Source: a bacterium
GTDB taxonomy: Bacteria; Patescibacteriota; Minisyncoccia; UBA6257; JAGOQP01
Assembly: GCA_021801825.1 (NCBI GenBank)
Contig: JAJYXK010000007.1
Span: 24,509-88,508 of the forward strand
Reading direction: 5' to 3'
Length of the DNA: 64,000 nt
Part shown: positions 1 through 64,000 of the stretch, piece after piece
Numbering within the stretch: the stretch's first letter is position 1
How the letters are laid out: every line of letters begins with the position of its first letter
The notes under the pieces: generated by a model
Databases searched by the model: none
Told to the model about the DNA's origin: nothing
What the model saw: only the letters and a program-made list of their open reading frames with translations
Made by a program: the position numbers and the translations under genes

Positions 1-602
1 TTGGTGCATTTCCCCGGAGTCTTTCCTTGTTCCACGAGGGGAAGTATCTTTCGAGCCTCAGCTATTTCGTCCTTACTCATCATTCCCGCGGCTTCGGCGA
101 ACGCTAAACATGAGGATGCGTTTTTAGGATTAGCGCAATAGGTATCGCAACTCTGGGCGCTGGTGCACCCACCAGGAAGTTGCGCGCCACCTGAGAGTGC
201 TTTAGCAACTTGTTGCGCGCGCGCCAGCTCTTTTTCGGGGAGAAGATTGTGTTCTCCAGCAAATGCAACACACTCTTGTATATGGGCAATGTCATTACAA
301 TAGGTCTGGCAAGATTTTTGATCAGTGCATCCGCCAGGGCCCTTGCCCTTTAAAACATCTTGATATTCTCGCGCATCCGCAACTTCCTGTTCGGAGAGCA
401 GCTGATGTTGTTGCGCGTAGGTAAGACACGCATCCAAATGTGTTGAATCGTCGCAGTACGTTTTACATGCTTGTTGGTTGGGACAATTTCCTAATTCAGT
501 AATAGGGTAGGTAATACTAGACGGAACTGCGTTTACGTTTTGTAGCGCAAACCCAAGAAACAATCCCACAATACCGATGTATAAAAATAGAAATTTTTTC
601 AT
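1..602 (-). CDS. Secreted cysteine-rich tandem-repeat protein, N-terminal part (3' end beyond window edge). Signal peptide, then at least three ~50-aa repeats each with C-x5-C-x3-C-x8-C
   Basis: Manual translation of minus strand from ATG at 602..600 (MKKFLFLYIGIVGLFLGFALQNVNA...) is open to position 1. Repeats GGCTDQKSCQTYCNDIAHIQECVAFAGEHNLLPEKELARA / GGCTSAQSCDTYCANPKNASSCLAFAEAAGMMSKDEIAEA. Not in ORF track because it runs off the window. Confidence 0.6.
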   Translation of the reverse strand, partial: MKKFLFLYIGIVGLFLGFALQNVNAVPSSITYPITELGNCPNQQACKTYCDDSTHLDACLTYAQQHQLLSEQEVADAREYQDVLKGKGPGGCTDQKSCQTYCNDIAHIQECVAFAGEHNLLPEKELARAQQVAKALSGGAQLPGGCTSAQSCDTYCANPKNASSCLAFAEAAGMMSKDEIAEARKILPLVEQGKTPGKCT

Positions 603-609
603 AAGTTTG

Positions 610-867
610 TTATTCAAAAGGATTTTTAGGAGCCTTTTGAAAGGGATTAATATTTTCGCTTGAAAGGGGGTTTGTCTCTGGCATATTTTGCGCGGGGTTT
701 TGTGAAACTCCTTCATACAGCGAACCACCTAAGGTGGGAGTTGATGAGGCGACCGTTGAAGAGCTGTTGTTTGGTGATTTTGTAGGAGATAATAATAAGA
801 AAATTATTATCGCAATAACAACTAAAACAACAAGACCGACAATGATACGTGTTTTGTTCATATACAT
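610..867 (-). CDS. Small membrane-anchored protein (N-terminal TM helix, S/T/P/N-rich tail), immediately upstream of and co-directional with the Cys-rich repeat protein
   Basis: ORF track 85 aa; hydrophobic stretch IIVGLVVLVVIAIIIFLLL; 7-nt gap to next gene on same strand. Confidence 0.45.
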   Translation of the reverse strand: MYMNKTRIIVGLVVLVVIAIIIFLLLSPTKSPNNSSSTVASSTPTLGGSLYEGVSQNPAQNMPETNPLSSENINPFQKAPKNPFE

Positions 868-981
868 AAGTATATATAAAATAGATACGAGGAGATAGTG
901 GTGGACGCTTTACAAATAATTATTTACGTGTTAGTATATAAGCTGAAAATTTACATACTTAATAATATAAGGAAAGCTACA

Positions 982-1668
982 ATGCTAAGCAGCAAATCAG
1001 ACAAACAGCTTGGAAAAGTTGCTACCGCAAAAGCACTCGCAGAGCAGGAAGATGCTTTAGGGGGTATGCTTAAGAATAAACAGGAGGAGCCAGTTGATCC
1101 ATTTAAAGAGAAAAAAGAGTGGTTCCAAAATTTCTATGCCGAAATGTTCGGACTTGAAAATGTTGATTTCTCCGACACTGTCGTTCCTGAACAATCTGGA
1201 GGAAAAGACACTATCCCTTTGTTTATTCCAAAATGGATAACCGCCAAGAAATTAATTGAAGGCGCGAAAAACAAAAAAGTTGATTTCCTCATTGAAATCG
1301 CTCTGGGGATCAATTTAGAGAGAATTGAATCTCAAAATATCTCTCGTCCATACGCGGTATGGGTTACTAATTCTGAAGACCCTGACTTCAAAATATCGGG
1401 ACAAAGAAGGATTCCTGGTGATAGAGAAATTATGTCTATTGAAGAACGGATCATTTTTGGAGTCTTTAAGTTCCAAAAAGGACATCGTTATATAGATGTC
1501 CAGAATCCAACTCTCACATCGGCATATACCTATGTGGGTAATAGCAAAACAGCTCGGGCAGTTATTACAAGGTATATAAAAAACGGCTTGCGTGTTGATA
1601 CACAGGACATAAGCTTAATTGGGTTTGCTCGCGAGGTGTTTGGCAGAATGCCTCACAAGAGTAAATAA
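982..1668 (+). CDS. Hypothetical protein (start moved to internal ATG preceded by aaggaaag)
   Basis: ORF 898..1668; internal Met at 982 with purine-rich RBS; intrinsic terminator follows. Confidence 0.5.
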   Translation: MLSSKSDKQLGKVATAKALAEQEDALGGMLKNKQEEPVDPFKEKKEWFQNFYAEMFGLENVDFSDTVVPEQSGGKDTIPLFIPKWITAKKLIEGAKNKKVDFLIEIALGINLERIESQNISRPYAVWVTNSEDPDFKISGQRRIPGDREIMSIEERIIFGVFKFQKGHRYIDVQNPTLTSAYTYVGNSKTARAVITRYIKNGLRVDTQDISLIGFAREVFGRMPHKSK

Positions 1669-1687
1669 AAGTTCTTCTGTCTTAATA

Positions 1688-1726
1688 AGAGCCCGTGGCA
1701 ACACGGGTTCTTTTTTATTTTTGTAG
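1688..1726 (+). terminator. Rho-independent terminator (agagcccgtg-gcaa-cacgggttct + T-run)
   Basis: 10-bp stem with GNRA-like loop followed by ttttttatttttg. Confidence 0.6.
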
Positions 1727-1735
1727 TTATATACT

Positions 1736-2386
1736 ATGAATATGAGTATTTATATTTCAGAATTGCTGCCAAATCCAGCAGGAAAAGATGTGGGGAATGA
1801 ATGGATTGAAATATGTAATAATGGGTCACAGCCGCAATCTCTCGCGGGGTGGAAGTTACAAGATGCAAGTGTAAAAAGTTTTACCATACAAAACATTTTT
1901 GTGGCACCGCAATCATGTGTGGTATTTGGAAACACAGAAACAAAAATATCTCTCAATAATGATAAAGAAACTGTTTCGTTATTTGATATGAGCGGAAATT
2001 TAGTTGATAGAGCTTCATATACTACAGTGGTAAAAGATGATCAGGCGCTTGTGTGGGACACATCAATAAAAAATTTACAACTCACTACCACGCCGACGAA
2101 GGGAGAAATAAGAAATATAATAGCCGCGTCTCCGGCGCGGACAACTAAAAACACAAAACTAAATACCGAAAATAAGATAACCACGACAATCCCGACGACC
2201 GTAGATGTCGGGACCCCTGCCTACCGGCAGGCAGGCCGACTAGAAGCGTCGGGACAGATACAAACACTCACCCCAGGAATGAGTATCGGGGAAGTGGTTT
2301 TAATTGGCGCGTGTGTTGTAGGAATTTTAACAGTGATATTTATGAAAGTTGTTATGCAACTTAAACCGAAAACCGAAGGTTTTTAG
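1736..2386 (+). CDS. Lamin-tail-domain (LTD) protein with Thr-rich linker and C-terminal TM anchor
   Basis: ISELLPNPAGKDVGNEWIEICNNGSQPQSLAGWKLQD matches LTD signature (family knowledge); C-terminal VVLIGACVVGILTVIFM. Confidence 0.6.
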   Translation: MNMSIYISELLPNPAGKDVGNEWIEICNNGSQPQSLAGWKLQDASVKSFTIQNIFVAPQSCVVFGNTETKISLNNDKETVSLFDMSGNLVDRASYTTVVKDDQALVWDTSIKNLQLTTTPTKGEIRNIIAASPARTTKNTKLNTENKITTTIPTTVDVGTPAYRQAGRLEASGQIQTLTPGMSIGEVVLIGACVVGILTVIFMKVVMQLKPKTEGF

Positions 2387-2424
2387 TTGTCCCCATGTTA
2401 TCCCCGTGATCGTATTGTGGACGC

Positions 2425-2452
2425 TTGACAACACTTTTAATTTTGTATACAC
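2425..2452 (+). promoter_or_regulatory. Sigma70-like promoter candidate upstream of rRNA operon (TTGACA-N15/17-TATACA/TACACT)
   Basis: cttgacaacacttttaattttgtatacact; a second weaker candidate TTGACT-N18-TATATC lies near 2593..2622. Confidence 0.35.
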
Positions 2453-2515
2453 TCCTTTACATGATAGTAACGCAAAGAATCGCAACGGACTAACTCTCGT
2501 GGCCTTCGTCGCGCC

Positions 2516-2542
2516 GAGTGTCCGCTTTGAGCGGATTTTTTC
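2516..2542 (+). terminator. Short hairpin + T6 (terminator of LTD gene or boxB-like element of rRNA leader; followed by boxA-like tgctcaaaattc)
   Basis: gtccgc-tttga-gcggat tttttt. Confidence 0.3.
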
Positions 2543-2788
2543 TGCTCAAAATTCTGAAAATCGTGTACTTCACAAACATATGACTTTTGACTGCAGGACA
2601 GGAGAAAGTCTATATCACATCATTATTTCTTTAATACCCCAGGTATTAAAGAATCAACATCAACAATTAAGGTACATCGTTTTCAAAACTTTTTTGAAAA
2701 GCGACGTATTTTCACAAGCAGCTTTACATGAACATAGTTTATGTGAAGCAAATGTTGTAGAGATACAACCCTGTACGTAGCGGTACAG

Positions 2789-6168
<3,380 letters not shown>

Positions 6169-6301
6169 ATCTGTACAATGCAAGTGATACCATCCGTCGC
6201 ATCTTTTGATGCTATGGTGTGGCACAATACGTCGCTTTTCAGAGAGGTTTTGAACGATACTTTAATAAAGAAAATATAATGATGTGATAGAAATGTTTTT
6301 A

Positions 6302-6447
6302 AAGAAGCATTTCATTTGCTGGTGATCTAGTGTTGCGTGCCCCACCTCTTCCCATTCCGAACAGAGAAGTGAAAGCGTAATACTCCGATGATACTCGTTC
6401 GCGGGGAAAGTAGGATTTGCCAGCATATGAAATGCTTCTTTTTTATT
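6302..6447 (+). other. 14-bp inverted repeat (aagaagcatttcat ... atgaaatgcttctt) enclosing the whole 5S gene, followed by T-run: processing stem / operon terminator
   Basis: Perfect complementarity 6302..6315 with 6428..6441, then tttttt. Confidence 0.55.
6318..6424 (+). rRNA. rrf: 5S ribosomal RNA
   Basis: gctggtgat...cccattccgaacagagaagtgaaag...gccagc; terminal helix pairing. Confidence 0.9.
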
Positions 6448-6487
6448 CTATATATAATTTATGATAAACTATAGCTATTAAATATTT

Positions 6488-7519
6488 ATGAGATTATTGA
6501 AACAAATTCTTTACGGAGGCATCTTTCTTATTATTATTGTGCTTGTAGTGTGGTGGTTGGTGGGTTTGATATATACACCAAGTCCAACCTGTTTTGATAA
6601 TTCACAAAACCAAGGAGAAGAAGGAGTTGATTGTGGTGGGCCCTGTATATCGTGCGAAATAAAATCCCTCAAACCAATCACTATTCAAAATAAATTTATT
6701 ATTCCCCTGGAAAATGAGGCGGGGGTAGTTATTGAATTAATTAATCCTAATACGGAATGGGCCGCAAAGTCTTTTGACTATACGCTTATTTTTAAAGATC
6801 AGTTTGGATCTGTGGTTCAATCTATAACAGGCAATTCATTTATATATGCGGGAGAGTTTAAGGACATAATACTTCCCCGTATTTCTGCAAGTAGCACCAC
6901 GGTAGCGACGGTAGACATAACAATACAAAATCCTCAATGGGAACAAAAAGAGATTTTTAGAAAACCCGAGGTGGAAATTCAAGAATTTGGAACAAGCTAC
7001 GAAAAAGGTATCGTTGTGTCAACAAAGATTAATAACAAAGACACTCAATCTCTTATAAACGTAGATGTCGCGGCGCTTGTTTTTAATCGTTCTGGTGTGC
7101 TTATTGGAGCCTCAAAAACACGCATAGATTCTCTTCCTGCATTTGAATCAAAACAAGTGCGCATTATATTCCCTAAAAATCTAGACCTCTATCAGCCAAC
7201 TATTGCTCCTGCTATTAGTTTTTCTCGTGTACTTATACAAGGAGATACCGGTGAAGATGTGGGAGATTTACAAATGGTATTAAAAGAACAGGGATTATAC
7301 GCGGGTGTTACTACAAAGTTTTTTGACGCTGATACACAAGCGGCGGTGCGAGAATTTCAGCAAAAAAATAAATTAGAAGTAACAGGGATGTTGGATGAAA
7401 CCACGCGAATATTTATTAACAAACTTTTAACCGATAATACACCACAACAAAATACTCAGGTTAAAGATACAAGCGTGGATGCGAGCAGGACAAAAGTGTT
7501 TGTGGAGGTGAGCAGATAA
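6488..7519 (+). CDS. Membrane-anchored protein with N-terminal Cys cluster and C-terminal peptidoglycan-binding (PG_binding_1-like) domain
   Basis: N-terminal TM; CFDNSQNQGEEGVDCGGPCISC; C-terminal GDTGEDVGDLQMVLKEQGLYAGVTTKFFDADTQAAVREFQQKNKLEVTGMLD. Confidence 0.6.
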   Translation: MRLLKQILYGGIFLIIIVLVVWWLVGLIYTPSPTCFDNSQNQGEEGVDCGGPCISCEIKSLKPITIQNKFIIPLENEAGVVIELINPNTEWAAKSFDYTLIFKDQFGSVVQSITGNSFIYAGEFKDIILPRISASSTTVATVDITIQNPQWEQKEIFRKPEVEIQEFGTSYEKGIVVSTKINNKDTQSLINVDVAALVFNRSGVLIGASKTRIDSLPAFESKQVRIIFPKNLDLYQPTIAPAISFSRVLIQGDTGEDVGDLQMVLKEQGLYAGVTTKFFDADTQAAVREFQQKNKLEVTGMLDETTRIFINKLLTDNTPQQNTQVKDTSVDASRTKVFVEVSR

Positions 7520-7578
7520 GAATGGGGATAAGGGGTTAGTTGTTAGATATTAGTGAAAATAGTTATATCACGAGTCAT

Positions 7579-8277
7579 ATGAAAGTTTCAGTTCTTGTAA
7601 TAGCGCATAATGAAGAGAAACACATACGAAAGTGTTTAGTCTCACTACAAAATCAAACAAAAATTCCGGATGAAATTGTGGTTATTGCGCATAACTGTAC
7701 TGACAACACCATAGCAATAGCAAATGAATTTTCTCGAGTGCGGGTAGTAACTCATAATACGAGAGAAAAAGGTCCTCTCTACGCGCGCATTAAAGGATTC
7801 CAAGAAGTGCGGGAAGATATTGTTGCGTGTATAGATGGAGATTCATGCGCTTCTCCCCAGTGGGTAGAAAAAATTACAAAACCATTTGAGAATAATTTGG
7901 TTGTTGGTGTCGGAGGTATTATTTGGTTCAATGGCGTTATGGCGAATCTTGCGACCATTGGGTTCTTCTTCTTAGATCCTCTATTTCGTCCTACATATCA
8001 TTTTTATTTTTGGGGTGCAAATTTTGCAGTGCGAAAATCTGCATATGGTGCGGTGGGGGGGCTGGAACCACTTATTACTCTAAAAGAAGAACTAAAACTA
8101 CATCTCATGCCGGATGATGCTTATCTTTCGTGTGCGCTTATAAGAATGGGGAAGGTAGTATACGCGCGCAAAGCTAAGGTTTTTTCTGATGATAACTACT
8201 CGGGAACAAAAAATAAGGGGGATTTCCAAAATGAAGATAGGCTAACACTTTTTAGACATTTTGGGTTAATAAAGTAA
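7579..8277 (+). CDS. Glycosyltransferase family 2
   Basis: MKVSVLVIAHNEEKHIRKCLVSLQNQT...DGDS motif region (ORF track 7540..8277, start moved to Met at 7579). Confidence 0.65.
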   Translation: MKVSVLVIAHNEEKHIRKCLVSLQNQTKIPDEIVVIAHNCTDNTIAIANEFSRVRVVTHNTREKGPLYARIKGFQEVREDIVACIDGDSCASPQWVEKITKPFENNLVVGVGGIIWFNGVMANLATIGFFFLDPLFRPTYHFYFWGANFAVRKSAYGAVGGLEPLITLKEELKLHLMPDDAYLSCALIRMGKVVYARKAKVFSDDNYSGTKNKGDFQNEDRLTLFRHFGLIK

Positions 8278-8310
8278 AAAAATAGCGTTTAAGCTGCTGT
8301 TTTTGGTATA

Positions 8311-8340
8311 TTGACAAATAATATAAACATGTGCTATAAT
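8311..8340 (+). promoter_or_regulatory. Strong sigma70-type promoter with extended -10 (TTGACA-N18-TGcTATAAT)
   Basis: ttgacaaataatataaacatgtgctataat. Confidence 0.5.
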
Positions 8341-8416
8341 ATAAACAGAAATTTGATACGGATTAAAAAGTCAAAGAAGAAGACACAAACCAAAAAAATA
8401 AAAAAAGGGGGACGCC

Positions 8417-8554
8417 ATGTTATTAGATCCTAAGAACGCCTTAGAATTCTGTATATTTTATATAGTATGGTTCTTCGGGACAGCTGCGGTATTGGGTTGC
8501 ATTACAGCAACAATTATATGCCAGCTGCTCAATATAAGTAGGAAGAGGTGTTAG
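8417..8554 (+). CDS. Small hydrophobic peptide (45 aa, one predicted TM), own promoter, strong RBS (aaaggggg) and terminator
   Basis: MLLDPKNALEFCIFYIVWFFGTAAVLGCITATIICQLLNISRKRC*; below ORF-track size cutoff. Confidence 0.4.
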   Translation: MLLDPKNALEFCIFYIVWFFGTAAVLGCITATIICQLLNISRKRC

Positions 8555-8575
8555 CGGCGGTAGAAAGGTTTTCTC

Positions 8576-8612
8576 CGGGGCTCATTCGTGAGCCCTTTCT
8601 GTTTTTATTCTT
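8576..8612 (+). terminator. Rho-independent terminator (gggctca-ttcg-tgagccc + ctttctgttttta)
   Basis: Perfect 7-bp stem, 4-nt loop, T-rich tail. Confidence 0.55.
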
Positions 8613-10429
8613 TATCTTTGTGATCTCTTGCGATCAAGTTCTGTTAAATACATTTTACGAATACGGATATTTTTTGGGGTAATTTCTACCAATTCATCGT
8701 CACCAATGTAATCAAGCGCGTCTTCCAAAGAAAGCGTACGGGGTACGTCTAACGTTTCTTGAATCCCTTGGTTCTTGGAACGCATGTTACTCAATTCTTT
8801 TGTTTTGCATACATTCACCGGGATATCACCTGCCTTTGCGTTTTGTCCTACTACCATACCTTCGTATACGGGCACTGCGGCGCCAATAAATAATTGTCCA
8901 CGTCCTTGCGCAGTCATGAGCCCATAGCTATTAGAGTCCCCTGAGTTTGAGGCGATAATGGATCCATGGGTGTCGGGTGGGAGTTCTCCTTTGTAGGGTT
9001 CGTATCCCAAAAAGAGAGAGTTCATAATACCCTGTCCTCGAGTGGCGGTCATGAACGCGTTGCGTACGCCGATAAGTCCACGCGTAGGTACTACAAAATC
9101 AAAAAATGAAATATTGCGGTCTACACGCATATCTTTCATAACTCCAAGTCTTTTTCCCATCAACTCAATAACTGTTCCAGAATATTGCTCGGGCACTTCA
9201 AATGAAACCAATTCCATAGGTTCTGATTTTTCTCCTGCATCGTTTGCTTTGAAAATAACTTGTGGTTTTGAGACTTCAAGTTCATATCCTTCACGACGCA
9301 TCTTTTCAATCAAAATAGATAAGTGAAGCTCTCCGCGTCCCGATACAATAAATTTTTCAGGAGAATCACTTTCTTCAACGCGTAACGCGACATCGGTATC
9401 TAATTCCTTAAAAAGTCGCTCGCGGATATTTCGAGATGTGGTGTATTCACCGTCTTGTCCCATAAATGGGGAAGTGTTTACACCAAAAATCATCTTAATA
9501 GTCGGTTTATCTATATGAATAAGGGGAAGCGCGAGAGGTTTCTCTGTGTCGGTAATAGTTTCTCCAATAGAAATATCAGGAATACCCGCAATAGCGACAA
9601 TTTCTCCCGCGGTCGCTTCATCAACATCAATACGTTTTAGTCCATCAAACAACATAACACCATTGATGGTGGTTGTTTTCTGTTCTCCAGCACGATTGAT
9701 GTGTAATACGCGAGATCCTTTGGTGAGTGTTCCGGCGTATAATCGTCCTACAGCGATTTTTCCTTTATAGTTGTCGTATACTAAATTCACCGTGAGCATT
9801 TGTAACGGAGTATCATCATGAATGGTTGGTCCAGGAATATACTTTAAGATGGTGTGAAACAAGGGCTCAATATCCTTCATTTCAGTAAGATCTGGTTCTA
9901 ACCCCGCTTTTCCAAGAGAACCCGCGGCATAGATAATAGGGAAATTTGCCTGCTCTTCACTTGCGCCGAGCTCCACAAACAAATCAAATGTTTTATCCAG
10001 TGCCCACAATGGTCGCGCATCGGGTTTGTCTATTTTATTTACCACGACAATGATTTTGTGTCCCGCTTGAATTGCCTTACGAAGCACAAATTTAGTTTGA
10101 GGCATGGGGCCCTCCTTTGCATCCACAAGAAGCAGAATGCCGTCTACCATACGCATAATACGTTCAACCTCTCCACCAAAATCTGCGTGTCCCGGAGTGT
10201 CAACAATATTGATCTTCACTCCGTGGTAATGAATAGAAGCATTTTTAGAGAAGATGGTAATACCACGTTCGCGCTCCAATTCATTGGAGTCCATAATGAG
10301 CTCTTTCACGTCATCAGTTTTGAGTTTGAAATTTTCGGATTGCTTTAAGAGGGCATCAACAAGTGTTGTTTTGCCGTGGTCGACGTGGGCGATAATAGCG
10401 ATATTTCTTAAGTCATTTCGTGTGGTCAT
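8612..10429 (-). CDS. typA: GTP-binding translational GTPase TypA/BipA
   Basis: [32 protein letters not shown], full-length 605 aa BipA architecture. Confidence 0.9.
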
Positions 10430-10456
10430 GATGGGAGATAAATAAATAGTGATTTA

Positions 10457-10486
10457 TCCCGACGAATTATTTCATAATTGTCGGGA
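10457..10486. promoter_or_regulatory. 13/14-bp inverted repeat TCCCGAC(G)AATTAT-ttc-ATAATTGTCGGGA in typA upstream region (operator-like)
   Basis: Near-perfect palindrome 28..58 nt upstream of typA start, overlapping a candidate minus-strand promoter (TTGAGC-N17-ATAATT). Confidence 0.35.
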
Positions 10487-10632
10487 TGCTCAATCTTATC
10501 GTTTCGTTTCACTCAAATAAGATTGGCATAATAAAAACCCCAAGGGGGATATAGACGAAGATTAGGTTATTATAGGGCATTTGTCAAGGTTCTAAGGGGA
10601 AAAATGGGCATAAAAACTGAATATTTTGATAA

Positions 10633-10661
10633 TTGACAATTATTTCACACTATGGTACAAT
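10633..10661 (+). promoter_or_regulatory. Sigma70-type promoter TTGACA-N17-TACAAT
   Basis: aattgacaattatttcacactatggtacaat. Confidence 0.5.
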
Positions 10662-10686
10662 AAACTCAGAAACTTAAAGTGGTGTT

Positions 10687-10735
10687 GTGATTGTGGGTTG
10701 GGTTCGCTGTGTGGGCGGCCTCAACCCACAATCAC
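10687..10735 (+). promoter_or_regulatory. Perfect 14-bp stem / 21-nt loop hairpin in 5' leader of 10759..11151
   Basis: gtgattgtgggttg...caacccacaatcac; not followed by U-run on either strand. Confidence 0.35.
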
Positions 10736-10758
10736 AATAAAAAGAGAAGGAACGAATC

Positions 10759-11151
10759 ATGAAAAAATATGTATTTGTTATTGTTGGCGCAATCCTTTTT
10801 GTGGGGATTATGATCGTAATAACCCCGAGAGAAAAAAGTGAAAAGGGAGAGAAATTAACAGTTTCCCCTGGTATTAGCGGCAATTCGCGAATATTCAAAG
10901 GGACCGTTAAGGAAAAAGATGTTGAGGTTTATAACGGCAACGTTATTGTTAGGTGTAATTCTGTTGAAAACAATGACGATATTGCTGTGATGATTGATGT
11001 TTTTGTACCACTCTCTCGGGCACATCAGTTATCTGTTGGTGATACGGTAAAATATGTTGAAAAGTATGTTACCGCCATCACAAAACCTCACGGAGACCCC
11101 AGGTCTGTTCTAATCGGTTTCTGGGTTGATGAAAATCTAATAAAGAAATAG
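10759..11151 (+). CDS. Small membrane-anchored hypothetical protein
   Basis: N-terminal TM (VFVIVGAILFVGIMIVI), RBS gaagga upstream. Confidence 0.5.
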   Translation: MKKYVFVIVGAILFVGIMIVITPREKSEKGEKLTVSPGISGNSRIFKGTVKEKDVEVYNGNVIVRCNSVENNDDIAVMIDVFVPLSRAHQLSVGDTVKYVEKYVTAITKPHGDPRSVLIGFWVDENLIKK

Positions 11152-11267
11152 CTTCTCCTGAAAAAGTTTTTCGCCGGCTTCTTCTAAAAACTGGTTGAAT
11201 CAGTAGCATCTTTGTATTACTGTGCGCCATTGCTTTTCTCCGTATGGCCGGAGATATGGCACATTTA

Positions 11268-11312
11268 CCGCCATAGATTTCTACGAGGCGTAGAAAACTA
11301 GGCGGTTTTTTT
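11268..11312 (+). terminator. Rho-independent terminator (ccgcc...tctacg-agg-cgtaga...ggcgg + T7)
   Basis: Nested hairpin followed by ttttttt. Confidence 0.5.
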
Positions 11313-11630
11313 ATTGAATTTTTTCTTCTTCTATCCATTAGCTCATAATAGCCCACCCCTCCTTATTGGGTTATCCCCATCCGCACTTGTATTAAAAAAT
11401 GGGTGGATGTATACTATAAATGTTCTTCAAAGGAATACAGCTTCAAAAGTCCCAAGGGACACGTGAAACAATAAACATCTTTTTCATCTTTTGATCTGTA
11501 TATTTTCATTAAGGGCACATAGATCTTTTAAATATATAAGTGTTTCTAAACTACATACAAAAGTTTTTCTGGCTTTGTCCAGGCAATACGTAACAAACGG
11601 TTACACTGTAGTACAGATTCACAGTTTCAC

Positions 11631-11693
11631 CGAAGGCCCTCCTTGCACGTTTGCTTTTTAGGAGAGGCCTTCTTTTTTTATTTTAATCTAAAA
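11631..11693 (+). terminator. Rho-independent terminator 40 nt upstream of valS ATG (gaaggccctcc...ggagaggccttc + T7ATTTT)
   Basis: 10-bp stem (one mismatch), ~19-nt loop, long T-run. Confidence 0.5.
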
Positions 11694-11733
11694 CCCTTTG
11701 AAAAGAGTGAATTTTAGTGTACTATTTTTAGTA

Positions 11734-13914
11734 ATGAACGAAGATTTTCTCAAACCATACAACCATTCACACGAAAAAGATATATATAACTCCTGGGAAA
11801 AGAGCGGTTTTTTTAACCCAGGAAATCTCACTCCTAATTCCTCGTCTCTCGCCCCTCGCCCCTTCTCTATTATCATGCCTCCTCCCAACTCCAATGGATC
11901 ATTACATGTGGGGCATGCGCTCACCATAACTGTGGAGGATTTGATGGTTCGCTATTGGCGCATGCGTGGAGCGCCAACATTATGGTTACCGGGTGCAGAT
12001 CATGCGGGATTTGAGACACAGGTGGTGTTTGAAAAAAGACTGGAAAAAGAAGGAACGAGTCGATTTGAGATACTGCAAAAACCCAATGGACGAGAAGAAC
12101 TATATAAACGCATTTGGGATTTTACACAAGAGAATAAGGTGCATATGGAGCATCAAATTCGTCAGCTGGGAGCATCCTGTGATTGGAGTAAGGAAACCTT
12201 TACCCTTGATCCAAAAATTGTAGCAACGGTGTATGAAACCTTTAAAAAATTGTACGACGACGGACTAATTTATCGCGATACGCGCATTGTAAATTGGTGT
12301 CCAAAACATCAAACGACTCTCTCTGATTTGGAGGTAAAATATGAAGAACGAGTTGATCCGTTGTATTACGTAAAGTACGGTCCAATTACTTTGGCGACCG
12401 TACGGTTAGAAACGAAATTCGGTGATACGGCCATCGCAGTGCACCCGAGTGATGCGCGCTATAAGGATTTAATAGGAACAGAAATAGAAGTAGAAGCAAT
12501 CGCGGGGAAAACAAAAATAAAAATTATTGCTGATGAACATGTGGATCCGACATTTGGTACCGGGGCGGTGAAGGTGACTCCTGCGCATGATGCGGATGAT
12601 TATGCGATCTGGCAACGACACAAGGATGAAATTGATGGCCCCAGGCCAGTCATTGATCAGTGGGGTAAAATGTCTTTATTGGCATATTTTGCGGATAACG
12701 CCGACGTAATGAAATATGAAGGTCTTAGAATTGCGGAAGCGCGTAAACACATCGCGCACGACATGCAGGAGAAAGGATTAATTGAAAAAGTTGAAGAACA
12801 ATATAAACATAACGTGGCGTTGTGTTATAAATGTGGAGCAGTTTTGGAACCACGAGTACTTCCGCAATGGTTTATCGATCTCACTAAAGAAGGCGTTAAA
12901 AAAATAGTGCAACCGGCAATTGACGCGGTAAAAAGTAAAAAGATACAAATAATCCCCGAGTTTCAGGAAAAGATATTTTTACACTGGATGGAAAATATTC
13001 GCGACTGGAATATTTCACGACAAATTGTGTGGGGGATTCCGATACCAGCGTGGTATAAAGAAAACTCAAAACTAGGAGAGAGGGAAGAAATTTATATTGG
13101 AAAGGAAAAACCCCAAGATGATGGGTGGGTGCAAGAAACCGACGTGTTTGATACATGGTTTTCGTCAGGGCAGTGGCCGTTTGCAACATTACGCGCGCAT
13201 GGATTAGAAAAAGAGTTCTATCCTACGAGTGTTATGGAGACGGCATATGATATTTTGTTCTTCTGGGTGGCACGCATGATAATGCTCGGGCTCTATATTA
13301 CGGGAGAAGTTCCTTTTAAGACGGTTTATTTGCATGGATTGGTGCGCGATAAAGACAAACAAAAAATGTCTAAGTCAAAAGGAAATGTGGTTGATCCGCT
13401 GGGCATTGTGGAACAATATGGCGCGGATGCGTTACGCATGGCATTGTTAGTTGGAAACTCTCCGGGGCAGGATGCAAGTTTTGATGAGGCAAAGGTAAAA
13501 GGATATAGAAATTTTTCTAATAAACTATGGAATATTGCGCGCTTTGTATTGTCACAAGGCGCAATTCCCAATAACTCTTCGGATATATCAAGCGAAGATA
13601 AGAAATATATAGAGCGTATGCAAGAGGTAAAAAAAGAAGTGGCAGAAAATATTGAGAAATACCGTTTCTCGCAAGCGGCAGAAATCGCATATCATTATGT
13701 GTGGCATGAGTTTGCAGATAAAATTATTGAAGAAAAGAAAAAAGATATTATTGAAGGGGATGAACAAAAAGGGAATTCAGCTCGTCACGTGTTGTATGTG
13801 CTACTTACGGAATCATTAAAAATATTACATCCGTTTATGCCATTTGTGACCGAGGCGATTTATACGCGACTACCTCATAAGAACGCGGAATTTCTCATGA
13901 TTGAGGAATGGTAA
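11734..13914 (+). CDS. valS: Valyl-tRNA synthetase (short form, 727 aa, lacks C-terminal coiled-coil)
   Basis: PPPNSNGSLHVGHAL (HIGH), DTWFSSGQWPF (ValRS hallmark), KMSKSKGNVVDP; ORF track start TTG 11698, ATG 11734 preferred. Confidence 0.85.
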   Translation: MNEDFLKPYNHSHEKDIYNSWEKSGFFNPGNLTPNSSSLAPRPFSIIMPPPNSNGSLHVGHALTITVEDLMVRYWRMRGAPTLWLPGADHAGFETQVVFEKRLEKEGTSRFEILQKPNGREELYKRIWDFTQENKVHMEHQIRQLGASCDWSKETFTLDPKIVATVYETFKKLYDDGLIYRDTRIVNWCPKHQTTLSDLEVKYEERVDPLYYVKYGPITLATVRLETKFGDTAIAVHPSDARYKDLIGTEIEVEAIAGKTKIKIIADEHVDPTFGTGAVKVTPAHDADDYAIWQRHKDEIDGPRPVIDQWGKMSLLAYFADNADVMKYEGLRIAEARKHIAHDMQEKGLIEKVEEQYKHNVALCYKCGAVLEPRVLPQWFIDLTKEGVKKIVQPAIDAVKSKKIQIIPEFQEKIFLHWMENIRDWNISRQIVWGIPIPAWYKENSKLGEREEIYIGKEKPQDDGWVQETDVFDTWFSSGQWPFATLRAHGLEKEFYPTSVMETAYDILFFWVARMIMLGLYITGEVPFKTVYLHGLVRDKDKQKMSKSKGNVVDPLGIVEQYGADALRMALLVGNSPGQDASFDEAKVKGYRNFSNKLWNIARFVLSQGAIPNNSSDISSEDKKYIERMQEVKKEVAENIEKYRFSQAAEIAYHYVWHEFADKIIEEKKKDIIEGDEQKGNSARHVLYVLLTESLKILHPFMPFVTEAIYTRLPHKNAEFLMIEEW

Positions 13915-13994
13915 AGCTAGTTTGATTTTTCAACATAGAAGTTTTATAGTACAAGTGGTTATTTTATTTTCTCACTAAATAAGTAGGAGTTAAT

Positions 13995-14225
13995 ATGGAT
14001 AAGCTTGACGAGCTTTTTGAGGTTGTGTTCGGATACCAGGGTCACGATCTCAGCTGCGATGAAAAGTTTAATATGCTTCAGAAGAAAGCATATGAAATAG
14101 GCGACAGGGCCACGCTTACCGAACTTGAACGAATCAAGGATTCCGAGGAGATACAATTTTCTTCGGAAACACTGCTTGGTTTTGAAGACTCATTACATTT
14201 TTTAGCTCCTCACCCGATATTTTAA
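13995..14225 (+). CDS. Small hypothetical protein (76 aa)
   Basis: Strong RBS (aagtaggag-N5-ATG), terminator immediately downstream. Confidence 0.45.
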   Translation: MDKLDELFEVVFGYQGHDLSCDEKFNMLQKKAYEIGDRATLTELERIKDSEEIQFSSETLLGFEDSLHFLAPHPIF

Positions 14226-14232
14226 GGGTAAA

Positions 14233-14261
14233 AGAGGCCGGTTCGTCCGGCCCTTTTTGTT
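14233..14261 (+). terminator. Rho-independent terminator (ggccgg-ttcgt-ccggcc + ctttttgtt)
   Basis: GC stem with T-run. Confidence 0.55.
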
Positions 14262-14289
14262 AAGCGTTTCAGCAATATAAGAAAAATTT

Positions 14290-14928
14290 TTGGACTTTTT
14301 TTCATTTTTAGTATATGGTACTATTCCACTAAGAATTATATTTATGAGAGAAGGATTGTTTAGAAAAATATATGAACAAACCCCACAGGAAAAAGGGAAT
14401 CTTGAGATTACTCCAGGGGGAGAAATAATACGACGGGAAGAAAATGGTGAATTAGTTGACCAAGAGATAGATAATACGGTGGCGCAAGAAGAGATGGCAC
14501 AGGAGGCCATGGATGATGTTGTAGAAGTATTAAATAAAGAGTTAAACCTTATCATCCCGCGCGCAATTGAAAAACCGGACGATTTTAAAAAACAATTTGA
14601 GGAGGATCTGGAACATGAATCAGTTGATAGAATTTTAAATGTAGTAGATAAAAACATAAAAGCATTGTCTCGCGCGTATGATAAACTAGATGATGCATAC
14701 GACGAGGTTCTTAACCAGCGATTAGATTATAGAGATATTGCCGATGCGGGAGTGAATAGAGAAATGAAAAAGCGATTAGATGATCGAATTCATAAACTGC
14801 AGGCACACAAAAAAACAACGCATGAGTTGATTGAATATCTTGATGCAAAACGAGCGGAAAGTCTTCTTCGTGGAGAAAAAGAAGGGTTCTTCTCTGGTTA
14901 TGGAGAAGATGAAAATACTGATGAATAA
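14290..14928 (+). CDS. Acidic, coiled-coil-rich hypothetical protein (alternative start 14344)
   Basis: ORF track; charged low-complexity sequence; hairpin terminator-like structure 14940..14975. Confidence 0.45.
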   Translation: MDFFSFLVYGTIPLRIIFMREGLFRKIYEQTPQEKGNLEITPGGEIIRREENGELVDQEIDNTVAQEEMAQEAMDDVVEVLNKELNLIIPRAIEKPDDFKKQFEEDLEHESVDRILNVVDKNIKALSRAYDKLDDAYDEVLNQRLDYRDIADAGVNREMKKRLDDRIHKLQAHKKTTHELIEYLDAKRAESLLRGEKEGFFSGYGEDENTDE

Positions 14929-14977
14929 TATGTGCCACGCTACTCTGTGTAGTGTGGCATTCTATAAATAAAATAGT

Positions 14978-15211
14978 ATGGATAGATTTATTAATGAAAT
15001 AAAGCAAAGAAAAACAGAAGTGAGAATGGACGATTTTTCGGAAGAGAAGCGGCAGTTAAAAGAGTCTCAGGTAACCCCAAAACCTCCAGTGGCTGTGTCG
15101 GGAAATCTTGTTTCTTCGTCGTGTAGTGTCACCAGGCCTGCGGTAATCATTCAGAAGTCAAGAAAAAATAAACGAACCGTGTATGTCAAAAAATATAACT
15201 GTGCGGCATAA
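14978..15211 (+). CDS. Small basic hypothetical protein (overlaps murD start by 29 nt)
   Basis: ORF track only; no strong RBS. Confidence 0.25.
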   Translation: MDRFINEIKQRKTEVRMDDFSEEKRQLKESQVTPKPPVAVSGNLVSSSCSVTRPAVIIQKSRKNKRTVYVKKYNCAA

Positions 15212-16604
15212 GAAAGTTTTGTTGGTGGGATTAGGAAGATTAGGTGGGGGAGTCGCTGCGGCGCGATTTTTTGTTGAACAGGGGGCGCGGTTAACGGTTT
15301 CAGACGCATTAACAAAAGACATATTGCGTCCCTCTCTGAACAAATTAAAATATCTTCCCATTAAATATGAATTAGGTATAAAAACTCCGACTCATATATC
15401 TGGTTATGATATGGTGGTGTGTAACCAGGCGATTTCGATCAATAGTGAGGTGGTGCGATTAGTAAAAAAAGCGCGTATTCCTTATTTTAATGATTTCACG
15501 ACACTATTGAATCTTTTAGAAAAAACCCCACATCGTCCATATATTGGGGTGACGGGTACACGAGGAAAGACTACGGTGACCACATGGATTGGGCATCTGA
15601 TAAAGCCGTCCATTGTAGGAGGAAATATGCCTCGGAATGGATCATTTACTATATTTAATAAGATAAAAAATAAACCAAACCTCCCCGTGGCACTAGAACT
15701 TTCTTCATTTCAACTTGAATATGTGCAAAAAGGAATGGAGCCCCCTCGCGTTGCGGTTGTGACAAATCTATATCAGGATCACTTGAATAGGCATGGAACT
15801 ATGGAGGAATATGCTCGTTGTAAAGCAAATTTATTTATAAACCAATCTTCTAAAGATGTACTTATTTTAAATGCTGATGATGCATATACGAAAAAATTTC
15901 TTTCTTTTAAACCGAAGGCGACGGTGTGGATGGTGTCCCGTAAAAAACTTTCTAAAGGAATGTGGGGCATGTATGAACAAAAGGGGATTTGTTATTTACA
16001 AGATGCATCTGGTGTAAGAGAAATTATTCATGTGCCAGAGGGTTTTAAAGACCATCAAATATATAATCTAATGGAGGCATTATGCGCAGCTCGGGCATAT
16101 GGAAGAGAGTGGAGTTCTATTGTTAAACGGATAGCGACACTTCCCCAAATTCCATTTCGGCAACAAATTGTCTTACAAACCAAAAAATATGTCGTTATAA
16201 ATGACTCGGCGGCGACAAGTCCGGAGGGGGCAGTGGCTGCCATTCGGGCGCATGTTCCTGAGGACGGGGCATATGCATACATTTGTGGTGGAACAGATAA
16301 ACAACTAGACTTCTCTATTTTAGCACGAACTATTAAAGAAAAAGTTAATCCAAAAAAAATATTTTTATTGCAGGGAAGCGGGACGCAAAAACTCATAGAA
16401 GCATTGAAAAAAGAAAAATATAATTTTATTACAGATCATATTTTTGAAACGCTTGAAGAGTTAGTATTGTCGGTCCGTCGTAATACTCCACGAGGTATAA
16501 TTATTTTTTCACCCGCTTGTGCAAGCTTTGAAAAATTCAAAAACGAGTTTCATAGAGGAAGACAGTTTACAAAATTAGTAAAGAGGTATTTTGCTAAGAA
16601 TTAA
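15183..16604 (+). CDS. murD: UDP-N-acetylmuramoylalanine--D-glutamate ligase-like Mur ligase
   Basis: N-terminal Rossmann VLLVGLGRLGGGVAAARFF, ATP P-loop GVTGTRGKTT, Mur-ligase central and C-terminal regions. Confidence 0.7.
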   Translation: MSKNITVRHKKVLLVGLGRLGGGVAAARFFVEQGARLTVSDALTKDILRPSLNKLKYLPIKYELGIKTPTHISGYDMVVCNQAISINSEVVRLVKKARIPYFNDFTTLLNLLEKTPHRPYIGVTGTRGKTTVTTWIGHLIKPSIVGGNMPRNGSFTIFNKIKNKPNLPVALELSSFQLEYVQKGMEPPRVAVVTNLYQDHLNRHGTMEEYARCKANLFINQSSKDVLILNADDAYTKKFLSFKPKATVWMVSRKKLSKGMWGMYEQKGICYLQDASGVREIIHVPEGFKDHQIYNLMEALCAARAYGREWSSIVKRIATLPQIPFRQQIVLQTKKYVVINDSAATSPEGAVAAIRAHVPEDGAYAYICGGTDKQLDFSILARTIKEKVNPKKIFLLQGSGTQKLIEALKKEKYNFITDHIFETLEELVLSVRRNTPRGIIIFSPACASFEKFKNEFHRGRQFTKLVKRYFAKN

Positions 16605-16648
16605 AGCCATTTTTTGACTATGTGGGATAAAAATGGTATTATAAAAAC

Positions 16649-17377
16649 ATGAATTGGATACTAGCGTTGCTGTTGGGGTTTATTCCGGGGCTGGTATGGC
16701 TTATGTTCTTTCTTCGCGAAGATGAACATCCAGAGCCGTCAAAAATGATTATCGCCGCTTTTGCGTCCGGTGGTATCGCGGCGTTTGTCTCTCTTTTTCT
16801 TGAAGCGATATCTTCAGGAATGTTAGAAAAGTTGATTATTACACTTCCTCGTGTTTTTGAGAGTAATATTAGTGTATTTGTGGGATTTGCAATTATTGAA
16901 GAAGTGGTAAAGTTTTTACTTATATTTGCGCTTATACGAAGAAGTAAATATTTTGACGAACCAGTGGATGCAATGATCTATATGATGACGGGAGCCCTAG
17001 GGTTTGCGACAGTTGAGAATGTTGTTATTACGTACCAAAATGGACTCGCTGATGCAACAACGCTTATTTTAGTTCGATTTGTAGGGGCAACACTTTTACA
17101 CGCGCTTGCCTCGGGTATTATTGGCCACTATTGGGCACGAGGAATTGTATTTAAAATGGAGGCAAAGTTTATTGTTGCGGGGGTAATTATGGCATCAGTA
17201 TTTCACAGTATGTTTAATATGTTAGTCACGAAATTTAGCGATTATCTAGTCTATCCACTCGCAGTCCTTTTATTAATTGGATTTTTCGTATTGTATGATT
17301 TTGAAGAACTAAAGAAATTAGCGCAAAATAATGTTGCGCCGGTTTCTTCGCGGGAAGATACTATAAACCCTGTTTGA
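16649..17377 (+). CDS. PrsW-family intramembrane protease
   Basis: Multi-TM; EEVVKF and GFATVEN motifs typical of PrsW family (family knowledge). Confidence 0.6.
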   Translation: MNWILALLLGFIPGLVWLMFFLREDEHPEPSKMIIAAFASGGIAAFVSLFLEAISSGMLEKLIITLPRVFESNISVFVGFAIIEEVVKFLLIFALIRRSKYFDEPVDAMIYMMTGALGFATVENVVITYQNGLADATTLILVRFVGATLLHALASGIIGHYWARGIVFKMEAKFIVAGVIMASVFHSMFNMLVTKFSDYLVYPLAVLLLIGFFVLYDFEELKKLAQNNVAPVSSREDTINPV

Positions 17378-17447
17378 TGTATCTTGGAGAGTGGGGTATA
17401 CTAAAAGAATATTAGTGATAAATATTTAGTATTAAGGAATTTAATTT

Positions 17448-17945
17448 ATGACCGATAACAAAGATTTTTTTGAACAATTGGCGGGTGTAAAAGCCGAAAA
17501 CGAAGAAGCGGAAGCAGAATTGGTACGCGCAAGCAAAGTGTCTGCGGTCGCGCAGGGCGAAGAAGCAGTGGTGGCAACTAAAAGTGGATTTGCTGAGGTT
17601 GGGTTTGATGATGCTGAAGGACACTTATTGATTGATGTATATCATGATGCGGAAACCATCACGATTGAATCAGCTATTGCGGGTGTTGAATCTGATGATT
17701 TGGATATTTCCATTACTCCTGAATCAGTAGTTATCAAGGGGACACGCAATCGCAAAGATAAGGTACATAAAAATAGTTTCTTACATCAAGAATGTTTTTG
17801 GGGAAAGTTTTCTCGTTCCATTATTTTACCGCAAGAAATTGACCCCGACACCGCTCAAGCAGGACTGAAAGATGGGGTGTTAAAGATTGTATTACCGAAA
17901 ATACACAGAGGACAAGGGAAGAAAATAAAGGTAAAGCTAGACTAG
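17448..17945 (+). CDS. Hsp20/alpha-crystallin small heat-shock protein
   Basis: Alpha-crystallin domain ending GVLKIVLPK. Confidence 0.8.
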   Translation: MTDNKDFFEQLAGVKAENEEAEAELVRASKVSAVAQGEEAVVATKSGFAEVGFDDAEGHLLIDVYHDAETITIESAIAGVESDDLDISITPESVVIKGTRNRKDKVHKNSFLHQECFWGKFSRSIILPQEIDPDTAQAGLKDGVLKIVLPKIHRGQGKKIKVKLD

Positions 17946-17989
17946 TGATTAGGGGCTAGGGGATAGTGTTTAGTAAATAGCGAATAAAA

Positions 17990-18020
17990 GAGTGGCCCTA
18001 GGGGCCACTCTTTATTTATT
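17990..18020. terminator. Bidirectional terminator between hsp20 (+) and recG (-) (gagtggccc-tag-gggccactc + TTTATTTATT)
   Basis: Perfect 9-bp stem. Confidence 0.55.
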
Positions 18021-20157
18021 CCAAATGTATTTTTTGTTCAAATAACTTAAGATATTCCGCAAGATAAGGATATTTTTTTAGCTCAGGATCTTGTTTGAGT
18101 AAGGATTGGACTGATTCATACACATTTTTTACCATATGGGGGTTCTGCATCGCCTTCATAGCTAAATCAGGAATTCCAGTTTGCTCGGTTCCTAAAAATT
18201 GTCCTGGTCCACGGAATTTTAAATCCATTTCGGCGAGCTCAAAACCATTTTTTGCCTTGATAAGCGCCTTGAGTCGCTCCATGGTTATCTTTGATCTGCT
18301 TTCGGTGAACAAGAAACAGTAAGATTGGTGTTCTCCTCGCCCGACACGCCCGCGAAATTGATATAGTTGAGAGAGTCCAAAATATTCGGAACCTTCTATC
18401 ATCATAATAGTTGCATTCGGCACATCTACGCCAACTTCAATAACTGAGGTGGATACTAATACGTCTATAGTTCCGTTCTTGAAACCACTCATCATCTTTT
18501 GTTTCTCATCAGACTTCATTTGTCCATGAAGCATGCCAACGCGAAGATCTTTGAAAACAGTCTTTGATAGTTTTTTATACTCTTCCTCAACATTTTTTAC
18601 ATCTAATTGAAGCAGTTGCCGTGGGGTTAATTTTTGTTCGGGATCTAGTGATGCAATGCGGGGGCATACCACATATACTTGTCTTCCCGTTTTTGCCTGC
18701 TGGTGAATAAATGCATATGCTTGTTGGCGATGTAGCGCGGGAACGATGCGTGTGTCAATTGGTTTTCTATTTTTGGGAAGCTCATTGATGATAGATAATT
18801 CTAGATCTCCCAGCAAAGTGAGCGAGAGGGTTCGAGGGATAGGTGTTGCCGACATACTGAGTAAGTGAGGATGATGTGTTTGTGTGCGGCTGAGCAGCGC
18901 GGCTCTTTGGTGAACACCAAAACGATGTTGTTCGTCTATTACCAGCAAACCAACATCATCAAAAGCAACATTTTTTTGTATAACTGAGTGAGTTCCGATA
19001 ACAATTTTGATTTTTCCTGAGGCAATGTGTGTTAGTAATTCTTTTTTTGATATATCTCGCTCTAATTCTTTGCCAAAAAAAACGGTGGTATGATTTGAGG
19101 TGAGGAGCGCAACGCCATGGGAAAATTCTTCAAAAAATGAAGTGAACGTATGATAATGTTGTTGGGCTAATACCTCAGTGGGAGCCATAAATACTGCCTG
19201 TTTCTGATGTGAGGCGACTACTAATGCCGCCATGGCGGCAACTACGGTCTTCCCTGACCCCACGTCTCCTTGGAGTAATCTGTGCGTTGCATGTGACTTT
19301 GAGATGTCCTCTAATATGTCATATAAGGCTTTTTTTTGCCCCGGCGTACACTCAAAAGGAAGATATGAAAAATATTTTTTTATCTGTTCTGGGGTATACG
19401 GAAGTGCGTGCGCTGGTTTTTGGGCAAGGTGATATTTCTCTTTCGTCTTTATTAATTGCAGGAGAAATAAATCTTGAAACGCGAATCGCTTCTGTGCTTC
19501 TTCGGCCTCTGTAAGTGATGCAGGGCGGTGTATATGTTCTAATGCGTCTGAAAGAGTGGGAAATGAATTCTTGTTAAGAATTTCTTGCGGAAGAAATTCT
19601 GGTAATGATGATGCGAGAGGTAGCACCTTCTCCATAACAAATCGTATTCCCTTAGAAGTAATTCCTTTTGTCTCGGAATAAATAGGAACCAGTTTCCCTG
19701 TATGCCGAGGAACGTATGAATCACGAGAAATTATCTCAAACTCGGGACTTTGAAATTGCAGTTTTTTACCCTGCATTTTAACGATACCAGCAATGTTTAT
19801 AGAGATACCCTCTTTTAATTGCGTGAGTAAATGTCTTTGATTAAACCACACTACCTCAATAGATCCTGATTCATCGGCAACACGCGCGGTAATAACTAAT
19901 AATTTTTTATAAAATGTTTTTGATATTGAGATTTTTTCAATTACTCCATGCACCGTTGCCACTTCGTTGGAAGATAATCCTGCAATGGATTTTATATTTG
20001 AAAAATCTTGATAGCGAAAGGGAAAATAATAAAGTAAATCTTTTACTGTTTTCAAGCCGAGTCGTTCAAGTCGTTCTGCAAACACGGGGCCAATACCATG
20101 TACGGTTGAAAGAGGGGTGATAAGAGTGTTTTCCTTCATGTGCATAGTATAGCACAT
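18016..20157 (-). CDS. recG: ATP-dependent DNA helicase RecG
   Basis: N-terminal wedge region, helicase motif I GDVGSGKTVVAAMA, DEQHRFG, C-terminal helicase domain. Confidence 0.85.
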   Translation of the reverse strand: MCYTMHMKENTLITPLSTVHGIGPVFAERLERLGLKTVKDLLYYFPFRYQDFSNIKSIAGLSSNEVATVHGVIEKISISKTFYKKLLVITARVADESGSIEVVWFNQRHLLTQLKEGISINIAGIVKMQGKKLQFQSPEFEIISRDSYVPRHTGKLVPIYSETKGITSKGIRFVMEKVLPLASSLPEFLPQEILNKNSFPTLSDALEHIHRPASLTEAEEAQKRFAFQDLFLLQLIKTKEKYHLAQKPAHALPYTPEQIKKYFSYLPFECTPGQKKALYDILEDISKSHATHRLLQGDVGSGKTVVAAMAALVVASHQKQAVFMAPTEVLAQQHYHTFTSFFEEFSHGVALLTSNHTTVFFGKELERDISKKELLTHIASGKIKIVIGTHSVIQKNVAFDDVGLLVIDEQHRFGVHQRAALLSRTQTHHPHLLSMSATPIPRTLSLTLLGDLELSIINELPKNRKPIDTRIVPALHRQQAYAFIHQQAKTGRQVYVVCPRIASLDPEQKLTPRQLLQLDVKNVEEEYKKLSKTVFKDLRVGMLHGQMKSDEKQKMMSGFKNGTIDVLVSTSVIEVGVDVPNATIMMIEGSEYFGLSQLYQFRGRVGRGEHQSYCFLFTESRSKITMERLKALIKAKNGFELAEMDLKFRGPGQFLGTEQTGIPDLAMKAMQNPHMVKNVYESVQSLLKQDPELKKYPYLAEYLKLFEQKIHLE

Positions 20158-20218
20158 TGACTCGCGGGTGTTTTTTAGGTATTCTCGTAAAACATCTTAT
20201 ATCTATGAAGGAGGTAAC

Positions 20219-20434
20219 ATGGAAGGAGCGATAGATATTAATAGCACCTTTTTGATGGGAGGGGTCATCAATGAGAGCGTCTTTGATGCTCTTGAAGAGG
20301 ACGTGTTAGAGAAAGAATCTTCGGAGTTTGAAAATTTCTTCTCAGAAATGGAGGATAAAAATTCCTTTAGCCTTCCCCCAATACAGTTTTTTTCACAAAA
20401 ACATGGAAATGGTCCCTCGGGACGATTTTCCTGA
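20219..20434 (+). CDS. Small acidic hypothetical protein (72 aa)
   Basis: Strong RBS gaaggaggtaac-ATG; ORF track 20168..20434 trimmed to Met18. Confidence 0.4.
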   Translation: MEGAIDINSTFLMGGVINESVFDALEEDVLEKESSEFENFFSEMEDKNSFSLPPIQFFSQKHGNGPSGRFS

Positions 20435-20526
20435 TAGTGATTTAGGTCAGATTTTTACTGACCGCCGCTCATTTAATGAGCGGTTTTGCTTAAATTATAA
20501 AGAGACATTCTTTCATAAAACAAAAT

Positions 20527-20552
20527 ACCTCTTACGAGGTATTTTGTTTTAT
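20527..20552. terminator. Hairpin (acctc-ttacg-aggt) flanked by T-runs on both strands; bidirectional terminator next to tRNA-Arg
   Basis: acctcttacgaggtattttgtttt. Confidence 0.35.
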
Positions 20553-20553
20553 G

Positions 20554-20625
20554 TGCACCCGAAGGGAATCGAACCCCTATTACAAGATCCGCAATCTTGC
20601 GTCCTATCCGTTGAACGACGGGTGC
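20554..20625 (-). tRNA. tRNA-Arg, anticodon GCG by manual folding (CCA not encoded)
   Basis: GCACCCG/CGGGTGC acceptor, D-stem GTTC/GGAC, anticodon stem CAAGA/TCTTG with loop TTGCGGA, T-arm AGGGG-TTCGATT-CCCTT; located next to argS. Confidence 0.75.
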
Positions 20626-20671
20626 TTATATCCGAGAACCATATCAAAAATAGGAATAGTTAGCAAGATCT

Positions 20672-21190
20672 CTAAATTCCTAGTATTTTTGAAACAGATT
20701 CAAAGAGTGAAATTTCTATATCTTTTTGTGGTAACTTTTTCTCTCGGAGCATGGCAACAATTTTTTCTCGGTCTCCTTTATAAACACGCATGTGGATAGG
20801 TGCTCGATTTTTATTTTTAAATGCAAAGAATATTTCTATATCGTCACTGGAAAATTCTTGTACGTTGAAATGACTCAATTCGTCGTATGAATATGAATCT
20901 TGATAGTTTCCAAAAATGATGTGAGAAGGAGTGAGTGAAAATTCATGCGAGTCAGGATGTTGTAAGGAAAGGAACAATAATGTCCCCGATGCGAGTATAA
21001 TAAAAATTCCAAACAAGAAATTTTTTTGCCAAATGGAAAAAAGCAACAATATAATCATTGCGGCGATAATCCATACAAAAAACCCAACCCCCCGCTCTTT
21101 GTGCTCATGACTGGGAATTTCCCAGGTGATGAGAGTTGTTTCGTCTTCGGACGTGATGGGTGTTTCTGGTTTGTTTTCCATATAACACAA
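20672..21190 (-). CDS. Membrane hypothetical protein (2 TM)
   Basis: ORF track; hydrophobic segments GFFVWIIAAMIILLLFSIW and LFGIFIILASGTLLFLSL. Confidence 0.45.
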   Translation of the reverse strand: MCYMENKPETPITSEDETTLITWEIPSHEHKERGVGFFVWIIAAMIILLLFSIWQKNFLFGIFIILASGTLLFLSLQHPDSHEFSLTPSHIIFGNYQDSYSYDELSHFNVQEFSSDDIEIFFAFKNKNRAPIHMRVYKGDREKIVAMLREKKLPQKDIEISLFESVSKILGI

Positions 21191-21226
21191 GTATAGCTTA
21201 AAAAAGAAATGTTGGAAATCACGCGG

Positions 21227-23017
21227 CTACATTTTTTCTTGTACCGTTATACCGAGAATACCAAGTCCATAGCGAATCGTACGAGCGGCAGTAGTGAGAA
21301 GTTGTATGCGCGCACTTCTTGTTGCAACGTTGGAATCACTCAAAATATGTGACTTTTCGTAAAGAGTGTTTATATTATTAGCGAGAGTAAACAAATACTC
21401 CGCAAGATGATGCAGTGATTGTGAAGAGGCTGAGGCCTCAATGGCGGCTTCAAATCGCACAAGAGATCGCATGAGTTCATAATCAGTCTTTGTTAGTTGA
21501 TTGTATGCCCGTGCAGTGTTTTGGCGTGGTGCCTTTGCGAGAATACTCATCACGCGTGCGTAGGTGTATTGTAGATAGGGGAAACTATTTCCTGAGAGAG
21601 AGAAGAGAGAATCAAAATCAAATGATATGTTTGAAGTACGGTTGCTACGGAGCATGCTGTATTTAATAACCCCCGAAGAAACCGTTTGGGCGGTCTGATC
21701 TAATTGCGTGTTGGATTGATTTGTTTGTTTTTCTTTCTGCGTGTCTTTCGCGTGAGCAAGTACTTCAGTAAACACTTCATCGGCTGTCACAATATCTCCT
21801 TTCCTAGTTGAGAACTTTTTTCCCAATGAATTTAATACCATACCAAACGAAACATGCTCAAAAGGAATAGTGGTGAGTTTTAATATAGAATTAATCGCTT
21901 GAAGTTGCTGAAAGTGAAGCGATTGTTCATTACCCACAATGTAGAGCATGCGCACGGGGTGTATCTTTCGCGCTCGGTACAATAGACTCACTAAGTCTCG
22001 GGTAAGATATAATGTCGCTCCGTCAGATTTTTGAATAAGTCCAGGTGGAAGGTGATATGAGTCAAGAGAGACAATAGTTGCTCCATCGCTGGTGGTTGCT
22101 TTTCCTGAGCGAAGTAGTTTCTGTATAAATGGAGTAAGTCGTGACTCGTAAAAACTTTCTCCAATAATATAATCAAATCGCACATCTAACGCCGCATACA
22201 TTCTCTGAAATTCCTTGAGAGATTGATCTACGATGTATTTCCAGATGCGGCGGTTTGCCGAATGTCCTTTTTCAAGATCATTAAATTCTTTTCGCGCCTC
22301 ATCTTCAAGCGAGGGGTCATCTTTTGCTTCCTCGTGAAATCGTACATAGAGTTTTTGTAATTCAGTAATAGGGTCTTTTTCTATTACCGTGTGATCTCCC
22401 CATTTTTTATATGCTACGAGCAGCTTCCCAAATTGAGTGCCCCAATCTCCCAAATGGTTCCAGGCGATGGTTTTATATCCCATGTGGTTATAGAGGTGCA
22501 CTAGAGCATTCCCGAGTATGGTTGCGCGGAGATGCCCAATGCTCATAGGCTTTGCAATGTTAGGAGAAGAAAATTCTATAATGATTTTCTTTTTAAAAAA
22601 TCGTTTGCGAGGAGCGGGAGAAGAAAGCTTTTGAGCAATGCGTGCCCATCCGGAAGGGGTGATAAAGAAATTTAAAAATCCTCCTCCGGCGACCTCAATG
22701 TGTATATATTCTTTAAATTCAGATGATAATGATTGTTGTATAGAGATGCTTATTTCTTGAGCAATTTCTAGTGGAGATTTTTTAAATAAAGGTGCATATA
22801 AAAAAGGAGCATTGGTAGAAAAATCTCCAAAAGTAGCTATTTCTTTAGTCTCCAGTTCAAAATGAGGGAATGGAGTAGGGTGCGATAGATGATGTGATTC
22901 TGCAAGTTTTTCAAAGGCGCCCTGAATTATAGTGTGAATATATTTTTCTGGATGCCGAGAAAAGAGCTCTAATTGACCTGATTTCATAGTATGCATTAAT
23001 AATACTGAATTTTTCAA
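21227..23017 (-). CDS. argS: Arginyl-tRNA synthetase
   Basis: SPNIAKPMSIGHLRATILGN (HIGH-type region), C-terminal DALR anticodon-binding region, 596 aa. Confidence 0.85.
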   Translation of the reverse strand: MKNSVLLMHTMKSGQLELFSRHPEKYIHTIIQGAFEKLAESHHLSHPTPFPHFELETKEIATFGDFSTNAPFLYAPLFKKSPLEIAQEISISIQQSLSSEFKEYIHIEVAGGGFLNFFITPSGWARIAQKLSSPAPRKRFFKKKIIIEFSSPNIAKPMSIGHLRATILGNALVHLYNHMGYKTIAWNHLGDWGTQFGKLLVAYKKWGDHTVIEKDPITELQKLYVRFHEEAKDDPSLEDEARKEFNDLEKGHSANRRIWKYIVDQSLKEFQRMYAALDVRFDYIIGESFYESRLTPFIQKLLRSGKATTSDGATIVSLDSYHLPPGLIQKSDGATLYLTRDLVSLLYRARKIHPVRMLYIVGNEQSLHFQQLQAINSILKLTTIPFEHVSFGMVLNSLGKKFSTRKGDIVTADEVFTEVLAHAKDTQKEKQTNQSNTQLDQTAQTVSSGVIKYSMLRSNRTSNISFDFDSLFSLSGNSFPYLQYTYARVMSILAKAPRQNTARAYNQLTKTDYELMRSLVRFEAAIEASASSQSLHHLAEYLFTLANNINTLYEKSHILSDSNVATRSARIQLLTTAARTIRYGLGILGITVQEKM

Positions 23018-23107
23018 AATATGCTATAGTATATAGGTACATAGCCTCACCGTTTTACAGAGGAGGCTGAAACACATTAAAAGGTCGGGCACATATATCT
23101 ATCTAAT

Positions 23108-23335
23108 ATGCAAAAATTAAATGCATTAGACTGGATTACTCTCATCCTCGTCATCATTGGTGGATTGAATTGGGGACTTGTCGGCCTGTTTAATTTTAAC
23201 TTGGTAACCGCCATATTTGGTGAGAATATTGTTTCCAGTATCATTTTTGTTATTGTGGGTCTTTCGGCGTTGTATCTTGCGATTGGCGCCGGATCATTCT
23301 CAAAGAAGGGAAGCGTTGCGGGAGATCAGGTGTAG
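23108..23335 (+). CDS. DUF378-family small membrane protein
   Basis: LDWITLILVIIGGLNWGLVGLFNFNLV signature. Confidence 0.6.
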   Translation: MQKLNALDWITLILVIIGGLNWGLVGLFNFNLVTAIFGENIVSSIIFVIVGLSALYLAIGAGSFSKKGSVAGDQV

Positions 23336-23362
23336 CAACATGTATTGGCCCAAGAGAAATAT

Positions 23363-23395
23363 AAAATCCACTCAATATATTGAGTGGATTTTATA
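23363..23395 (+). terminator. Rho-independent terminator (aatccactcaa-tatat-ttgagtggatt + tt)
   Basis: Perfect 11-bp stem. Confidence 0.5.
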
Positions 23396-23452
23396 ACAAG
23401 GTTTTCTTTTGCTATTTTCCCGTATCCTCTGTCTATTTTTTTGTATGCTTTT

Positions 23453-23496
23453 CGTTGTCCATTATTACTGACGATCGTCAGTAATAATGGACAACG
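23453..23496. repeat. 44-nt perfect palindrome cGTTGTCCATTATTACTGACGA|TCGTCAGTAATAATGGACAACg centred on GATC
   Basis: Read directly; 22+22 perfect inverted repeat in convergent intergenic region between DUF378 gene and AI-2E transporter gene. Confidence 0.8.
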
Positions 23497-23533
23497 AGAT
23501 TTACCTACATTATATAACTACATAATTACCCAA

Positions 23534-24643
23534 CTATAGAAATGGCTCTTTCTTGTGTATTTGTGCGTAGGTTTCAAGAAGCGTCACAAACAACGCAACT
23601 ACCACAGGACCTAATATAAATCCTAAGGGTCCAAAGAATGCAACACCACCTAAGATGGCGAGCAAAGTGATGATGGGGTGGAGTTTTAGTCCTTTATCAA
23701 TGAGTATAGGAGCAAGTGTATTATCTATGAGTCCAACTGCAATGGCTGACCAAATAATGAGTCCAAATGCGGAGGTGGGATTTCCAGTCGCAAAGAGATA
23801 TATGATGGAAGGAATGGTTACTATTGATGTTCCAAATGTAGGAACTAAAGCCGCGAGCGCCGCGAGCGCTCCCCACACCATAGGATTCGGAACTCCAAAT
23901 AGAGTAAATCCTACACTACAAATAATACCCTGCAAGATGGAAACGGTGAGATTCCCTCTGAGCACCGAATTTATACTCTCGCGAACTCTACGAATAACCA
24001 TTTCATCATAGGGATCGGGGATAGGGCTGATTCGCTTTACTAAAGCAACTAATTTTGTTTTGTGTTTGAGAATAAAGAAAAGAGAGAAAAGCGCCACCAA
24101 AACATCAGCAAGCGCTACCACCAAACCAGAGAATACCGGCCCTATGTTTTGTACCACAAAAGAAAGCGCCTGTTGTATATACACATCAATAGATTCCGCG
24201 ATGTGAGGATTCATACGCGTCACAAAGTTAGGAATAAGATTATTTATTCCTCTCACAATTTCAGAAGTTGGTTGGTTTGCGATGGAGGTATATAGGTTTT
24301 GGGCCCCCTCTACAATTTTCCATCCAAAGAATCCAACAGGAATGGCAACAATAAATATGACCAATATTACAGAAACCAGGGCCGCAAGCGTGGTCTTTTG
24401 TCTAAAGAGTTTTACTAAGTGGTTATATAATGGCTCTACCGCAATAGCGATAATAAGGGCAAGAAGGATTGAATATAGATAGGGGCCGAAAACAAAGAAA
24501 GATATAATTCCCACAATTGCAATGAGTGTGATGAAAAATATCTCCTGGGCATTTATAATTGGTTTGTTTTGCATATGACTAAGTATACGGCATAACAAAA
24601 ATATGGTAAAGCAATATGCTATGATAGATAACAATATGACCAC
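23534..24643 (-). CDS. AI-2E family (PerM/TqsA-like) transporter
   Basis: 8 TM helices, 369 aa, overall fold/length typical of PF01594-type permeases (family knowledge). Confidence 0.55.
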   Translation of the reverse strand: MVILLSIIAYCFTIFLLCRILSHMQNKPIINAQEIFFITLIAIVGIISFFVFGPYLYSILLALIIAIAVEPLYNHLVKLFRQKTTLAALVSVILVIFIVAIPVGFFGWKIVEGAQNLYTSIANQPTSEIVRGINNLIPNFVTRMNPHIAESIDVYIQQALSFVVQNIGPVFSGLVVALADVLVALFSLFFILKHKTKLVALVKRISPIPDPYDEMVIRRVRESINSVLRGNLTVSILQGIICSVGFTLFGVPNPMVWGALAALAALVPTFGTSIVTIPSIIYLFATGNPTSAFGLIIWSAIAVGLIDNTLAPILIDKGLKLHPIITLLAILGGVAFFGPLGFILGPVVVALFVTLLETYAQIHKKEPFL

Positions 24644-25448
24644 GAAGGCATTTCAAAGAAAAATCTGGAATTATTACAACAAACACAAACGCTCTATGCC
24701 GTGGCGAACGCGCGTGACCCCATATTATATATTGGTCTCTGAAATTATGTTACAGCAGACACAAGTCTCTCGTGTATTACAAATCTTTCCTGCATTTATT
24801 AAAGAATTTCCAACAATAACATCTCTCGCGCAAGCCACCCTAGCACAGGTACTAAAAGCATGGCAGGGACTAGGATATAACCGTCGCGCGCTCTATTTGC
24901 ACAGAAGCGCCCGAATTATTAAGGAACGGTACAAGGGAATTATCCCCAAGGACAGGGAACTATTGCAAACACTGCCTGGTATTGGTCCAAATACTGCCGG
25001 ATCTTTGTGCGCGTTTGCATTTAACCAACCAACTATTTTTATAGAAACAAATATTCGTAGTGTGTTTATCCACCATTTTTTTAAGAATGCAAAAAAAGTA
25101 TCCGATAAAGAAATTCTTGCTATAGTAAGAAAAACACTAGATACACAAAGGCCTCGTGAATGGTATTGGGCACTCATGGACTATGGAACGGAATTAAAAA
25201 GAAAAGAAGGTAATCCTAATAAGAAAAGCGCGCATTACACACAACAAAGCACCTTCAAGGGATCTTCACGACAACTTCGAGGAATGATATTGAAAGTATT
25301 ATTGACAACGGATGCAGGAATGACCGCGGGAGAAATTGGAAAGCGGGTGCGCAAAACACCAGATGAACTAAAAAAGTTGTTAGCTCAATTATGTGATGAG
25401 GGTTTTATTGTGTGTAATCGCGCTCGGTATTACATCGTTTCTCACTAA
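24636..25448 (+). CDS. HhH-GPD superfamily DNA glycosylase (MutY/Nth-like, no C-terminal 4Fe-4S Cys cluster)
   Basis: MPWRTRVTPYYILVSEIMLQQTQV, helix-hairpin-helix LPGIGPNTA, catalytic Asp region. Confidence 0.65.
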   Translation: MTTKAFQRKIWNYYNKHKRSMPWRTRVTPYYILVSEIMLQQTQVSRVLQIFPAFIKEFPTITSLAQATLAQVLKAWQGLGYNRRALYLHRSARIIKERYKGIIPKDRELLQTLPGIGPNTAGSLCAFAFNQPTIFIETNIRSVFIHHFFKNAKKVSDKEILAIVRKTLDTQRPREWYWALMDYGTELKRKEGNPNKKSAHYTQQSTFKGSSRQLRGMILKVLLTTDAGMTAGEIGKRVRKTPDELKKLLAQLCDEGFIVCNRARYYIVSH

Positions 25449-26524
25449 AACACTTTCAAAGTGCGAAGTATTTCGTCAAATAATTTCTTTTGATTATCAA
25501 AAGAGATAAACAGGGGTGTGGTTTTGTAACTGATTAGGGTGGTTTCGTCTATATATGTGCGAGTGATGAGGAGGGTTCTTGTTTCGGTAAGGGGGAGGGC
25601 ATATTCGTATAAGCCTTCGCCCTCAGCCCCCATAGAAGAGATTGAACCAGTGATATCTCCAAGAGTAAATGGTTCAGGGGACTGTCCAGTGCTTGATGCT
25701 ATTGCTTTCACAACTTCATCATAAGTAGCGGAGACATTATTAAGCTGAAGTTGCATGTTGGCGGTGGTGGGAGTACACGCGCCAGAGGGCGCACAATGTT
25801 TTGTGGGAATACGATATATGATAGTAGCTCCCGAGGAAGTGAGTCCTGAAAGAGTAGTGGTGTTTTTTGATTTTATAAATACACGCGGATAAGAAATAGA
25901 AAATGATTTCTGTGGATCGGTGTAAGTAGTCCAAGAAGAACTATCTTTTGTAGAAATCAAAAAATATGAGGGGTCGCAATATTTATTCTCAAGAGAACAT
26001 CCTACCTGAATCCAATCATAAAAGGTTTGAGGATTTTGATTGATTGCAAATATAACATGTTGTATGGAAGAAAATTGAGTAAGGGTATTAGTTACTTGTG
26101 CAAGAAACGCGCTTGATCCGCATGAGGAAGAAAGTTGTGATTGAGTTTTTCTAATATCCTGCAGATCTATGTAAGCAGTTCCATCCTCTATAGCAATATC
26201 AATAAGGGGTGAAGTTGTGGTGGTGAGCGCGCTGGAATATCCTTTCTGGATTTCATCTGCGGTTGGTCCTGCAAACAACTGTGCAAGCGCGGCACGCGCT
26301 ACGCCGGTGGTATAGGGGATGGTGCGTTTCACTGGTAGTACCGCCGAACAATCATTTTGAGAAACATTTTTTTGGGAAAAGAATACAGAAAAGGTTATTG
26401 TTTTTTCTTCGTCTTTTGCGGTAGGAGAGGTGACTAGAGAAAGATCTAATATATAAAAAAATAACCCCGCCACTATGATTGCGGTTATTCCTATAAACAT
26501 GAGCCAGCGATATCTTTGAGGCAT
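25445..26524 (-). CDS. Membrane-anchored GerMN-domain protein
   Basis: N-terminal TM; TGVARAALAQLFAGPT GerMN-like signature. Confidence 0.5.
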   Translation of the reverse strand: MPQRYRWLMFIGITAIIVAGLFFYILDLSLVTSPTAKDEEKTITFSVFFSQKNVSQNDCSAVLPVKRTIPYTTGVARAALAQLFAGPTADEIQKGYSSALTTTTSPLIDIAIEDGTAYIDLQDIRKTQSQLSSSCGSSAFLAQVTNTLTQFSSIQHVIFAINQNPQTFYDWIQVGCSLENKYCDPSYFLISTKDSSSWTTYTDPQKSFSISYPRVFIKSKNTTTLSGLTSSGATIIYRIPTKHCAPSGACTPTTANMQLQLNNVSATYDEVVKAIASSTGQSPEPFTLGDITGSISSMGAEGEGLYEYALPLTETRTLLITRTYIDETTLISYKTTPLFISFDNQKKLFDEILRTLKVF

Positions 26525-26605
26525 AAAAATAGTATGCGCGTTCTATCGGTGGAATTCAATAATGCTCCATGTTGTTTAGTGAAGTATGCTACACTGAAAT
26601 ATCGT

Positions 26606-27028
26606 ATGAAAAATATTTGGCAGGAAAACAAATACATTGACCTTTGGTCACTCAATCACTTTTTGTCTGGAGCTAGTCTCGCGGGTGTCGCATGGTATTT
26701 TAAAATCAGTTTTATTCTCGCAATAATTATTTCGGTAGCAATATTTATAGCGTGGGAGTTTATTGAATACTATACAAAAGTGGGAGAATCTCAGATAAAT
26801 CAGATATCAGATATTATTATTGCGATCATTGGCTTTTGTGTTTTTTATTTTATACAGACCCCACTTCTTTTATTGATGGTTATCACGGTGTTTTTAATTT
26901 TAGAAACATGGGGGTATTTGTATAAGTTTGTTGAAAAGCAAAGGGAATCTCCTAAGTACATGCCTATTATTTGTATTATTGCGGTGTTTATATATGTTGT
27001 TTGGTATGCATTTAGGATTATCTTTTAG
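26606..27028 (+). CDS. Hypothetical membrane protein (4 TM)
   Basis: ORF track 26516..27028 trimmed to Met at 26606. Confidence 0.45.
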   Translation: MKNIWQENKYIDLWSLNHFLSGASLAGVAWYFKISFILAIIISVAIFIAWEFIEYYTKVGESQINQISDIIIAIIGFCVFYFIQTPLLLLMVITVFLILETWGYLYKFVEKQRESPKYMPIICIIAVFIYVVWYAFRIIF

Positions 27029-27043
27029 AATTTCTTTTTAATC

Positions 27044-27069
27044 AAAATACCCCCATATGGGGGTATTTT
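27044..27069. terminator. Bidirectional terminator (aaaataccccc-atat-gggggtatttt)
   Basis: Perfect 11-bp stem with A/T arms serving both strands. Confidence 0.55.
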
Positions 27070-27102
27070 GATTTATAGGTGATTGCGTTTTTGGCGTGGG
27101 TA

Positions 27103-27333
27103 TTATAAATGCAAGAATCCTAAAAGTTGATATATAAGAAGCGCGGGCCATATAATCGCCTTTAAAACTCCGAGAACCCCCATCCAAAAAGTGTCTGCTT
27201 GTTGGATAAAATAAACCGCAGCTCCCACGAACGCCATGCCGTATACAGCGCACGGAGTAGAACCAGCGCGACATTTTTTACATTTGTGATGTGAACACAT
27301 ATCGTGTTCTTGTTTTTGTGTTTCGTTTTCCAT
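27103..27333 (-). CDS. Small membrane protein with N-terminal CSHHKCKKC Cys/His cluster
   Basis: 76 aa; 2 TM; terminator downstream on minus strand. Confidence 0.45.
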   Translation of the reverse strand: MENETQKQEHDMCSHHKCKKCRAGSTPCAVYGMAFVGAAVYFIQQADTFWMGVLGVLKAIIWPALLIYQLLGFLHL

Positions 27334-27338
27334 ATTTT

Positions 27339-28352
27339 TTAATTATTAATTATAGTGATTGCTAAGGGATTGCTTTGGGTAGAGGTCGCGGAGAGATCAT
27401 ATATATTTGAAACGCGCATGGTGTGATACCCCGCGGATATAGTTTGAGGAACCGTAAATACAAAAATGGTTCCATCGGGAGAAACATATGATGCTTTGGT
27501 GCTTCCATTAAATGAATCATCAAAATAGACAAATGAATTGTTGGTAAATCCAGATCCATATAGTACTGCGCCTGTTTTTGCGTCCGCAGTTAAAGTATTT
27601 TTTGGAAGAATAGATTGTATCACTAAGGGTTTTTGAGCGATGGTAAATACCTTACTCGTTTGATCAAGGGGTGATGGTCCGCCGACCTGATTCTGTACCC
27701 GAATACGATAATTTCCAGAAGCAATAGACGATGTATCTCCCGAAAGCATAGCTCCTACCCGCCACGTATATTGTTTTTCAGGGAATCCTCCGAGTGATAT
27801 GTATCCTTTTCCAACACCATTCTCATCTTCAAGTAGTATAGAATACGCAATGATATTTGAGGGAGCGGTCCAGGCAATAGAAATATAATCTCCCACTACA
27901 ACCGAGGTTCCTTGCGTGGGGGTGGTTACTACAATTGCGGAGGGATTTGTTGCGGAGGTAGTGGTTGTAACAGAGGGAGTAGAGGGGGAAGCTGGTAGCG
28001 TAGGAGTAATGGCAGGACAACTATTTTTTTGTATAGCGGCTCTGGTGAGTGGTCCGGTTACTCCCGTTGTTTGAATACCATATGCGGATTGAAATTTTTT
28101 AACCGCGGAGAGTGTTGCGGGACCAAAAACCCCGTTTGGTTGAGCGGTAAGATATCCGGTTGCAAAAAGATAGTTTTGTAATGAACGTATTTGTCCTCCC
28201 ATAGTGAGGTCGGTTGATCCCTGATATAAATTAGTGGTAATGAGCGTACAAGAAAGTGTCGCGGCGTACGTGGAAGAGCAACTTTCAAATAATATGATTG
28301 TTATACAGATGTTAATAAAAAGCGCCGAATATTTTCTCAAGTTGATTTTCAT
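27339..28352 (-). CDS. Secreted protein with peptidoglycan-binding domain and Ig-like beta-rich region
   Basis: Signal peptide MKINLRKYSALFINICITIILF; GGQIRSLQNYLFATGYLTAQPNGVFGPATLSAVKKFQSAYGIQTTGVTGPLT (PG_binding_1-like). Confidence 0.55.
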   Translation of the reverse strand: MKINLRKYSALFINICITIILFESCSSTYAATLSCTLITTNLYQGSTDLTMGGQIRSLQNYLFATGYLTAQPNGVFGPATLSAVKKFQSAYGIQTTGVTGPLTRAAIQKNSCPAITPTLPASPSTPSVTTTTSATNPSAIVVTTPTQGTSVVVGDYISIAWTAPSNIIAYSILLEDENGVGKGYISLGGFPEKQYTWRVGAMLSGDTSSIASGNYRIRVQNQVGGPSPLDQTSKVFTIAQKPLVIQSILPKNTLTADAKTGAVLYGSGFTNNSFVYFDDSFNGSTKASYVSPDGTIFVFTVPQTISAGYHTMRVSNIYDLSATSTQSNPLAITIINN

Positions 28353-28432
28353 ATAGATATATCTTATCGCCTTTCTATTTTTCAAACAACCCAACTCAAG
28401 ATTTTTCATAATTTCTTGCGATTGAAATATGT

Positions 28433-28471
28433 TAAAAAACAAAAAAATCCCGCCGAGGAAAAGGGGCGGGA
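28433..28471 (-). terminator. Rho-independent terminator downstream of tRNA-Trp (minus strand: tcccgcc-N10-ggcggga + T7GT6)
   Basis: Plus strand aaaaaacaaaaaaatcccgccgaggaaaaggggcggga. Confidence 0.5.
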
Positions 28472-28498
28472 CATATCTAACTTAAACAAAAAGGTTTG

Positions 28499-28572
28499 CA
28501 CCGGCGGAGGGAGTCGAACCCCCAACTTGCGGTTTTGGAGACCGTTGCTCTAGCCAATTGAGCTACGCCGGC
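28499..28572 (-). tRNA. tRNA-Trp (anticodon CCA), discriminator G73, CCA not encoded
   Basis: GCCGGCG acceptor, D-arm GCTC-AATTGGCTA-GAGC, anticodon loop CTCCAAA, T-arm GGGGG-TTCGACT-CCCTC. Confidence 0.85.
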
Positions 28573-28590
28573 AGAAACCTTATTTATAAA

Positions 28591-29937
28591 CTAATTACTC
28601 AAAGTGCTAATGAAGTCGTCTATATCCTTTTTAGTAACATGTGGCATGATCGTAAATCGATATACTAGGATAGTACGTTTTATGATCATAGTCTTTTCAT
28701 CGCGCTCTGTCAAGTCTTTAGGAAAATGATCCTGTACAATACAAAATTGTTCTCGTATTTCTGAAAACCGCTTTTTTAAATTCCGCGAAAGTCTAACGGT
28801 TAAGATGTTTGTGCGGCCCTTGTAGATTTGTATTCCGGGAATAGTTTTCAGGGCGTCCTCTAAGTATTGGCGATGCTTCATGCATCTCTGTATTATTTCA
28901 TTGAATCCTTCATACCCGTGCTGTTGAAGTGTTGCCCAACATGCTGCAGCGATTGCTCCAGACCGAGATCCAGGAATAGTATAGTCGGTGTGTCCATAGA
29001 TATATCGCGCGGTTGTTTTAGTAAATTCAAGGAATCCTTTGCGGCATAAGAATATACCAGCAGAATAAGGAACCCACCCTGTCTTATGGGCATCAATAGA
29101 TACAGATCCTACTAAGGGATGCTGGAATGCAAATTTACAATCCGGTTCTATAAATGGAATTACAAATCCGCCAAAAGCGGCATCTACATGAACATATGCG
29201 GCCATGTATAATTCAGATCTTAGACGCTCTAGGGTCTTACAGATTTCATACACGGGATCAATACTGCCCATATTAGTTGTTCCGGCTGTAAGAAAAACAG
29301 CAAATCGCCGGTAACCTTTTTTGTGGTGTGCGCGGATTTCTTCTTCTACAACGCGCGGTTCTAATTCGCCGTTATTATCCGTGGGGAGTTCCAGGAGCAT
29401 GTTGCTGTGTTTGCAGCTTTCATTAGGGTTCTTTCCCAAAAGACGATGAAAGGCCTTCTCAATGCTGTAGTGAAATAGAAATGATCGAAGGACTACAATT
29501 CCTTGGTTTTCACCTTCGGTAACGGTTATATCTTTCCACAGCTTATTTCGAGCGAGCCACAATCCGTGGTCATTTCCATCGGTTCCACCGGTACATAAAT
29601 ATCCATCTATTTTTTTAGAAGGATTTTTAACGCCGATCATTTGCGCTACGCCATATATGAATTCTCTCTCAAGTTTTTGGGTACCCGCAAAACCCATCTC
29701 AGATGGTTTTTCATCTGCTGATTTGGTATGGTAGCCGATATTATTTGGTTGTCTCTTAGAGAACATGTTGTGAACTTGTAGCGCGAGTTTATTTGGTGTT
29801 GTCCCGGGGAATCCAAGAATTGGTTGGGATTCATAATTAATACATTGAGCAAGGGAGTCGATGAGTGTTTTGTTTATTTCTTGTATGTTGTTTCCTTTGT
29901 GAGGAAACCAGTCGGGGTCCTCTGTTTTCTTCTTCAT
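28591..29937 (-). CDS. Group II PLP-dependent decarboxylase (MfnA/aromatic-amino-acid decarboxylase-like)
   Basis: HVDAAFGGFVIPF and S-x-D-x-HK (SVSIDAHKTGWVPYSAG) PLP-lysine motif; 448 aa. Confidence 0.65.
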   Translation of the reverse strand: MKKKTEDPDWFPHKGNNIQEINKTLIDSLAQCINYESQPILGFPGTTPNKLALQVHNMFSKRQPNNIGYHTKSADEKPSEMGFAGTQKLEREFIYGVAQMIGVKNPSKKIDGYLCTGGTDGNDHGLWLARNKLWKDITVTEGENQGIVVLRSFLFHYSIEKAFHRLLGKNPNESCKHSNMLLELPTDNNGELEPRVVEEEIRAHHKKGYRRFAVFLTAGTTNMGSIDPVYEICKTLERLRSELYMAAYVHVDAAFGGFVIPFIEPDCKFAFQHPLVGSVSIDAHKTGWVPYSAGIFLCRKGFLEFTKTTARYIYGHTDYTIPGSRSGAIAAACWATLQQHGYEGFNEIIQRCMKHRQYLEDALKTIPGIQIYKGRTNILTVRLSRNLKKRFSEIREQFCIVQDHFPKDLTERDEKTMIIKRTILVYRFTIMPHVTKKDIDDFISTLSN

Positions 29938-29938
29938 A

Positions 29939-30961
29939 TCATCCTCCGTTGAAGAATTTATTTTTAATGCCTATTTTATCGCGTATTTCCGCGATGGTTT
30001 CATTAAATATCGGTGTTACATAAGCTTTTCCTGCCTCAAGAACGTCTCTTATAAGGCTGGGTTTTTCCAATAGCTGTATGCGTTGCTCTCTAAATTCTTC
30101 CAGAAGATTGTTTACATTAACCGAAAGTAATTTTTTGCAATCAATACAACCAATCGCAGCTTTTTCGCAACCGTTCTTGCTCCAATTAGTTTCGTCTGGA
30201 GCACTAATTAATTTGTGAAGTTGGAAAATAGAACAATGTTCCGGGTTTCCCTGGTCCGTCTTTCTTATGCGGTTCGGATCCGTGGGGGCGATTTTAATTT
30301 TACGCCATGTTTCTTCTGGATTTTCTAAGAGGACAATGGTGTTTCCGTCGCTCTTTCCCATTTTTGGAAATCCGTTTTCGTTCATGGCCGACAACCCGGG
30401 GACAGTTATCATTTCGTTTAGAAGGGCGTCCGGAATAGGAAAATTCGTTTTGTAAAGATGATTAAGTCTCCTTGTAAGCGAAATAGTTAACTCAAGATGC
30501 GCCTGCTGGTCTTTTCCAACAGGGACGAGGTTCGCCTGGGGACCGATAATATCTGCTGCCATAAGTACTGGATAATTAAATAGTCCAGCATTTACATCTT
30601 CGGGATGTTTAGCAACCTTATCCTTATAGGTGGGGAGCCCCTCTAAATCTTTTACCGGAGTTATACAGGATAGATACCAGGCAAGTTCAGTAACCTGTGG
30701 TACGTCAGATTGAAGATAGATAAAAGAATTTTCCAAACTAATCCCGGACGCAAGATAATCAATAACAATGTTAGGCATGTGTTGCTCAATCATCTGCGCC
30801 TCTTTCAGTGTGGTAAGGGTGTGTAAATCTGCCACAAAGAATAAACATTTGTAGCTACTATTTTTTGACATTTCTGCAAAACGGGTGAGTACGCCGAGAT
30901 AATTTCCAAGATGTAACTTTCCTGTTGCTCTAATGCCTGACAAAACAACCTTTTTTTGCAT
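29939..30961 (-). CDS. trpS: Tryptophanyl-tRNA synthetase with C-x21-C-x6-C-x2-C putative Fe-S motif
   Basis: SGIRATGKLHLGNYLG (HIGH), KMGKS (KMSKS), Cys cluster HCSIFQ...NGCEKAAIGCIDCKK. Confidence 0.85.
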   Translation of the reverse strand: MQKKVVLSGIRATGKLHLGNYLGVLTRFAEMSKNSSYKCLFFVADLHTLTTLKEAQMIEQHMPNIVIDYLASGISLENSFIYLQSDVPQVTELAWYLSCITPVKDLEGLPTYKDKVAKHPEDVNAGLFNYPVLMAADIIGPQANLVPVGKDQQAHLELTISLTRRLNHLYKTNFPIPDALLNEMITVPGLSAMNENGFPKMGKSDGNTIVLLENPEETWRKIKIAPTDPNRIRKTDQGNPEHCSIFQLHKLISAPDETNWSKNGCEKAAIGCIDCKKLLSVNVNNLLEEFREQRIQLLEKPSLIRDVLEAGKAYVTPIFNETIAEIRDKIGIKNKFFNGG

Positions 30962-31081
30962 ACTACATCTCCTTTTAGCATTTGCTAAAGTTAGTTTTTT
31001 TGAATGACTTTATTATCAAATTTCTGATTTTATAATAAAACATTATATAAAAAGAGTCAATTTCATACTATAACAAAGTAT

Positions 31082-31111
31082 TTGACAAAAACACACCGAA
31101 GTGTTTACAAT
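31082..31111 (+). promoter_or_regulatory. Sigma70-type promoter TTGACA-N17/18-TACAAT
   Basis: tttgacaaaaacacaccgaagtgtttacaat. Confidence 0.5.
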
Positions 31112-31222
31112 AAAAGTATATATGTCTCACGCAGCTATTATAAGAAATGCAAGTTGGGCATGGTGGGTAATAAAACCTTTGTTCACATAGGTCTGCATTT
31201 TTCGCTTTTACAGTTTTTAACT

Positions 31223-31258
31223 AATAGACCTCTGTGATAAAGGTCTATTGTTTTATTG
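31223..31258 (+). terminator. Intrinsic terminator inside the 250-nt leader upstream of 31364 (aatagacct-N9-aggtctatt + gttttattg): attenuator/riboswitch-like
   Basis: Perfect 9-bp stem + T-run, located between promoter and RBS gaggagacagt-ATG. Confidence 0.45.
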
Positions 31259-31363
31259 TGGGCTGGTAATTAAATATATTTGTGTTTAGTTATCAGCACA
31301 TAATTAAGGTGTCTGAATAGTGCACTTTTAAAATTTTTTTAAACATATCCATGAGGAGACAGT

Positions 31364-32110
31364 ATGAAAATAACGATAGGCATAGAACGAGAGTGGTTTA
31401 TCTTAAAAGATAATAAGATAGCCCCTTTTATTGGAAAACTTCTTCCCGAGCTTGAAATAGAATGCACTCGAAGAAATCTTCCAAAAGAATTATTCTCATT
31501 TGAGCTGTTTGCGGGACAGGTTGAAGATAGAACACGAGTTGCCTCCAGTGTTCAAGAGGCCCTTTGTTTTCTTCATAGTAACGAAGAAATACTTATGGCG
31601 GTTGGGAGAAGGCTTGGATTACAGTTCCTGTGTACCGAGTATGTCTCTGAGGAGGATCTGGGAGAGCTTGTGGTAAATCCTTTTAATCCTCGCCATAAAG
31701 AAATTTGGCAAGGATTACAAAAGATTGAGAAAGTCTCCGCTTCTCAAGTTGCGGCTATCCATATTCATATTAGCGCCACCCTGGAAGAGGCGATGTGTGT
31801 CTTAAACTTTTGTCGAAAACCGATTATAGATGATCTATGTAAACTAGGGGATTTTTCTTCCGGAAAACGCATGGAGTCATATAGAACTATGGCAAAAGTT
31901 TATGGAGATCCGCCTGAATTTGAAAACTCAAACGACCTACTCTCTTATATTAAAAACAAGGGGGGGGAAAAAAATGTTTGGGATCTCGTGAGATATAAAC
32001 CATCGACCGGAACCGTTGAATTCAGAATGTTTGGCGCTACAAATAACGATAGTTTTATTGCGCTATTCATCTTAGCTTGCGAAGAGGTATTCGCAAGAGC
32101 CTGTGTGTAA
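31364..32110 (+). CDS. Truncated GCS2/YbdK-family carboxylate-amine ligase (248 aa)
   Basis: N-terminal IGIEREWFIL (cf. GxExE motif), central AAIHIHISA (HxH), C-terminal GTVEFRMFGAT (cf. TVEVRV), all typical of the YbdK family from memory. Confidence 0.55.
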   Translation: MKITIGIEREWFILKDNKIAPFIGKLLPELEIECTRRNLPKELFSFELFAGQVEDRTRVASSVQEALCFLHSNEEILMAVGRRLGLQFLCTEYVSEEDLGELVVNPFNPRHKEIWQGLQKIEKVSASQVAAIHIHISATLEEAMCVLNFCRKPIIDDLCKLGDFSSGKRMESYRTMAKVYGDPPEFENSNDLLSYIKNKGGEKNVWDLVRYKPSTGTVEFRMFGATNNDSFIALFILACEEVFARACV

Positions 32111-32164
32111 CACGCAGGCTTTTTTTATTTATTATATAGAGAATACGTTTTTATTTCTTGTCTG

Positions 32165-32992
32165 TTGTTCTATACTACTAATATTATGTATCGCGACAAA
32201 CCACTTATAAAAGAATATGGGAAAGGTAGTCCTCGGGTCGTTGTTGTTGGATCCCTTCATGGGGATGAACCAGTGGGCGCTCGTATCATTAAAGCGATAG
32301 AAAAACATCCTCTGTATAAAGGGACATTGATTACTATTGTAGGGAATCCTGTTGCGCTACAGAAGGGAGTTAGGTATATTGCTCAAGATTTGAACAGGTG
32401 TTTTCCTGGGAAAAAGACGGGTTCTCACGAAGAGAAATTAGCACATCAGATTGAGAAAATAATTCGTCATGCTGATTATTGTATTGATATTCATTCAACC
32501 TCTACCAACACTCGTCGGGCGGCTATTATAAAGAAAAAGAATGTTTTTGTTAAGAAATTACTTTCACTGTGTGTGCCTGAGCATATAGTAATTATGCCTA
32601 AAGGAGTTGGAGATGGATCTTTGATTAATTTCTGTAAAGCTGGTGTCAGCTTAGAATATGGTAAACACCAGAGCCGGCAGACGTATACGGAATCATTAAG
32701 AGACACACTCTTGGTATTGGAAAATTTAGGGATGATACAAAAGACTCGCCTCACAAAGAAACCATGGAAAATCAGCAAATATTATTCGGTATATGGGACT
32801 GAACCAAAACCGGAAAGTTTTATTATGAGAAAATCCATCTTAAACTTTGAGCTAATCAAAAAGGGGGACGTTCTGGGAAAAGTGAGTGAAAAAGAGATAT
32901 TTGCAAAAGAATCTTTCTATCCAGTCCTTTTTGGAGGAAGATCTTACAAAGAAATAATGGGTTTTAAAGCAAAACGATTGGAAAGTTTATAA
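32165..32992 (+). CDS. Succinylglutamate desuccinylase/aspartoacylase (AstE/AspA, M14-like zinc hydrolase) family protein
   Basis: GSLHGDEPVG, DLNRCFPG, DIHST motifs. Confidence 0.6.
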   Translation: MFYTTNIMYRDKPLIKEYGKGSPRVVVVGSLHGDEPVGARIIKAIEKHPLYKGTLITIVGNPVALQKGVRYIAQDLNRCFPGKKTGSHEEKLAHQIEKIIRHADYCIDIHSTSTNTRRAAIIKKKNVFVKKLLSLCVPEHIVIMPKGVGDGSLINFCKAGVSLEYGKHQSRQTYTESLRDTLLVLENLGMIQKTRLTKKPWKISKYYSVYGTEPKPESFIMRKSILNFELIKKGDVLGKVSEKEIFAKESFYPVLFGGRSYKEIMGFKAKRLESL

Positions 32993-33048
32993 TTTTATTC
33001 AAGAAAAACCCCCGCCACATTTATTATTTATATTGTGACGGGGGGTGT

Positions 33049-33717
33049 TCAGAGAACAAGTCTTCTAACAGCTTGTAATGTTGAGAGTTGGTCCTGGGGG
33101 AGTACGTTCCCAATTACGTTATTCAGGATTGTTATAATTCCAACGGGCTGGTGTCTTAATGGATCTATCACAAAAAGAGCCCCTTTTGGAAATTGATATT
33201 TTTTTATCGAAAATAGCGTAGGCGGGAAAGCTTCCCTTAACATCGTTATAAAACCAGATTGAGTATACCAGTGTGACAGAAAGAAGCCCTGTTGTTTTTC
33301 TAATCTACCGATAACTTGCAAACACGCAACATCTGTTTCGTTTCTATCGGATATGGAGCGATGGAAGCTTCTTAAGAATTTCTTAATATTGTGTTTGTTT
33401 TTCTGTTGATCTGATGATCTGACAAGCGAGCGAATGCCACATGAGGTGAATATTCCACCGGGGCTGTACCGCATCCAGTCCATTAGGAGTTCATTTCCAA
33501 GAATCTCATGATTCTTCAAATATTCATCAAATCCACAAGAGGGATATTTGGATGAGGGCTGTGCTCTGAAGAAACTCCTAGATTCATATATACCAATTAA
33601 TAGACGTCGTGGTATATCATTGCTTATTTCTTTACATACTAACCCAATGTTTCCAGGTAGGTATTTAATATCAGCACCAGCATCGGCATAGTTTTTAATG
33701 TTTTTTCTCGTGCCCAT
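33049..33717 (-). CDS. Hypothetical protein; possible C-terminal part of a frameshifted SAM-dependent methyltransferase
   Basis: Overlaps 33639..34001 by 79 nt in a different frame on the same strand. Confidence 0.35.
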   Translation of the reverse strand: MGTRKNIKNYADAGADIKYLPGNIGLVCKEISNDIPRRLLIGIYESRSFFRAQPSSKYPSCGFDEYLKNHEILGNELLMDWMRYSPGGIFTSCGIRSLVRSSDQQKNKHNIKKFLRSFHRSISDRNETDVACLQVIGRLEKQQGFFLSHWYTQSGFITMLREAFPPTLFSIKKYQFPKGALFVIDPLRHQPVGIITILNNVIGNVLPQDQLSTLQAVRRLVL

Positions 33718-34001
33718 GCCACTTGTTGGCTTGAAAGATCATTGAATAATACACGAGGGAGCGGTTTTTTATTTCTGGAGATAATATCATCCAGAATAAT
33801 TTTTGGATCTCTGCATCCAACGGCACCGCCGAGAGTTATAAGCTCTTTAAAGGAAATTTCTCTACATCTTTTAAGGACACACATGAGTTCTCCTTGATTA
33901 TCAACGGTCATATCTGCCTTTTCATACAGAGAAGCCTGTCTATCCCAGAATGTTTTTTGTCCTTGAATATCTAATTTTGGCTTTCGCCAATATTTTTCCA
34001 T
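33639..34001 (-). CDS. Methyltransferase-like N-terminal fragment (motif I ELITLGGAVGC, post-I VLFNDLS)
   Basis: Class I SAM-MTase motif order; ORF ends prematurely at 120 aa. Confidence 0.4.
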   Translation of the reverse strand: MEKYWRKPKLDIQGQKTFWDRQASLYEKADMTVDNQGELMCVLKRCREISFKELITLGGAVGCRDPKIILDDIISRNKKPLPRVLFNDLSSQQVAWAREKTLKTMPMLVLILNTYLETLG

Positions 34002-34015
34002 AAAATCCTCCGGTC

Positions 34016-34495
34016 TTAGTTATGGGGTTGTTCTGTTATCTGCACAACAAATGCTTTAGTGAGCGTGATGACATCTTTTGGTTTCAGTGAGAATGTCTTG
34101 CTATTATCACCGGCGCCACAATACAAAATGTCTTGTTTGAGAAATGAATCATCAATATAAGTTGGAATTTCAGCCCCGAATGGGGGAATTGCTCCAATAG
34201 TAAAGCCAGCCTCCTCCACAGATTCTTTTGAGGCAAGTTGTATATCTTTCCGCGTAACCGAGAGAACTTCTGCTAATTTCTTTAGATTAAGATGGGCCAT
34301 ACCAGGAATCACTACTCTACACAATCCTTTTCCTGAAATAACCATGAGTAGGGTTTTTGCCATTTCATTTTCTGGGATGTCTAACTCACGTACGACATCC
34401 TCCATAGTAAAAACTGGTGCGTGATCCATTATTTCAAAAGCAATAGCATTATCTATCAATATAGCGCGAAGTTGTTCAAATGAGATTTTTGTCAT
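34016..34495 (-). CDS. YbaK/ProX-family aminoacyl-tRNA trans-editing deacylase
   Basis: KTLLMVISGKG, GAIPPFG, CGAGDNSKTF match YbaK family pattern (KTLL, GGxSPLG, SGGKRG) recalled from memory. Confidence 0.7.
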   Translation of the reverse strand: MTKISFEQLRAILIDNAIAFEIMDHAPVFTMEDVVRELDIPENEMAKTLLMVISGKGLCRVVIPGMAHLNLKKLAEVLSVTRKDIQLASKESVEEAGFTIGAIPPFGAEIPTYIDDSFLKQDILYCGAGDNSKTFSLKPKDVITLTKAFVVQITEQPHN

Positions 34496-34575
34496 AAGTA
34501 CTCCTTTCTAGTTATTAAAGAACAATTCTTTGTATTTATATAATGCTTTATTTTTAGCTTTTGTGCAAACCCTTA

Positions 34576-35727
34576 TTATTGTTGTGAAAACTTCATAGAG
34601 AGCACCATCTGCTCAACATTTGCGGTCATGCGCAAAATGTCGTTTTCTAATTTATCGGGAGCTTGGTAGAGCGCGTTGTTTGAGAATGGAATTTGAACGC
34701 GGTGGATCTTAAATTGAAACGCATAACAAGTCCCATTATATGAAGTGTAGTAGTAAATGTAATCAGAGCGTTGATTGTTTATTCCAAAATCGCTTCTCTT
34801 TATTCTTTTAAATAGTTGATAAAGTCCCTGTAAGGTATCTATGTTTCCATATACATAACCACGTGCAATGTTTACTTCGGCGGTGGTGGGGCAGGCATCG
34901 GCGTTTCCGGGTTTCTCAGATAGGATTATTTCAGAGGCATCTACCGTTTCAATATCATTGGCGTGAATGTAGTAATTCAGCTTAGGCGCCAATTTTAAAA
35001 CGGTGGTCCCAGGATACTGTGGTCCAAACGAAGCAAAAGAAAAATCATCGGGGTAGGTGAGAGAAAAATTATGTTGGATATCTTTGTAGGTTTGCCAAAC
35101 CGATTGTGGGTGCTGCGAAGAGTCAGGTGAAGCAATGTTAAATTCATCACTTAAGTCTTCGGCGATTGTTCCCTTTGGTGTGGTGCTATGAACACGAAGA
35201 CGATATGAGCCATTAGATATCGTTACATCAGAAAACCACACATATGTTCCAGTGTCGGCGGTATTAGTGACAATATTTTTTACAATCGCGCCACTCTGAT
35301 CTTGTAAATCAAGAGTTATATTTTTAAGACCTGCTAATTTTGATTTCCACAAAATGATAGCAACTGGGGTGTGATAGCGCGGATCATTGATGAGCGTTTT
35401 GTTACGCGTGGGATAGAGTATAGAAATAGCCGATGGTGATTGGGGGATAGTAACCGTAGGAGCATCTGGTAAAGAATTTTGTGTTGAGGGTGATGATGGT
35501 ACCGTTGAAAGAGTCGTTCCTTGTCCTTGTTGATAGGTGTTATTTTCTGGATTTTTTAGCTGATAAGGTATTCCCACAGTTGTAGTAGTGGGGGATTGGG
35601 TGTCGTCTGTGGAAGTTGGTGTTGTTTTGCTCCCGTATGAAGAGATTCCAATACCAATTCCGATAATGACCACAAAAATAACAACAAATACGGCGAGGGG
35701 TATATGTTTTTTTGGTAAACTAATCAT
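34576..35727 (-). CDS. Membrane-anchored extracellular hypothetical protein (Thr/Ser/Pro-rich linker, beta-rich C-terminus)
   Basis: N-terminal TM LAVFVVIFVVIIGIGIGI. Confidence 0.5.
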   Translation of the reverse strand: MISLPKKHIPLAVFVVIFVVIIGIGIGISSYGSKTTPTSTDDTQSPTTTTVGIPYQLKNPENNTYQQGQGTTLSTVPSSPSTQNSLPDAPTVTIPQSPSAISILYPTRNKTLINDPRYHTPVAIILWKSKLAGLKNITLDLQDQSGAIVKNIVTNTADTGTYVWFSDVTISNGSYRLRVHSTTPKGTIAEDLSDEFNIASPDSSQHPQSVWQTYKDIQHNFSLTYPDDFSFASFGPQYPGTTVLKLAPKLNYYIHANDIETVDASEIILSEKPGNADACPTTAEVNIARGYVYGNIDTLQGLYQLFKRIKRSDFGINNQRSDYIYYYTSYNGTCYAFQFKIHRVQIPFSNNALYQAPDKLENDILRMTANVEQMVLSMKFSQQ

Positions 35728-35842
35728 AGTAATTATGATATATCAAAACGTGAGGAATTAAAATCATCGGTTGATTTTTGAGCTTAAAAAAAGTATGCTG
35801 TTTTATGTTATAAGTTATATATTGTTAGTTTTCTGTTGTTTT

Positions 35843-35888
35843 GGAGAGGTGTCAGAGTCCTGCCTGCCGGTAGGCAGGGGTCTATTGT
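35843..35888 (+). repeat. Direct repeat copy 1: tRNA-Ser positions 1-16 + 20-nt hairpin insertion (cctgcctgccggtaggcagg) + tRNA positions 17-26/30
   Basis: ggagaggtgtcagagtcctgcctgccggtaggcaggggtctattgt(gcag). Confidence 0.85.
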
Positions 35889-35906
35889 GCAGAGTTACTT
35901 ATAATT

Positions 35907-36152
35907 ATGTACTTTGTGTATATCTTAAAAAGTGAAAAAGATGGTGGAATATATGTTGGTAAAACAAACGACATTCATCGAAGACTCTTAGAGCACAACG
36001 CTGGACACACACAGTCGTTAAAAAACAGGACACCCCTAACACTTTTAGAATGCATAGAGTGTGGAACAGAAGAAGATGCTCGTCATCTTGAAAAAGAATA
36101 CAAGAAAGGATATAAGCGTGAGGAGATAAAAAGAAAGTACAATTTACAATAA
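35907..36152 (+). CDS. GIY-YIG nuclease family protein (81 aa, UPF0213/YazA-like)
   Basis: MYFVYILKSEKDGGIYVGKTNDIHRRLLEHN GIY-YIG motif; flanked by 46-nt direct repeats. Confidence 0.7.
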   Translation: MYFVYILKSEKDGGIYVGKTNDIHRRLLEHNAGHTQSLKNRTPLTLLECIECGTEEDARHLEKEYKKGYKREEIKRKYNLQ

Positions 36153-36157
36153 AATAT

Positions 36158-36203
36158 GGAGAGGTGTCAGAGTCCTGCCTGCCGGTAGGCAGGGGTCTAT
36201 TGT
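36158..36203 (+). repeat. Direct repeat copy 2 (identical 46 nt), ends in TATAAT 42 nt upstream of tRNA-Ser
   Basis: ggagaggtgtcagagtcctgcctgccggtaggcaggggtctattgt + ataat. Confidence 0.85.
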
Positions 36204-36245
36204 ATAATCCTCGACATATTCTATATTTACATAAAGCATGAGTAT

Positions 36246-36332
36246 GGAGAGGTGTCAGAGTGGTCTATTGTGCAGCTTTGCTAAAGCTGTGGGGCTTAAC
36301 CGCCCCCGGGAGTTCGAATCTCCCCCTCTCCG
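36246..36332 (+). tRNA. tRNA-Ser (anticodon GCU), long variable arm, G73
   Basis: GGAGAGG acceptor, anticodon arm CAGCT-TTGCTAA-AGCTG, variable arm GGGGC-TTAACC-GCCCC, T-arm GGGAG-TTCGAAT-CTCCC. Confidence 0.85.
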
Positions 36333-36440
36333 CAGTAAGAACTTTTTATCGGATGACCTGAATGCCCGCATATTTCCTTACTTTTTGAAAATCAAAATTT
36401 ATTAAAAAGCAGGCAGGAGGAAGGGATTCGAAATATAATT

Positions 36441-36917
36441 ATGAAAAACCCAGAAAAAAGCTTTCAATGGATAGTGAATATTTTACAAAAACATAACGTT
36501 CCTTTTGTGGTGACGGGGGGACTTGCCGCAAAAAGTTATGGATCTCCACGACCGCTTAACGATATTGATATAGATATTCATGATAATGACTTTGCAAAAA
36601 TAATAGATGACATAAGACCATATCTTACCTTTGGTCCTGCGGTGCTTGTTGATGAGCGATGGGACACTATGCTTGCAACGTTAAATTATGAGGGGCAAGA
36701 TATAGATTTGAGTGGGGGAGATACACTTAAAATATGCGATGCGCGAACAGGAGAATGGAAACTCAACAAGACCGACTTCTCAAATGTTGAACATAAAGAT
36801 ATTTTTGGAATCACGGTCCCCGTTGCTATCCGTGAAGATCTTATAGCGTATAAATCAATGTTAGAAGGAGACCATCAATTAGTTGATATTCAAGCGATGA
36901 AAGATTCTATAAAATAA
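36441..36917 (+). CDS. Minimal nucleotidyltransferase of the pol-beta superfamily, Lnu(A)/ANT-like (158 aa)
   Basis: VTGGLAAKSYGSPRPLNDIDIDIH fits hG[GS]-x9-13-DhD NTase motif; size and C-terminal region resemble lincosamide nucleotidyltransferases (from memory). Confidence 0.5.
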   Translation: MKNPEKSFQWIVNILQKHNVPFVVTGGLAAKSYGSPRPLNDIDIDIHDNDFAKIIDDIRPYLTFGPAVLVDERWDTMLATLNYEGQDIDLSGGDTLKICDARTGEWKLNKTDFSNVEHKDIFGITVPVAIREDLIAYKSMLEGDHQLVDIQAMKDSIK

Positions 36918-36956
36918 TTTTTTATAGTGATGAGTTTATATTTTTAAGTATTCAGA

Positions 36957-37799
36957 ATGATTTTACATATGATTTCTTGTGACGTACGAGAGGTTGAATT
37001 TAAAGGAGAAAAAATTGATGTGGGAATATATAAAAATAAGAATAAGAACAAAAAAGATGTTCTGTTTCTCCATGGACTGGGATCAAATACTTTAGATTCT
37101 TATAGTAAGACTTTAGACAAACTTCCCCAAGAGAGAATATGCGCGATTGATTGGTTGGGGCATGGAGCAACAACAAAATTACTTCGCGATAAAGATTCTT
37201 ATGGGGCAGAGTATATGGCGGACTATCTAAAAACGGTTATAGATTTCTTGATAGATAATGATATTTTAGATACGCACTTTTTCATTGTGGCTATGTCTAT
37301 GTCGGCAATTCCTATTGCCTATCTGTACCCACAGTATGAGAAAAATATTAAAAAAATAGTTTTCTTGCACCCTGCGGGAATGGATAAAAAGATGGGATAT
37401 GTATTCGCGTTTTTTAGTAAGTACATCACACAAAATATTTTTTTCTCGTGGTTCTTTTCTTATTGGATACTGAATAAAAAAGCAAGAAGAGTTCTTCAAA
37501 AGAACTTAAAAGTGAAAAATTGGGGTGTTATTGTTTCAAAATATGCCAGTGAAGGATATGATCTTTTTGGTCATATGAAAGAGACTCATTATATTCCGGA
37601 AAAATTTAATAAAATAAAGAAACCCGTTTTGCTCGTATGCGGAGAGAGGGACATGATCTTTACACGGAGGAAATATTTACATTTTGCAGTTGAGCATAAT
37701 TGGAAAGTACACATTCTAGGAAAAGAGGAGCATGCGTTGGGGAGAGGTAACTCAGATAGTGTTGCTGAGGAGATAAAAAATTTCTTTGAGTTAGTATAA
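36957..37799 (+). CDS. Alpha/beta-hydrolase fold protein
   Basis: VLFLHGLGSN oxyanion region, AMSMS nucleophile elbow-like, C-terminal His region. Confidence 0.5.
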   Translation: MILHMISCDVREVEFKGEKIDVGIYKNKNKNKKDVLFLHGLGSNTLDSYSKTLDKLPQERICAIDWLGHGATTKLLRDKDSYGAEYMADYLKTVIDFLIDNDILDTHFFIVAMSMSAIPIAYLYPQYEKNIKKIVFLHPAGMDKKMGYVFAFFSKYITQNIFFSWFFSYWILNKKARRVLQKNLKVKNWGVIVSKYASEGYDLFGHMKETHYIPEKFNKIKKPVLLVCGERDMIFTRRKYLHFAVEHNWKVHILGKEEHALGRGNSDSVAEEIKNFFELV

Positions 37800-37871
37800 A
37801 GCGCTTTGTGCGTGTATGGGCATTTTGTAGTAAAACTTGCTCTTTTCGCGTTTTCTGATATTATATAATCC

Positions 37872-39338
37872 ATGTCAAAAACTACCGCACAAAATCAGGC
37901 TTCTGAGCAAATAACCCGTCCTCCCGTTGTGGTGGTTATGGGCCATGTTGATCATGGCAAAACAACTCTTTTGGATTACATCCGCAAAACTCGCGTAGCA
38001 GAACGTGAAGCGGGTGGTATCACACAAGCAACTGGAGCGTATGAAATTGTATGGAAAGATAAAAAAATAACGTTTATTGATACTCCTGGACACCAAGCGT
38101 TTACCTGTATGCGTCAGCGAGGAGCAGATATTGCTGATTTGGCGGTGTTGGTAGTTGCGGCGGATGATGGCGTAAAACCGCAAACCAAAGAAGCGATTGA
38201 TATTTTGAAAAAATGTGGCACGCCGTTTGTGGTGGCAATTAATAAAATTGATAAGAACAATGCCGACCCAGAACGAACCCGACAATCACTCATGGGAAAC
38301 AGCGTGCTTCTTGAAAAATATGGAGGAGATATTGCGTGGGTAGAAATCTCGGCAAAATTAGGAACCGGAGTTGATGAATTATTGGATCATTTGTTGTTGA
38401 TGTGGGAAATGGAGCCGGGTACGTGTAATCTTTCTGCTCCGGGAAAGGGGTTTGTATTAGAATCGCATCGTAATGGACAACAAGGAATCGTAGTGTCAGT
38501 AATTATAAAAGATGGAACGGTTCGTACTGGAGAACAGATTTGTACGAAAAGTGCGTATGGAAAAATTCGCGCGTTGGAAACATTCTCAGGTGCGCGAACA
38601 CAGCTTCTGCAACCTTCAAGCCCTGCGCGCATTATTGGTTTTGAATCATTGCCAGAAACCGGAGAAGAATTTTTTATTGGCGCAGAATTGGATGCGTTTG
38701 TAAATGCTGCGCCTATGGAGCAGGAAAAGAAAAATACACAAGTGATTTCTCCCGAAGAAGATGCGGTGAAAATTATTTTGAAGGCAGATGTGTCGGGATC
38801 TTTAGAGGCGCTCTCTCAGGTGTTGTTAGCATTGTCACTGAAGAATCTTAAATTGCACATTGTTTCTCAAGAAGTGGGAGAGGTGAGTGATGGAGATGTT
38901 AAATTGGCAAGCACTACGGGGGCGACTATTATTGCGTTCAACGTGAAGGTGACTAAACCAGCAGAAAATTTGGCTATGGGGCAACACGTGAAGATTGTGT
39001 CATCTGATATTATCTACCGACTCATTGAAAGATTAGAAGAAATGGACGAACACGCGAACGAGAAACCGGTGGCGGGAATTCTGGAAATTCTAGCGGTATT
39101 TAGCAATAAAAATAAGAAATGGCTCATCGGAGGAAAAGTGGTTGAGGGGAGATTATTATTACAAGATAAATTTACGGTATCTCGCGCTGACGCGCCGTTA
39201 GGACGGGGGCGTATTACGAATTTGCAACGCAATAAAATGGATGCAAAACGCGTTGAAGAGGGGGAGTGTGGTTTGATGGTAGAAACACCCGTTGAATTAA
39301 AGGTGGGAGACCATCTCATTGTGGAATTTGAAGACTAG
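37872..39338 (+). CDS. infB: Translation initiation factor IF-2 (short form, 488 aa, G domain + C-terminal domains only)
   Basis: [29 protein letters not shown]; followed by rbfA as in canonical operon. Confidence 0.85.
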   Translation: MSKTTAQNQASEQITRPPVVVVMGHVDHGKTTLLDYIRKTRVAEREAGGITQATGAYEIVWKDKKITFIDTPGHQAFTCMRQRGADIADLAVLVVAADDGVKPQTKEAIDILKKCGTPFVVAINKIDKNNADPERTRQSLMGNSVLLEKYGGDIAWVEISAKLGTGVDELLDHLLLMWEMEPGTCNLSAPGKGFVLESHRNGQQGIVVSVIIKDGTVRTGEQICTKSAYGKIRALETFSGARTQLLQPSSPARIIGFESLPETGEEFFIGAELDAFVNAAPMEQEKKNTQVISPEEDAVKIILKADVSGSLEALSQVLLALSLKNLKLHIVSQEVGEVSDGDVKLASTTGATIIAFNVKVTKPAENLAMGQHVKIVSSDIIYRLIERLEEMDEHANEKPVAGILEILAVFSNKNKKWLIGGKVVEGRLLLQDKFTVSRADAPLGRGRITNLQRNKMDAKRVEEGECGLMVETPVELKVGDHLIVEFED

Positions 39339-39341
39339 ACT

Positions 39342-39617
39342 ATGACACTATATAGAACACAGAGGATGGAGAGTGTGATGGAACAGATTCTCGCGGAAGA
39401 AATTGTGAAAACGATTGAAGACGCGGATACCTTGATTACGCTTACGAATATACACATTGATCTAGAAAACGACCAAGCGATTATTTCGGTTGCGGTGTTC
39501 CCCGACGAAAAACGCGAGGCGGTATTGGGAGGGCTGAATAGACGAGCGGGGAATCTTGCGTTCACAGTTTTGAAAAAAATGAAAGTAAAGAAAATTCCGT
39601 TTTTAGTTTTTGTATAA
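39342..39617 (+). CDS. rbfA: Ribosome-binding factor A-like
   Basis: Position after infB; ITLTNIHIDLENDQAIISVAVFP and C-terminal KKIPFLVF resemble RbfA. Confidence 0.5.
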   Translation: MTLYRTQRMESVMEQILAEEIVKTIEDADTLITLTNIHIDLENDQAIISVAVFPDEKREAVLGGLNRRAGNLAFTVLKKMKVKKIPFLVFV

Positions 39618-39693
39618 AGAAACTGAAAACAAAAAACTCAAAATATAATTTTGAAAAAGGACACTGGTTTGTGTTACAGTAATAGTCTTGATT

Positions 39694-39766
39694 GGCCATG
39701 TGGTGAAGTAGCTAACACAGCGGTCTGCAAAACCGCGATTCGTGGGTGCAAATCCCACCATGGCCT
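39694..39766 (+). tRNA. tRNA-Cys (anticodon GCA), U73
   Basis: GGCCATG/CATGGCC acceptor, anticodon arm GCGGT-CTGCAAA-ACCGC. Confidence 0.8.
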
Positions 39767-39782
39767 CAAAACATGCAAAAGA

Positions 39783-39814
39783 ACATTCTCACATTCTCAA
39801 GAGTGTGAGAATGT
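39783..39814 (+). other. Perfect 11-bp hairpin between tRNA-Cys and tRNA-Leu (processing/structure element)
   Basis: acattctcaca-N10-tgtgagaatgt. Confidence 0.4.
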
Positions 39815-39876
39815 CTGAAGTAAAAAGATTTGGAAGTTGAAAATATAATTAAATAGTGCTTGAATACAAGGCGTAA

Positions 39877-39959
39877 GCTCGGATGGCGGAATGGTATACG
39901 CGCAACACTTAAAATGTTGTGATCGCAAGGTCATGTGGGTTCGAGTCCCACTCCGAGCA
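39877..39959 (+). tRNA. tRNA-Leu (anticodon UAA), type II with variable arm, A73
   Basis: GCTCGGA/TCCGAGC acceptor, anticodon arm CAACA-CTTAAAA-TGTTG, T-arm GTGGG-TTCGAGT-CCCAC. Confidence 0.8.
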
Positions 39960-39983
39960 CATAAAGTAAAATAAATATTATAT

Positions 39984-40193
39984 ATGAAAAAATTATATCG
40001 TTCACAAGATAATAAGGTCATTGCGGGAATACTGGGAGGAATAGGGGAGTATTTTGATGTTGATCCGGTGGTGATTCGCGTATTGTTTGTGTTTGCGGCG
40101 TTTGCAACGGGAGTGCTTCCGTTTGTAGTTGCATACATAGTTGCGTTGTTTATTGTTCCGAAGCGCCCACAGACACAAAGTGAATCAAAGTAG
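39984..40193 (+). CDS. PspC-domain small membrane protein
   Basis: KLYRSQDNKVIAGILGGIGEYFDVDPVVIRVLFVF PspC signature. Confidence 0.65.
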   Translation: MKKLYRSQDNKVIAGILGGIGEYFDVDPVVIRVLFVFAAFATGVLPFVVAYIVALFIVPKRPQTQSESK

Positions 40194-40417
40194 CTTGATT
40201 GTTACAACTTTTTTTGCTTAAATAATGGCGTGGAGCAATCCACGCCATTCAATTGTGTGGATGGAGACGGAAGTTATAATTTAATTGGTATTGTTTAGTT
40301 GCTAATGAGATCAGCAATGATCTTTTTAGCGTCTATAATCATTTCGTAGTAGAAATTAATAAAACATACTTTCAGTCCTCTTACCGCTCGCCCCTAAACA
40401 CTAACGACTTATTCATA

Positions 40418-40491
40418 GGGCCCTATCGTCTAGCCTGGTCAGGACACAGGATTTTCATTCCTGTAACCCGGGTTCAAATCCCGGTGGGGTC
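40418..40491 (+). tRNA. tRNA-Glu (anticodon UUC)
   Basis: Acceptor GGCCCTA/TGGGGTC (two G-U pairs), D-arm GTCTAGCCTGGTCAGGAC like E. coli tRNA-Glu, anticodon arm CAGGA-TTTTCAT-TCCTG, T-arm CCGGG-TTCAAAT-CCCGG. Confidence 0.75.
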
Positions 40492-40501
40492 ACACCTTTT
40501 T

Positions 40502-40531
40502 AAAATCACTCCTATAGGAGTGATTTTAAAA
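40502..40531 (+). terminator. Hairpin after tRNA-Glu (aaaatcactcc-tata-ggagtgatttt)
   Basis: Perfect 11-bp stem with A/T-rich flanks. Confidence 0.35.
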
Positions 40532-40593
40532 TAGCTATACCACCGGGATTTGATGAGTATTCAAAAAAATGCAACCTGCTTTGCGTTTTTCTG

Positions 40594-40706
40594 AAACCCG
40601 GGCTTTGAAGGAGGAGCGAAGCATGTGCATAAGCACGGCGAAGCGACGGGTGAAAAGAAATCCGCTTGCCTCGCTTCGCAAGTCGAAGCGGGGTGTGGTT
40701 ACCCCG
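40594..40706. repeat. GC-rich hairpin element A of CGAAGCGGG family (contains cctcgcttcg-caagt-cgaagcgggg hairpin and gcgaagcgacgggtgaa)
   Basis: GC-rich island in AT-rich intergenic DNA; shares sub-motifs with 48011..48090, 55200..55275 and 55650..55665. Confidence 0.6.
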
Positions 40707-40788
40707 TAAAAAACAAATCATCACACCTTCCAATTTTAATTTCACCCATTCTGCGATATACTTATAGGAAATATAACACAATATATTT

Positions 40789-41451
40789 ATGCAATTATTT
40801 ACTATAAAAGAAGCGCTCTCATATGGATGGGAAACGCTTAAGAAAAATTTTTGGTTTTTGGTGGGGGTGTTCGCATTCATTATTGTGGTAAGCGGAATAG
40901 TTTCATCTATTTCTGAATATGCCACCAAACATAATATGGATGCGATATCTGCGGTTGTGCAGTTACTTGGATTCTTAATACAACTAATGCTTGGTATTGG
41001 TTCCACACGCATTGCGCTTGATATATATAATGGAGCACCCACTTCTTTCAAAAAGTTATTTGTTTTTGATAAAACATTTTGGCCTTATTTAGGCGCAACA
41101 CTTTTATACATAATTATAGTGACGGTAGGTTTTGTCTTACTTGTCATCCCAGGATTTATATGGATGATAAAGTATCAACTCTATCCATGGTTAGTTATTG
41201 ATAAGGGCATGAGCAGTAAAGAGGCAATAAAAGCAAGTGGAGTTATTACAAAGGGGAGCAGGAACAGACTTCTTCTATTTTGGATAACCAGCATAGGGAT
41301 ATCTTTTGTAGGGATTCTAATAGTGGGAGTGGGACTTTTCCCTGCGGTTGCACTATTATTCATGGCAAATGCGTATATATATAAGAAGCTATCCACAAAA
41401 CTTGATCAGATGGTTCCGTTAGTGGCTTCGGCAGAGGGAACGGCGCAATAA
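40789..41451 (+). CDS. Hypothetical membrane protein (multi-TM)
   Basis: ORF track; 5-6 hydrophobic helices. Confidence 0.5.
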   Translation: MQLFTIKEALSYGWETLKKNFWFLVGVFAFIIVVSGIVSSISEYATKHNMDAISAVVQLLGFLIQLMLGIGSTRIALDIYNGAPTSFKKLFVFDKTFWPYLGATLLYIIIVTVGFVLLVIPGFIWMIKYQLYPWLVIDKGMSSKEAIKASGVITKGSRNRLLLFWITSIGISFVGILIVGVGLFPAVALLFMANAYIYKKLSTKLDQMVPLVASAEGTAQ

Positions 41452-41553
41452 ATACCATAAAAACAAATGCTCTCCACACAAGAGCATTTGCGTATCTAAA
41501 AATTTTTATGTGTGCTATTATGTAAACTCATAAATATAAGTAATCTATTTTTT

Positions 41554-42354
41554 ATGGATCAAAAACAACACGATATCATAAAAGCGGAGCATTCATTTGA
41601 GAAAGTTCAGAGCAAAAATACGCTTATTATTAGCGCGTCAATTATTTTAGGGGCAGTTATTGTAGGGGTGTGTGTACTCTATGCAGGAAGCATATTTAAA
41701 TCCATTGGAGACACCGGAAGTCAAGTTGTAAACAATCCGACCAATAATGCCGCACCGCAGGCGGGAGGTACCGCGACCCCAGAAGAAACGAAACAGATCC
41801 TTTCTGTAAAATCAGACGATTATGTATGGGGAAATCCACAAGCACCGGTAAAATTAGTTTTATTTACTGATCTTGAATGTCCATTCTGTAAGAGATTTGA
41901 CGAAACACTGAACTCCGTTATGAAAACATATGGAAAAGATGGAAAACTTGCAGTGGTGTATAGACATTTCCCGCTTACTAACATTCACAAAAAAGCCCTT
42001 CCTGAGGCTCAAGCGTTAGAGTGCGCGGGTAAATTGGGTGGCAACGAAGCTTTTTGGAAATTTGTATCTCGCGTTTTCTCGGTGACTCCATCAAACGATG
42101 GACTTGATCCAAAAGAATTGCCAAATATCGCTTCATTTATTGGTTTGGATGTAAAAGCATTTACCGCATGTCAGAACAATAATAATTTTTCCGATAAAAT
42201 TCAGAGAGAACAACAAGAAGGAGTTAAAATTGGTGTTCAGGGAACTCCGCACAGCGTGGTGGTGGCTCAAAATGGGAAAACCTTTGTTATCAACGGGGCT
42301 CAAGATGAAACAAGCGTAAAATCTATTATTGATACCGCGTTGCAGGAAAAATAA
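41554..42354 (+). CDS. DsbA-family thiol:disulfide oxidoreductase with N-terminal TM anchor
   Basis: CPFC active-site motif in thioredoxin fold; ORF trimmed to Met at 41554. Confidence 0.65.
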   Translation: MDQKQHDIIKAEHSFEKVQSKNTLIISASIILGAVIVGVCVLYAGSIFKSIGDTGSQVVNNPTNNAAPQAGGTATPEETKQILSVKSDDYVWGNPQAPVKLVLFTDLECPFCKRFDETLNSVMKTYGKDGKLAVVYRHFPLTNIHKKALPEAQALECAGKLGGNEAFWKFVSRVFSVTPSNDGLDPKELPNIASFIGLDVKAFTACQNNNNFSDKIQREQQEGVKIGVQGTPHSVVVAQNGKTFVINGAQDETSVKSIIDTALQEK

Positions 42355-42378
42355 TTTACAAAAGATATTAGTGTAATT

Positions 42379-42903
42379 ATGAATAACACCGTATCCGTGC
42401 TTAAGCGACCGGCATATCTTCTCTGTACTATTGGGGGTATGCTAGTAGGATATAGTGTTATTTCTTTTTCTATCCACGCTTCTCTAATTATTTCTCTCCT
42501 CGCCTCAGCTCATTCTTTTAAGGTTATTCCAGTGGTTCTTCATATTCTTATGTGGGGAACTTATGCGGTAGGTGGGTGGATTACGGTTACTACGAGTGTG
42601 ATTACATCTTTTTTATGGGGAGTGGTTATTGCTCTGGGTATATATTATATGCGTCACGCAAAAACCATTCACGTTATTATGTCGTCAGGAATTAGGGGTG
42701 TTATTGCTTTAGTGGGAGGAGTGTTGAGCGCGGGGTGTTGGGCGTGTGGAGGGGTATTATTAGCCCCTCTTGTTGGCATGATTGCTGGTGGCGTTTCGGT
42801 GACATTACTATATATTGGGGGAACCGTTATGACCTCCATCAGTTTTGGGCTCTTGGCATATTCTATTTATAAATTAGATAGAGCAATTGGACGATTGGGC
42901 TAA
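42379..42903 (+). CDS. Polytopic membrane protein with membrane-embedded CWAC (CxxC) motif; candidate DsbA redox partner (DsbB/VKOR analog)
   Basis: 4-5 TM helices; GCWACGG; directly downstream of dsbA-like gene. Confidence 0.4.
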   Translation: MNNTVSVLKRPAYLLCTIGGMLVGYSVISFSIHASLIISLLASAHSFKVIPVVLHILMWGTYAVGGWITVTTSVITSFLWGVVIALGIYYMRHAKTIHVIMSSGIRGVIALVGGVLSAGCWACGGVLLAPLVGMIAGGVSVTLLYIGGTVMTSISFGLLAYSIYKLDRAIGRLG

Positions 42904-42941
42904 AAATAGGAAAGGGTTGACCCACGGGGCAATTTTGCCAT

Positions 42942-44474
42942 ATGATAGTGGGTACCATTGTTATGATTGATAAAAGTACTGGATATTATCGTTGGATGGA
43001 AATAGTCCCCGCGTTGTTAGTGTGGGGAACTTTTGTGTTAATGATTTTATTGTCATTTCTAGTTCCTGCAGCGGTTGCTATCTTTATTATTCTATTTGAT
43101 GTGTATTGGTTCCTAAAAACGGTATATTTTGCGGTGTATTTACGTAGTAGCTATAAGAAACTACGCGCAAACTTAGCGGTTAATTGGTTAGAAAAACTAA
43201 AAACAGACGAACGCACAAGCTCTCGCTGGAATGATGTACATCACGTAATTCTTCTTCCTATGTATAAAGAGGAATATTCTGTGGTTAGAGAAACATTTGT
43301 CAGATTGTCTCAGTCAAATTATCCAAAAGAGAAATTTTTTGTTGGACTTGGATTTGAAGAACGCGCGGGAATAGAAGTACAAGAGATAGGAAAGAAGATA
43401 CAAGAAGAATTTGGTAATACTTTTGGAGCTCTCGTTATTACCGTGCACCCATCAAATCTTCCTGGAGAAAAACCAGGAAAGAGCTCTCATGAGTCATGGA
43501 TGGCACAAGAGATGAAAAAACAAGTATTGGATCCTCGTCAGATTGTATACACCAACATTATCGCCTCTGTATTTGATGTTGATACGCAAATATTTCCTAA
43601 TTATTTTGGTATTCTTACACATACATTTCTTACCACCGAAAAACCGCTTCGCTCTAGCTATCAACCAGTACCATTTTTCTCCAACAATGTTTTTGAGGTT
43701 CCCGCGCTTTCACGTATTATTGGGTTTTCGGGAACGTTCTGGCATCTTATGCAACAATCAACTCCAGAGAAGTTGGTTACTTTTTCTTCTCACTCTATGC
43801 CATATCAGGCACTTATAGATATTGGATTTTGGCACAAAGATATTGTTTCCGAAGATTCTCGCATATTTTTTCAATGCTTAACACATTATGATGGAGATTG
43901 GCGTACCGTTCCGTTGTTTTACCCCGTCTCCATGGATGCGATCATCGCAAAATCATTCTGGGGAACCATGCTTAATTTATATAAACAACAACGTCGCTGG
44001 GCATGGGGATCTGAAAATATTGCGTATCTTTTCTCTGCTTTTAAAGAAAATAAAAAAATATCACTTCGTCAGAAATTATTCTGGAAGTTTAATATTTTAG
44101 AAGGGTTTCATTCTTGGGCAACAAATTCAATTATGATTTTTGCTTTAGGGTGGCTTCCTATTATTATGGGAGGGCAAGGATTTCGCATTACCTTATTAGC
44201 ATACAATCTTCCAAATATTACACAGTGGATTTTAACAGGGGCGTCATTTGGTATTGTAACCACGGCGGCATTGAGTCTCTTTTTGTTACCTCCGCGTCCC
44301 GAAGGATTCCGCTGGTATCATTATTTTTATTATTTCATTTCATGGTTATTGATGCCTATAACGTTAACGGTATTTGGCGCATTCCCCGCGATTGATGCGC
44401 AAACTCGTTTGGCAATATCGGGGAAATTCAGATTGGATTTTTGGGTAACACCGAAGCATCGCAAGGGAGCATAA
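42942..44474 (+). CDS. Processive family-2 glycosyltransferase (cellulose/chitin-synthase-like) membrane protein
   Basis: QQRRW (QxxRW) motif, D,D,D region, N- and C-terminal TM bundles. Confidence 0.65.
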   Translation: MIVGTIVMIDKSTGYYRWMEIVPALLVWGTFVLMILLSFLVPAAVAIFIILFDVYWFLKTVYFAVYLRSSYKKLRANLAVNWLEKLKTDERTSSRWNDVHHVILLPMYKEEYSVVRETFVRLSQSNYPKEKFFVGLGFEERAGIEVQEIGKKIQEEFGNTFGALVITVHPSNLPGEKPGKSSHESWMAQEMKKQVLDPRQIVYTNIIASVFDVDTQIFPNYFGILTHTFLTTEKPLRSSYQPVPFFSNNVFEVPALSRIIGFSGTFWHLMQQSTPEKLVTFSSHSMPYQALIDIGFWHKDIVSEDSRIFFQCLTHYDGDWRTVPLFYPVSMDAIIAKSFWGTMLNLYKQQRRWAWGSENIAYLFSAFKENKKISLRQKLFWKFNILEGFHSWATNSIMIFALGWLPIIMGGQGFRITLLAYNLPNITQWILTGASFGIVTTAALSLFLLPPRPEGFRWYHYFYYFISWLLMPITLTVFGAFPAIDAQTRLAISGKFRLDFWVTPKHRKGA

Positions 44475-44503
44475 TGATCAATTTTTAACTTCTAATTTTG
44501 GAT

Positions 44504-44558
44504 AACACTCCCATCCTAACATATTGGGATGAGAGTGTTTTATTATATTGCTTTTTTG
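44504..44558 (+). terminator. Long hairpin terminator (aacactcccatcc-N9-gggatgagagtgtt + T-rich tail)
   Basis: 13-bp stem with one mismatch, followed by ttattatattgcttttttg. Confidence 0.5.
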
Positions 44559-44654
44559 TGAAAATGTGGTAGCGTATAAAAATGCGGACGGTACACAAAA
44601 TATATATAACCCCCGCATAAATGAACATTTATAACTAGTTAAGGAGGACTTGCC

Positions 44655-45497
44655 ATGGGCAACCCTACAACAGCAAGACAGCTCGATAAACTTTTTGATT
44701 CGGCGCGTCCACTGTTTGATAACAGTGAAGCCATGCAAAAATTTTTAGGATCTGGTCTTTTCTCTGATCTGGTAAAAAGTTTCGAAAATGGAAATGGAGA
44801 AAATATCTCGAGAAACGAGTTCAGGAAGGTATCAAAACTTCCGTTCTATCAAACCGTGGAAGTTGCAAAAGAGATTTTAGGAGAGCGCCGTGTTCTGTAT
44901 AAAAGGCCATTCTCTCCAGAAAATCCAAAGGGTTTCAATTTTGACCTTATCCCATATTTTAAAGAGACACTCTTATGGGCAAAGGATCAGAATGAAAAAG
45001 AAGATAGAAATATCTGCTTGGTTGAAATCCCCGGCTCAACCGGAAGCACCTTCTCAGAAATACAAGCTGATCTCATCAGGGACAACAAAGATTTTGATTT
45101 TCTGAATAACGATAAAACCAAAAAAGAATGTTCTAATCCCGAGCTCTTTAGTATTTTTAGAGAAGCACATAGGGTTTGGGAAGGATATTATCTTGTTGAT
45201 TTCGGAGAGAAAAAACTTGTACTTTTTTCTGAAGAGAGAAAAAGAAGAGATTATTTATCGGTTCCTTCGGCGTGTTTATTCCTTTATTTCCTTGGAAAAT
45301 TCTTCAAAATTACAGGAAGATATTGGATGTCTCGTTCCGGCGATAGCCTTTCTAAAAGATCTCTTATTTGCATTAGGATGGTAGACTCTACATTGAAACT
45401 GGAGATTTCAGTAGAGGAAAATCATAGTAACGCCGTTTTTATTGGAGACTCCATAGATGGAGAAGATATTCACCTCATCAAACGCGATGAGTACTAA
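44655..45497 (+). CDS. Hypothetical cytoplasmic protein (280 aa), no recognised domain
   Basis: Strong RBS ttaaggagg-N7-ATG; terminator downstream. Confidence 0.5.
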   Translation: MGNPTTARQLDKLFDSARPLFDNSEAMQKFLGSGLFSDLVKSFENGNGENISRNEFRKVSKLPFYQTVEVAKEILGERRVLYKRPFSPENPKGFNFDLIPYFKETLLWAKDQNEKEDRNICLVEIPGSTGSTFSEIQADLIRDNKDFDFLNNDKTKKECSNPELFSIFREAHRVWEGYYLVDFGEKKLVLFSEERKRRDYLSVPSACLFLYFLGKFFKITGRYWMSRSGDSLSKRSLICIRMVDSTLKLEISVEENHSNAVFIGDSIDGEDIHLIKRDEY

Positions 45498-45510
45498 GTG
45501 GATTATTGTG

Positions 45511-45537
45511 CTGCGGCCTATGGCCGCAGTTTTTATA
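45511..45537 (+). terminator. Rho-independent terminator (ctgcggcc-tat-ggccgcag + ttttta)
   Basis: Perfect 8-bp GC stem. Confidence 0.6.
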
Positions 45538-45576
45538 TTCTCAAGAGAGGAAATATGATACAATAGAAAAAATTTT

Positions 45577-47994
45577 ATGAAACCATTTATTAAATTAATT
45601 CGTGAACTAACGATACATGATATTCCGGAGGTCGGTGGTAAAAACGCATCATTGGGAGAAATGTTTAAGCATTTGGAACCAAAGGGTGTTCGTATTCCTG
45701 ATGGATTTGTAGTTACAGCAACTGCCTATAAACATTTTATTGCTGAAGGAAAAGTAAAAGACACTACTTTAAAAGATTTTATAGAGCAAACGTTGAAAGG
45801 ATTGAATACAAAGGACCTGAAACAGCTTCAGCACGTAGGGAAATTGATTCGTGAGGCGATAACTTCAGCTCATATGCCCGAGGATTTAGAAAAAGACATT
45901 CGTTTTGCATATAAACAAATGGAGCGGCAATATAAGAAAAATGTAGATGTCGCGGTGCGTTCTTCGGCAACCGCAGAAGATTTGCCAGGAGCTTCGTTTG
46001 CGGGACAGCAAGAGACATTTCTCAATATTTGTGGGGCTGATATGTTAATGCGCGCGGTCCAAAAATGTATTGCCTCATTATTTACTGATAGAGCGATTTC
46101 TTACCGACACGATAAGGGATTTGACCATACAGACATTGCGCTTTCGGTGGGAGTACAAAAAATGGTCCGTTCTGATTTGGGGGCGTCGGGAATTATGTTT
46201 ACCGTAGATACTGAATCAGGTTTTAAAGATGTGGTGAATATAAACGCAACCTGGGGATTGGGAGAAATGATTGTGCAAGGAGAAGTTATCCCTGATGAGT
46301 ACTTGGTTTTTAAACCGTTTGTTGGAAATAAAAAACTAGTGCCGATTTTGAGCAAGAAGTTGGGAAAGAAAGAGGAAAAAATGGTTTATGCAACAGGTGA
46401 GAAGCCAACAAAAATTGTTTCGGTTGATGAAAAAGACAGAAACACATTTGTGTTGAGTGATAAGGAAATTCTTACCTTGGCGCAATGGGGAGTTTATATT
46501 GAAGAGCACTATACTGCAGTGCATAAGAAATGGACTCCTATGGATATGGAATGGGCAAAAGATGGAGAAACGGGGAAATTATATATGGTACAAGCGCGCC
46601 CCGAGACGGTGCAGGCGCAGAAAGATTTCACTCGCTATGTTGAATATAAACGGGTGGAAGATGGCGCTTCTATGGTGACGGGGGCATCAGTGGGAAGTTC
46701 CATTGTTTCAGGAATGGCTCGAGTAATTTTAGATGTGAAAGACATCTACGAATTTCGAAAGGGAGAAATTTTGGTAACCGATATGACTGATCCCGATTGG
46801 GAGCCGATTATGAAAATTGCTTCGGGAATTGTGACGGATAAAGGAGGGCGCACTTCACACGCGGCAATTATTTCTCGTGAACTTGGAATTCCCTGTGTAG
46901 TAGGCAGTGTGGAGGCAACGAAGAAAATAAAAACGGGAGATGTAATTACCATTGATACTACAGGGAGCGAGGGAGTTATTCTGAAAGGAAATTTGAAATA
47001 TACACGCAAGGAACACAATATTGGAAAACTGAAACAACCAAAGGTAAAAATCATGATGAATATTGCTACGCCCGATACCGCATTTGAAAAATCATTTATC
47101 CCAAATAGCGGAGTGGGGCTTGCGCGGGAAGAATTTATTATTGCCTCTGCTATTGGCATTCACCCGAACCTTTTGGTTGATTTTGATAAACTAAAAAAAC
47201 AGGGTCATGATGAAAAAACGATACAGTTACTCAAAGAGGTAGAGAAGCGAACGCCTGGATATACTGACAAAGCGCAATACTATGTAGATATGCTTGCATA
47301 TGGAATTGCAAAAATAGGCGCGGCGTTTTATCCCAAGCCAGTTATTGTACGCTTCTCTGATTTTAAAACAAATGAATACAGACAATTAGTTGGTGGAGAT
47401 TTATATGAGCCACATGAAGAGAATCCTATGATTGGATGGCGCGGCGCTTCCCGATATTATCACCCCTTATTTACAGACGCGTTTTGGTTGGAATTAATGG
47501 CATTAAAAAAAGTTCGTCAAGAAATGGGACTTACGAATGTACAGGCGATGGTTCCGTTTTGCCGTACACCCGAAGAAGGGAAAAAAGTAAAGTCGCTTAT
47601 CAAAAAAGCGGGATTGTTAAAAGATGGTATGAAAGTTCATGTAATGTGTGAAATCCCCGCAAACATTATTCGCGCGAAAGAATTTTTAGAGATCTTTGAT
47701 GGGATGAGTATCGGATCCAATGATTTGACACAGCTGTTGTTAGGAATTGATCGTGATGGTAATGAACGGATTAGAAGTATTAGTAATGAAACTGATGACG
47801 CGGTAACTCAGACAATTTCTGAAATTATAAAAATATGTCGCAAAGACGGAAAATATATTGGTATTTGCGGACAAGCCCCTTCAGACATTCCGGAGTTTGC
47901 GCGATTTATTGCAAAAGCGGGAATTGAAAGTATTTCATTAAGCCCCGACTCAGTTATAAAAACATTAGTTGATTTTGATAGAATGGGGTTGTAG
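45577..47994 (+). CDS. ppsA: Phosphoenolpyruvate synthase (pyruvate, water dikinase)
   Basis: N-terminal PEP/pyruvate-binding ATP-grasp region, phosphohistidine mobile domain GGRTSHAAIISRELGIPCVVG, C-terminal PEP-utilizing TIM barrel; 805 aa. Confidence 0.8.
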   Translation: MKPFIKLIRELTIHDIPEVGGKNASLGEMFKHLEPKGVRIPDGFVVTATAYKHFIAEGKVKDTTLKDFIEQTLKGLNTKDLKQLQHVGKLIREAITSAHMPEDLEKDIRFAYKQMERQYKKNVDVAVRSSATAEDLPGASFAGQQETFLNICGADMLMRAVQKCIASLFTDRAISYRHDKGFDHTDIALSVGVQKMVRSDLGASGIMFTVDTESGFKDVVNINATWGLGEMIVQGEVIPDEYLVFKPFVGNKKLVPILSKKLGKKEEKMVYATGEKPTKIVSVDEKDRNTFVLSDKEILTLAQWGVYIEEHYTAVHKKWTPMDMEWAKDGETGKLYMVQARPETVQAQKDFTRYVEYKRVEDGASMVTGASVGSSIVSGMARVILDVKDIYEFRKGEILVTDMTDPDWEPIMKIASGIVTDKGGRTSHAAIISRELGIPCVVGSVEATKKIKTGDVITIDTTGSEGVILKGNLKYTRKEHNIGKLKQPKVKIMMNIATPDTAFEKSFIPNSGVGLAREEFIIASAIGIHPNLLVDFDKLKKQGHDEKTIQLLKEVEKRTPGYTDKAQYYVDMLAYGIAKIGAAFYPKPVIVRFSDFKTNEYRQLVGGDLYEPHEENPMIGWRGASRYYHPLFTDAFWLELMALKKVRQEMGLTNVQAMVPFCRTPEEGKKVKSLIKKAGLLKDGMKVHVMCEIPANIIRAKEFLEIFDGMSIGSNDLTQLLLGIDRDGNERIRSISNETDDAVTQTISEIIKICRKDGKYIGICGQAPSDIPEFARFIAKAGIESISLSPDSVIKTLVDFDRMGL

Positions 47995-48010
47995 AAGAAG
48001 TAACTAGTTA

Positions 48011-48090
48011 TGAGGGGGTAGGACTTAGCTCACCTCGCTGAGTCGAAGCGGGCTCGCCTCGCTAAAGCTATAGCGAAGCGGGTGAATGGT
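48011..48090. repeat. GC-rich hairpin element B of CGAAGCGGG family (cctcgctgagtcgaagcgggc ... agcgaagcgggtgaa)
   Basis: Same two sub-motifs as element A in reversed order. Confidence 0.6.
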
Positions 48091-48127
48091 GGTTAGACAG
48101 TAATAATTAGATTTTCTGAAAATAATG

Positions 48128-48153
48128 AAACCCCGGAGGAATCCGGGGCTTTT
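48128..48153. terminator. Terminator hairpin (ccccgga-ggaa-tccgggg + cttttaaac), probably bidirectional
   Basis: 7-bp GC stem, GNRA-like loop. Confidence 0.5.
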
Positions 48154-48186
48154 AAACAGATGAGCAATGATAATAAAGCGGAAAAA

Positions 48187-48603
48187 TTATGGAATAACTT
48201 TTATTTTTCTAGTCATTAACACCCCTAACAAGGATATTATCATCCCCGCAATCAAGCTTGGGTATGTAACGTTATCGCTCCAGTCAGTAGGAATTTTGAA
48301 GAAGATATTGGCTACCACAATACTTGAGGCTATTATAGCTGTCATTCCCATCCCAACCGACAAAATAAAAGATATTGATAGAATCGACGAGTTTTTTTCT
48401 AGAAGCATGTCAGTGATAAATGCTAGGTATAAAAGAATGTTTAGGATTGAGAAGATAGCTAATGAGATAATGTAAGGCTCATCCTTACTTTTGTTTATGG
48501 AAAAATAAACGATGCTGAATATAGAAGGAAATAACAGAAAGAATACGAAAATTCCCATCAGTTTGATTTTCTCCAAGAACGATTTTTTTACTTCCAATTT
48601 CAT
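48187..48603 (-). CDS. Hypothetical membrane protein (4 TM)
   Basis: ORF track; RBS-like ggggga upstream; preferred over overlapping plus-strand ORF 48167..48475. Confidence 0.45.
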   Translation of the reverse strand: MKLEVKKSFLEKIKLMGIFVFFLLFPSIFSIVYFSINKSKDEPYIISLAIFSILNILLYLAFITDMLLEKNSSILSISFILSVGMGMTAIIASSIVVANIFFKIPTDWSDNVTYPSLIAGMIISLLGVLMTRKIKVIP

Positions 48604-48741
48604 GTTTCCCCCATCATCTTTTTTGTTTTTAAGTTAATGTGCTATTTACCTATTTTGAGACCACAAAATTTATGAGCTCAAAAAGGGTGTTCATCCTCAT
48701 CTTTTGTTTTAGAAAAGTGAAGATGAACGGAAATGGGGGAG

Positions 48742-49071
48742 TTAGAAGTTGAATGGCAGCCCTATTAGATTAGGGTGCCTTTTTTCTATAAAAATTTGTA
48801 TGTCTGTGTGGTCTTCTTTGCGGACCGGAGAAATTTTCACCGCTTTCACATTATTTTCTGTGAGGTATTCCTTTGAAGCCTTGAATCCAGGAACGACTAC
48901 AAAAGAATCTCTCCCTTCCTTGACCCCAATTAGAAAATACAATAGGCGTCCTTTATAAGGAACCGCTTTCCGCACGAGAATCGGAATATCGTCGTGAAAA
49001 CTTAATTTCATTAATAATCTTGGGCGCTCAACGAGCAAGAACTCCCTTAATAATTCTTTTCTTTTGGACAT
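48742..49071 (-). CDS. Hypothetical protein (109 aa)
   Basis: ORF track; RBS-like tggggga upstream. Confidence 0.4.
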   Translation of the reverse strand: MSKRKELLREFLLVERPRLLMKLSFHDDIPILVRKAVPYKGRLLYFLIGVKEGRDSFVVVPGFKASKEYLTENNVKAVKISPVRKEDHTDIQIFIEKRHPNLIGLPFNF

Positions 49072-49190
49072 ATGTCCCCCATTTATTATTTAGAAAAACT
49101 TTAATGTGCTAATTAACTGTGGGGTGATTGTATAATTAAAACATATAAATGTCAACTATGCCCAGATAGTAGAAATTCGCATACTTTGTA

Positions 49191-49209
49191 CTAAAAAGGC
49201 GCATAGCGC
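49191..49209 (-). terminator. Weak terminator downstream of gpmI (minus: ggcgc-tat-gcgcc + T5)
   Basis: 5-bp stem only. Confidence 0.3.
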
Positions 49210-49250
49210 CCAGCGAATTTAAAACTTGGTTAGAAATTGAAGGTGGTTAT

Positions 49251-50798
49251 TTACCCGTATAATAGTTGTTTTAGTAAACTTTCCCCACTCATATAGGGAG
49301 GTTTTGATAATCCAAGGAGCTCTAACACCGTAGGAGCTATATCAGTAAGAAGACCAATGGTCATGTGTTCACGTTGTTTTATAGTCATGGCATCTACGGG
49401 GCGGTAAAATCTTTTTCCTATTAAATAGACGGGTACGGGATTTGCATCATGTTTCGTTTCGGGTTCTCCGGTGGTGGGATTGAAAAGTCTCTCAGCATTA
49501 CCATGATCAGAGGTGATGATAAGTGTGGTGTTGTCTTTTTTTAATACTGTGGCTACTACTTTTGCAAGCTCTTCGTCTATTACATGAATTGCTTTTTCGG
49601 TAGCGGCATAATTTCCCGTGTGCGCAATCATGTCGGGATTTGCGTAATTCACCAGAATAAAATCAAATGTCTCTTCTTCAATGGCTTGCAGGAGGCGAGT
49701 AGTAATGGCGGGCGCCTGCATGGTGGGGTCATCATCTTGGCGGGGGAGCATGCGAGAGGGAATAAGAACGCGATATTCATTAGGAAACGGTTTGTCATTT
49801 AATCCATTAAAGAAAAAAGTGACATGGGCATATTTTTGGGTTTCAGCGATACGAAGTTGTGTTCTGCTTTGCTCGGCGAGTACCTTTCCTAAACAACCCT
49901 GAATTTTTTCCGGAGGGAACGCAATGGGAATGGTGAAATCTTCACGGAGGAGTGTCATAGAAGCAAAGTACACATTATTGAATTTCTTTACCGGAAATTG
50001 CGTAAAATAAGGATTTACAAAACTCTCTGCAATCTGTCTCATGCGGTCTTCACGGAAATTGAAAAAGAACACCGCATCATTATCGTGGATTGCATTTTCA
50101 CTAGAACCAATTCCTACGGGTAAAACGAACTCATCATTCAATTTCTTTGCGTAGGTTTGTTCTATGTGTTTTTGAATATCTCCTGATGCAATATATGGTC
50201 CCGTCCCCGTCAATGCCTCATAGGTGCGTTGTGTAAGATCCCAGTGTTTATCGCGATCCATGGCATAATATCGCCCCGAAACACTTCCCATATGATCAAG
50301 AGGAAACTGAGAAAGCGTTTTAAATCCGGCATAGGGATCGCTATCGCGTCCATCGGTGAAGAGATGTAAAACATAGGAAACCTGTTTTTGCTGCGCCATG
50401 GCAATAAGTTCCTTTAGATGTTCCGATGACGCGTGAATATTTGCTTGTCCTACTAGCCCTATTAAATGTATACGAGATTTATTTTGGAGCGCATGGTTAA
50501 ATGCATTGCAAATCGCGTCGTTTTTTTGAAAGGTTCCATCTTGGATTGCGAGACTGATACGAGGATAATGCTGATACATAATACTTCCGATTCCCATGGT
50601 AAGATGTCCTACTTCGCTATTACCCTCTTCTTTCCAGGGGAGTCCAACTGACATACCCGCTGACTGCAATGCGCCTGATGGAAAATTCTGCTTTACGTAT
50701 TCAAATGTTTTTGGTTTTACTTTATAGATGGGATTTGATTGATCATCTTGTCCAATACCCCAACCATCAAGAACCACAAGAACAACCGTATGTTTCAT
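49251..50798 (-). CDS. gpmI: 2,3-bisphosphoglycerate-independent phosphoglycerate mutase
   Basis: MKHTVVLVVLDGWGIG, SDHGNAE; ORF 49251..50819 trimmed to Met8. Confidence 0.85.
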   Translation of the reverse strand: MKHTVVLVVLDGWGIGQDDQSNPIYKVKPKTFEYVKQNFPSGALQSAGMSVGLPWKEEGNSEVGHLTMGIGSIMYQHYPRISLAIQDGTFQKNDAICNAFNHALQNKSRIHLIGLVGQANIHASSEHLKELIAMAQQKQVSYVLHLFTDGRDSDPYAGFKTLSQFPLDHMGSVSGRYYAMDRDKHWDLTQRTYEALTGTGPYIASGDIQKHIEQTYAKKLNDEFVLPVGIGSSENAIHDNDAVFFFNFREDRMRQIAESFVNPYFTQFPVKKFNNVYFASMTLLREDFTIPIAFPPEKIQGCLGKVLAEQSRTQLRIAETQKYAHVTFFFNGLNDKPFPNEYRVLIPSRMLPRQDDDPTMQAPAITTRLLQAIEEETFDFILVNYANPDMIAHTGNYAATEKAIHVIDEELAKVVATVLKKDNTTLIITSDHGNAERLFNPTTGEPETKHDANPVPVYLIGKRFYRPVDAMTIKQREHMTIGLLTDIAPTVLELLGLSKPPYMSGESLLKQLLYG

Positions 50799-51001
50799 AT
50801 ATAGTGAATGTCTGTGCATGCTAAGTATAGCATACCTTGCGGGCAGATTGACTCATATGAGAGGGGAGAGTATCATAGAAACATACCAGCATTACAAACT
50901 AACACATCTTCAGATGAATTCTTGTGTTATTCGGAACCAAATCTTTGAATATATAATGATCACAAGCGGAACCACACAACAGAGGAAGAATCTGGAGTTT
51001 T

Positions 51002-52531
51002 TTGGATATGATTACTACTATTATCAGCTCAATCGCTGCCCTCATAGTGGGTGCGGCGTTCGGATACTTAGTGCGACATCTCGTCGTATCTAAGCAGGCT
51101 CAGTCAATTGAGGAGACCATAAAGAAACAATTAGAAGAAAGCCGCATTAATGCAAACAATGTGGTGCTTGAGGCACAAGAAAAGGCATCGGGTATTTTGG
51201 AGGAAATAAAGAGAGAGGAGCGGGAGCGTAAAGCGCAAGCTGATAAAATTGAGGAGCGCTTGTTAAAACGAGAGGAGTCTTTAGAACAGCACGCGGTTGA
51301 TTTAAGAGAGAAAGAAAAACAGATTCAAAATGATTTGCAAAAATTAACCGAAGCAAAAGAATTTGTAACACAAGCAAAGGAACGCATTGGGCAAGAATTA
51401 CAACGAGTTGCGAACCTCTCTATTGAGGATGCGAAAGCGGCATTGTTTAAAGATGTTGAACAAAAGTATCAGCAAGATTTGGTTGAGTATGTGGCAAAAT
51501 TGATGCAACAACGACGAGAAGAAGTTGAGAAAAAAATCATCGGAATTCTGACAACAGTTATGCAACGATATAGTCGTTCGTCAGCGGCAGAATTTACTAC
51601 CACCAGTGTGAATCTTCCCGATGAAGATTTTAAGGGAAAGATTATTGGAAAAGAGGGAAGAAATATTCGTGCGTTAGAACGATTAACGGGTGTTGAGCTT
51701 ATTGTTGATGAAACTCCTGATACTATCGTGATTTCATCGTTCGATCCGGTACGCCGAGAGGTAGCAAAAACATCTTTAGAAAAATTGATAAAAGATGGGC
51801 GTATTCAACCCGCAAAGATTGAGGAGAAAGTGGAGGAAGCAAAGCAGGAGGTAACGAAAAAAATGCAAGAAGCGGCAGAGGCGGCGGCGTATGAAATTGG
51901 TATTTTTGATTTACCAAAAGAAATTATACAAATCTTGGGACGGCTTCATTTTCGTACCAGCTATGGACAAAATGTATTGCGTCACTCGGTAGAGGTTGCG
52001 CTTTTTGCGGGGATGATTGCGGAAGAATTAGGTTTGAATGTGGATGTGGCAAAACGAGGAGCCCTATTGCATGATATTGGAAAAGCGATTGATCATGAGG
52101 TGCAGGGGAGCCACGTGGAGATCGGAAGAAAAATTCTTAAAAAATATAATGTGGATGAGCGCATTATCCAGGCCATGGAGGCTCACCACGATGAATATCC
52201 CTATGCAACCTCTGAGGCATATGTAGTTGCGGCGGCTGATGCTCTTTCTGCGGCACGCCCTGGAGCCCGTCGTGATACTTTAGAAAATTATCTCAAGCGA
52301 TTACAAGAGTTGGAAAATATTGCGGGGCAGTTTGGGGGAGTAAAACAGGCATATGCAATTTCTGCAGGACGAGAATTGCGTATCTTTGTGACACCTGAAA
52401 AAATTGATGATTTTGGGGCGCTAGAGTTGGCGCGCGAGGTAGCTCGTCGCATTGAATCAGAATTAAAATATCCAGGAGAGATTAAGGTTATTGTGGTGCG
52501 AGAAACACGAGCGGTGGAGTATGCCAAGTAA
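51002..52531 (+). CDS. rny: Ribonuclease Y
   Basis: N-terminal TM, coiled-coil, KH domain (IIGKEGRNIRALERLTGVELIVDETP), HD domain (LLHDIGKA...HH). Confidence 0.85.
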   Translation: MDMITTIISSIAALIVGAAFGYLVRHLVVSKQAQSIEETIKKQLEESRINANNVVLEAQEKASGILEEIKREERERKAQADKIEERLLKREESLEQHAVDLREKEKQIQNDLQKLTEAKEFVTQAKERIGQELQRVANLSIEDAKAALFKDVEQKYQQDLVEYVAKLMQQRREEVEKKIIGILTTVMQRYSRSSAAEFTTTSVNLPDEDFKGKIIGKEGRNIRALERLTGVELIVDETPDTIVISSFDPVRREVAKTSLEKLIKDGRIQPAKIEEKVEEAKQEVTKKMQEAAEAAAYEIGIFDLPKEIIQILGRLHFRTSYGQNVLRHSVEVALFAGMIAEELGLNVDVAKRGALLHDIGKAIDHEVQGSHVEIGRKILKKYNVDERIIQAMEAHHDEYPYATSEAYVVAAADALSAARPGARRDTLENYLKRLQELENIAGQFGGVKQAYAISAGRELRIFVTPEKIDDFGALELAREVARRIESELKYPGEIKVIVVRETRAVEYAK

Positions 52532-52575
52532 TGAGGGGTAAGTTGATAGGGATTAGGGGATAGTTATGAAAATCC

Positions 52576-52603
52576 AAAACCCGCTATATGGCGGGTTTTG
52601 GAT
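52576..52603. terminator. Terminator after rny (aaaacccgc-tatatg-gcgggtttt)
   Basis: 9-bp stem including A/T arms. Confidence 0.55.
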
Positions 52604-52626
52604 TGTAGCTTATTAATACTTAATAT

Positions 52627-52718
52627 CCCGACGTAAAGCTCCGACGTTTCAGTCGGAGAGCCGACTCATTACGTCCTGGCTTCGGGACCCCGACCTCTTT
52701 GTAAAAAGAGCGTCGGGG
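52627..52718. other. GC-rich multi-hairpin element C: outer pairing cccgacg...cgtcggg enclosing hairpins ctccga-N8-tcggag, gtcc-N8-ggac, ctcttt-N6-aaagag
   Basis: Structured 92-nt island 16 nt upstream of dedA ATG; shares ATCCCGACG with typA upstream palindrome. Confidence 0.45.
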
Positions 52719-52733
52719 CTTTATACTATTTCT

Positions 52734-53360
52734 ATGATTTATTCGGTTCTCGCATTTATTGCTAATATTATTATAGTAATCATTAGTAAAACGGGATATC
52801 TCGGTATCGGAATATTAATGGCAATTGATAGTTGTAATATTCCTATTCCATCCGAAGTCACCATGCCATTTGCTGGATTCTTGGCACAAAATGGAACTCT
52901 TTCTCTATGGGTGATTATTCTTGCGGGAACTATAGGAAGCGTTATTGGCTCTATTGTTTCTTATTACATTGCGAATTGGATAATTTCTCACCGAACAAAA
53001 AACAAAGTCCTACATAAAATTTTTTCAGATCATTCTGTCGCTACTGCAGAGCGATGGTTCCAAAAATATGGAAACGCTTCGGTATTTTTCGGGCGCATGG
53101 TCCCCGTGGTGCGTACCTTTATTTCACTTCCGGCAGGGGTCGCGCGAATGAAGCTTTCTTCATTTGTATGGTTTACGGCCGCGGGGTCATTAGTGTGGTC
53201 TTTCATTCTTGCATACGGAGGATATGTACTAGGGGAACAATGGCAACATATTGAAAACTACACACGTCAATTTGAATATATAATATTAGCCGCAGTGATT
53301 GTTATAGGGGCAATTTTTCTTATAAAAAGGAGTAGAATAAAAACAAAAAATTCTGCATAG
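52734..53360 (+). CDS. DedA/SNARE-associated (VTT-domain) family membrane protein
   Basis: GYLGIGILMAIDSCNIPIPSEVTMPFAGF signature region. Confidence 0.7.
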   Translation: MIYSVLAFIANIIIVIISKTGYLGIGILMAIDSCNIPIPSEVTMPFAGFLAQNGTLSLWVIILAGTIGSVIGSIVSYYIANWIISHRTKNKVLHKIFSDHSVATAERWFQKYGNASVFFGRMVPVVRTFISLPAGVARMKLSSFVWFTAAGSLVWSFILAYGGYVLGEQWQHIENYTRQFEYIILAAVIVIGAIFLIKRSRIKTKNSA

Positions 53361-53385
53361 TTTTTTGATGTGATATACTTTTAGT

Positions 53386-54117
53386 ATGAAAAATCCATGT
53401 ATTGTGTGTAATTGGAAAATGAATCCCGCTTCTCAAAAAGAGGCCGCTGCGCTTGCTCGAGAAATAACGCGTGCGGCAAAATCAAAAAAAGGCGAGGTTA
53501 TTATTGCTCCACCAGCAATCTACCTATCGACCGTTAAGAATGAACACACCCATGTTGCATTACAAGATGTGTCGGAATACGCCAAAGGGGCTCACACCGG
53601 ATCAATTTCTGCATCTATGGCAAAGAATATGGGGGCCTCGTATGTTATTGTGGGTCATTCCGAGAGACGGAGAGAACAACACGAAACAAATGAACAGATA
53701 GCACAAAAGATTGAACGCGCGTATGAAGCAAAATTAACTCCCATTATATGTGTGGGAGAATTAAAAAAAGAAACCCCTGAGCGTGCGTGGGGGAAAATAA
53801 AAAAGCAATTAGATGAAATTATCCCATCCCTTAAAAAGGGAAAAGGGGTTATTGCGTATGAACCTGTGTGGGCGATTGGAGGTGATAAAAAAACTGATAG
53901 CGCCTACGCGCAGGCAATGATGTATCGCATTAAATTATATATACGGATGCAGGCGCAACTTATAACGCCAATTCTTTATGGAGGAAGTGTCAATTGTAAA
54001 AACATAGAAGATTTCTTAGAATATAAAGACAGCATAGACGGATTTCTTGTCGGATCCGCTAGTGCGCAAAAAAAAGAAATAACAACATTAATAAAAAAAA
54101 TTTATGGATCTTATTAA
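53386..54117 (+). CDS. tpiA: Triosephosphate isomerase
   Basis: NWKMN, VIVGHSERR, AYEPVWAIG. Confidence 0.85.
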   Translation: MKNPCIVCNWKMNPASQKEAAALAREITRAAKSKKGEVIIAPPAIYLSTVKNEHTHVALQDVSEYAKGAHTGSISASMAKNMGASYVIVGHSERRREQHETNEQIAQKIERAYEAKLTPIICVGELKKETPERAWGKIKKQLDEIIPSLKKGKGVIAYEPVWAIGGDKKTDSAYAQAMMYRIKLYIRMQAQLITPILYGGSVNCKNIEDFLEYKDSIDGFLVGSASAQKKEITTLIKKIYGSY

Positions 54118-54943
54118 AGAAAAGAAAGCTCTCTTAGGAGCATTAACTGGATTGGCAGGAGTCGCCATTGTGGTATTGTTGTACATAATGTTCTGGGGAG
54201 TGTTAGAACCGCAAGAACAGTTTCCGGCGCGTAATATCTCGGTATCAGCGACGGGTAAAGCGGTTGCTAAACCAGATATTGCTGTGACTTCGTTTTCGGT
54301 AGTTTCAGAGGGGACGGACATAAAAGCAATTTCTGATCAGAATAACGAGACGATTGGTAAGGCGGTATCTTTTTTGAAAGAAAAAGGAATTGATGAAAAA
54401 GATATACAAACCGTAGAGTACAATTTATCTCCCGTGTATTCTCAAAAGACATACGCGCCATCAGCAATCTTATCTACTCCGTCGGTAAATATGCGTACGC
54501 AACCAGTTAGTGCTCCTGTTATAGAAACGACTACTGCTCCGACCATTGTAAAATATTCTCTGACGCAGACGGTCCGTGTAAAAATTCGTGATTTTACTAA
54601 AACATCAGAAATTATTGGTGCCCTTGCTCCTATGGGAATCAATAAAGTAAGTCAAATTTCGTTTGGTATTGATGATCCTGAGGTATATAGGGCACAAGCG
54701 CGCGCGGAGGCTATAGAAAAAGCAAAAGCGAAAGCTCAGGTAATGGCACAGCAACTTGGCGTATCTCTTGGTCATTTGGTAAGTATTTCAGAATATGCGC
54801 AGGATAGTGGTTATCAACCAATGATGTCTGCGGTAAAAAGCATGGGGGGATATAGCGAAATAGCGGCTCCGGTGGCCCCCTCTATTGAAGCAGGAAGTCA
54901 AGAGGTTGTGGTAAACGCAAATATCACTTACGAAATTAAATAG
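54104..54943 (+). CDS. SIMPL/DUF541-domain secreted protein
   Basis: N-terminal TM/signal; domain architecture and C-terminal VVVNANITYEI typical of SIMPL family (from memory). Confidence 0.5.
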   Translation: MDLIKEKKALLGALTGLAGVAIVVLLYIMFWGVLEPQEQFPARNISVSATGKAVAKPDIAVTSFSVVSEGTDIKAISDQNNETIGKAVSFLKEKGIDEKDIQTVEYNLSPVYSQKTYAPSAILSTPSVNMRTQPVSAPVIETTTAPTIVKYSLTQTVRVKIRDFTKTSEIIGALAPMGINKVSQISFGIDDPEVYRAQARAEAIEKAKAKAQVMAQQLGVSLGHLVSISEYAQDSGYQPMMSAVKSMGGYSEIAAPVAPSIEAGSQEVVVNANITYEIK

Positions 54944-54955
54944 TTTTGTCATTAT

Positions 54956-55192
54956 ATGAATCTGTCACGCAAAAAGAGACGATGGGTTTCTATTGGAGTC
55001 GGTGTTATTGGATTAGTTACTATTGTGGGATTATCTGATTTGCTCTTTCTTATTCCAAGAGAAGAAACGATCCCAACGCCAACGATTGAGTCTGAGGTGG
55101 TTACCACCACCCCTAATGAGATAAACGTTCCTCTTACTATTCCGACAACCACTACCTCAACCCAAAAAACGGAGAATGAGTTTAAGTTATAG
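54956..55192 (+). CDS. Small membrane-anchored Thr-rich protein
   Basis: ORF track; TM WVSIGVGVIGLVTIVGL. Confidence 0.3.
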   Translation: MNLSRKKRRWVSIGVGVIGLVTIVGLSDLLFLIPREETIPTPTIESEVVTTTPNEINVPLTIPTTTTSTQKTENEFKL

Positions 55193-55199
55193 ATATAAG

Positions 55200-55275
55200 G
55201 TGACCCCGATAGTAGAAGCGAGCGCATTTCATGTATAACCGCTTCGCGGCAAGCTTGCTTCACTACGGGGTTCAA
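55200..55275. repeat. GC-rich hairpin element D (gaccccg...cggggtt outer stem; gaagcgagcgc / ccgcttcgcgg; palindrome gcaagcttgc)
   Basis: Contains CGCTTCG/GAAGCG motif pair of the CGAAGCGGG family. Confidence 0.5.
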
Positions 55276-55301
55276 GTGCGTATGTCTAAAACATACGCAC
55301 T
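55275..55301 (+). other. Perfect 10-bp hairpin agtgcgtatg-N7-catacgcact immediately upstream of promoter
   Basis: Read directly. Confidence 0.5.
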
Positions 55302-55328
55302 TGACTTTTGAAAAAATAGGAGTATAAT
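55301..55328 (+). promoter_or_regulatory. Sigma70-type promoter TTGACT-N16-TATAAT
   Basis: ttgacttttgaaaaaataggagtataat. Confidence 0.5.
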
Positions 55329-55334
55329 GCAAAT

Positions 55335-55425
55335 ATTGAGTGAGTTGATTTTGCCCATATTATTATAGGGGACAAAATTACCTCTTTTTCTCCGCCACCC
55401 AGCAATGGGTGGCGGAGTTTTTATT
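55335..55425 (+). ncRNA. Candidate ~90-nt small RNA delimited by consensus promoter and perfect 11-bp terminator (ctccgccaccc-agcaat-gggtggcggag + T5ATTT)
   Basis: No ORF longer than 15 codons inside. Confidence 0.35.
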
Positions 55426-55480
55426 TGCATGTTGATTAATTTTATGGTATAAAAATTGTAGAACATTTTTGGAGTCAAAC

Positions 55481-55615
55481 ATGAAAACGACTATAAAATA
55501 TAACGAACCAAGATGGGTCAGATTTTTAGGGAACCATCCGCTCTCTCTTCTGATTCCGATTACGGTAATTCCCACTGTTATTTATGTTGTTATAGGGTTT
55601 TCGGCGGCCCTATAG
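55481..55615 (+). CDS. Small hydrophobic peptide (44 aa) with RBS ggag and downstream terminator
   Basis: MKTTIKYNEPRWVRFLGNHPLSLLIPITVIPTVIYVVIGFSAAL*. Confidence 0.35.
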   Translation: MKTTIKYNEPRWVRFLGNHPLSLLIPITVIPTVIYVVIGFSAAL

Positions 55616-55621
55616 CACAGA

Positions 55622-55676
55622 CCCCCTCCTCCCTTGATCCGCGTGTTTCTTGCGGAAGCGGGGAGGCTTTTTATTA
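55622..55676 (+). terminator. GC-rich terminator-like hairpin(s) + T5 (ccgc-N9-gcgg, aagcggggagg motif) = family element E
   Basis: cccctcctcccttgatccgcgtgtttcttgcggaagcggggaggcttttt. Confidence 0.4.
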
Positions 55677-55719
55677 TAGTTGCTATTTATGGTGGGGGAT
55701 TTATACTCATAACATCTGT

Positions 55720-56625
55720 ATGCCAAAGAAAAAAAATATTGAAATATCCAAAGGAGCAGTTTTATACGGATATGATGAAATTGTTCAATCTTTAAAAAAA
55801 CTCGCAGATGATAGGCGGCTTTCTCATACCTATATTTTTTTTGGAGAACCGCAGGTTGGCAAATTTTTGTGCGCAAAAACACTCGCTAACTATCTTGAAA
55901 AAGGAGTGTGGGTGGAACCAGTGCATACACTACAAGAAACGCTTATAGTTGACATGACGCAACAAGAGGATGATTCTGAAGAGTCGGCGGAGAGTATTGG
56001 TATCGCAACCGCTCGTCGCGTAGCTTATTTTTTACATCAACAACCGGCCCTTTCTCCTTATAGAGTGGTTATTATTCGTGATGGGGAATGGCTTACTGAT
56101 CAAGCCCAGAACGCATTATTAAAAACACTTGAAGAGCCTCCGGAGCATAGTGTGATTATTCTTATTGCTACTGATAGCAGCGCATTTTTGCCCGCAGTTG
56201 CCTCTCGGGCGCAAAAAATCTACTTCAAAACGCTCTCAAATGAACAGATGCTTGACTTTTGCGATAGGAGTGGTATAATAAAAGACACAAACTTAGTACA
56301 AAAGTCTTTTGGAAGAATAGGTCGTTTACAGTCTCTTTTGGAGCCACAAAAAAACAGCGAAGTTATTGATCGCTTGGTGCGAGACATATGCACTCCCCAA
56401 ACATCGGATATGGCGCGAGAAAAATTGGTTGATGCGATTATCGCATTTGATCAAAAAAATCCTCATAACCTACCGGCGTTACAAGAGGCGCTTATGATGG
56501 AATTCTATACTCAGAAAAAATATTATTATGCTCTCAAAGAGATACTACAACTTATTACCAACACACAGACTTTGACGCTAAGTAAGCGAATTCATCTAAA
56601 AAAACTACTATGTCTGATAAATTAA
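55720..56625 (+). CDS. holB: DNA polymerase III delta-prime subunit (clamp-loader)
   Basis: P-loop-like FFGEPQVGKF, NALLKTLEEPP; ORF 55513..56625 trimmed to Met70. Confidence 0.7.
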   Translation: MPKKKNIEISKGAVLYGYDEIVQSLKKLADDRRLSHTYIFFGEPQVGKFLCAKTLANYLEKGVWVEPVHTLQETLIVDMTQQEDDSEESAESIGIATARRVAYFLHQQPALSPYRVVIIRDGEWLTDQAQNALLKTLEEPPEHSVIILIATDSSAFLPAVASRAQKIYFKTLSNEQMLDFCDRSGIIKDTNLVQKSFGRIGRLQSLLEPQKNSEVIDRLVRDICTPQTSDMAREKLVDAIIAFDQKNPHNLPALQEALMMEFYTQKKYYYALKEILQLITNTQTLTLSKRIHLKKLLCLIN

Positions 56626-57722
56626 TTTTTACTTTAATGTTGGGTATCTCCGTTATAGGCGCATACATAGGTATATCGGGAGTATCAAGCGCGTTGGGTG
56701 CTTCATTTGATGTGGGTGATTTAGCCCCCTCACTTTCTTCAGGGGCTTCTATTGGAGCGGGGAGTGGATTTCTTGCTTCTGCGGCGTCAGTTATTGGTGG
56801 AGCTTCTTCACATGAAGCAAGCCACTTTCTTATTTCATTTGATTCATTGAAAAATGTACACCAAGCAACCATCAGCGCTCAAGAAGGAGGATTAAGAATA
56901 TATGATGTTGATGTTGCTACACACACAGCTCCTGAAACTATAATTATTTCCACCAACAAGGGATTATATTACAGCAATAACACTGGTCTTACCTGGCACA
57001 TAGTTACTTCTGCAAAAGGAGAAATAAATGAAAATAGTGTTATCTTGCGAGTTATTCCTGCGGAAAATAATGCGTATATAGTGTCGGTGTTTCAAAATGG
57101 GATCGGATCGGTGTATTACACGCAAGACATGTTTAAAACGATGAAACGTTTGGTTTATTTCACTGACGAGGGAGTATATGACATGGCCTTGTATGGAAAT
57201 ACTCTTTATTTAGGTATGTCAAATGGACAATTGATTCAATATGACAGAACAAAAGAAACGTTTACGGTGGTACGCACGTTTCCTTCTCCCGTAGTACGAT
57301 TTTATGATAACGGAGACGGATTCTTTTATGCATTTTTGAAATCAGGAACTCTTATGCAGGCAGTTGGTCCCATGGGAGACTTTGGTAAAATTAAAGTAGG
57401 TGGAGGATGGTTTTCTTCGGGAACTATTAGAAATGTTGGATTTGCTTCATCGGGCGATATGTACGTGTTAGGAAAAGATGGGGTGTATAAAAGTGAAAAT
57501 TATGGAGTAACGTTTGATTTGATAGATAATATTCCATTACTTAAAAAACAAATTGACGCGCTCGCGGTTTTGGGAAACACCGTATATGTCATATCCGACG
57601 GACGCATGTATGTAAGCTCAGACAGTGGTAAGAGTTGGAAACTGCAAGACAACATTCCGCTTGATTTTATAGTAAATCAATTCTACTTCTTAGGAGGAGG
57701 ACGAGTGATATTGAGTGAATAG
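56610..57722 (+). CDS. Secreted BNR/beta-propeller-like protein
   Basis: Signal/TM N-terminus; Gly/Ser/Ala low-complexity; SDSGKSW BNR-type repeat. Confidence 0.5.
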   Translation: MSDKLIFTLMLGISVIGAYIGISGVSSALGASFDVGDLAPSLSSGASIGAGSGFLASAASVIGGASSHEASHFLISFDSLKNVHQATISAQEGGLRIYDVDVATHTAPETIIISTNKGLYYSNNTGLTWHIVTSAKGEINENSVILRVIPAENNAYIVSVFQNGIGSVYYTQDMFKTMKRLVYFTDEGVYDMALYGNTLYLGMSNGQLIQYDRTKETFTVVRTFPSPVVRFYDNGDGFFYAFLKSGTLMQAVGPMGDFGKIKVGGGWFSSGTIRNVGFASSGDMYVLGKDGVYKSENYGVTFDLIDNIPLLKKQIDALAVLGNTVYVISDGRMYVSSDSGKSWKLQDNIPLDFIVNQFYFLGGGRVILSE

Positions 57723-57761
57723 GGCCTAGTGTTTAGTGACTAGTAGGGTGTAAGGACTTTG

Positions 57762-57790
57762 TTGTCAAAAATAGTTTACACTAGTATAAT
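57762..57790 (+). promoter_or_regulatory. Sigma70-type promoter TTGTCA-N17-TATAAT
   Basis: gttgtcaaaaatagtttacactagtataat. Confidence 0.5.
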
Positions 57791-57819
57791 ATAACTAATT
57801 TTAATTAATAAAAATTATT

Positions 57820-58455
57820 ATGAATAATTTCGAAAAGTTAGGGAAAACCACGGATACGATAGAAAGAAATCAAGAAGCCAAACTCAGAGAGTTTAAGGAA
57901 AAAGAACTTCCACAATTAAGAGAGAGAGCTCGGGAAATTGCCCAAAAGTTAGGAAGAGATGTTATAAAAAAAGCTTATGGGTTTCCCGAATCATACAGTG
58001 ATGAGCGAATAGATGGAATGATCAATAAAGAAATTACAAATTGGGCCCTAACATCTTTAGCGTTCGCAGAAAAGATGAAAGATGTTGAGATTACCGATGA
58101 AATGTGTAATAGAGAGAATTTTAATAGTGAACTTTACGAAGGAATATTTGATGGGGTTGACGAAGAAGAGCGTTATGACAAATATCTTGGTCTTTTAAAT
58201 CCTGATTCTATACAAAAACTGACAGAAAAAATACTTCCAGAATTAATTAAAAGTCATACTTACGGGTATAGTAATAAAGAGGGTAAGATAAAGAAGGGGG
58301 ATGACAATACTTTTTGTAATATGAGGATATTTGAATTAAAATTCGGAAAGAATGGAACTATGTTTTTTGAGGGAGAATATTATGATACTGATGGAGCTAC
58401 TTATGATGAAAGTCATGGGGAAAGTTGTCATATTGAGATAGAAAAAGTTGATTAG
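57820..58455 (+). CDS. Hypothetical cytoplasmic protein (211 aa)
   Basis: ORF track; promoter upstream, terminator downstream. Confidence 0.5.
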   Translation: MNNFEKLGKTTDTIERNQEAKLREFKEKELPQLRERAREIAQKLGRDVIKKAYGFPESYSDERIDGMINKEITNWALTSLAFAEKMKDVEITDEMCNRENFNSELYEGIFDGVDEEERYDKYLGLLNPDSIQKLTEKILPELIKSHTYGYSNKEGKIKKGDDNTFCNMRIFELKFGKNGTMFFEGEYYDTDGATYDESHGESCHIEIEKVD

Positions 58456-58476
58456 TTAAATTGTGAATAAAATATT

Positions 58477-58501
58477 AAAATCCGCCCAAGGGCGGATTTT
58501 T
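58477..58501 (+). terminator. Rho-independent terminator (aaaatccgccc-aag-ggcggatttt)
   Basis: Perfect stem + T-run. Confidence 0.6.
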
Positions 58502-58541
58502 AGTAATTGGAAATTGGGGTTTTTTTTGCTACACTAATCAA

Positions 58542-59087
58542 ATGGATATACAAAAAGAATTTAGTCAAAAATTGGCTGATATACTGAAATTTTTTAAAGA
58601 TGAGGCATCTGCTATACGCGGATCTCGTCCTACTCCAGCACTTATAGAGGATATTCAGGTGGAATATTACGGGCAGAACGTTCCTATCAAACAATTGGGT
58701 TCCATTTCTATTATACCTCCGCGAGAAATACAGGTGATAGTATGGGATATGTCAGTAGTTGGAGCGCTCGCAAAAACAGTCGCGGAAAAATTGAATGTAA
58801 ATCCCGCTAACGACGGAACCACCATTCATATTAATCTTCCTTCCTTAACTGACGAACGCCGCGCAGATCTCATACGAATTATCAAAGGAAAAGCAGAGGA
58901 GGCGCGAATAAAATCACGAGCTGCTCGTGATGACGCCAAGAAAGTTATTACCACGCAAGAAAAAGAGGGGACCATCACCGAAGATGATAGATTTGGTATT
59001 CAAGAAGAAATTCAGAAATCATTAGACATATTTAACAAAGAAGTAGATGCTCTGGTTGAGAAAAAAATGACGGAAATTAATGAATAA
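58542..59087 (+). CDS. frr: Ribosome recycling factor
   Basis: Full-length RRF fold, EDIQVEYYGQNVPIKQLGSISI, RADLIRIIKGKAEEARI. Confidence 0.85.
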   Translation: MDIQKEFSQKLADILKFFKDEASAIRGSRPTPALIEDIQVEYYGQNVPIKQLGSISIIPPREIQVIVWDMSVVGALAKTVAEKLNVNPANDGTTIHINLPSLTDERRADLIRIIKGKAEEARIKSRAARDDAKKVITTQEKEGTITEDDRFGIQEEIQKSLDIFNKEVDALVEKKMTEINE

Positions 59088-59167
59088 TTCATTCTAGGTT
59101 ATAAGGCTGCCAAAAGCGCAGAGATATACACTTTATAACTTTATACTTTCAACTTTATAACTATTAT

Positions 59168-60217
59168 ATGTTGCTTACAATTGTTGTTTTTATAATAATG
59201 CTAGCCGTTTTAGTGGTGGCACATGAGTTTGGGCATTTTTTTACTGCCAAAAAATTTGGAATGTATGTAGAGGAATTTGCAGTCGGATTTCCCCCTCGCG
59301 TTTTTTCGTGGATACGAAAAGGAACACGAATAAGCATAAACGCCATTCCCTTGGGGGGATATGTTAAAATTCCCGGAGAAAATGGAGAAGAAGATCTTAC
59401 CGAAGAAGAGAAGAGTGTTATTTCTCAAGAGCAGTTATTTTCTCGTAAAAGCGCGTGGAAACGAATTGTAGTTCTTTGTGCCGGAGTGGGAATGAATATT
59501 ATGGTGGGATGGTTGCTTCTCGTGCCGGTTTTTATGCACGGTATCAATCCAGAAGTAGTAGTCATCTCGGTATCAAAAAATTCCCCCGCGTTTAATTCAG
59601 GGATAGAAATAGGAGATGTTATAAAAGGATTTTCTACGGTAGAAACGTTTGTGCAAACGATGCGGGATAGTGCAGGAAAAGAAACGAATATTACTATTGA
59701 GCACAATGGTGTTGTAAAAACAATCTCTACCATTCCACGAACCAATCCTCCCGCGGGAGAAGGAGCGCTAGGGGTTGCTCTTTCTGAGTCGGGGGTTCCC
59801 GCATTTTCATTTTTTGATGCGTTACAGCAATCAGCTTTATTTGCCATTAAAATATTTAGCGCAATCTTTGTATTATTGTTTAAATTATTAGGAGCTCTGT
59901 TTGGATTTATTCCGGGCGATTTATTACAATCACTCACCGGACCTGTGGGGGTATTTCAGGCAACCGCGCAAGCATCGGCGATGGGGTGGGTGCATATATT
60001 TTATTTGGCAGCCATGATATCGCTGAATTTGGCGGCAGTAAACATTTTCCCGTTTCCTGCGCTTGATGGAGGGAGAGTTTTGATGGTTATTATAGAAAAA
60101 ATAAAACGATCCCCGGTGTCTTCAAAGGCGCAATCAATAACGAATACCGTTGGATTTTTACTTCTTATCTGTTTATTATTATTTATAAGTGTACGCGATG
60201 TAATACGGATATGGTAA
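59168..60217 (+). CDS. rseP: RIP site-2 metalloprotease RseP (M50) with PDZ domain
   Basis: HEFGHFFTAKKFG (HExxH), PDZ region, FPFPALDGGRV. Confidence 0.8.
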   Translation: MLLTIVVFIIMLAVLVVAHEFGHFFTAKKFGMYVEEFAVGFPPRVFSWIRKGTRISINAIPLGGYVKIPGENGEEDLTEEEKSVISQEQLFSRKSAWKRIVVLCAGVGMNIMVGWLLLVPVFMHGINPEVVVISVSKNSPAFNSGIEIGDVIKGFSTVETFVQTMRDSAGKETNITIEHNGVVKTISTIPRTNPPAGEGALGVALSESGVPAFSFFDALQQSALFAIKIFSAIFVLLFKLLGALFGFIPGDLLQSLTGPVGVFQATAQASAMGWVHIFYLAAMISLNLAAVNIFPFPALDGGRVLMVIIEKIKRSPVSSKAQSITNTVGFLLLICLLLFISVRDVIRIW

Positions 60218-60274
60218 GTGAAATTAATCATTCAATAGAAATTAGTAATTAGAAATTAGACATTATTCAAATTC

Positions 60275-61522
60275 ATGCTTCAATCTCAGTATCCATATTT
60301 TGCCCGCAAGGAGGCGCCGAAAGACGAAGAATCATATAATGCTCAAATTTTGATTCGCGCAGGATTTATTGAAAAAATTATGGCGGGAGTGTATGCGTTT
60401 TTGCCGCTGGGGTTACGAGTTTTGCGGAATATAGAACGCATTGTTCGCGAAGAAATGGACGCGGCGGGCGCGCACGAGGTATTACTTCCGGTCCTTAGTC
60501 CAAAAGAAAATTGGCAAAAAACAGGGCGATGGGAATCACTTGATGTATTGTTTAAATTAATTTCTCGGGAGAAAAAAGAATATGCGCTGGGACCCACGCA
60601 TGAAGAAATTATTGTTCCTGTGGGTCAAAAGGCAATTTTTTCATATCGCGATTTGCCGTTTGGGTTGTATCAGATTCAGACGAAATTCCGTGATGAGCCT
60701 CGCGCAAAATCAGGATTGCTCCGTGGTCGCGAATTTTTAATGAAAGATTTATATTCATTTCACACCAGCGTGGAAGATTTGGAGGTATACTATAAAAATA
60801 TGCTTGCGGTTTATAAGAAGATATTCTCTCGTTTAGGATTAGAAGCGTTACAAGTGGAAGCATCGGGAGGCACATTTTCAAAATATTCCCATGAATTTCA
60901 AGTGTTAACTCCAAATGGAGAAGATACTATTATCCATTGTTCTGCGTGTGGATTTGCTCAAAATAGAGAGATAAATACGCAACAAGAGGGCGATGCATGC
61001 CCTACCTGTGGTACACCAGTGCATATTTCTGCGGGGAGTGAGGTGGGAAACATATTTCAACTAAAAACAAAATATTCTACTCCATTCGGATTATCTTACA
61101 CTGATGCGCAGGGTGTAACGCAAGAAGTGCAGATGGGATGTTATGGTATTGGTATCTCACGACTCATGGGGATATTAGCAGAAGTGTACCATGATGATAA
61201 AGGATTGTTGTGGCCCAAATCCGTGGCTCCATTTCACGCGCACCTTTTAGCGTTATTAGGTCAAGACGAAGAACAGAATAACGCGATACGTAGCCAATCA
61301 ATGCGTGTATATGAATTCTTAAAATCAAAAGGAATTGAGATTATTTTTGATGATCGTGCGAATGTTTCGGCGGGACAGAAATTTGCGGAAAGCGATCTTG
61401 TGGGAATTCCAGTCCGTCTTGTGGTAAGTCAGAAAACGGGCGATAAAGTTGAGATAAAACGTCGCGGCGACGAGAAAAGTGTCTTAGTTGACCTTTCAGA
61501 TATTATGCCGTATGTTTCATAA
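60275..61522 (+). CDS. proS: Prolyl-tRNA synthetase, short form lacking INS editing domain (415 aa)
   Basis: Class II motifs; N-terminal YAQILIRAGFI...; C-terminal anticodon-binding domain. Confidence 0.8.
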   Translation: MLQSQYPYFARKEAPKDEESYNAQILIRAGFIEKIMAGVYAFLPLGLRVLRNIERIVREEMDAAGAHEVLLPVLSPKENWQKTGRWESLDVLFKLISREKKEYALGPTHEEIIVPVGQKAIFSYRDLPFGLYQIQTKFRDEPRAKSGLLRGREFLMKDLYSFHTSVEDLEVYYKNMLAVYKKIFSRLGLEALQVEASGGTFSKYSHEFQVLTPNGEDTIIHCSACGFAQNREINTQQEGDACPTCGTPVHISAGSEVGNIFQLKTKYSTPFGLSYTDAQGVTQEVQMGCYGIGISRLMGILAEVYHDDKGLLWPKSVAPFHAHLLALLGQDEEQNNAIRSQSMRVYEFLKSKGIEIIFDDRANVSAGQKFAESDLVGIPVRLVVSQKTGDKVEIKRRGDEKSVLVDLSDIMPYVS

Positions 61523-61537
61523 CAAGCTATTTTTACC

Positions 61538-62578
61538 ATGAAATTATTTGATAAATTTAAAACAGATATCGGAATTGACCTTGGAACCGCAAATACACTT
61601 GTATATATCAAGGGGGAGGGCATTGTTATCAATGAACCAACTATTGCCTCAGTAAATGAAAAAACAGGACAAACACTTGCGGTAGGAGAAGAAGCAAAAC
61701 GAATGATGGGCCGCACGCCGAATCATATTAATGTGGTTAGACCGCTCATAAATGGAGTTATCTCTGACTTTGTGATGACACAGGAAATTTTGAAGCAGTA
61801 TATGAAGCGTGTGAAAAACGATTCATTATTTAAATATATTCGCGCGGTGGTGGCCATCCCCACCAACCTCACTGAAGTTGAGCGTAAATCCGTGGAAGAT
61901 GCGGTAATTTCTGCCGGAGCTTCTAGCGTGTATCTTCTAGAAGAACCAATCGCTGCAGTGTTAGGAGCTCGCCTCCCTATTAATGAGCCAACCGCAAGTA
62001 TGGTGGTTGATATCGGAGGAGGAACTACTGAAATTGCAATTATTTCTATGGGGGGCGTCGTGGTTTCTAAAAGCTTAAAGATAGCGGGAGATCGTTTTAA
62101 TGAAGAGATTATTAGGTTTGTACGAGATGAGTTTAAAATGTTAATAGGGGAACCAACTGCAGAGCGAATTAAAATAGAGATAGGATCGGCACTCCCGGGA
62201 ACAGAGAAATTAGAAACACTTATCTCGGGGCGTGATTTGTCATCAGGACTTCCGCGAGAAGTTACTATCCGCGATATTCAGGTTCGAGCAATTCTCTTGC
62301 CGCTGTTAAAGCAAATGATAGAAGCTATCCGTGATATTATAGAAAAGACTCCCCCAGAGCTTTCAGGAGACATATTACGTCACGGTATTTATTTTTCGGG
62401 TGGAGGGAGTCTATTGCGTGGGCTTATTGAGTTGGTAGAAAAAGAATTAGCGGTGAAAACGATACTAGTAGATGATCCGCTTACCTGTGTGGTTCGAGGA
62501 ACGGGGATCGCCGCGGAAAATATTGATGCGCACAAAAATGTATTTTCGCTTCTCGTTAAACCAATCGTGTTGGAATAG
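61538..62578 (+). CDS. mreB: Rod-shape actin homolog MreB
   Basis: DIGIDLGTANTLVYIKGEGIVINEPT, full actin-fold length. Confidence 0.9.
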   Translation: MKLFDKFKTDIGIDLGTANTLVYIKGEGIVINEPTIASVNEKTGQTLAVGEEAKRMMGRTPNHINVVRPLINGVISDFVMTQEILKQYMKRVKNDSLFKYIRAVVAIPTNLTEVERKSVEDAVISAGASSVYLLEEPIAAVLGARLPINEPTASMVVDIGGGTTEIAIISMGGVVVSKSLKIAGDRFNEEIIRFVRDEFKMLIGEPTAERIKIEIGSALPGTEKLETLISGRDLSSGLPREVTIRDIQVRAILLPLLKQMIEAIRDIIEKTPPELSGDILRHGIYFSGGGSLLRGLIELVEKELAVKTILVDDPLTCVVRGTGIAAENIDAHKNVFSLLVKPIVLE

Positions 62579-62620
62579 TGAGGTGTAGGTATAGTAAGTA
62601 GTTAGTTTTTTACGAAATCC

Positions 62621-63295
62621 ATGAAATATATTCAATTTATTCTTATTCTCATGTGTTTGCTAATTGGTACTAGTGTATTTGCGACCTCAGTATTTATAAA
62701 AAAACCGAGTTTTCTTATGGGCCAGATTCAGGGATTATTTTCAAACGTGTCGCTTGATGATCAAAAGCGGTTGATTCAAGAGAATGAAGATTTAAGGAAT
62801 AAATTATATGCGCGAGAACATACTATAACCATTGCTTCATCAGGGACCATGCAAGCCAAAGTGTTCTCACTATATCCATTTAATACCAAAAACCGTCTTT
62901 TTATTGATAAGGGGCTACAAGATGGTCTACAGGTAGGAAGTATTGCTCTTTTTTCTGAAAGAGTTTTTGCGGGTCAGGTACAGAATGTAACAAAAACTAC
63001 GGGTGAGGTGGCAACGGTGTTTGACGGGGGACTCAGTGTTCCAGTGCGTATCGGGAGTCAGGAAGTAAATGGATTACTACAAGGAGGAGTCAACCCACAA
63101 ATTACTCTTATTGATAAAGCAAAGAAGGTACAAGTAGGAGATGTGATTATAACTGCAGCAAAGGATATGCCTTATGGATTAACCGTAGGAGCGATACGAG
63201 AGGTGCACGAAGATTCTTTAGGGGCATTTTTGGAGGCAACCATTGAACTTCCGTATACCATTAATGATTTGCGTACCATTTTATTAACGCAATAA
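62621..63295 (+). CDS. mreC: Rod-shape protein MreC
   Basis: N-terminal TM, coiled coil, beta-rich periplasmic domain, position after mreB. Confidence 0.65.
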   Translation: MKYIQFILILMCLLIGTSVFATSVFIKKPSFLMGQIQGLFSNVSLDDQKRLIQENEDLRNKLYAREHTITIASSGTMQAKVFSLYPFNTKNRLFIDKGLQDGLQVGSIALFSERVFAGQVQNVTKTTGEVATVFDGGLSVPVRIGSQEVNGLLQGGVNPQITLIDKAKKVQVGDVIITAAKDMPYGLTVGAIREVHEDSLGAFLEATIELPYTINDLRTILLTQ

Positions 63296-63306
63296 AGATT
63301 TATAGT

Positions 63307-63768
63307 ATGACTCCTTCTGTACGAAATGAACTCTTGCACGGATGTATAATTCTGGTTGTTCTAATGTTACTCTCTCTTATCGTGAGCGCTCCATTATCCA
63401 TAAAACCAAATATATATTTAGTAGCTATTATATTTCTCGCGTTTACTTTTGATGAAATACTGATATTTTTTCTATTTTTATTGAGTGTGTTGGCATGGTT
63501 AAAATATATTCCCTCTGCAACCTCAGAACTTATAACATTGGGTAGTATGGGAATTGTGTTGTTTAGTGTACGTAAGGCACTCATTCGTGAATCGCATATG
63601 GGACTCATGGTGGGCACCTTGTTTGTGTTTCAGGCGGTATTCTGGGCATTCTTTTTTGAGAAACAAATCTTTCGTATGCCCTTTTTCCTAGAATTTTTTT
63701 ATAATGTATTAATATTGCTTATTTTTTACTCAGTGAATAGATTTTTTGCGAGAAGCAAGCTATCATGA
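63307..63768 (+). CDS. mreD: Rod-shape protein MreD (polytopic membrane)
   Basis: Position after mreC; 4-5 TM. Confidence 0.5.
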   Translation: MTPSVRNELLHGCIILVVLMLLSLIVSAPLSIKPNIYLVAIIFLAFTFDEILIFFLFLLSVLAWLKYIPSATSELITLGSMGIVLFSVRKALIRESHMGLMVGTLFVFQAVFWAFFFEKQIFRMPFFLEFFYNVLILLIFYSVNRFFARSKLS

Positions 63769-63803
63769 CGAGACTAGACTAATAGAATGGTCACGGTATA
63801 GAT

Positions 63804-64000
63804 ATGGGTAAAAAAGATTTCTTTTTAGAAGATATTGCGCTGGATGATTTTTCCGATGAATTGGGCGTGGTTGAGCGTCCGCTTTCCGAGAAATTATTTC
63901 GTATTTTTGGAATAGTTATGGCATTAGTAGTGGGCGCGGCAGGTATCCGCATCCTTTATTTTGGCGGTATCCGTGGGGGGGAATATCAAAGTCGTTCAGT
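63804..64000 (+). CDS. mrdA: Penicillin-binding protein 2-like, N-terminal fragment (continues beyond window)
   Basis: MGKKDFFLEDIALDDFSDELGVVERPLSEKLFRIFGIVMALVVGAAGIRILYFGGIRGGEYQSRS; TM anchor + typical PBP2 N-terminus after mreBCD; not in ORF track (runs off edge). Confidence 0.5.
   Translation, partial: MGKKDFFLEDIALDDFSDELGVVERPLSEKLFRIFGIVMALVVGAAGIRILYFGGIRGGEYQSRS

Follow-up and report, generated by a model that had tools for sequence, protein, structure and literature searches.

A secreted four-cysteine helical-repeat protein of Patescibacteria and its linked NPF-tailed membrane protein, a candidate surface module

Two co-directional genes were found at the start of the window, which is the whole 64,000-nt stretch of DNA that was analysed. 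The upstream gene encodes a small membrane protein (the partner), and the downstream one encodes a secreted repeat protein and runs off the window edge. The features, all on the minus strand, are listed in the order of transcription.

610 to 867, minus strand: small partner gene of 85 aa (83 aa from the ATG at 861), a single-pass membrane protein with a C-terminal NP-motif tail.
790 to 846, minus strand: partner transmembrane segment or signal-anchor (IIVGLVVLVVIAIIIFLLL, aa 8-26), with K5 and R7 in front of it (read from the sequence).
613 to 699, minus strand: tail of the partner (aa 57-85), predicted to be extracytoplasmic; its four NP motifs are NPA, NPL, NPF and NPF, and it ends ...KNPFE-COOH.
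603 to 609, minus strand: spacer of 7 nt between the partner stop codon and the ATG of the repeat gene.
1 to 602, minus strand: codons 1-200 of 573, the 5' end of a gene that encodes a secreted 4-Cys helical-repeat protein, based on the open frame, two metagenome contigs (L001 and L002) and homologues.
528 to 602, minus strand: Sec-type signal peptide, aa 1-25 (MKK, a hydrophobic core, then VNA before VP), read from the sequence with the cleavage site placed by eye.
342 to 509, minus strand: cap motif YP(I/V)xELGNC and 4-Cys repeat 1 (aa 32-87), Cys 40, 46, 50 and 59.
183 to 341, minus strand: 4-Cys repeat 2 (aa 88-140), Cys 92, 98, 102 and 111.
21 to 182, minus strand: 4-Cys repeat 3 (aa 141-194), Cys 146, 152, 156 and 165.
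1 to 20, minus strand: start of 4-Cys repeat 4 (..TPGKCT), complete in contig L001.

The earlier note had proposed a partial gene in a frame that stays open from the ATG at 602 to the window edge. This frame has no stop codon as far as base 3 (200 codons), and the two metagenome contigs continue it past the edge to 573 aa with neither a stop codon nor a frameshift. Both match the window with 0 mismatches, L001 over 3375 nt and L002 over 1064 nt. The partial gene at the window edge is a real gene, and its full length is known; it was absent from the ORF track because open reading frames running off the source were not listed. No tandem repeat at the DNA level was detected in the repeat gene by TRF, so the array is neither a recent expansion nor an assembly artefact.

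The signal peptide proposed for the repeat protein is of the Sec type and begins MKKFLFLYIGIVGLFLGFALQNVNA, the cleavage site before VP being placed by eye. Neither a lipobox nor a twin-arginine motif was read in it (MKKFLFLY...), and AlphaFold2 placed an N-terminal helix at residues 9-21 with low confidence. We infer an extracytoplasmic location for the protein. Behind the signal peptide come three full repeats of about 50 aa, all of which conform to G-(N/G)-C-x5-C-x-T-Y-C-x8-C-x2-(Y/F)-A, just as had been described. The trailing pattern LL-x-E-x-E-(L/I)-A-x-A, also given as invariant, is kept strictly in repeat 2; however, repeat 1 has V in place of L/I, and repeat 3 has MM in place of LL. 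The first Cys of repeats 1 to 4 is residue 40, 92, 146 and 199, the fourth repeat being cut by the window edge. The repeats share 39-41% sequence identity with one another (BLASTP E = 5e-13 and 4e-16), and this similarity is more than chance.

In the full-length protein, the five 4-Cys repeats are followed by a C-terminal half with four 2-Cys helical repeats, then a Pro/Gly linker and finally a 4-Cys motif; it has 32 Cys in total and ends in CEKCKGE. There are 66 homologues with E values down to 2e-94, and the wider repeat family comprises at least 1,678 clusters at 50% identity. The proposed family is defined by the cap (Y/F)P(I/V)xELGNC, followed by 4-8 units of about 53 aa with C-x5-C-x3-C-x8-C-x2-(F/Y)-A, and by a co-directional gene upstream whose single-pass membrane protein ends ...NPF-x-COOH. 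The window protein, with its cap at aa 32-40 and then five units, fits the first part of this definition, as do 120 genome loci, and the window partner, ending in KNPFE, fits the second. In the homologue alignment, the P, E, L, G and N of the cap and the four Cys are invariant, and the cap lies just behind the signal peptide in 60 of the 66 homologues. The Cys spacing C-x5-C-x3-C-x8-C is kept in 223 of 232 repeats and, in the larger set, in more than 99% of about 2,000 repeats; all four Cys are present in 1,981 of 1,987 fully aligned repeats. Short 'mini-repeats' (GPGGC-x5-C-x3-C-x5-8-C) also occur, in which the four Cys are retained and the rest of the domain is lost. Some family members carry LamG (lectin-like) or Kazal domains, and 158 of 248 complete members have a Pro-rich linker with an amphipathic C-terminal helix (hydrophobic moment 0.48, compared with 0.35 in shuffled sequences). 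The window protein lacks this helix and has the 4-Cys motif at its end instead.

The genome loci were found with a hand-made degenerate DNA pattern. At least 120 species-representative genomes of GTDB carry the family; those with informative names all belong to Patescibacteria, among them Harrison-, Lloyd-, Jorgensen-, Azam-, Nomura-, Yanofsky-, Kaiser-, Uhr-, Wolfe- and Gottesmanbacteria. The same pattern gave no match in viral contigs, which indicates that this is not a phage gene. The family is wide within the CPR, and the two-gene module is best read as specific to Patescibacteria.

AlphaFold2 models the repeat protein with confidence as an all-alpha array (pLDDT 86, pTM 0.73); every repeat has three helices, and the linkers between the repeats are confident as well. 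In repeat 1, for example, the helices span residues 43-51, 53-65 and 71-84 with pLDDT above 90; a homologue with five repeats was modelled with a pTM of 0.70. The N-terminal half of the protein is best read, on the model, as a rigid array of three-helix units of about 53 residues. Within each unit, the model puts C2 and C3 on helix 1, separated by a single turn, while C4 is on helix 2 and C1 in the preceding loop; this placement suggests that all four Cys could converge.

The repeat, which the earlier note had not recognised, had no match in Pfam, NCBIfam, PDB sequences or PDB folds. Sequence searches of Pfam, NCBIfam and the PDB with the single protein and with a profile returned sub-threshold noise only; the hits to defensin, thionin and nodulin families, Fer4_8, DUF445 and phasin all fell in this range. 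No description of the repeat or of the gene pair was found in the literature. The four-Cys repeat of about 50-53 residues is new to the curated libraries and previously undescribed. Of the two outcomes that the earlier note had named as refuting, a broken frame in the neighbouring sequence and a match to a well-known domain family, neither was seen, and its reading of the locus is supported.

Several known families were rejected as relatives. The defensin-like, gamma-thionin and late-nodulin families scored 12-14.4 bits against Pfam cutoffs of 25-30.4, and their cysteine-stabilised alpha/beta fold in short (<100 aa) peptides differs from an all-alpha model of a 573-aa protein. For the ferredoxin-type Fe-S proteins, Fer4_8 reached 12 bits against a cutoff of 27, and the spacing is C-x5-C-x3-C-x8-C, not of the CxxCxxCxxxCP type; moreover, the Tat export expected of an extracytoplasmic protein of this type is at odds with a signal peptide that has no RR. 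Membership of the twin-CX9C or twin-CX3C proteins, which have two such motifs on antiparallel helices, was rejected on a single CX3C per unit, with the other Cys at -6 and +9. Sortase anchoring of the LPXTG or NPQTN type, where a hydrophobic span and a basic tail come after the motif, was likewise rejected, as the repeat protein ends in CEKCKGE and the partner in NPF followed by only 0-2 residues; NCBIfam sorting-signal models gave no match. A cytoplasmic TPR receptor of the RNPP/Rap-Phr type disagrees with the signal peptide and with the lack of a TPR match in Pfam.

Some structural and conceptual similarities to known systems could be found. The Hcp proteins, of the Sel1-like repeat (SLR) family, are, like the window protein, Sec-secreted and Cys-rich with tandem alpha-helical units. 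In HcpA-E of Helicobacter, for which HcpB and HcpC structures exist, every unit has a disulfide cross-link, and together the units make up a solenoid-like array. The Hcp unit has about 36 aa, two helices and two Cys; whereas the window repeat has about 53 aa, three helices and four Cys. Sel1 (PF08238) did not match the 200-aa fragment (E up to 10) or the 573-aa protein (E up to 1), the PDB fold search showed no structural similarity of the repeat protein to solved SLR/Hcp solenoids, and an NPF-tail partner gene is not known for Hcp proteins. The small Tims, Cox17 and CHCH proteins probably have in common with the window repeat a CX3C helix stapled to Cys on neighbouring elements, in a small helical unit whose stability depends on its Cys. 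Their spacing is twin CX3C or CX9C rather than C-x5-C-x3-C-x8-C, and they are single domains of the mitochondrial intermembrane space; whereas the window protein is a tandem array predicted to be extracytoplasmic in a bacterium. No sequence or fold match between these proteins and the window repeat was found in the PDB.

The second gene had been noted as an 85-aa membrane-anchored ORF upstream (610-867, minus strand), and it is present as described, with one hydrophobic span at aa 8-26. Its start may be the third codon (ATG 861), since close homologues have 82-83 aa. In the partners elsewhere, 15-17 of the 17 residues of the equivalent segment are hydrophobic. Across the family, partner tails share the consensus ...NPLENKPDxNPxDK(T/A)NPFxxx(Y/K)(T/K)NPF-x-COOH; in 85 of 95 partners, 0-2 residues come after the last NPF, and the commonest distance between NP motifs is 8. 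When the 85-aa protein served as the single query, only four close homologues were returned; members of the partner family can be told by their motif and position but not through BLAST-like similarity.

The link between the two genes is stronger than could be known from the window alone, as the gene linkage is near-obligatory. A co-directional partner gene with the NPF-x-COOH end precedes the repeat gene in 109 of 114 assessable loci (95 by the first scan and 14 by a re-scan); in the other five it is missing despite adequate upstream sequence. The gap between the two genes is typically about -4 to +10 nt in homologous loci, and the 7-nt spacing in the window suggests one operon, probably with coupled translation. 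A consensus promoter scan upstream of the operon gave nothing convincing. When the neighbourhoods of the 120 loci were clustered, no sortase, transporter, regulator or other third component proved to be conserved. One natural fusion (TM-NPF-repeats) was found, on a single metagenome contig, with no hidden second signal peptide in its other frames. The number of NP motifs correlates weakly with the number of repeats (rho 0.32, p 0.004, uncorrected for phylogeny). Very probably, the locus encodes a genuine secreted protein of Cys-stabilised repeats, for which the gene of the NPF-tail protein is an obligate partner.

The earlier note had left a disulfide-rich and a metal-binding module as two options, and the former is better supported. 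The four Cys of each repeat probably form disulfides, as suggested by Sec export, the 32 Cys, the 2-Cys repeats in the same chain, the members with Kazal or LamG domains and a membrane-anchored CPFC DsbA-like protein encoded in the window. Kazal domains are obligately disulfide-bonded. Of 95 complete homologues, 79 have an even number of Cys, and MdbA-like oxidoreductases were reported to be enriched in CPR (PMC6744442). Paired Cys loss gave one informative case in about 2,000 repeats, in which C1 and C2 are replaced by Ala (protein P0052); this does not fit the pairing expected from the hairpin geometry. Many Patescibacteria live in anoxic water and have no quinones, which was counted against the maintenance of disulfides.

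Each 4-Cys unit could alternatively be a tetrahedral Cys4 metal site (Zn, or Fe if anoxic) in an extracellular metal-binding or metal-buffering array. Such a site would agree with the near invariance of the four Cys, with their retention in mini-repeats that have lost the rest of the domain, with the often anoxic habitats of CPR, and with the possible convergence of C1-C4 in the model, which would suit a metal equally; however, export is by Sec and not by Tat, conserved His or Asp co-ligands are absent, and no conserved metal-transport genes lie nearby. The 2-Cys repeats and Kazal domains within the same polypeptides, the DsbA-like oxidoreductase in the window, the natural repeat that lacks only C1 and C2, and the weak Fer4_8 match (12 bits, cutoff 27) also argue against a metal site, which is considered unlikely.

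With disulfides as the preferred reading, the two-gene operon would encode an extracytoplasmic surface module of Patescibacteria. The repeat protein would be exported by Sec, and each unit would be locked by its four Cys, most likely through two disulfide bonds, made after export by a membrane-anchored oxidoreductase of the DsbA/MdbA type, such as these organisms carry; a 174-aa CWAC membrane protein encoded beside the DsbA-like gene is a candidate for its re-oxidation. The partner would be a tiny N-in/C-out membrane protein; in its extracellular tail, 2-4 NP(F/L/V) motifs follow one another at intervals of about 8 residues. This tail may act as a docking peptide that keeps the rod at the outer face of the cytoplasmic membrane, in a cell without an outer membrane; its series of NP motifs might run along the array of repeats, much as peptides do in other helical solenoids that bind them. 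In most relatives, the C-terminal amphipathic helix could be a second membrane anchor. The rod may then serve as a structural or adhesive scaffold. Taken as a whole, a disulfide-stapled helical-repeat rod outside the cytoplasm, held at the membrane by its NPF-tailed partner and with a structural or adhesive role, has about an even chance of being correct; the location, the disulfides, the tethering and the role are what we infer.

The TPR-EEVD and armadillo-NLS systems provide a conceptual model for a periodic NP(F) tail with a free C-terminus along tandem helical repeats. The eukaryotic EH domain binds NPF, the same motif as in the partner tail, although EH domains and NPF meet in the cytosol of eukaryotes. 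In Pfam, the repeat protein did not match TPR, ARM or EH (EF-hand), and it has no homology to them. In cohesin-dockerin scaffoldins and with the C-terminal helix of E. coli PBP5, a secreted protein is held non-covalently at the surface by a small anchor or an amphipathic helix, as is proposed here; no cohesin, dockerin, SLH or LPXTG elements were found here with Pfam and NCBIfam. Physical docking of the partner tail on the repeats is possible but somewhat doubtful. In the AlphaFold2 model of the natural fusion, the NPF segment is unstructured (pLDDT below 50), where the alignment is also very shallow, and docking thus gains no support from this model.

The two genes might also be co-expressed without mutual binding of their products, the NPF-tail protein having a role of its own and the repeat protein being anchored or released independently. 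Possible roles of such a partner include wall-polymer binding, binding of another surface protein, or that of an assembly factor. The undocked NPF segment of the fusion model, the C-terminal amphipathic anchor that most homologues have of their own and the five loci without a partner are consistent with independence; whereas the adjacency in 109 of 114 loci, kept in very divergent lineages while every other neighbour varies, the tight or overlapping gene spacing, the natural fusion and the weak correlation between NP motifs and repeats argue against it. Independence of the two proteins is regarded as rather improbable.

It is very unlikely that the pair is a peptide signal and its receptor, similar to Phr-Rap/RNPP, with a released NPF peptide and the repeat protein as its extracellular binder. 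The small protein is indeed most conserved at its extreme C-terminus, where Phr-type precursors are likewise conserved, and a small gene next to a helical-repeat gene would make such a cassette. However, the hydrophobic span has 19 residues and no signal-peptidase site is obvious in it, which is more like an anchor than like a cleaved leader, and the repeat protein has neither a transmembrane or cytoplasmic output domain nor a conserved regulator nearby. Moreover, the receptor would be secreted, whereas RNPP receptors are cytoplasmic, and a TPR match is absent in Pfam. A Cys-rich antimicrobial or toxin-like effector of the defensin, thionin or nodule-peptide type, aimed at the host bacterium, is hardly credible: the weak Pfam hits (E 0.05-0.3) to Late nodulin, AtDEF-like and Gamma-thionin and the precomputed PF25052 flags on a few homologues stand against scores far under the curated cutoffs (12-14 bits versus 25-30), an all-alpha predicted fold, 573 aa with many repeats, and a single-copy, vertically conserved gene with a membrane partner.

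A more far-reaching form of the tethered-rod reading is a phylum-specific, non-covalent surface anchoring system, in which the solenoid would read the NPF array at one motif per repeat and so build a rigid envelope stalk in ultra-small episymbionts. This form is speculative and unlikely to hold in full. If true, both the protein fold and the code by which repeats recognise motifs would be new, and the stalk would space the envelope or present adhesive modules (LamG, Kazal) to the host cell.

Much of bacterial diversity belongs to the Patescibacteria (CPR), which live attached to other cells; for most of their lineage-specific surface proteins, no function is known. The module described here is very widespread in the phylum and structurally well predicted, and has no relatives in the libraries searched. 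Its architecture is simple and testable, the repeat having four invariant Cys and the partner a strictly C-terminal NPF. A new domain family can be defined from it, and it provides a tractable hypothesis of peptide-repeat binding. It is also a natural substrate for the question of how quinone-less CPR cells make or keep extracytoplasmic disulfides. If the rod belongs to the attachment or envelope apparatus, it would have a direct bearing on the episymbiotic lifestyle.

The finding at the window edge is real, and the earlier note interpreted it correctly. The minus-strand frame from ATG 602, which the note described as open to the edge, runs for 200 codons without a stop; it is missing from the ORF list only because ORFs running off the source are omitted there. 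The protein begins with MKKFLFLYIGIVGLFLGFALQNVNA/VP, a Sec signal peptide of typical form, followed within the window by three complete repeats of ~53 aa and the first residues of a fourth, in agreement with the at least three cysteine repeats of ~50 aa originally noticed. The pattern G-(N/G)-C-x5-C-x-T-Y-C-x8-C-x2-(Y/F)-A holds in every repeat, and identity between repeats is 39-41% (BLASTP E = 5e-13 and 4e-16). No tandem repeat was found in the gene at the DNA level, so they are old, selected protein repeats rather than an assembly artefact. The co-directional small membrane protein seen just upstream was also recovered, with a single hydrophobic span and the C-terminal end ...NPLSSENINPFQKAPKNPFE:

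610-867 (-), partner ORF of 85 aa, directly upstream of the repeat gene, its stop 7 nt ahead of ATG 602

An exact look-up with the partner sequence returned two metagenome contigs (L001 and L002), which are identical to the window across 3375 and 1064 nt (0 mismatches) and reach past its edge. The leftward extension proposed in the earlier note as a way to expose a stop or a frameshift revealed neither, and the complete gene in these contigs has 573 codons. The encoded protein contains 32 Cys in total and is organized as follows:

N-terminus of the 573-aa protein, signal peptide
After the signal peptide, N-terminal cap YPITELGNC
Cys spanning residues 40 to 266, five 4-Cys repeats
Cys 305 to 507, four helical repeats of ~56 aa with two Cys each
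After the 2-Cys helical repeats, Pro/Gly-rich linker
End of the protein (L001 4400-4492), C-terminal motif C-ANFSSVPS-C-SYVPPQFKDL-C-EK-C-KGE

On the 3' side of the repeat gene are a 65-aa HTH-like ORF and a convergent gene judged RuvB-like AAA by eye from its sequence.

A word-indexed search revealed 66 homologues, every one annotated as 'hypothetical' and all from lineages of the Patescibacteria (CPR) save one probable mis-binning. The exhaustive HMMER search gave 1,678 representative clusters (50% identity) at E <= 1e-3 and 869 at <= 1e-30, mostly of 400-1,000 aa; many of the family's database entries are marked 'partial'. Species-representative genome contigs and viral contigs were scanned with a degenerate DNA pattern covering the cap and first repeat; it matched at least 120 of the former and none of the latter. 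The matches listed include Harrison-, Lloyd-, Jorgensen-, Azam-, Nomura-, Yanofsky-, Nealson-, Kaiser-, Uhr-, Terry-, Wolfe-, Wildermuth-, Niyogi-, Lipton- and Gottesmanbacteria, among others. Some of the species-representative bins with the module and its partner come from third-party assemblies and are labelled 'uncultured Gammaproteobacteria' or 'archaeon' (loci L030, L043, L052, L060, L069, L078, L080 and L092). In these versions the Cys are usually far more numerous (44-60), and the partner tail, Y-x-NPF-x(6)-Y-V-NPF, differs slightly. The module may exist beyond CPR, or else these labels may be placeholders or mis-binnings.

The number of repeats is 4-6 in 76 of the 95 complete proteins (range 1-9). 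The C-x5-C-x3-C-x8-C spacing is kept in 223/232 repeats, and 1,981 of the 1,987 distinct, fully aligned repeat instances have the complete set of four Cys. Some members have additional domains, such as Kazal (homologue P0074) and LamG-type lectin-like domains (P0084 and P0088), or an N-terminal extension that looks Ig-like by eye. Several homologous loci (L005 6001-7467, L006 6001-7299 and L012 6001-7850) have the repeat protein in two consecutive same-strand ORFs, the second carrying on the repeats and the C-terminal tail; the splits may be genuine, may be programmed or may come from frameshifts in the assembly.

The pairing with a membrane stub bearing an NPF-containing tail is a robust new observation. 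A first automated pass over 121 pattern matches looked for a small ORF ending just 5' of the repeat gene, with a strongly hydrophobic segment and 1-5 NP(F/Y/L/M/V) motifs within the last 45 residues, and found it in 95. Re-scanning of the remaining 26 loci revealed the same ORF 90-500 nt upstream in 14, missed initially because of start-codon choice or an additional N-terminal domain; seven had upstream sequence too short to assess, and five truly had no partner. The partner is therefore present in 109/114 assessable loci, and six more loci read by hand have the same arrangement. Partner tails follow the consensus ...NPLENKPDxNPxDK(T/A)NPFxxx(Y/K)(T/K)NPF-x-COOH; exactly one residue follows the final NPF in 66 of the 95 partners and 0-2 residues in 85, and the commonest NP spacing is 8 residues. 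There is a weak correlation between NP-motif number and 4-Cys repeat count (rho 0.32, p 0.004, uncorrected for shared ancestry). One natural fusion (P0005) combines the membrane span, NPF motifs and repeats in a single ORF, and no second signal peptide is hidden in its other frames. Since the repeats are Sec-exported in other members, the fusion would place the NPF tail on the outer side of the membrane.

All-against-all clustering of the neighbouring ORFs at 120 loci showed conservation of the repeat and partner genes alone (the runner-up family is present at 6 loci), so the two genes make up a self-contained module. The window itself is ~40% GC and carries housekeeping genes and a 23S-5S pair that lacks a 16S, and close homologues of its proteins are labelled Candidatus Paceibacterota, a CPR lineage. 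The nearby features are:

898-1665 (+), 256-aa ORF divergent from the operon, no family match
1736-2383 (+), lamin-tail-domain (LTD) protein with a C-terminal hydrophobic segment
2797-6164 (+), 23S rRNA, match of 3368 nt against a 2925-nt model, insertions totalling ~440 nt
6318-6425 (+), 5S rRNA, after the 23S

Neither the LTD gene nor the 256-aa ORF is kept beside the module at the 120 clustered loci. No 16S lies upstream of the 23S, where the LTD gene is found, and the 23S-5S pair has the appearance of an rRNA operon that is unlinked and carries insertions, a situation frequently described in CPR.

The repeat had not been recognised in the earlier note, and it has no relative in Pfam, NCBIfam or PDB sequences: searches of Pfam and NCBIfam with the fragment, with the complete protein and with a diverse set of homologues gave only sub-threshold noise, and single-sequence and profile queries found no PDB match. 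Similarities to defensins, thionins and nodulins were rejected as noise. The structure prediction suggested earlier gave a confident AlphaFold2 model from a 67-sequence alignment (mean pLDDT 86, pTM 0.73, repeats >90 throughout), and a 5-repeat homologue behaved alike (pTM 0.70). Each modelled repeat consists of three helices. Of its four cysteines (C1-C4), C1 sits in the loop preceding helix 1, which itself carries C2 and C3 a single turn from each other; helix 2 carries C4. Confidence is also high for the GPGG linkers between repeats, and the array is therefore predicted to be rigid. The module belongs to an already known general kind, the secreted, cysteine-stabilised helical-repeat surface proteins. 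Its nearest functional analogues are the Helicobacter cysteine-rich (Sel1-like repeat) proteins, in which disulfide-stapled helical units build a secreted solenoid; however, the repeat protein matches neither their profile nor their fold. Twin-CX3C/CX9C hairpins share the idea of cysteine-stapled helices, whereas their spacing, context and fold are different. The module contains no sortase signals and no SLH, cohesin-dockerin, TPR or EH domains, and no description of the repeat was found in the literature or the domain and structure libraries searched. From this comparison, the repeat is therefore treated as a new domain family and the pair as a new two-gene module.

The four Cys of each repeat probably form disulfides. 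The protein is exported by Sec, not Tat; 2-Cys repeats occur within the same chain as 4-Cys repeats; the Cys count is even in 79/95 proteins; and Kazal domains, which need disulfides, co-occur in family members. A metal site is the less likely reading, in which the four invariant Cys could converge in space; 'mini-repeats' with little beyond the four Cys also persist in low-complexity regions. The sole paired Cys loss, in a P0052 repeat where Ala replaces both C1 and C2, hints at C1-C2/C3-C4 pairing, as a single case. Also counted for disulfides are a DsbA-like oxidoreductase encoded in the window and the enrichment of MdbA-like oxidoreductases in CPR (PMC6744442):

41512-42351 (+), membrane-anchored DsbA/MdbA-like thiol:disulfide oxidoreductase with a CPFC active site
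42379-42900 (+), 174-aa polytopic membrane protein with a CWAC motif, starting 27 nt after the DsbA-like gene

The CWAC protein has zero Pfam or NCBIfam matches and only six close homologues, and could be a DsbB/VKOR-like re-oxidation partner of the DsbA-like protein; quinones are said to be absent from this lineage. The two genes recur together in a 65%-identical relative, which is not independent evidence because the entire region is syntenic there.

About 60% of members end in a Pro-rich (PPPPSS-type) linker and a ~15-residue helix, usually with a final R or K. With a hydrophobic moment of 0.48 (vs 0.35 in shuffles) and a median apolar run of 8.5 residues, the helix is amphipathic rather than membrane-spanning. 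The window-type ending CxxFxSVPxCSYV...CxxC replaces the helix in ~7% of members and also terminates the LamG-containing ones. The two modules are both conserved and mutually exclusive (e.g. L013, L018, L041, P0075 and P0091), and each resembles a targeting or anchoring signal.

We hypothesize that the rod of repeats is exported, then folded and oxidised outside the membrane, and that the NPF tail of the partner would keep it on the surface of a cell without an outer membrane; the C-terminal amphipathic helix might be a second anchor in most relatives. The periodic NP motifs and the free C-terminus suggest that the tail may be an extended peptide running along the row of helical repeats, as peptides do in other solenoids that bind them. 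The ~8-residue spacing would correspond to about 25-30 Å when extended. AlphaFold2, run on the natural fusion as the one test of this docking, gave it no support: the tail had a pLDDT <50, with almost no alignment depth there. Two PG_binding_1 proteins and one Germane protein are also encoded in the window (6488-7516 (+), 27342-28442 (-) and 25448-26524 (-)). These indicate a monoderm envelope that contains peptidoglycan, which is consistent with secreted proteins needing a membrane tether. A structural, spacer or adhesive role would fit the lack of a catalytic signature, the predicted rigid array, the lectin-like and Kazal accessory modules and the lack of a conserved enzymatic or regulatory neighbour. 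The interest of the finding lies in CPR cell biology and in domain discovery.

Follow-up and report, generated by a model that had tools for sequence, protein, structure and literature searches.

The genes for tryptophanyl-tRNA synthetase (TrpRS; gene trpS), a group II PLP-dependent alpha-amino-acid decarboxylase, and tRNA-Trp form a conserved linkage in CPR/Patescibacteria, and this linkage is what is new here. In 24 independent loci, no more than 5 kb separate the TrpRS and decarboxylase genes, and a Trp-linked function of the decarboxylase is well supported by this gene context. The trio is described below for a 64,000-nucleotide stretch of DNA (the window) from a Patescibacteria (CPR) genome with relatives among Jorgensenbacteria and Paceibacteria.

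Organization of the trpS, decarboxylase, and tRNA-Trp genes

All three genes are carried on the minus strand, with the decarboxylase gene between trpS and the tRNA-Trp gene, in agreement with the co-directional cluster described in the sequence-only reading. The features of the locus are as follows:

28434..28472, minus strand: intrinsic-terminator-like hairpin (CCCGCC ... GGCGGG, then a T-run), read from the sequence
28498..28572 (ARAGORN) or 28499-28572 (Rfam RF00005, 64 bits), minus strand: tRNA-Trp, anticodon CCA
28591..29937, minus strand: group II PLP-dependent alpha-amino-acid decarboxylase, 448 aa (ORF list, PF00282)
29939..30961, minus strand: trpS, tryptophanyl-tRNA synthetase, 340 aa (ORF list, TIGR00233, PF00579)
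30137..30235, minus strand: predicted [4Fe-4S]-type four-Cys motif in the anticodon-binding domain of TrpRS (alignment to 2G36)
31032..31060, minus strand: putative promoter-like site (TTGACT, 17 nt, TATTAT), ~70 nt upstream of the trpS ATG
31364..32110, plus strand: short GCS2/YbdK-like carboxylate-amine ligase, 248 aa (PF04107), divergent from the operon
32165..32992, plus strand: AstE/AspA-family zinc N-acyl-amino-acid or amide hydrolase, 275 aa, with an HGDE motif (PF24827, 73.8 bits)

The trpS start codon (ATG) is preceded by the Shine-Dalgarno sequence AAAGGAG. The putative promoter upstream of it has 10/12 consensus matches in a consensus scan, and both of its hexamers are also kept in L087, the 84%-identical relative. 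No T-box leader was found upstream of trpS, and the Rfam gathering scan of the window returned rRNA and tRNA only. The trpS stop codon is separated from the decarboxylase ATG by 1 nt, and the decarboxylase ribosome-binding site (GGAGGA) is located within the 3' end of trpS; this junction is predicted to result in translational coupling. The tRNA-Trp gene follows 18 nt after the decarboxylase stop codon. Its product has the discriminator base G73 and a G1-U72 pair, its 3' CCA is not encoded, and it is an ordinary tRNA-Trp. The terminator-like stretch beyond it (positions 28430-28497, 68 nt) is predicted by RNAfold to fold with an 8-bp GC stem (-17.0 kcal/mol); the hairpin was absent from the consensus-scan output because its loop is 10 nt long. 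Judging from these signals, trpS, the decarboxylase gene, and the tRNA-Trp gene are predicted to form one transcription unit that extends from the promoter-like site to the terminator hairpin.

The synthetase and the decarboxylase

The trpS product passes the NCBIfam trpS equivalog cut-off (TIGR00233; 265 bits versus 176.75), matches PF00579 (E=2.9e-55), and has the TrpRS entries 6ncr and 2g36 as its best PDB sequence matches. The class I signatures are HLGN (residue 17) and KMGKS (residue 200), and the Asp of YPVLMAADI aligns with the Trp-recognising Asp136 of the Thermotoga maritima enzyme. The cysteine spacing C-x21-C-x6-C-x2-C, which the sequence-only reading had pointed out in the C-terminal domain, is present (CSIFQLHKLISAPDETNWSKNGCEKAAIGCIDC; C243, C265, C272, and C275). 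In a phmmer alignment to PDB 2G36, these residues match the T. maritima ligands Cys236, Cys259, Cys266, and Cys269 column for column, and the cluster-contacting Arg224 is kept as the first Arg of TDPNRIRK (TDPARVRR in T. maritima). The motif is not a chance occurrence, since it aligns with 2G36 and recurs in 22 of the 24 decarboxylase-linked TrpRS genes. The Fe-S assignment made earlier is thus correct by alignment but not new: the [4Fe-4S] motif has been defined as C-x(21-24)-C-x6-C-x2-C and reported in >200 TrpRS sequences (PMC2954223). The window TrpRS is predicted to be an active bacterial enzyme of this known and widespread [4Fe-4S]-type variant. It shares the bacterial TrpRS fold, the four-Cys motif, Arg224, and Asp136 with T. 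maritima TrpRS (TM0492, PDB 2G36; phmmer E=2e-63), whereas the first spacer is x22 in T. maritima and x21 in the window, inside the published range of x21-24. The window enzyme also has KMGKS for KMSKS and HLGN for HIGH, and its organism is no known thermophile.

The decarboxylase passes the Pfam PF00282 cut-off (81.7 bits versus 27). Both motifs recognized earlier, HVDAAFGG (residues 250-257) and SxDxHK (SIDAHK, residues 280-285), are present. The catalytic residues are H156 (the ring-stacking His), D252, K285 (the PLP lysine), Y312 (in the catalytic loop), and R427 (carboxylate binding). H156, D252, and Y312 are invariant, and R427 shows conservation of at least 90%. K285 and R427 align with MfnA residues K245 and R371, respectively, as confirmed by the K245A and R371A mutant chains. 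Such residue conservation suggests that the protein is a catalytically competent alpha-decarboxylase. Its AlphaFold2 model (pLDDT, 93.1) has a decarboxylase fold, and the top 50 Foldseek PDB matches all belong to the group II decarboxylase family, sphingosine-1-phosphate lyase included, the nearest being MfnA (3f9t).

MfnA, to which a likeness had been proposed, is also the best NCBIfam match (E=1.2e-52), but the protein stays below the MfnA equivalog cut-off (TIGR03812; 179 bits versus 299.4). It is likewise below the histidine decarboxylase equivalog cut-off (NF002748; 133.3 bits versus 305). In the tree, it is placed in a CPR/Bacteroidota group and not with archaeal MfnA, the split between this group and the archaeal MfnA-like proteins having only moderate support (47% bootstrap). 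The TrpRS-linked decarboxylases do not form a clean clade in the bootstrapped neighbor-joining tree: an unlinked Bacteroidota group is nested among them, and L098 falls outside. The substrates of the nearest characterised relatives are Tyr/Asp (MfnA), Ser/Ala, and His. The substrate is not identifiable from the decarboxylase sequence or its predicted fold, and nothing there specifies Trp. Some distant decarboxylase homologues match PF00266 as well.

Cysteine desulfurases are also fold-type I PLP enzymes and, given the PF00266 matches and the Fe-S motif in 22/24 of the neighboring TrpRS genes, the decarboxylase could be imagined as a desulfurase-like sulfur donor for the [4Fe-4S] cluster of the adjacent synthetase. 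This reading was already disfavoured and can be practically dismissed: (i) in L017 and L173, the TrpRS encoded next to the decarboxylase is a canonical one that has no Cys motif, and the linkage is therefore independent of the Fe-S type; (ii) the conserved residues are those of decarboxylases, including the loop Tyr312 and the carboxylate-binding Arg427; and (iii) the protein has no conserved loop cysteine, C298 being a structural Cys common to the family.

Linkage across CPR genomes and neighboring genes

In 22 of the 24 linked loci, the distance between the TrpRS and decarboxylase genes is at most 700 nt, and a tRNA-Trp gene is present in 23. Two tRNA-Trp genes are found in L170. In L169, trpS is 4.5 kb away and the tRNA-Trp gene still lies 29 nt past the decarboxylase gene. 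Decarboxylase identity over these loci extends from 84% down to ~30%. The genes are arranged in no fewer than five distinct orders and orientations. No other gene family is common to more than 7 loci (first 20 loci, 7 kb on either side), indicating that the background synteny has decayed. The juxtaposition of the three genes is thus not due to chance, as it is seen again in 24 independent loci. In the reverse test, all three TrpRS relatives picked without regard to the decarboxylase had a decarboxylase gene downstream (3/3). At least 13 further TrpRS/decarboxylase pairs occur on contigs of equal size. Conservation of the decarboxylase gene next to trpS in relatives, which the sequence-only reading had proposed to check, therefore extends over distant CPR lineages. 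No TrpRS gene was found near the archaeal MfnA-like homologues (~110 loci) or near the Bacteroidota homologues (~30).

Given that some ancient gene orders have survived in the small CPR genomes, the linkage might reflect inherited gene order only, with an MfnA-like housekeeping Tyr/Asp decarboxylase (producing beta-alanine or tyramine) retained in an old trpS/tRNA-Trp neighborhood; MfnA is, after all, the best match by both NCBIfam and fold. This explanation is decidedly unlikely in view of the missed MfnA cut-off, the ~110 archaeal MfnA-type loci without TrpRS, and the survival of the adjacency through at least five rearrangements in which all other neighbors change. In addition, the variable neighbors are enriched in Trp-pathway and amine-modifying genes and not in CoA or methanofuran genes. 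It had been considered that the decarboxylase might fall into a clade with an unrelated housekeeping role and lack conserved synteny; instead, both equivalog cut-offs are missed and synteny is conserved.

The accessory genes differ from locus to locus. Amine-acylating enzymes and trp-pathway genes make up a wider context that the sequence-only reading had missed. The GCS2-like gene of the window matches PF04107 with 32 bits (cut-off, 21) over profile positions 2-139 of 291 only; it is kept beside the trio in L087 and is on the other side of the trio in L088. GCS2-like genes occur in 3 loci and M20 genes in 5, and AstE-like homologues are found near the trio in 7 (L001, L087, L088, L169, L008, L013, and L014). 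The GCS2-like ligase, possibly performing ATP-dependent N-acylation of the amine, and the AstE/AspA-like hydrolase may be accessory genes of the operon, and we infer this link for both. GNAT genes are present in ~7/24 loci and absent from the window; their Pfam match is PF00583, that of ordinary acetyl-CoA GNATs and not of Fem-type double GNATs. L174 has a decarboxylase-GNAT fusion, and homologous stand-alone GNATs are encoded in L176 and L010. Similarly, TrpC, TrpB, TrpA, and a TrpD-like gene adjoin the trio in L170, TrpB is beside it in L011, TrpD-like genes occur in 8 loci, and a class I/II aminotransferase occurs in 3. None of these trp-pathway genes was found in the window. No permease family was seen among the Pfam-annotated neighbors (11 contexts).

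A neighborhood of TrpD-like, BtpA, HAD, PfkB, TrpC/B/A, aminotransferase, and deacylase genes could also point to Trp supply or quality control, in which the substrate of the PLP enzyme would be a precursor, conjugate, or analogue of Trp and not Trp itself; a toxic analogue that TrpRS might mischarge could, for instance, be cleared in this way. The TrpD-like/BtpA/HAD module, located by the trio in at least 8 loci, the TrpC-TrpB-TrpA block of L170, and the three loci with an aminotransferase would all suit such a role, and the N-acyl hydrolases (AstE-like and M20) could free aromatic amino acids. However, the enzyme has the full alpha-decarboxylase signature, loop Tyr and carboxylate-binding Arg included, and its product should therefore be an amine instead of an amino acid. 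None of the known Trp pathways has a step that calls for an enzyme of this kind, and the window contains no trp-pathway genes. Altogether, we consider Trp supply or quality control rather unlikely.

From gene context, the most likely of the readings, with about even chances, is that the decarboxylase acts on L-tryptophan or on an indole amino acid very close to it, probably forming tryptamine. It would share this substrate with TrpRS, and co-expressed TrpRS and tRNA-Trp would keep Trp charging going during the drain on free Trp. The amine would then probably be N-acylated or deacylated. In this genome, the candidates for this step are the divergently encoded GCS2-like ligase and the AstE/AspA-like hydrolase; in relatives, they are GNAT acetyltransferases (in one case as a fusion with the decarboxylase), M20 amidohydrolases, and SAM methyltransferases. 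The Trp- or aromatic-amine-linked function suggested earlier is thus upheld as regards the Trp link, by conserved gene context, whereas tryptamine as the product is probable and, like the substrate and the downstream acylation, is something that we infer, the known Trp decarboxylases being only ~20% identical. It counts against a Trp drain that an organism of limited biosynthetic ability would be destroying a scarce amino acid.

Substrate sharing alone does not account for the persistent tie to the tRNA gene. This tie has a place in a tRNA-dependent pathway, where Trp-tRNA(Trp) would be the acyl donor and a transferase (GNAT-type in relatives) would join the tryptophanyl group to the decarboxylase-made amine, yielding a tryptophanyl-amide; the decarboxylase substrate need not be Trp. 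Both the aaRS gene and the tRNA gene stay with the decarboxylase, the latter even in L169, where trpS has moved, and the duplicated tRNA-Trp gene of L170 and the PLP-enzyme/GNAT fusion of L174 are consistent with such a pathway. GNAT-fold aminoacyl-tRNA transferases are known, the PLP-domain fusion DhpH among them (PMC12945691). However, the GNATs match the acetyl-CoA type, occur in only ~7/24 loci, and are missing from the window, the decarboxylases are not basic (median pI, 6.3), and the tRNA-Trp is ordinary, which makes this pathway very unlikely.

A broader proposal is that the trio is the core of an undescribed CPR pathway from Trp to an N-acylated indoleamine or tryptophanyl-amide serving as an episymbiont-host signal or effector. 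Acylation of the amine from the decarboxylase would fall to a GNAT (fused in L174), to a GCS2-type ligase, or possibly to a transferase dependent on Trp-tRNA, and the TrpRS and tRNA-Trp of the operon would supply the acyl donor or protect translation against the product. We regard this proposal as improbable.

Comparison with known systems and implications

The adjacency of an aaRS gene and the gene for its cognate amino-acid decarboxylase, with both enzymes competing for one substrate, is documented (PMC3315439). The tyrS-tdcA-tyrP and hdc-hisS clusters of Enterococcus and Lactobacillus resemble the CPR trio in having the aaRS gene directly beside that of a cognate PLP (or pyruvoyl) decarboxylase. 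The protection of charging suggested above would have the same rationale as that put forward for lactic acid bacteria with their tyrS-tdcA and hisS-hdc clusters. A parallel to the tyrS-1/tyrS-2 pair is seen in L008, a complete CPR genome with two TrpRS genes, one of them inside the decarboxylase operon; no second TrpRS copy was found in the window. The known clusters lead to tyramine and histamine, whereas here the proposed substrate is Trp and the unit includes the tRNA gene. The amino-acid/amine antiporter and the T-box leader of the lactic-acid-bacterial clusters are missing here, the TrpRS of the trio is apparently the ordinary one in most genomes, the decarboxylase is of another lineage (the small MfnA/SDC/HDC type), and the hosts are ultra-small CPR bacteria and not Firmicutes.

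MfnA, the archaeal L-tyrosine/L-aspartate decarboxylase (TIGR03812; 3F9T and 6JY1), comes closest among characterised relatives in profile and fold comparisons (22% identity; Foldseek E=1.8e-28), and its catalytic Lys, Asp, His, Tyr, and Arg are shared with the window protein. However, the window protein is ~55-70 residues longer, with insertions at ~70-82, 170-180, and 407-423, and has the signature residues NNIGxHT, DGY, HYS, PY, and GSR. Its locus lacks a methanofuran or CoA gene context, and the MfnA loci lack TrpRS. The Ruminococcus gnavus Trp decarboxylase (RUMGNA_01526; 4OBU/4OBV) shares the group II PLP fold (TM-score, ~0.74) and catalyzes the reaction proposed here, Trp to tryptamine, but it is only ~20% identical (phmmer E=8.4e-11 to 4obu) and belongs to another subfamily of ~490 aa. 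As the R. gnavus enzymes are not orthologous, they lend no homology support to the substrate assignment.

Decarboxylases are paired with an N-acyltransferase or ligase in AADC plus AANAT, in MfnA plus the tyramine-glutamate ligase MfnD, and in PuuA/PuuD. In arylalkylamine pathways, a GNAT or an ATP-dependent ligase attaches an acyl group to the nitrogen of the amine, and an amidohydrolase can remove this group. The recurrent partners of the CPR trio are in exactly these enzyme classes, although they are not orthologues and vary between loci, the window having the GCS2-like and AstE-like proteins only.

Further uncharacterised genes observed in these neighborhoods encode a divergent TrpD-like protein, BtpA, a chorismate-mutase-domain/methyltransferase fusion, and the decarboxylase-GNAT fusion. 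Together, these TrpD-like and BtpA proteins and the two fusions may form an unrecognised aromatic or indoleamine pathway.

For the [4Fe-4S]-type TrpRS, many CPR examples are added, and carriers of the variant include organisms with no obvious thermophily. The pairing of an aaRS with a cognate decarboxylase, described for Tyr and His in Firmicutes, would be extended to Trp in very different bacteria. The genomes of CPR/Patescibacteria are tiny, and little metabolism can be recognised in them; beyond the genes of the translation apparatus, explanations exist for few of their conserved gene linkages. A decarboxylase held by trpS and tRNA-Trp at identities down to ~30% provides a specific and cheaply testable hypothesis for this enzyme lineage. 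If true, the production of tryptamine-type amines by episymbionts could bear on their interaction with host cells.

Organization of the trpS region

The genes for TrpRS, a group II PLP decarboxylase, and tRNA-Trp lie together on the minus strand of the window, along with putative transcription signals.

Features of the trpS-decarboxylase-tRNA-Trp region in the window
31060-31032, minus strand, promoter-like site (TTGACT, 17 nt, TATTAT), ~70 nt upstream of the trpS ATG
29939-30961, minus strand, trpS ORF, 340 aa (TIGR00233)
28591-29937, minus strand, group II PLP decarboxylase ORF, 448 aa (PF00282)
28498-28572, minus strand, tRNA-Trp (anticodon CCA), 18 nt past the decarboxylase stop codon
~28472-28434, minus strand, GC-rich hairpin and T-run, 3' of tRNA-Trp

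A single nucleotide separates the TGA stop codon of trpS from the ATG of the decarboxylase gene, and the decarboxylase ribosome-binding site, GGAGGA, sits within the 3' end of trpS. The promoter-like site is kept in L087, the homologous locus of a relative with 84% identity. Based on the promoter-like site, the 1-nt gap, the 18-nt spacing, and the hairpin, the three genes are predicted to form one transcription unit. No T-box or other leader RNA was matched upstream of trpS at the Rfam gathering thresholds, and no tandem Trp codons were visible in the 400-nt trpS leader. The tRNA-Trp is ordinary (CCA anticodon, G73 discriminator) and has no unusual features, and the stop codons of this genome include UGA.

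The divergent promoter region shared by trpS and the GCS2-like gene contains a perfect 9-bp inverted repeat (AATAGACCT, 9 nt, AGGTCTATT; window ~31223-31249), the sequence of which is not kept in L087. A free-standing YbaK/ProX-type tRNA_edit protein of 159 aa is encoded 3 kb from trpS (34016-34495, minus strand) and is kept only in close relatives. Elsewhere in the window, the 23S rRNA gene (2797-6164) gave a match of 3368 nt to the 2925-nt Rfam model, indicating an insertion of ~440 nt, and the 5S rRNA gene was located at 6318-6425. The 2.8 kb upstream of the 23S rRNA gene contain protein ORFs and no 16S rRNA gene. CPR bacteria typically have rRNA genes that carry insertions and are unlinked.

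TrpRS and decarboxylase proteins

The 340-aa protein was identified as a bacterial TrpRS (TIGR00233, 265 bits; cutoff, 176.75). The Cys motif proposed in the sequence-only reading, C-x21-C-x6-C-x2-C, is exact, with Cys at residues 243, 265, 272, and 275, and its suggested likeness to the Fe-S TrpRS of Thermotoga was borne out by a phmmer comparison with the T. maritima enzyme (PDB 2G36; E = 2e-63), in which all four residues share columns with the ligands Cys236, Cys259, Cys266, and Cys269. Two further T. maritima residues, Arg224, which contacts the cluster, and Asp136, which binds Trp, are also kept in this alignment. The motif C-x(21-24)-C-x6-C-x2-C has already been published in >200 TrpRS sequences (PMC2954223), and the Fe-S-motif TrpRS of the window is an already known kind of enzyme.

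The 448-aa protein was assigned to the group II PLP decarboxylases (PF00282, 81.7 bits) and contains the previously noted motifs HVDAAFGG and SxDxHK, the latter as SIDAHK. Comparison with 39 relatives showed every catalytic residue to be retained: His156 (stacking), Asp252, Lys285 (PLP lysine), Tyr312 (loop), and Arg427. In a profile search against PDB, Lys285 and Arg427 corresponded to Lys245 and Arg371, respectively, of MfnA, the archaeal L-tyrosine/L-aspartate decarboxylase that is the closest characterized relative; these correspondences are unambiguous because K245A and R371A mutant chains are present in PDB. MfnA was also the best fold match of the confident AlphaFold2 model (pLDDT, 93.1); further group II decarboxylases came next, among them the Trp decarboxylase of R. 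gnavus, with identities of ~20% throughout. The protein did not reach the curated cutoffs for MfnA (179 versus 299.4) or histidine decarboxylase (133 versus 305). It is predicted from its residues to be a competent alpha-amino-acid decarboxylase, the substrate of which homology does not reveal. A nucleic-acid-binding or tRNA-acting PLP enzyme was also considered and was demoted on the basis of the median pI of 6.3, the lack of a basic extension, and the full alpha-decarboxylase signature.

The closest relatives of the window are labeled Candidatus Jorgensenbacteria or Paceibacterota (CPR/Patescibacteria). A clean monophyletic TrpRS-linked clade, suggested by the first NJ tree, was unsupported in the bootstrapped tree, and the claim was withdrawn. 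In the bootstrapped tree, the Bacteroidota clade has 96% support, yet it nests among CPR sequences; CPR and Bacteroidota as a single group have only 47% support, and the sequence from locus L098 is placed outside, near archaeal sequences. The CPR decarboxylases are therefore a paraphyletic grade and not a clean clade. Signature residues are common to the CPR and Bacteroidota sequences and differ in archaeal MfnA, and the TrpRS-linked decarboxylases are longer (432 to 521 aa versus roughly 365 to 420 aa). L154, G190, G287, and G82 of the window protein are among the lineage-specific positions. As a clue to function, the gene context of the Bacteroidota sister clade was uninformative, the neighbors being HemN-like and cbb3-oxidase assembly genes.

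Conservation of the linkage in CPR bacteria

A decarboxylase profile was run over representative genomes and metagenomes, each retrieved locus was searched for TrpRS and tRNA-Trp, and Pfam-annotated contigs were added to the profile-derived locus set. This decarboxylase-led search identified 21 independent loci with TrpRS <5 kb from the decarboxylase (19 of these have a distance of 700 nt or less), at which decarboxylase identity to the window protein ranges from 84% down to ~30%. In a reverse test, three TrpRS relatives on long contigs, none of which had surfaced in the decarboxylase search, all had a PF00282 gene just downstream and an adjoining tRNA-Trp. The decarboxylase is thus kept beside trpS in relatives, as the sequence-only reading had proposed to check, at a total of 24 independent CPR loci, with TrpRS within 700 nt in 22. 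For at least 13 further TrpRS/decarboxylase pairs, the TrpRS and decarboxylase homologue lists gave contigs of identical length. The linked loci have at least five gene arrangements.

Gene arrangements among the linked loci (dec, decarboxylase; angle brackets give gene direction)
Arrangement 1: trpS>dec>tRNA>
Arrangement 2: <trpS dec> <tRNA
Arrangement 3: <tRNA trpS> dec>
Arrangement 4: dec> <trpS tRNA>
Arrangement 5: tRNA> dec> trpS>

At L169, trpS is 4.5 kb off and tRNA-Trp is still 29 nt downstream of the decarboxylase, and L170 has two tRNA-Trp genes. Within 7 kb on either side, no other gene family was common to more than 7 of the first 20 loci, indicating that general synteny has decayed around a preserved core. 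No TrpRS was found near the decarboxylase homologues at ~110 archaeal MfnA-type loci or at ~30 Bacteroidota loci, and two CPR-type homologues had no visible TrpRS (L038, with full flanks, and L015, the upstream sequence of which extends for only 1.6 kb). As a comparative-genomic signal, the conserved trpS-decarboxylase-tRNA-Trp unit is solid; that it is mere inherited gene order, the decarboxylase having an MfnA-like housekeeping role, is improbable.

One sub-lineage has a small zinc-ribbon ORF (~82 aa) between trpS and the decarboxylase (L167:7741-7992, L168:~7745-7963, L170:6489-6737, and L175:7020-7274).

The Fe-S motif was present in 22 of the 24 decarboxylase-linked TrpRS genes. The TrpRS proteins of L017 and L173 are canonical and lack the motif, yet their genes are linked to the decarboxylase, so the linkage appears to be tied to Trp charging and not to the Fe-S cluster. 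The idea that the PLP protein is a sulfur donor for the TrpRS cluster is barely credible: a cysteine-desulfurase-like Fe-S helper was rejected based on these two loci and on the absence of a loop Cys. The complete 0.9-Mb chromosome OY970175.1 (L008) has two TrpRS genes back to back (5704-7995), a canonical KMSKS TrpRS without the Cys motif being divergent from an Fe-S TrpRS, which heads the decarboxylase operon.

Partner genes and predicted function

Several amine-modifying enzymes are encoded near the three genes: AstE/AspA-like hydrolases (7 loci, including the window), M20 amidohydrolases (5 loci), GCS2-like carboxylate-amine ligases (3 loci, including the window), and GNAT acetyltransferases (~7 loci; none in the 64-kb window by tblastn). 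At L174 (8425-10713), a single 762-aa ORF combines the decarboxylase with a GNAT domain, and stand-alone homologues of this domain are encoded at L176 and L010. The fusion argues that the amine product of the decarboxylase is the GNAT substrate. GNAT-fold aminoacyl-tRNA transferases are known, including DhpH with its PLP-domain fusion (PMC12945691), and they provide a precedent for Trp-tRNA-dependent acyl transfer to the amine, a reading that we nevertheless consider very unlikely. L168 alone has a gene of the DIT1/PvcA family (isonitrile synthase type), located at 11103-12224 and 1.7 kb downstream from the decarboxylase.

Other partners belong to aromatic or Trp pathways.

Aromatic-pathway partner genes at homologous loci
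L170:10977-15407, TrpD-like and BtpA/SgcQ genes beside the trpS-decarboxylase unit; also in L007, L009, L013, L167, L169, L173, L175, and L176
L170:9039-10178; L174:7048-8202 and 11663-12820; L008:~16630-17421; L169:13067-13900, chorismate-mutase-type (CM_2) domain fused to a SAM-dependent methyltransferase (4 loci, 5 genes)

The TrpD-like protein, present in 8 loci, had only anthranilate phosphoribosyltransferases as PDB matches; it is below the TrpD cutoff and has the altered motifs GMGGD and KHGS (versus GTGGD and KHGN). BtpA/SgcQ (TIM-barrel) was found in about 10 loci, and HAD and PfkB genes often accompany these recurrent genes. TrpC-TrpB-TrpA are encoded in L170 and TrpB in L011; no TrpD-like, BtpA, or TrpA/B/C genes were detected in the 64-kb window by tblastn. 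A role of the decarboxylase in Trp supply or analogue removal is unlikely, though less so than the acyl transfer.

In L170, BtpA lies within a block with the TrpD-like protein, TrpC, TrpB, and TrpA, and no TrpF was visible in the stretch examined; BtpA might therefore substitute for TrpF there. BtpA homologues are also located 2 to 3 kb from the archaeal MfnA-type decarboxylase in L114, L119, and L120 (Archaeoglobi), which hints at a BtpA-decarboxylase link independent of TrpRS. An MqnA/MqnD-family gene (VitK2_biosynth) also adjoins in L174.

The nearest precedents come from lactic acid bacteria, namely, the tyrS-tdcA(-tyrP) cluster for tyramine and the hdc-hisS cluster, in which the synthetase and the decarboxylase have a common substrate (PMC3315439). 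Unlike these, the CPR unit has no antiporter or T-box leader, includes a tRNA gene, has a decarboxylase from a different lineage, and occurs in CPR hosts. The pairing of an aminoacyl-tRNA synthetase gene with a cognate decarboxylase gene is already known; the conserved trpS-decarboxylase-tRNA-Trp unit is a form of this pairing for which no prior description was found in the literature searched, a library that omits most subscription journals.

The decarboxylase is very probably coupled functionally to Trp charging. In the best-supported reading, a Trp-linked decarboxylase, most simply converting L-Trp to tryptamine, would be coexpressed with TrpRS and tRNA-Trp; for tryptamine specifically, where we infer the substrate, the chances are close to even. 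The amine product may then be acylated or deacylated by the variable partner enzymes.

Follow-up and report, generated by a model that had tools for sequence, protein, structure and literature searches.

A putative tryptophan-codon attenuator upstream of a short GCS2-type ligase gene and its AstE/AspA-family hydrolase partner in Patescibacteria

Introduction

The closest described counterparts of the leader analysed here are the trpL attenuators of Proteobacteria and Actinobacteria and the Trp T-box (Rfam family RF00230). In the trpL type, a promoter-proximal mini-ORF with clustered Trp codons is followed about 60 nt past these codons by a terminator, which competes with an exclusive antiterminator tied to the position of the ribosome. 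The leaders that we describe from CPR bacteria are predicted to share this arrangement, and in their main variant a 1:2 hairpin begins right after the UGG run, as in trpL. They differ from trpL in that they precede a ligase gene in Trp auxotrophs instead of Trp biosynthesis genes, in that the mini-ORF is without a Shine–Dalgarno sequence and is probably leaderless, and in that a conserved P4/P5 module follows the terminator. Furthermore, the antiterminator of the main CPR variant pairs with the loop and 3' arm of the terminator, while the variant found in the window (the whole 64,000 nt stretch of DNA that was analysed) has its stop codon in the antiterminator strand and no clear 1:2 hairpin. 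The Trp T-box is found at the corresponding place upstream of orthologous ligase genes, would respond to the same signal (uncharged tRNA-Trp) and likewise ends in a terminator/antiterminator element, whereas the window leader contains no T-box elements.

Pairs of a glutamine synthetase (GS)-like ligase and a gamma-glutamyl amidase are known from putrescine metabolism (PuuA/PuuD) and from aniline degradation (gamma-glutamylanilide synthetase/hydrolase). The CPR pair is similar in combining a putatively ATP-dependent GS-fold ligase with a hydrolase that would take the added group off again and that in eight CPR groups is a PuuD-like GATase1/peptidase C26 protein. Unlike these pairs, it uses a much smaller GCS2-type ligase and mostly an AstE/AspA-type partner, its two genes are not separated by genes for an oxidase or dehydrogenase, and Trp-tRNA supply would regulate it. 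With the YbdK/GCS2 ligases (PF04107; PDB entries 1R8G and 1TT4), the CPR ligase shares a passed GCS2 gathering score, a predicted fold closest to YbdK and invariant motifs resembling metal and ATP sites; it is distinguished by its length (about 245 versus about 370 residues), a sequence identity of 12–15% and its apparent regulation by Trp. The hydrolase resembles the AstE/AspA family (succinylglutamate desuccinylase, aspartoacylase and DoeB) in matching the catalytic HMM and in its HxxE and His zinc-site motifs. Compared with the equivalogs of that family, the window protein has only 268 residues, scores below the cutoffs and stands in a Trp-related setting.

CPR/Patescibacteria are ultra-small, mostly uncultured symbionts that are thought to lack amino-acid biosynthesis. 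Here, we describe a ligase locus from a member of this group and compare it with related loci.

Results

The leader of the ligase gene

The following features lie between the promoter and the start of the ligase gene.

31082..31111, plus strand: sigma-70-type promoter, consisting of TTGACA (31082–31087), an 18 nt spacer and TACAAT (31106–31111)
31122..31190, plus strand: leader mini-ORF MSHAAIIRNASWAWWVIKPLFT, 22 codons followed by TAG, with three Trp codons
31184..31194, plus strand: 5' strand of the antiterminator, CACATAGGTCT, which pairs with 31226–31236 and holds the mini-ORF stop codon (31188–31190)
31223..31258, plus strand: intrinsic-terminator-like attenuator with a 9 bp stem and a 9 nt loop, followed by GTTTTATTG
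31262..31297, plus strand: long hairpin P4 with arms 31262–31276 and 31283–31297
31293..31333, plus strand: hairpin P5 (TCAGCAC 31293–31299 with GTGTCTGA 31309–31316) and the motif GCACTTTTAAAA (31322–31333); the window coordinates of P5 were set by eye
31353..31358, plus strand: Shine–Dalgarno sequence GAGGAG of the ligase gene, the ATG of which is at 31364

The promoter matches the consensus at 11 of 12 positions and is the best site of the region. Its TTGACA and a TAC.AT box are kept in L005, a related locus whose ligase is 71% identical, and relatives with a Trp-codon leader (type A, defined below) have TTGAC. and TAT.AT at the matching place. The ATG of the mini-ORF lies 10 nt past the end of the −10 box, so the mRNA is probably leaderless or has a very short 5' untranslated region; since the mini-ORF has no Shine–Dalgarno sequence, its translation would have to start at or close to the 5' end of such an mRNA. 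The UGG codons are codons 12, 14 and 15 (31155–31157, 31161–31163 and 31164–31166). Mini-ORFs of equal length are present in L005 (..NWLWWGFYPFFA) and L083 (..TWLWWKCSFFR), and other lineages carry ORFs of 18–33 codons with NWWW. Seven of the 22 residues are kept between the window and L005 (32% identity), among them Trp12, Trp14 and Trp15. A scan of the 64 kb window for further Trp-run mini-ORFs gave chance-looking matches only.

The terminator stem is formed by AATAGACCT (31223–31231) and AGGTCTATT (31241–31249) without a mismatch. Its folding energy is −10.5 kcal/mol (z = −3.96), and one of 200 shuffled sequences is as stable. The hairpin is weak, with three G–C pairs, a 9 nt loop and an interrupted U-run, and a consensus terminator scan missed it because the loop is longer than 8 nt. 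The structure is nevertheless kept in L005 and L083 despite their different sequence. The partner of the antiterminator strand 31184–31194 is the 5' arm plus loop of the terminator. In the free window leader the minimum free-energy fold is the antiterminator, and placing a ribosome on the stop codon leads to the terminator fold. When the ribosome is placed on the last Trp codon of the nascent RNA, the antiterminator forms (−13.6 kcal/mol, z = −2.7), as do equivalent helices made from different sequence in L005 and L083. With the ribosome on the Trp codons, the terminator remains the favoured equilibrium fold as soon as its 3' arm is included, and the model therefore leans on co-transcriptional kinetics, like classical attenuators. 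The leader as a whole folds better than its shuffles (z = −3.9). On this computational evidence, the two structures are predicted to be mutually exclusive, with the position of the ribosome setting the choice.

In the proposed mechanism, a ribosome that finds plentiful Trp would reach the UAG and mask CACAUAGGUCU, such that the 9 bp hairpin with its U-run forms and most transcripts stop at about 31258. When charged Trp-tRNA is scarce, the ribosome would stall at the UGG codons, about 17 nt upstream of the stop-codon segment. This segment would then remain accessible and base-pair with the loop and 5' arm of the terminator hairpin, so that this hairpin could not form, and the RNA polymerase would read on through the structured P4/P5 module and into the ligase gene.

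P4 is considerably more stable than its shuffles (−17.7 kcal/mol, z = −6.5). RNAalifold analysis of 21 leaders assigns 20 base pairs to it, 13 of them with compensatory changes, and in the relatives it is mutually exclusive with both the helix flanking the terminator and P5. Four of the eight P5 pairs are compensatory in the relatives and 89% of cells are paired. The motif G.(T/A)CTTT.AAAA downstream of P5 is found in all leader types, those with a T-box included; across the window, G.NCTTT.AAAA occurs twice versus 1.1 matches expected, which is no enrichment. P5 and the motif may serve in a second stage of attenuation or act on the ribosome-binding site.

A preliminary description of this DNA had pointed out the consensus promoter, the perfect 9 bp hairpin with T-run and the GAGGAG ribosome-binding site, all of which are indeed present, and had proposed an attenuator or riboswitch architecture that matches no known riboswitch class. 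The attenuator part of this proposal is supported, and a scan of the leader with Rfam 15 (E ≤ 10) returned only chance-level miRNA/sRNA matches (E ≥ 0.67). The putative sensor had been missed: the first ∼105 nt, which were taken as a plain segment, hold the conserved ORF with its three Trp codons.

Leaders of related ligase loci

The leader census comprises 46 distinct loci of related ligases for which 290 nt or more of upstream DNA was available, and the neighbour census 52 distinct loci/groups. A type-A leader, with an ORF of 18–33 codons, a run of two or three Trp codons and a terminator, is present in 24 of the 46 loci, its Trp-run ORF being located about 220–250 nt before the ligase gene. 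All 24 groups, whose leaders follow two designs of very different sequence, retain the in-frame ATG, two or three UGG codons in a run and the stop codon.

A predicted T-box takes the place of the mini-ORF in 17 of the 46 loci, where the T-box sequence GGUGG(U/C)ACC is accompanied by a terminator. The specifier in these orthologous leaders is UGG followed by a purine, and stem I is ultrashort (about 26 nt) in many of the CPR T-boxes. The T-box UGGC of L022 and L025 fits G73 of the adjoining tRNA-Trp gene. In Rfam searches that covered the window, its leader and 14 + 8 loci, T-box matches were seen in orthologous loci only, at a permissive threshold: the eight matches to RF00230 have E values of 1.5e-13 to 0.011 and scores of 30–72 bits, below the gathering score of 93. 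No T-box was found at 30900–31500 (E ≤ 10) or across the window (E ≤ 0.01). Neither leader type is present in five of the 46 loci (L017, L019, L047, L066 and L069) or in L078; L019 retains only a T-box-like terminator.

Covariation was analysed in 22 other leaders. The helices of the termination state are 88.8% paired, with double changes in 19 of 37 pairs; none of 500 shuffles reaches the observed value and slid controls are 34–46% paired. Five of the nine pairs of the terminator helix are compensatory. For the antiterminator helix, six of 12 pairs are compensatory and 82.9% are paired, compared with 30–43% in slid controls.

The ligase and its hydrolase partner

The two genes and the hairpin that lies between them are as follows.

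31364..32110, plus strand: carboxylate-amine ligase of 248 residues, short-form GCS2/glutamine-synthetase fold, CPR-specific family (Pfam GCS2 and fold search)
32095..32133, plus strand: terminator-like hairpin of 13 bp (32095–32123) followed by a T-run, overlapping the ligase stop codon and preceding the hydrolase gene
32186..32992, plus strand: AstE/AspA-family zinc amidohydrolase, 268 residues from the ATG at 32186 (longest ORF from TTG 32165)

The ligase passes the Pfam GCS2 cutoff (PF04107; E = 1.1e-7, 32 bits versus 21), with a match that covers only profile positions 2–139 of 291. A PDB sequence search with the ligase profile gave no meaningful match and the fold search alone succeeded. 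The best PDB matches of the AlphaFold2 model in Foldseek are YbdK (1tt4/1r8g), GCL (2gwc), GshF and GS, with E = 1.7e-8 and TMq = 0.67 for YbdK. The invariant motifs of the family, ERE, ELFAGQ.ED, H.H and EFRMFG, contain acidic, His and Arg residues. The closest labels in databases are those of YbdK and glutamate-cysteine ligase, and every NCBIfam equivalog cutoff is missed (39.9 versus 409, 32.6 versus 371 and 31.2 versus 176 bits). The GCS2/YbdK assignment of the preliminary description is supported by the Pfam match and the predicted fold, but not its view that the protein lacks the usual C-terminal ∼110 residues. Among the 120 homologues listed, lengths are 234–302 residues and mostly about 245, and the model is a complete, confident domain (pLDDT 96.8), so the protein belongs to a natively short family and the truncated reading was rejected. 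The family is uncommon, and those members with a named source come from CPR. More distant relatives of ∼255 residues are located on contigs that are too short for informative gene context. The ligase most likely uses ATP to make an amide, which is probably of the gamma-glutamyl type.

The hydrolase matches AstE_AspA_cat (PF24827) with E = 1.7e-20 and 73.8 bits versus a cutoff of 25, in line with its initial assignment, and its translation shows HGDE and DIHS as zinc-site motifs. None of the equivalog cutoffs for aspartoacylase (69 versus 180), AstE (38.8 versus 305) or DoeB (26.8 versus 402) is reached. The gene directly after the ligase encodes an AstE-like protein in 29 of the 52 groups, a GATase1/peptidase C26 protein in eight and a GGACT protein in two. 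Two more groups have a peptidase S51 gene ∼650 nt downstream of the ligase and a class-II GATase gene adjacent on the opposite strand, respectively. All of these partners are amide hydrolases, mostly of gamma-glutamyl type. Co-occurrence of the ligase with an AstE-type gene therefore holds for those 29 loci and is not universal, and the earlier suggestion of a pair that makes and breaks an amide gains support, since other amide hydrolases stand in where AstE is absent. Most likely the AstE/AspA-type enzyme cleaves the same kind of bond as the ligase makes.

The two genes had been described as an operon. Both are present, but the terminator-like hairpin between them (−18.7 kcal/mol, z = −5.8) means that this label needs qualifying. 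In most of 44 relatives that were compared, the stop codon of the ligase gene is likewise followed by such a hairpin with a U-run, whatever hydrolase comes next. It probably sets the ratio of the two products, and the hydrolase may be expressed independently of the ligase.

Tryptophan-related genes in the neighbourhood

Three features with a bearing on Trp, or adjacent to such genes, are encoded on the other side of the leader.

28498..28572, minus strand: tRNA-Trp (anticodon CCA), directly downstream of the decarboxylase gene
28591..29937, minus strand: group II PLP-dependent amino-acid decarboxylase, 1 nt downstream of trpS
29939..30961, minus strand: trpS (tryptophan–tRNA ligase), divergent from the ligase gene (TIGR00233, 265 bits versus a cutoff of 176.75)

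The nearest families of the decarboxylase are MfnA, histidine decarboxylase and serine decarboxylase, all below their equivalog cutoffs. Among the 52 groups, trpS lies within 5 kb of the ligase gene in nine, tRNA-Trp(CCA) in eight and a Trp_repressor-family (TrpR-like) gene in four, where by a rough estimate fewer than one group each would be expected by chance. The preliminary description had listed a decarboxylase, a methyltransferase and a YbaK protein nearby. The first is indeed located beside trpS, whereas methyltransferase-like and YbaK genes accompany the ligase–hydrolase pair in three lineages only. What had been overlooked is the Trp context as a whole: the divergent trpS, the tRNA-Trp gene and the Trp T-boxes of orthologous leaders.

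Discussion

We interpret the leader as a ribosome-mediated transcription attenuator of the trpL type that reads the supply of charged tRNA-Trp, and therefore assign the ligase–hydrolase pair to a Trp-starvation regulon of auxotrophic CPR bacteria. We give this reading a probability of about 0.72.

The same stretch could instead hold an independent small gene, with promoter, ORF and terminator as a complete unit and the ligase transcribed from a promoter of its own in the next 105 nt. In that case the 22-residue hydrophobic peptide might act as a small membrane protein, serve as a substrate for the ligase or be the precursor of a RiPP. Conservation in many type-A peptides seems to extend past the Trp residues (NWWWALQTYSQSPSFALA), and Iyer and colleagues are said to have proposed in 2009 that amidoligase-type enzymes modify peptides. 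However, no good promoter is seen between the terminator and the ligase gene, the stop codon lies at a variable distance of 3 to 16 codons past the Trp run, and the window and L005 peptides are 32% identical, with Trp and few other residues kept, compared with 71% for the ligases. The 'conserved' residues overlie RNA helices in which compensatory base changes alter the amino acids, and 17 lineages have a predicted Trp T-box and no mini-ORF before the same ligase. The RiPP-precursor reading was rejected because T-boxes replace the mini-ORF in orthologues and RNA covariation explains the peptide conservation, and we regard a separate small gene as very unlikely.

The folding of the whole leader (z = −3.9), the conserved P4/P5 module with G.TCTTT.AAAA, which also occurs after a T-box, and the Trp_repressor-family genes near the ligase in four groups would also suit an RNA switch that binds a metabolite or a protein (a new riboswitch, or a target of TRAP or a TrpR-like protein), with the mini-ORF incidental. 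This is unlikely given that each of the 24 type-A groups retains ATG, UGG run and stop codon, that the leader is without an Rfam match and that inspection of its sequence revealed no repeated triplets of the protein-binding kind. In the window, L005 and L083 the stop codon is moreover part of the antiterminator strand, an arrangement that is sensible only if ribosomes read the mini-ORF. An explanation in which the hairpin is a mere leaky terminator or stabilizer and the two enzymes perform ordinary housekeeping (for instance as a weak YbdK-like gamma-glutamylcysteine ligase), near trpS by chance, finds some backing in the weak hairpin (−10.5 kcal/mol) and in the database labels. Against it, two unrelated Trp-sensing leaders recur in distant lineages together with trpS, tRNA-Trp and TrpR-like neighbours, the NCBIfam scores are far under every equivalog cutoff (39.9 versus 409) and the ligase family is rare and CPR-restricted in named sources; we consider it highly improbable.

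If the leader is indeed a Trp attenuator, control of the ligase by Trp points to a possible Trp-related pathway that was not previously known. Our best guess for the substrate of the pair is Trp or an indolic amine, which would be converted to a conjugate of gamma-glutamyl or N-acyl type in salvage, trapping or detoxification. The logic by which Trp starvation would switch on a ligase that uses up an amine or amino acid is not obvious. A tentative and rather doubtful proposal is that the pair is a new ATP-driven system for Trp acquisition or protection in Trp-auxotrophic CPR bacteria. Uncharged tRNA-Trp, acting via either a T-box or a leader peptide with WWW, would induce a minimal GS-fold ligase. 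This ligase would couple glutamate, or a different acidic acyl donor, to Trp or to an indolic amine that inhibits TrpRS (for example tryptamine). The coupled compound would be set free again by one of several interchangeable amidases (of the AstE, C26, GGACT, S51 or Ntn type), and tRNA-Trp would be kept charged. As part of this proposal, the leader would be the first ribosome-mediated attenuator described in CPR, working as a two-stage relay of terminator and then P4/P5. A literature search on T-boxes in Patescibacteria/CPR, on Trp T-boxes with glutamate-cysteine ligase and on amidoligase context found no description of a Trp-controlled ligase system.

T-box and Trp-codon leader peptide are unrelated predicted sensors of tRNA-Trp charging that have been recruited repeatedly to one rare ligase gene. 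The recurrence of both, together with the placement of the T-box before the ligase gene and not before the neighbouring trpS, is strong comparative evidence that the ligase would be a principal response to Trp limitation in these CPR bacteria. A 'hypothetical protein' thereby becomes a directly testable target. Judged from the sequences, classical ribosome-mediated attenuation would operate in CPR, apparently on leaderless mini-ORFs, and the natural replacements of attenuator by T-box form a set for studying evolutionary swaps of RNA regulators.

The mini-ORF in the leader of the ligase gene

The leader of about 250 nt between the promoter and the gene for the 248-residue GCS2-type ligase contains a short reading frame in which UGG forms codons 12, 14 and 15. 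The elements of the unit are as follows.

31082-31111, promoter: TTGACA (31082-31087), 18-nt spacer and TACAAT (31106-31111), agreeing with the consensus at 11 of 12 positions, better than any other site in the region
31122-31190, mini-ORF MSHAAIIRNASWAWWVIKPLFT, 22 codons, beginning 10 nt past the -10 box
31223-31249, terminator hairpin: arms AATAGACCT (31223-31231) and AGGTCTATT (31241-31249), paired without mismatch, loop of 9 nt, followed by GTTTTATTG
31262-31297, long hairpin P4, -17.7 kcal/mol, z = -6.5
31353-31358, GAGGAG, upstream of the ligase ATG at 31364
31364-32110 (+), ligase gene
32095-32123, inter-gene hairpin with a U-run to 32133, -18.7 kcal/mol
32186-32992 (+), partner gene for an AstE/AspA-type hydrolase

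Every feature listed in the preliminary description (promoter, hairpin with T-run, ribosome-binding site and two ORFs) is present, and its failure to match the leader to a known riboswitch class agrees with our Rfam scan, in which the leader gave no match even at E <= 10. The Trp mini-ORF and the Trp-linked neighbours trpS and tRNA-Trp had been overlooked. The terminator hairpin has a folding energy of -10.5 kcal/mol (z = -3.96 against shuffles).

The mini-ORF is retained in related loci. In L005, where the ligase is 71% identical to that of the window and the gene order is unchanged, a mini-ORF of equal length (METAYTEKRINWLWWGFYPFFA) has 7 of 22 residues in common with that of the window, all three tryptophans included, and the hairpin and T-run keep their position with a different sequence. 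In the 61%-identical relative L083 a mini-ORF (..TWLWWKCSFFR) is likewise followed by a terminator. The comparative set consists of 72 loci from genome and metagenome collections, representing 52 distinct ligase groups, and leader types were counted in 46 groups, those for which 290 nt or more of upstream sequence was available. In 24 of these, a mini-ORF containing two or three Trp codons in a run is found 220-250 nt upstream of the ligase, the commonest form being MK.N..II.LNWWWALQTYSQSPSFALA.

Predicted T-box leaders in orthologous loci

Upstream of the ligase in 17 of the 46 groups a predicted T-box takes the place of the mini-ORF. The matches to Rfam family RF00230 (E 1.5e-13 to 0.011, 30-72 bits) all lie under the 93-bit gathering score, and they contain the GA motif, the T-box sequence GGUGG(U/C)ACC and a terminator. 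The specifier, GAA-UGG-A or U-UGG-G, directly adjoins the stem, and the UGGC of the T-boxes in L022 and L025 matches the G73 discriminator of the tRNA-Trp gene adjoining the operon. Stem I is conventional (∼90-100 nt) in L010, L016, L022, L034, L084 and L085. In L009, L014, L025, L038, L040 and L077 it appears ultrashort, a hairpin of ∼26 nt presenting UGG and a purine about 250-330 nt upstream of the ligase.

The T-boxes of L009 and L025 separate trpS from the ligase, and neither locus gives a second T-box match in Rfam, which makes the ligase, not trpS, the regulated gene. The layout is the same in L057 and L071. As mini-ORF leaders and T-boxes precede the same ligase family, two unrelated reporters of uncharged tRNA-Trp are therefore found before one gene family. 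Five of the 46 groups have neither. In L078, a 62%-identical relative with the window's gene order trpS, decarboxylase, ligase and AstE, only 158 nt (3843-4000) separate trpS from the ligase and contain no mini-ORF, terminator or T-box; in this lineage the Trp sensor is lost or was never gained.

Structure of the proposed terminator/antiterminator switch

In the 22 leaders of the commonest mini-ORF design (main type), the termination state comprises four helices: a 1:2 hairpin starting from the last UGG, an outer helix, the terminator and hairpin P5. Together these are 88.8% paired with both-sided changes in 19 of 37 pairs, values that were reached by none of 500 shuffles; sliding the partners reduces pairing to 34-46%. 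An alternative partner for segment 2 is the terminator loop together with the beginning of the terminator 3' arm (82.9% paired, six of 12 pairs compensatory, equalled by 5-19 of 500 shuffles), and this helix is taken to be the antiterminator.

In the window type (the window, L005 and L083) the 5' strand of the antiterminator includes the stop codon of the mini-ORF. In the window this strand (CACAUAGGUCU, 31184-31194) pairs with the 5' arm and loop of the terminator (31226-31236), a helix that is present in the minimum free-energy structure of the free leader. With a ribosome footprint placed on the last Trp codon, the nascent RNA is predicted to form the antiterminator, at -13.6, -20.9 and -19.3 kcal/mol for the window, L005 and L083, respectively. 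In folding predictions for the window, the antiterminator strand is masked once a ribosome occupies the stop codon, and the terminator folds instead. Equilibrium folding with the full terminator present favours the terminator, and the switch would therefore have to operate kinetically, as in classical attenuators.

Structure and conservation extend into the second half of the leader. P4 has 20 predicted pairs in the relatives' leaders, 13 of them compensatory, and competes mutually with the outer helix, which flanks the terminator, and with P5. Every leader type has a motif G.(T/A)CTTT.AAAA ∼20 nt upstream of its Shine-Dalgarno sequence. The P4/P5 module occupies 31259-31345 in the window and the equivalent site in loci L008-L068, and is also found downstream of the L022 T-box. 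One possibility is that it acts as a second-stage attenuator relay.

The ligase and its partner

The ligase matches the Pfam GCS2 profile as proposed, exceeding the gathering score (E 1.1e-7) but covering no more than the N-terminal half of that profile. Its description as truncated is ruled out, since all 120 homologues listed are likewise short (234-302 residues, mostly ∼245). Named sources are MAGs of Paceibacterota and of Komeili-, Uhr-, Nealson-, Staskawicz-, Kerfeld- and Torokbacteria. The family is rare: among 1.84 billion representatives searched by profile, 232 match at E <= 0.001, 14 of them at E <= 1e-30. NCBIfam scores are far under every named equivalog. The AlphaFold model is a confident single domain (pLDDT 96.8) for which YbdK is the nearest solved fold (E 1.7e-8, TMq 0.67, 12-15% identity), followed by glutamate-cysteine ligases and glutamine synthetases. 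Among the invariant columns are ERE, ELFAGQ.E, H.H and the E.R of VEFRMFG, a pattern that would fit an active ATP-dependent amide ligase.

The ORF after the ligase in the window matches AstE_AspA_cat (E 1.7e-20). The gene directly downstream, on the ligase's strand and about 15-200 nt away in most loci (called ORFs abut or overlap the ligase in three), is AstE/AspA-like in 29 groups, a class I GATase/peptidase C26 in eight and GGACT/AIG2 in two. One further group has a peptidase S51 gene ∼650 nt downstream, and another a class-II (Ntn) GATase gene adjoining the ligase on the opposite strand. Because all of these families cleave amide bonds, several being typical gamma-glutamyl amidases, the earlier proposal of a make-and-break pair is strengthened, short of proof. 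In most of the 44 loci examined, the stop codon of the ligase gene is directly followed by a strong GC-rich hairpin and a U-run, irrespective of the partner family. This element within the gene pair has the appearance of a conserved terminator or attenuator. The two genes form a conserved pair whose expression is probably not 1:1.

Neighbouring genes

Divergent from the ligase unit in the window are three genes packed head-to-tail with gaps of 1 and 18 nt (28498-30961, - strand).

trpS (-), TIGR00233, 265 bits, above cutoff
group II PLP decarboxylase (-), 1 nt after trpS; nearest families MfnA, His and Ser decarboxylases
28498-28572 (-), tRNA-Trp(CCA), after an 18-nt gap

They look like one operon. 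A PLP decarboxylase of this family is close to the ligase in six lineages, once followed by an MFS transporter (L085). This suggests that TrpRS and tRNA-Trp are co-expressed with a putative Trp decarboxylase. Within 5 kb of the ligase, trpS occurs in nine and tRNA-Trp in eight of the 52 groups, and Trp_repressor-family genes (Pfam E 5.6e-19) are nearby in four; by our own estimate, chance would place a given gene from a ∼700-gene genome there in fewer than one group. The Trp_repressor genes (L014, L040, L051/L053 and L067) are YerC/YecD-like, encode ∼104 residues and lie at most ∼2.4 kb from the ligase, beside RNA-based Trp sensors. A chorismate-mutase-domain methyltransferase near the ligase in four loci is a further link to aromatic amino acids. 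In these loci (L009, L038, L057 and L071) it is a ∼400-residue fusion of type II chorismate mutase and SAM methyltransferase domains, encoded on the opposite strand just past the AstE-like gene.

Two overlapping ORFs at 33049-34001 (-), of 222 and 120 residues, correspond to a single 317-residue protein in L005; the gene appears to be split by a frameshift (a pseudogene or an assembly error). Previously labelled a methyltransferase, its product has no Pfam or NCBIfam match. This gene and that for a YbaK-type deacylase (34016-34495) accompany the ligase pair in three lineages only. Elsewhere in the window, the 23S rRNA gene (2797-6164, 3368 nt), followed by 5S rRNA (6318-6425), contains a weak group I intron match (5611-5868, E 2.2e-5, under the gathering score); insertions in rRNA genes are common among CPR bacteria. 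The segment 36246-36333, tRNA-Ser(GCT) by ARAGORN with a weak Rfam tRNA-Sec match (38 bits, under the gathering score), is most likely a long-arm tRNA-Ser.

Discussion

The evidence supports well that the leader is a Trp-codon leader-peptide attenuator, swapped for a Trp T-box in other lineages, and that the ligase belongs to a Trp-starvation regulon. The function of the ligase is inferred at class level only: an ATP-dependent amide ligase, probably of gamma-glutamyl type, with a matching amidase. Its role is a matter for speculation. It might trap or salvage Trp as an acidic N-acyl conjugate, shield Trp from the neighbouring decarboxylase, or conjugate an indolic amine that inhibits TrpRS, such as tryptamine.

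Attenuation as a regulatory principle is classical. In the literature searched we found no account of the ligase family, nor any report of Trp T-boxes or leader-peptide attenuation among CPR bacteria. For an uncharacterized ligase-hydrolase pair, these findings offer a substantive new lead to function.
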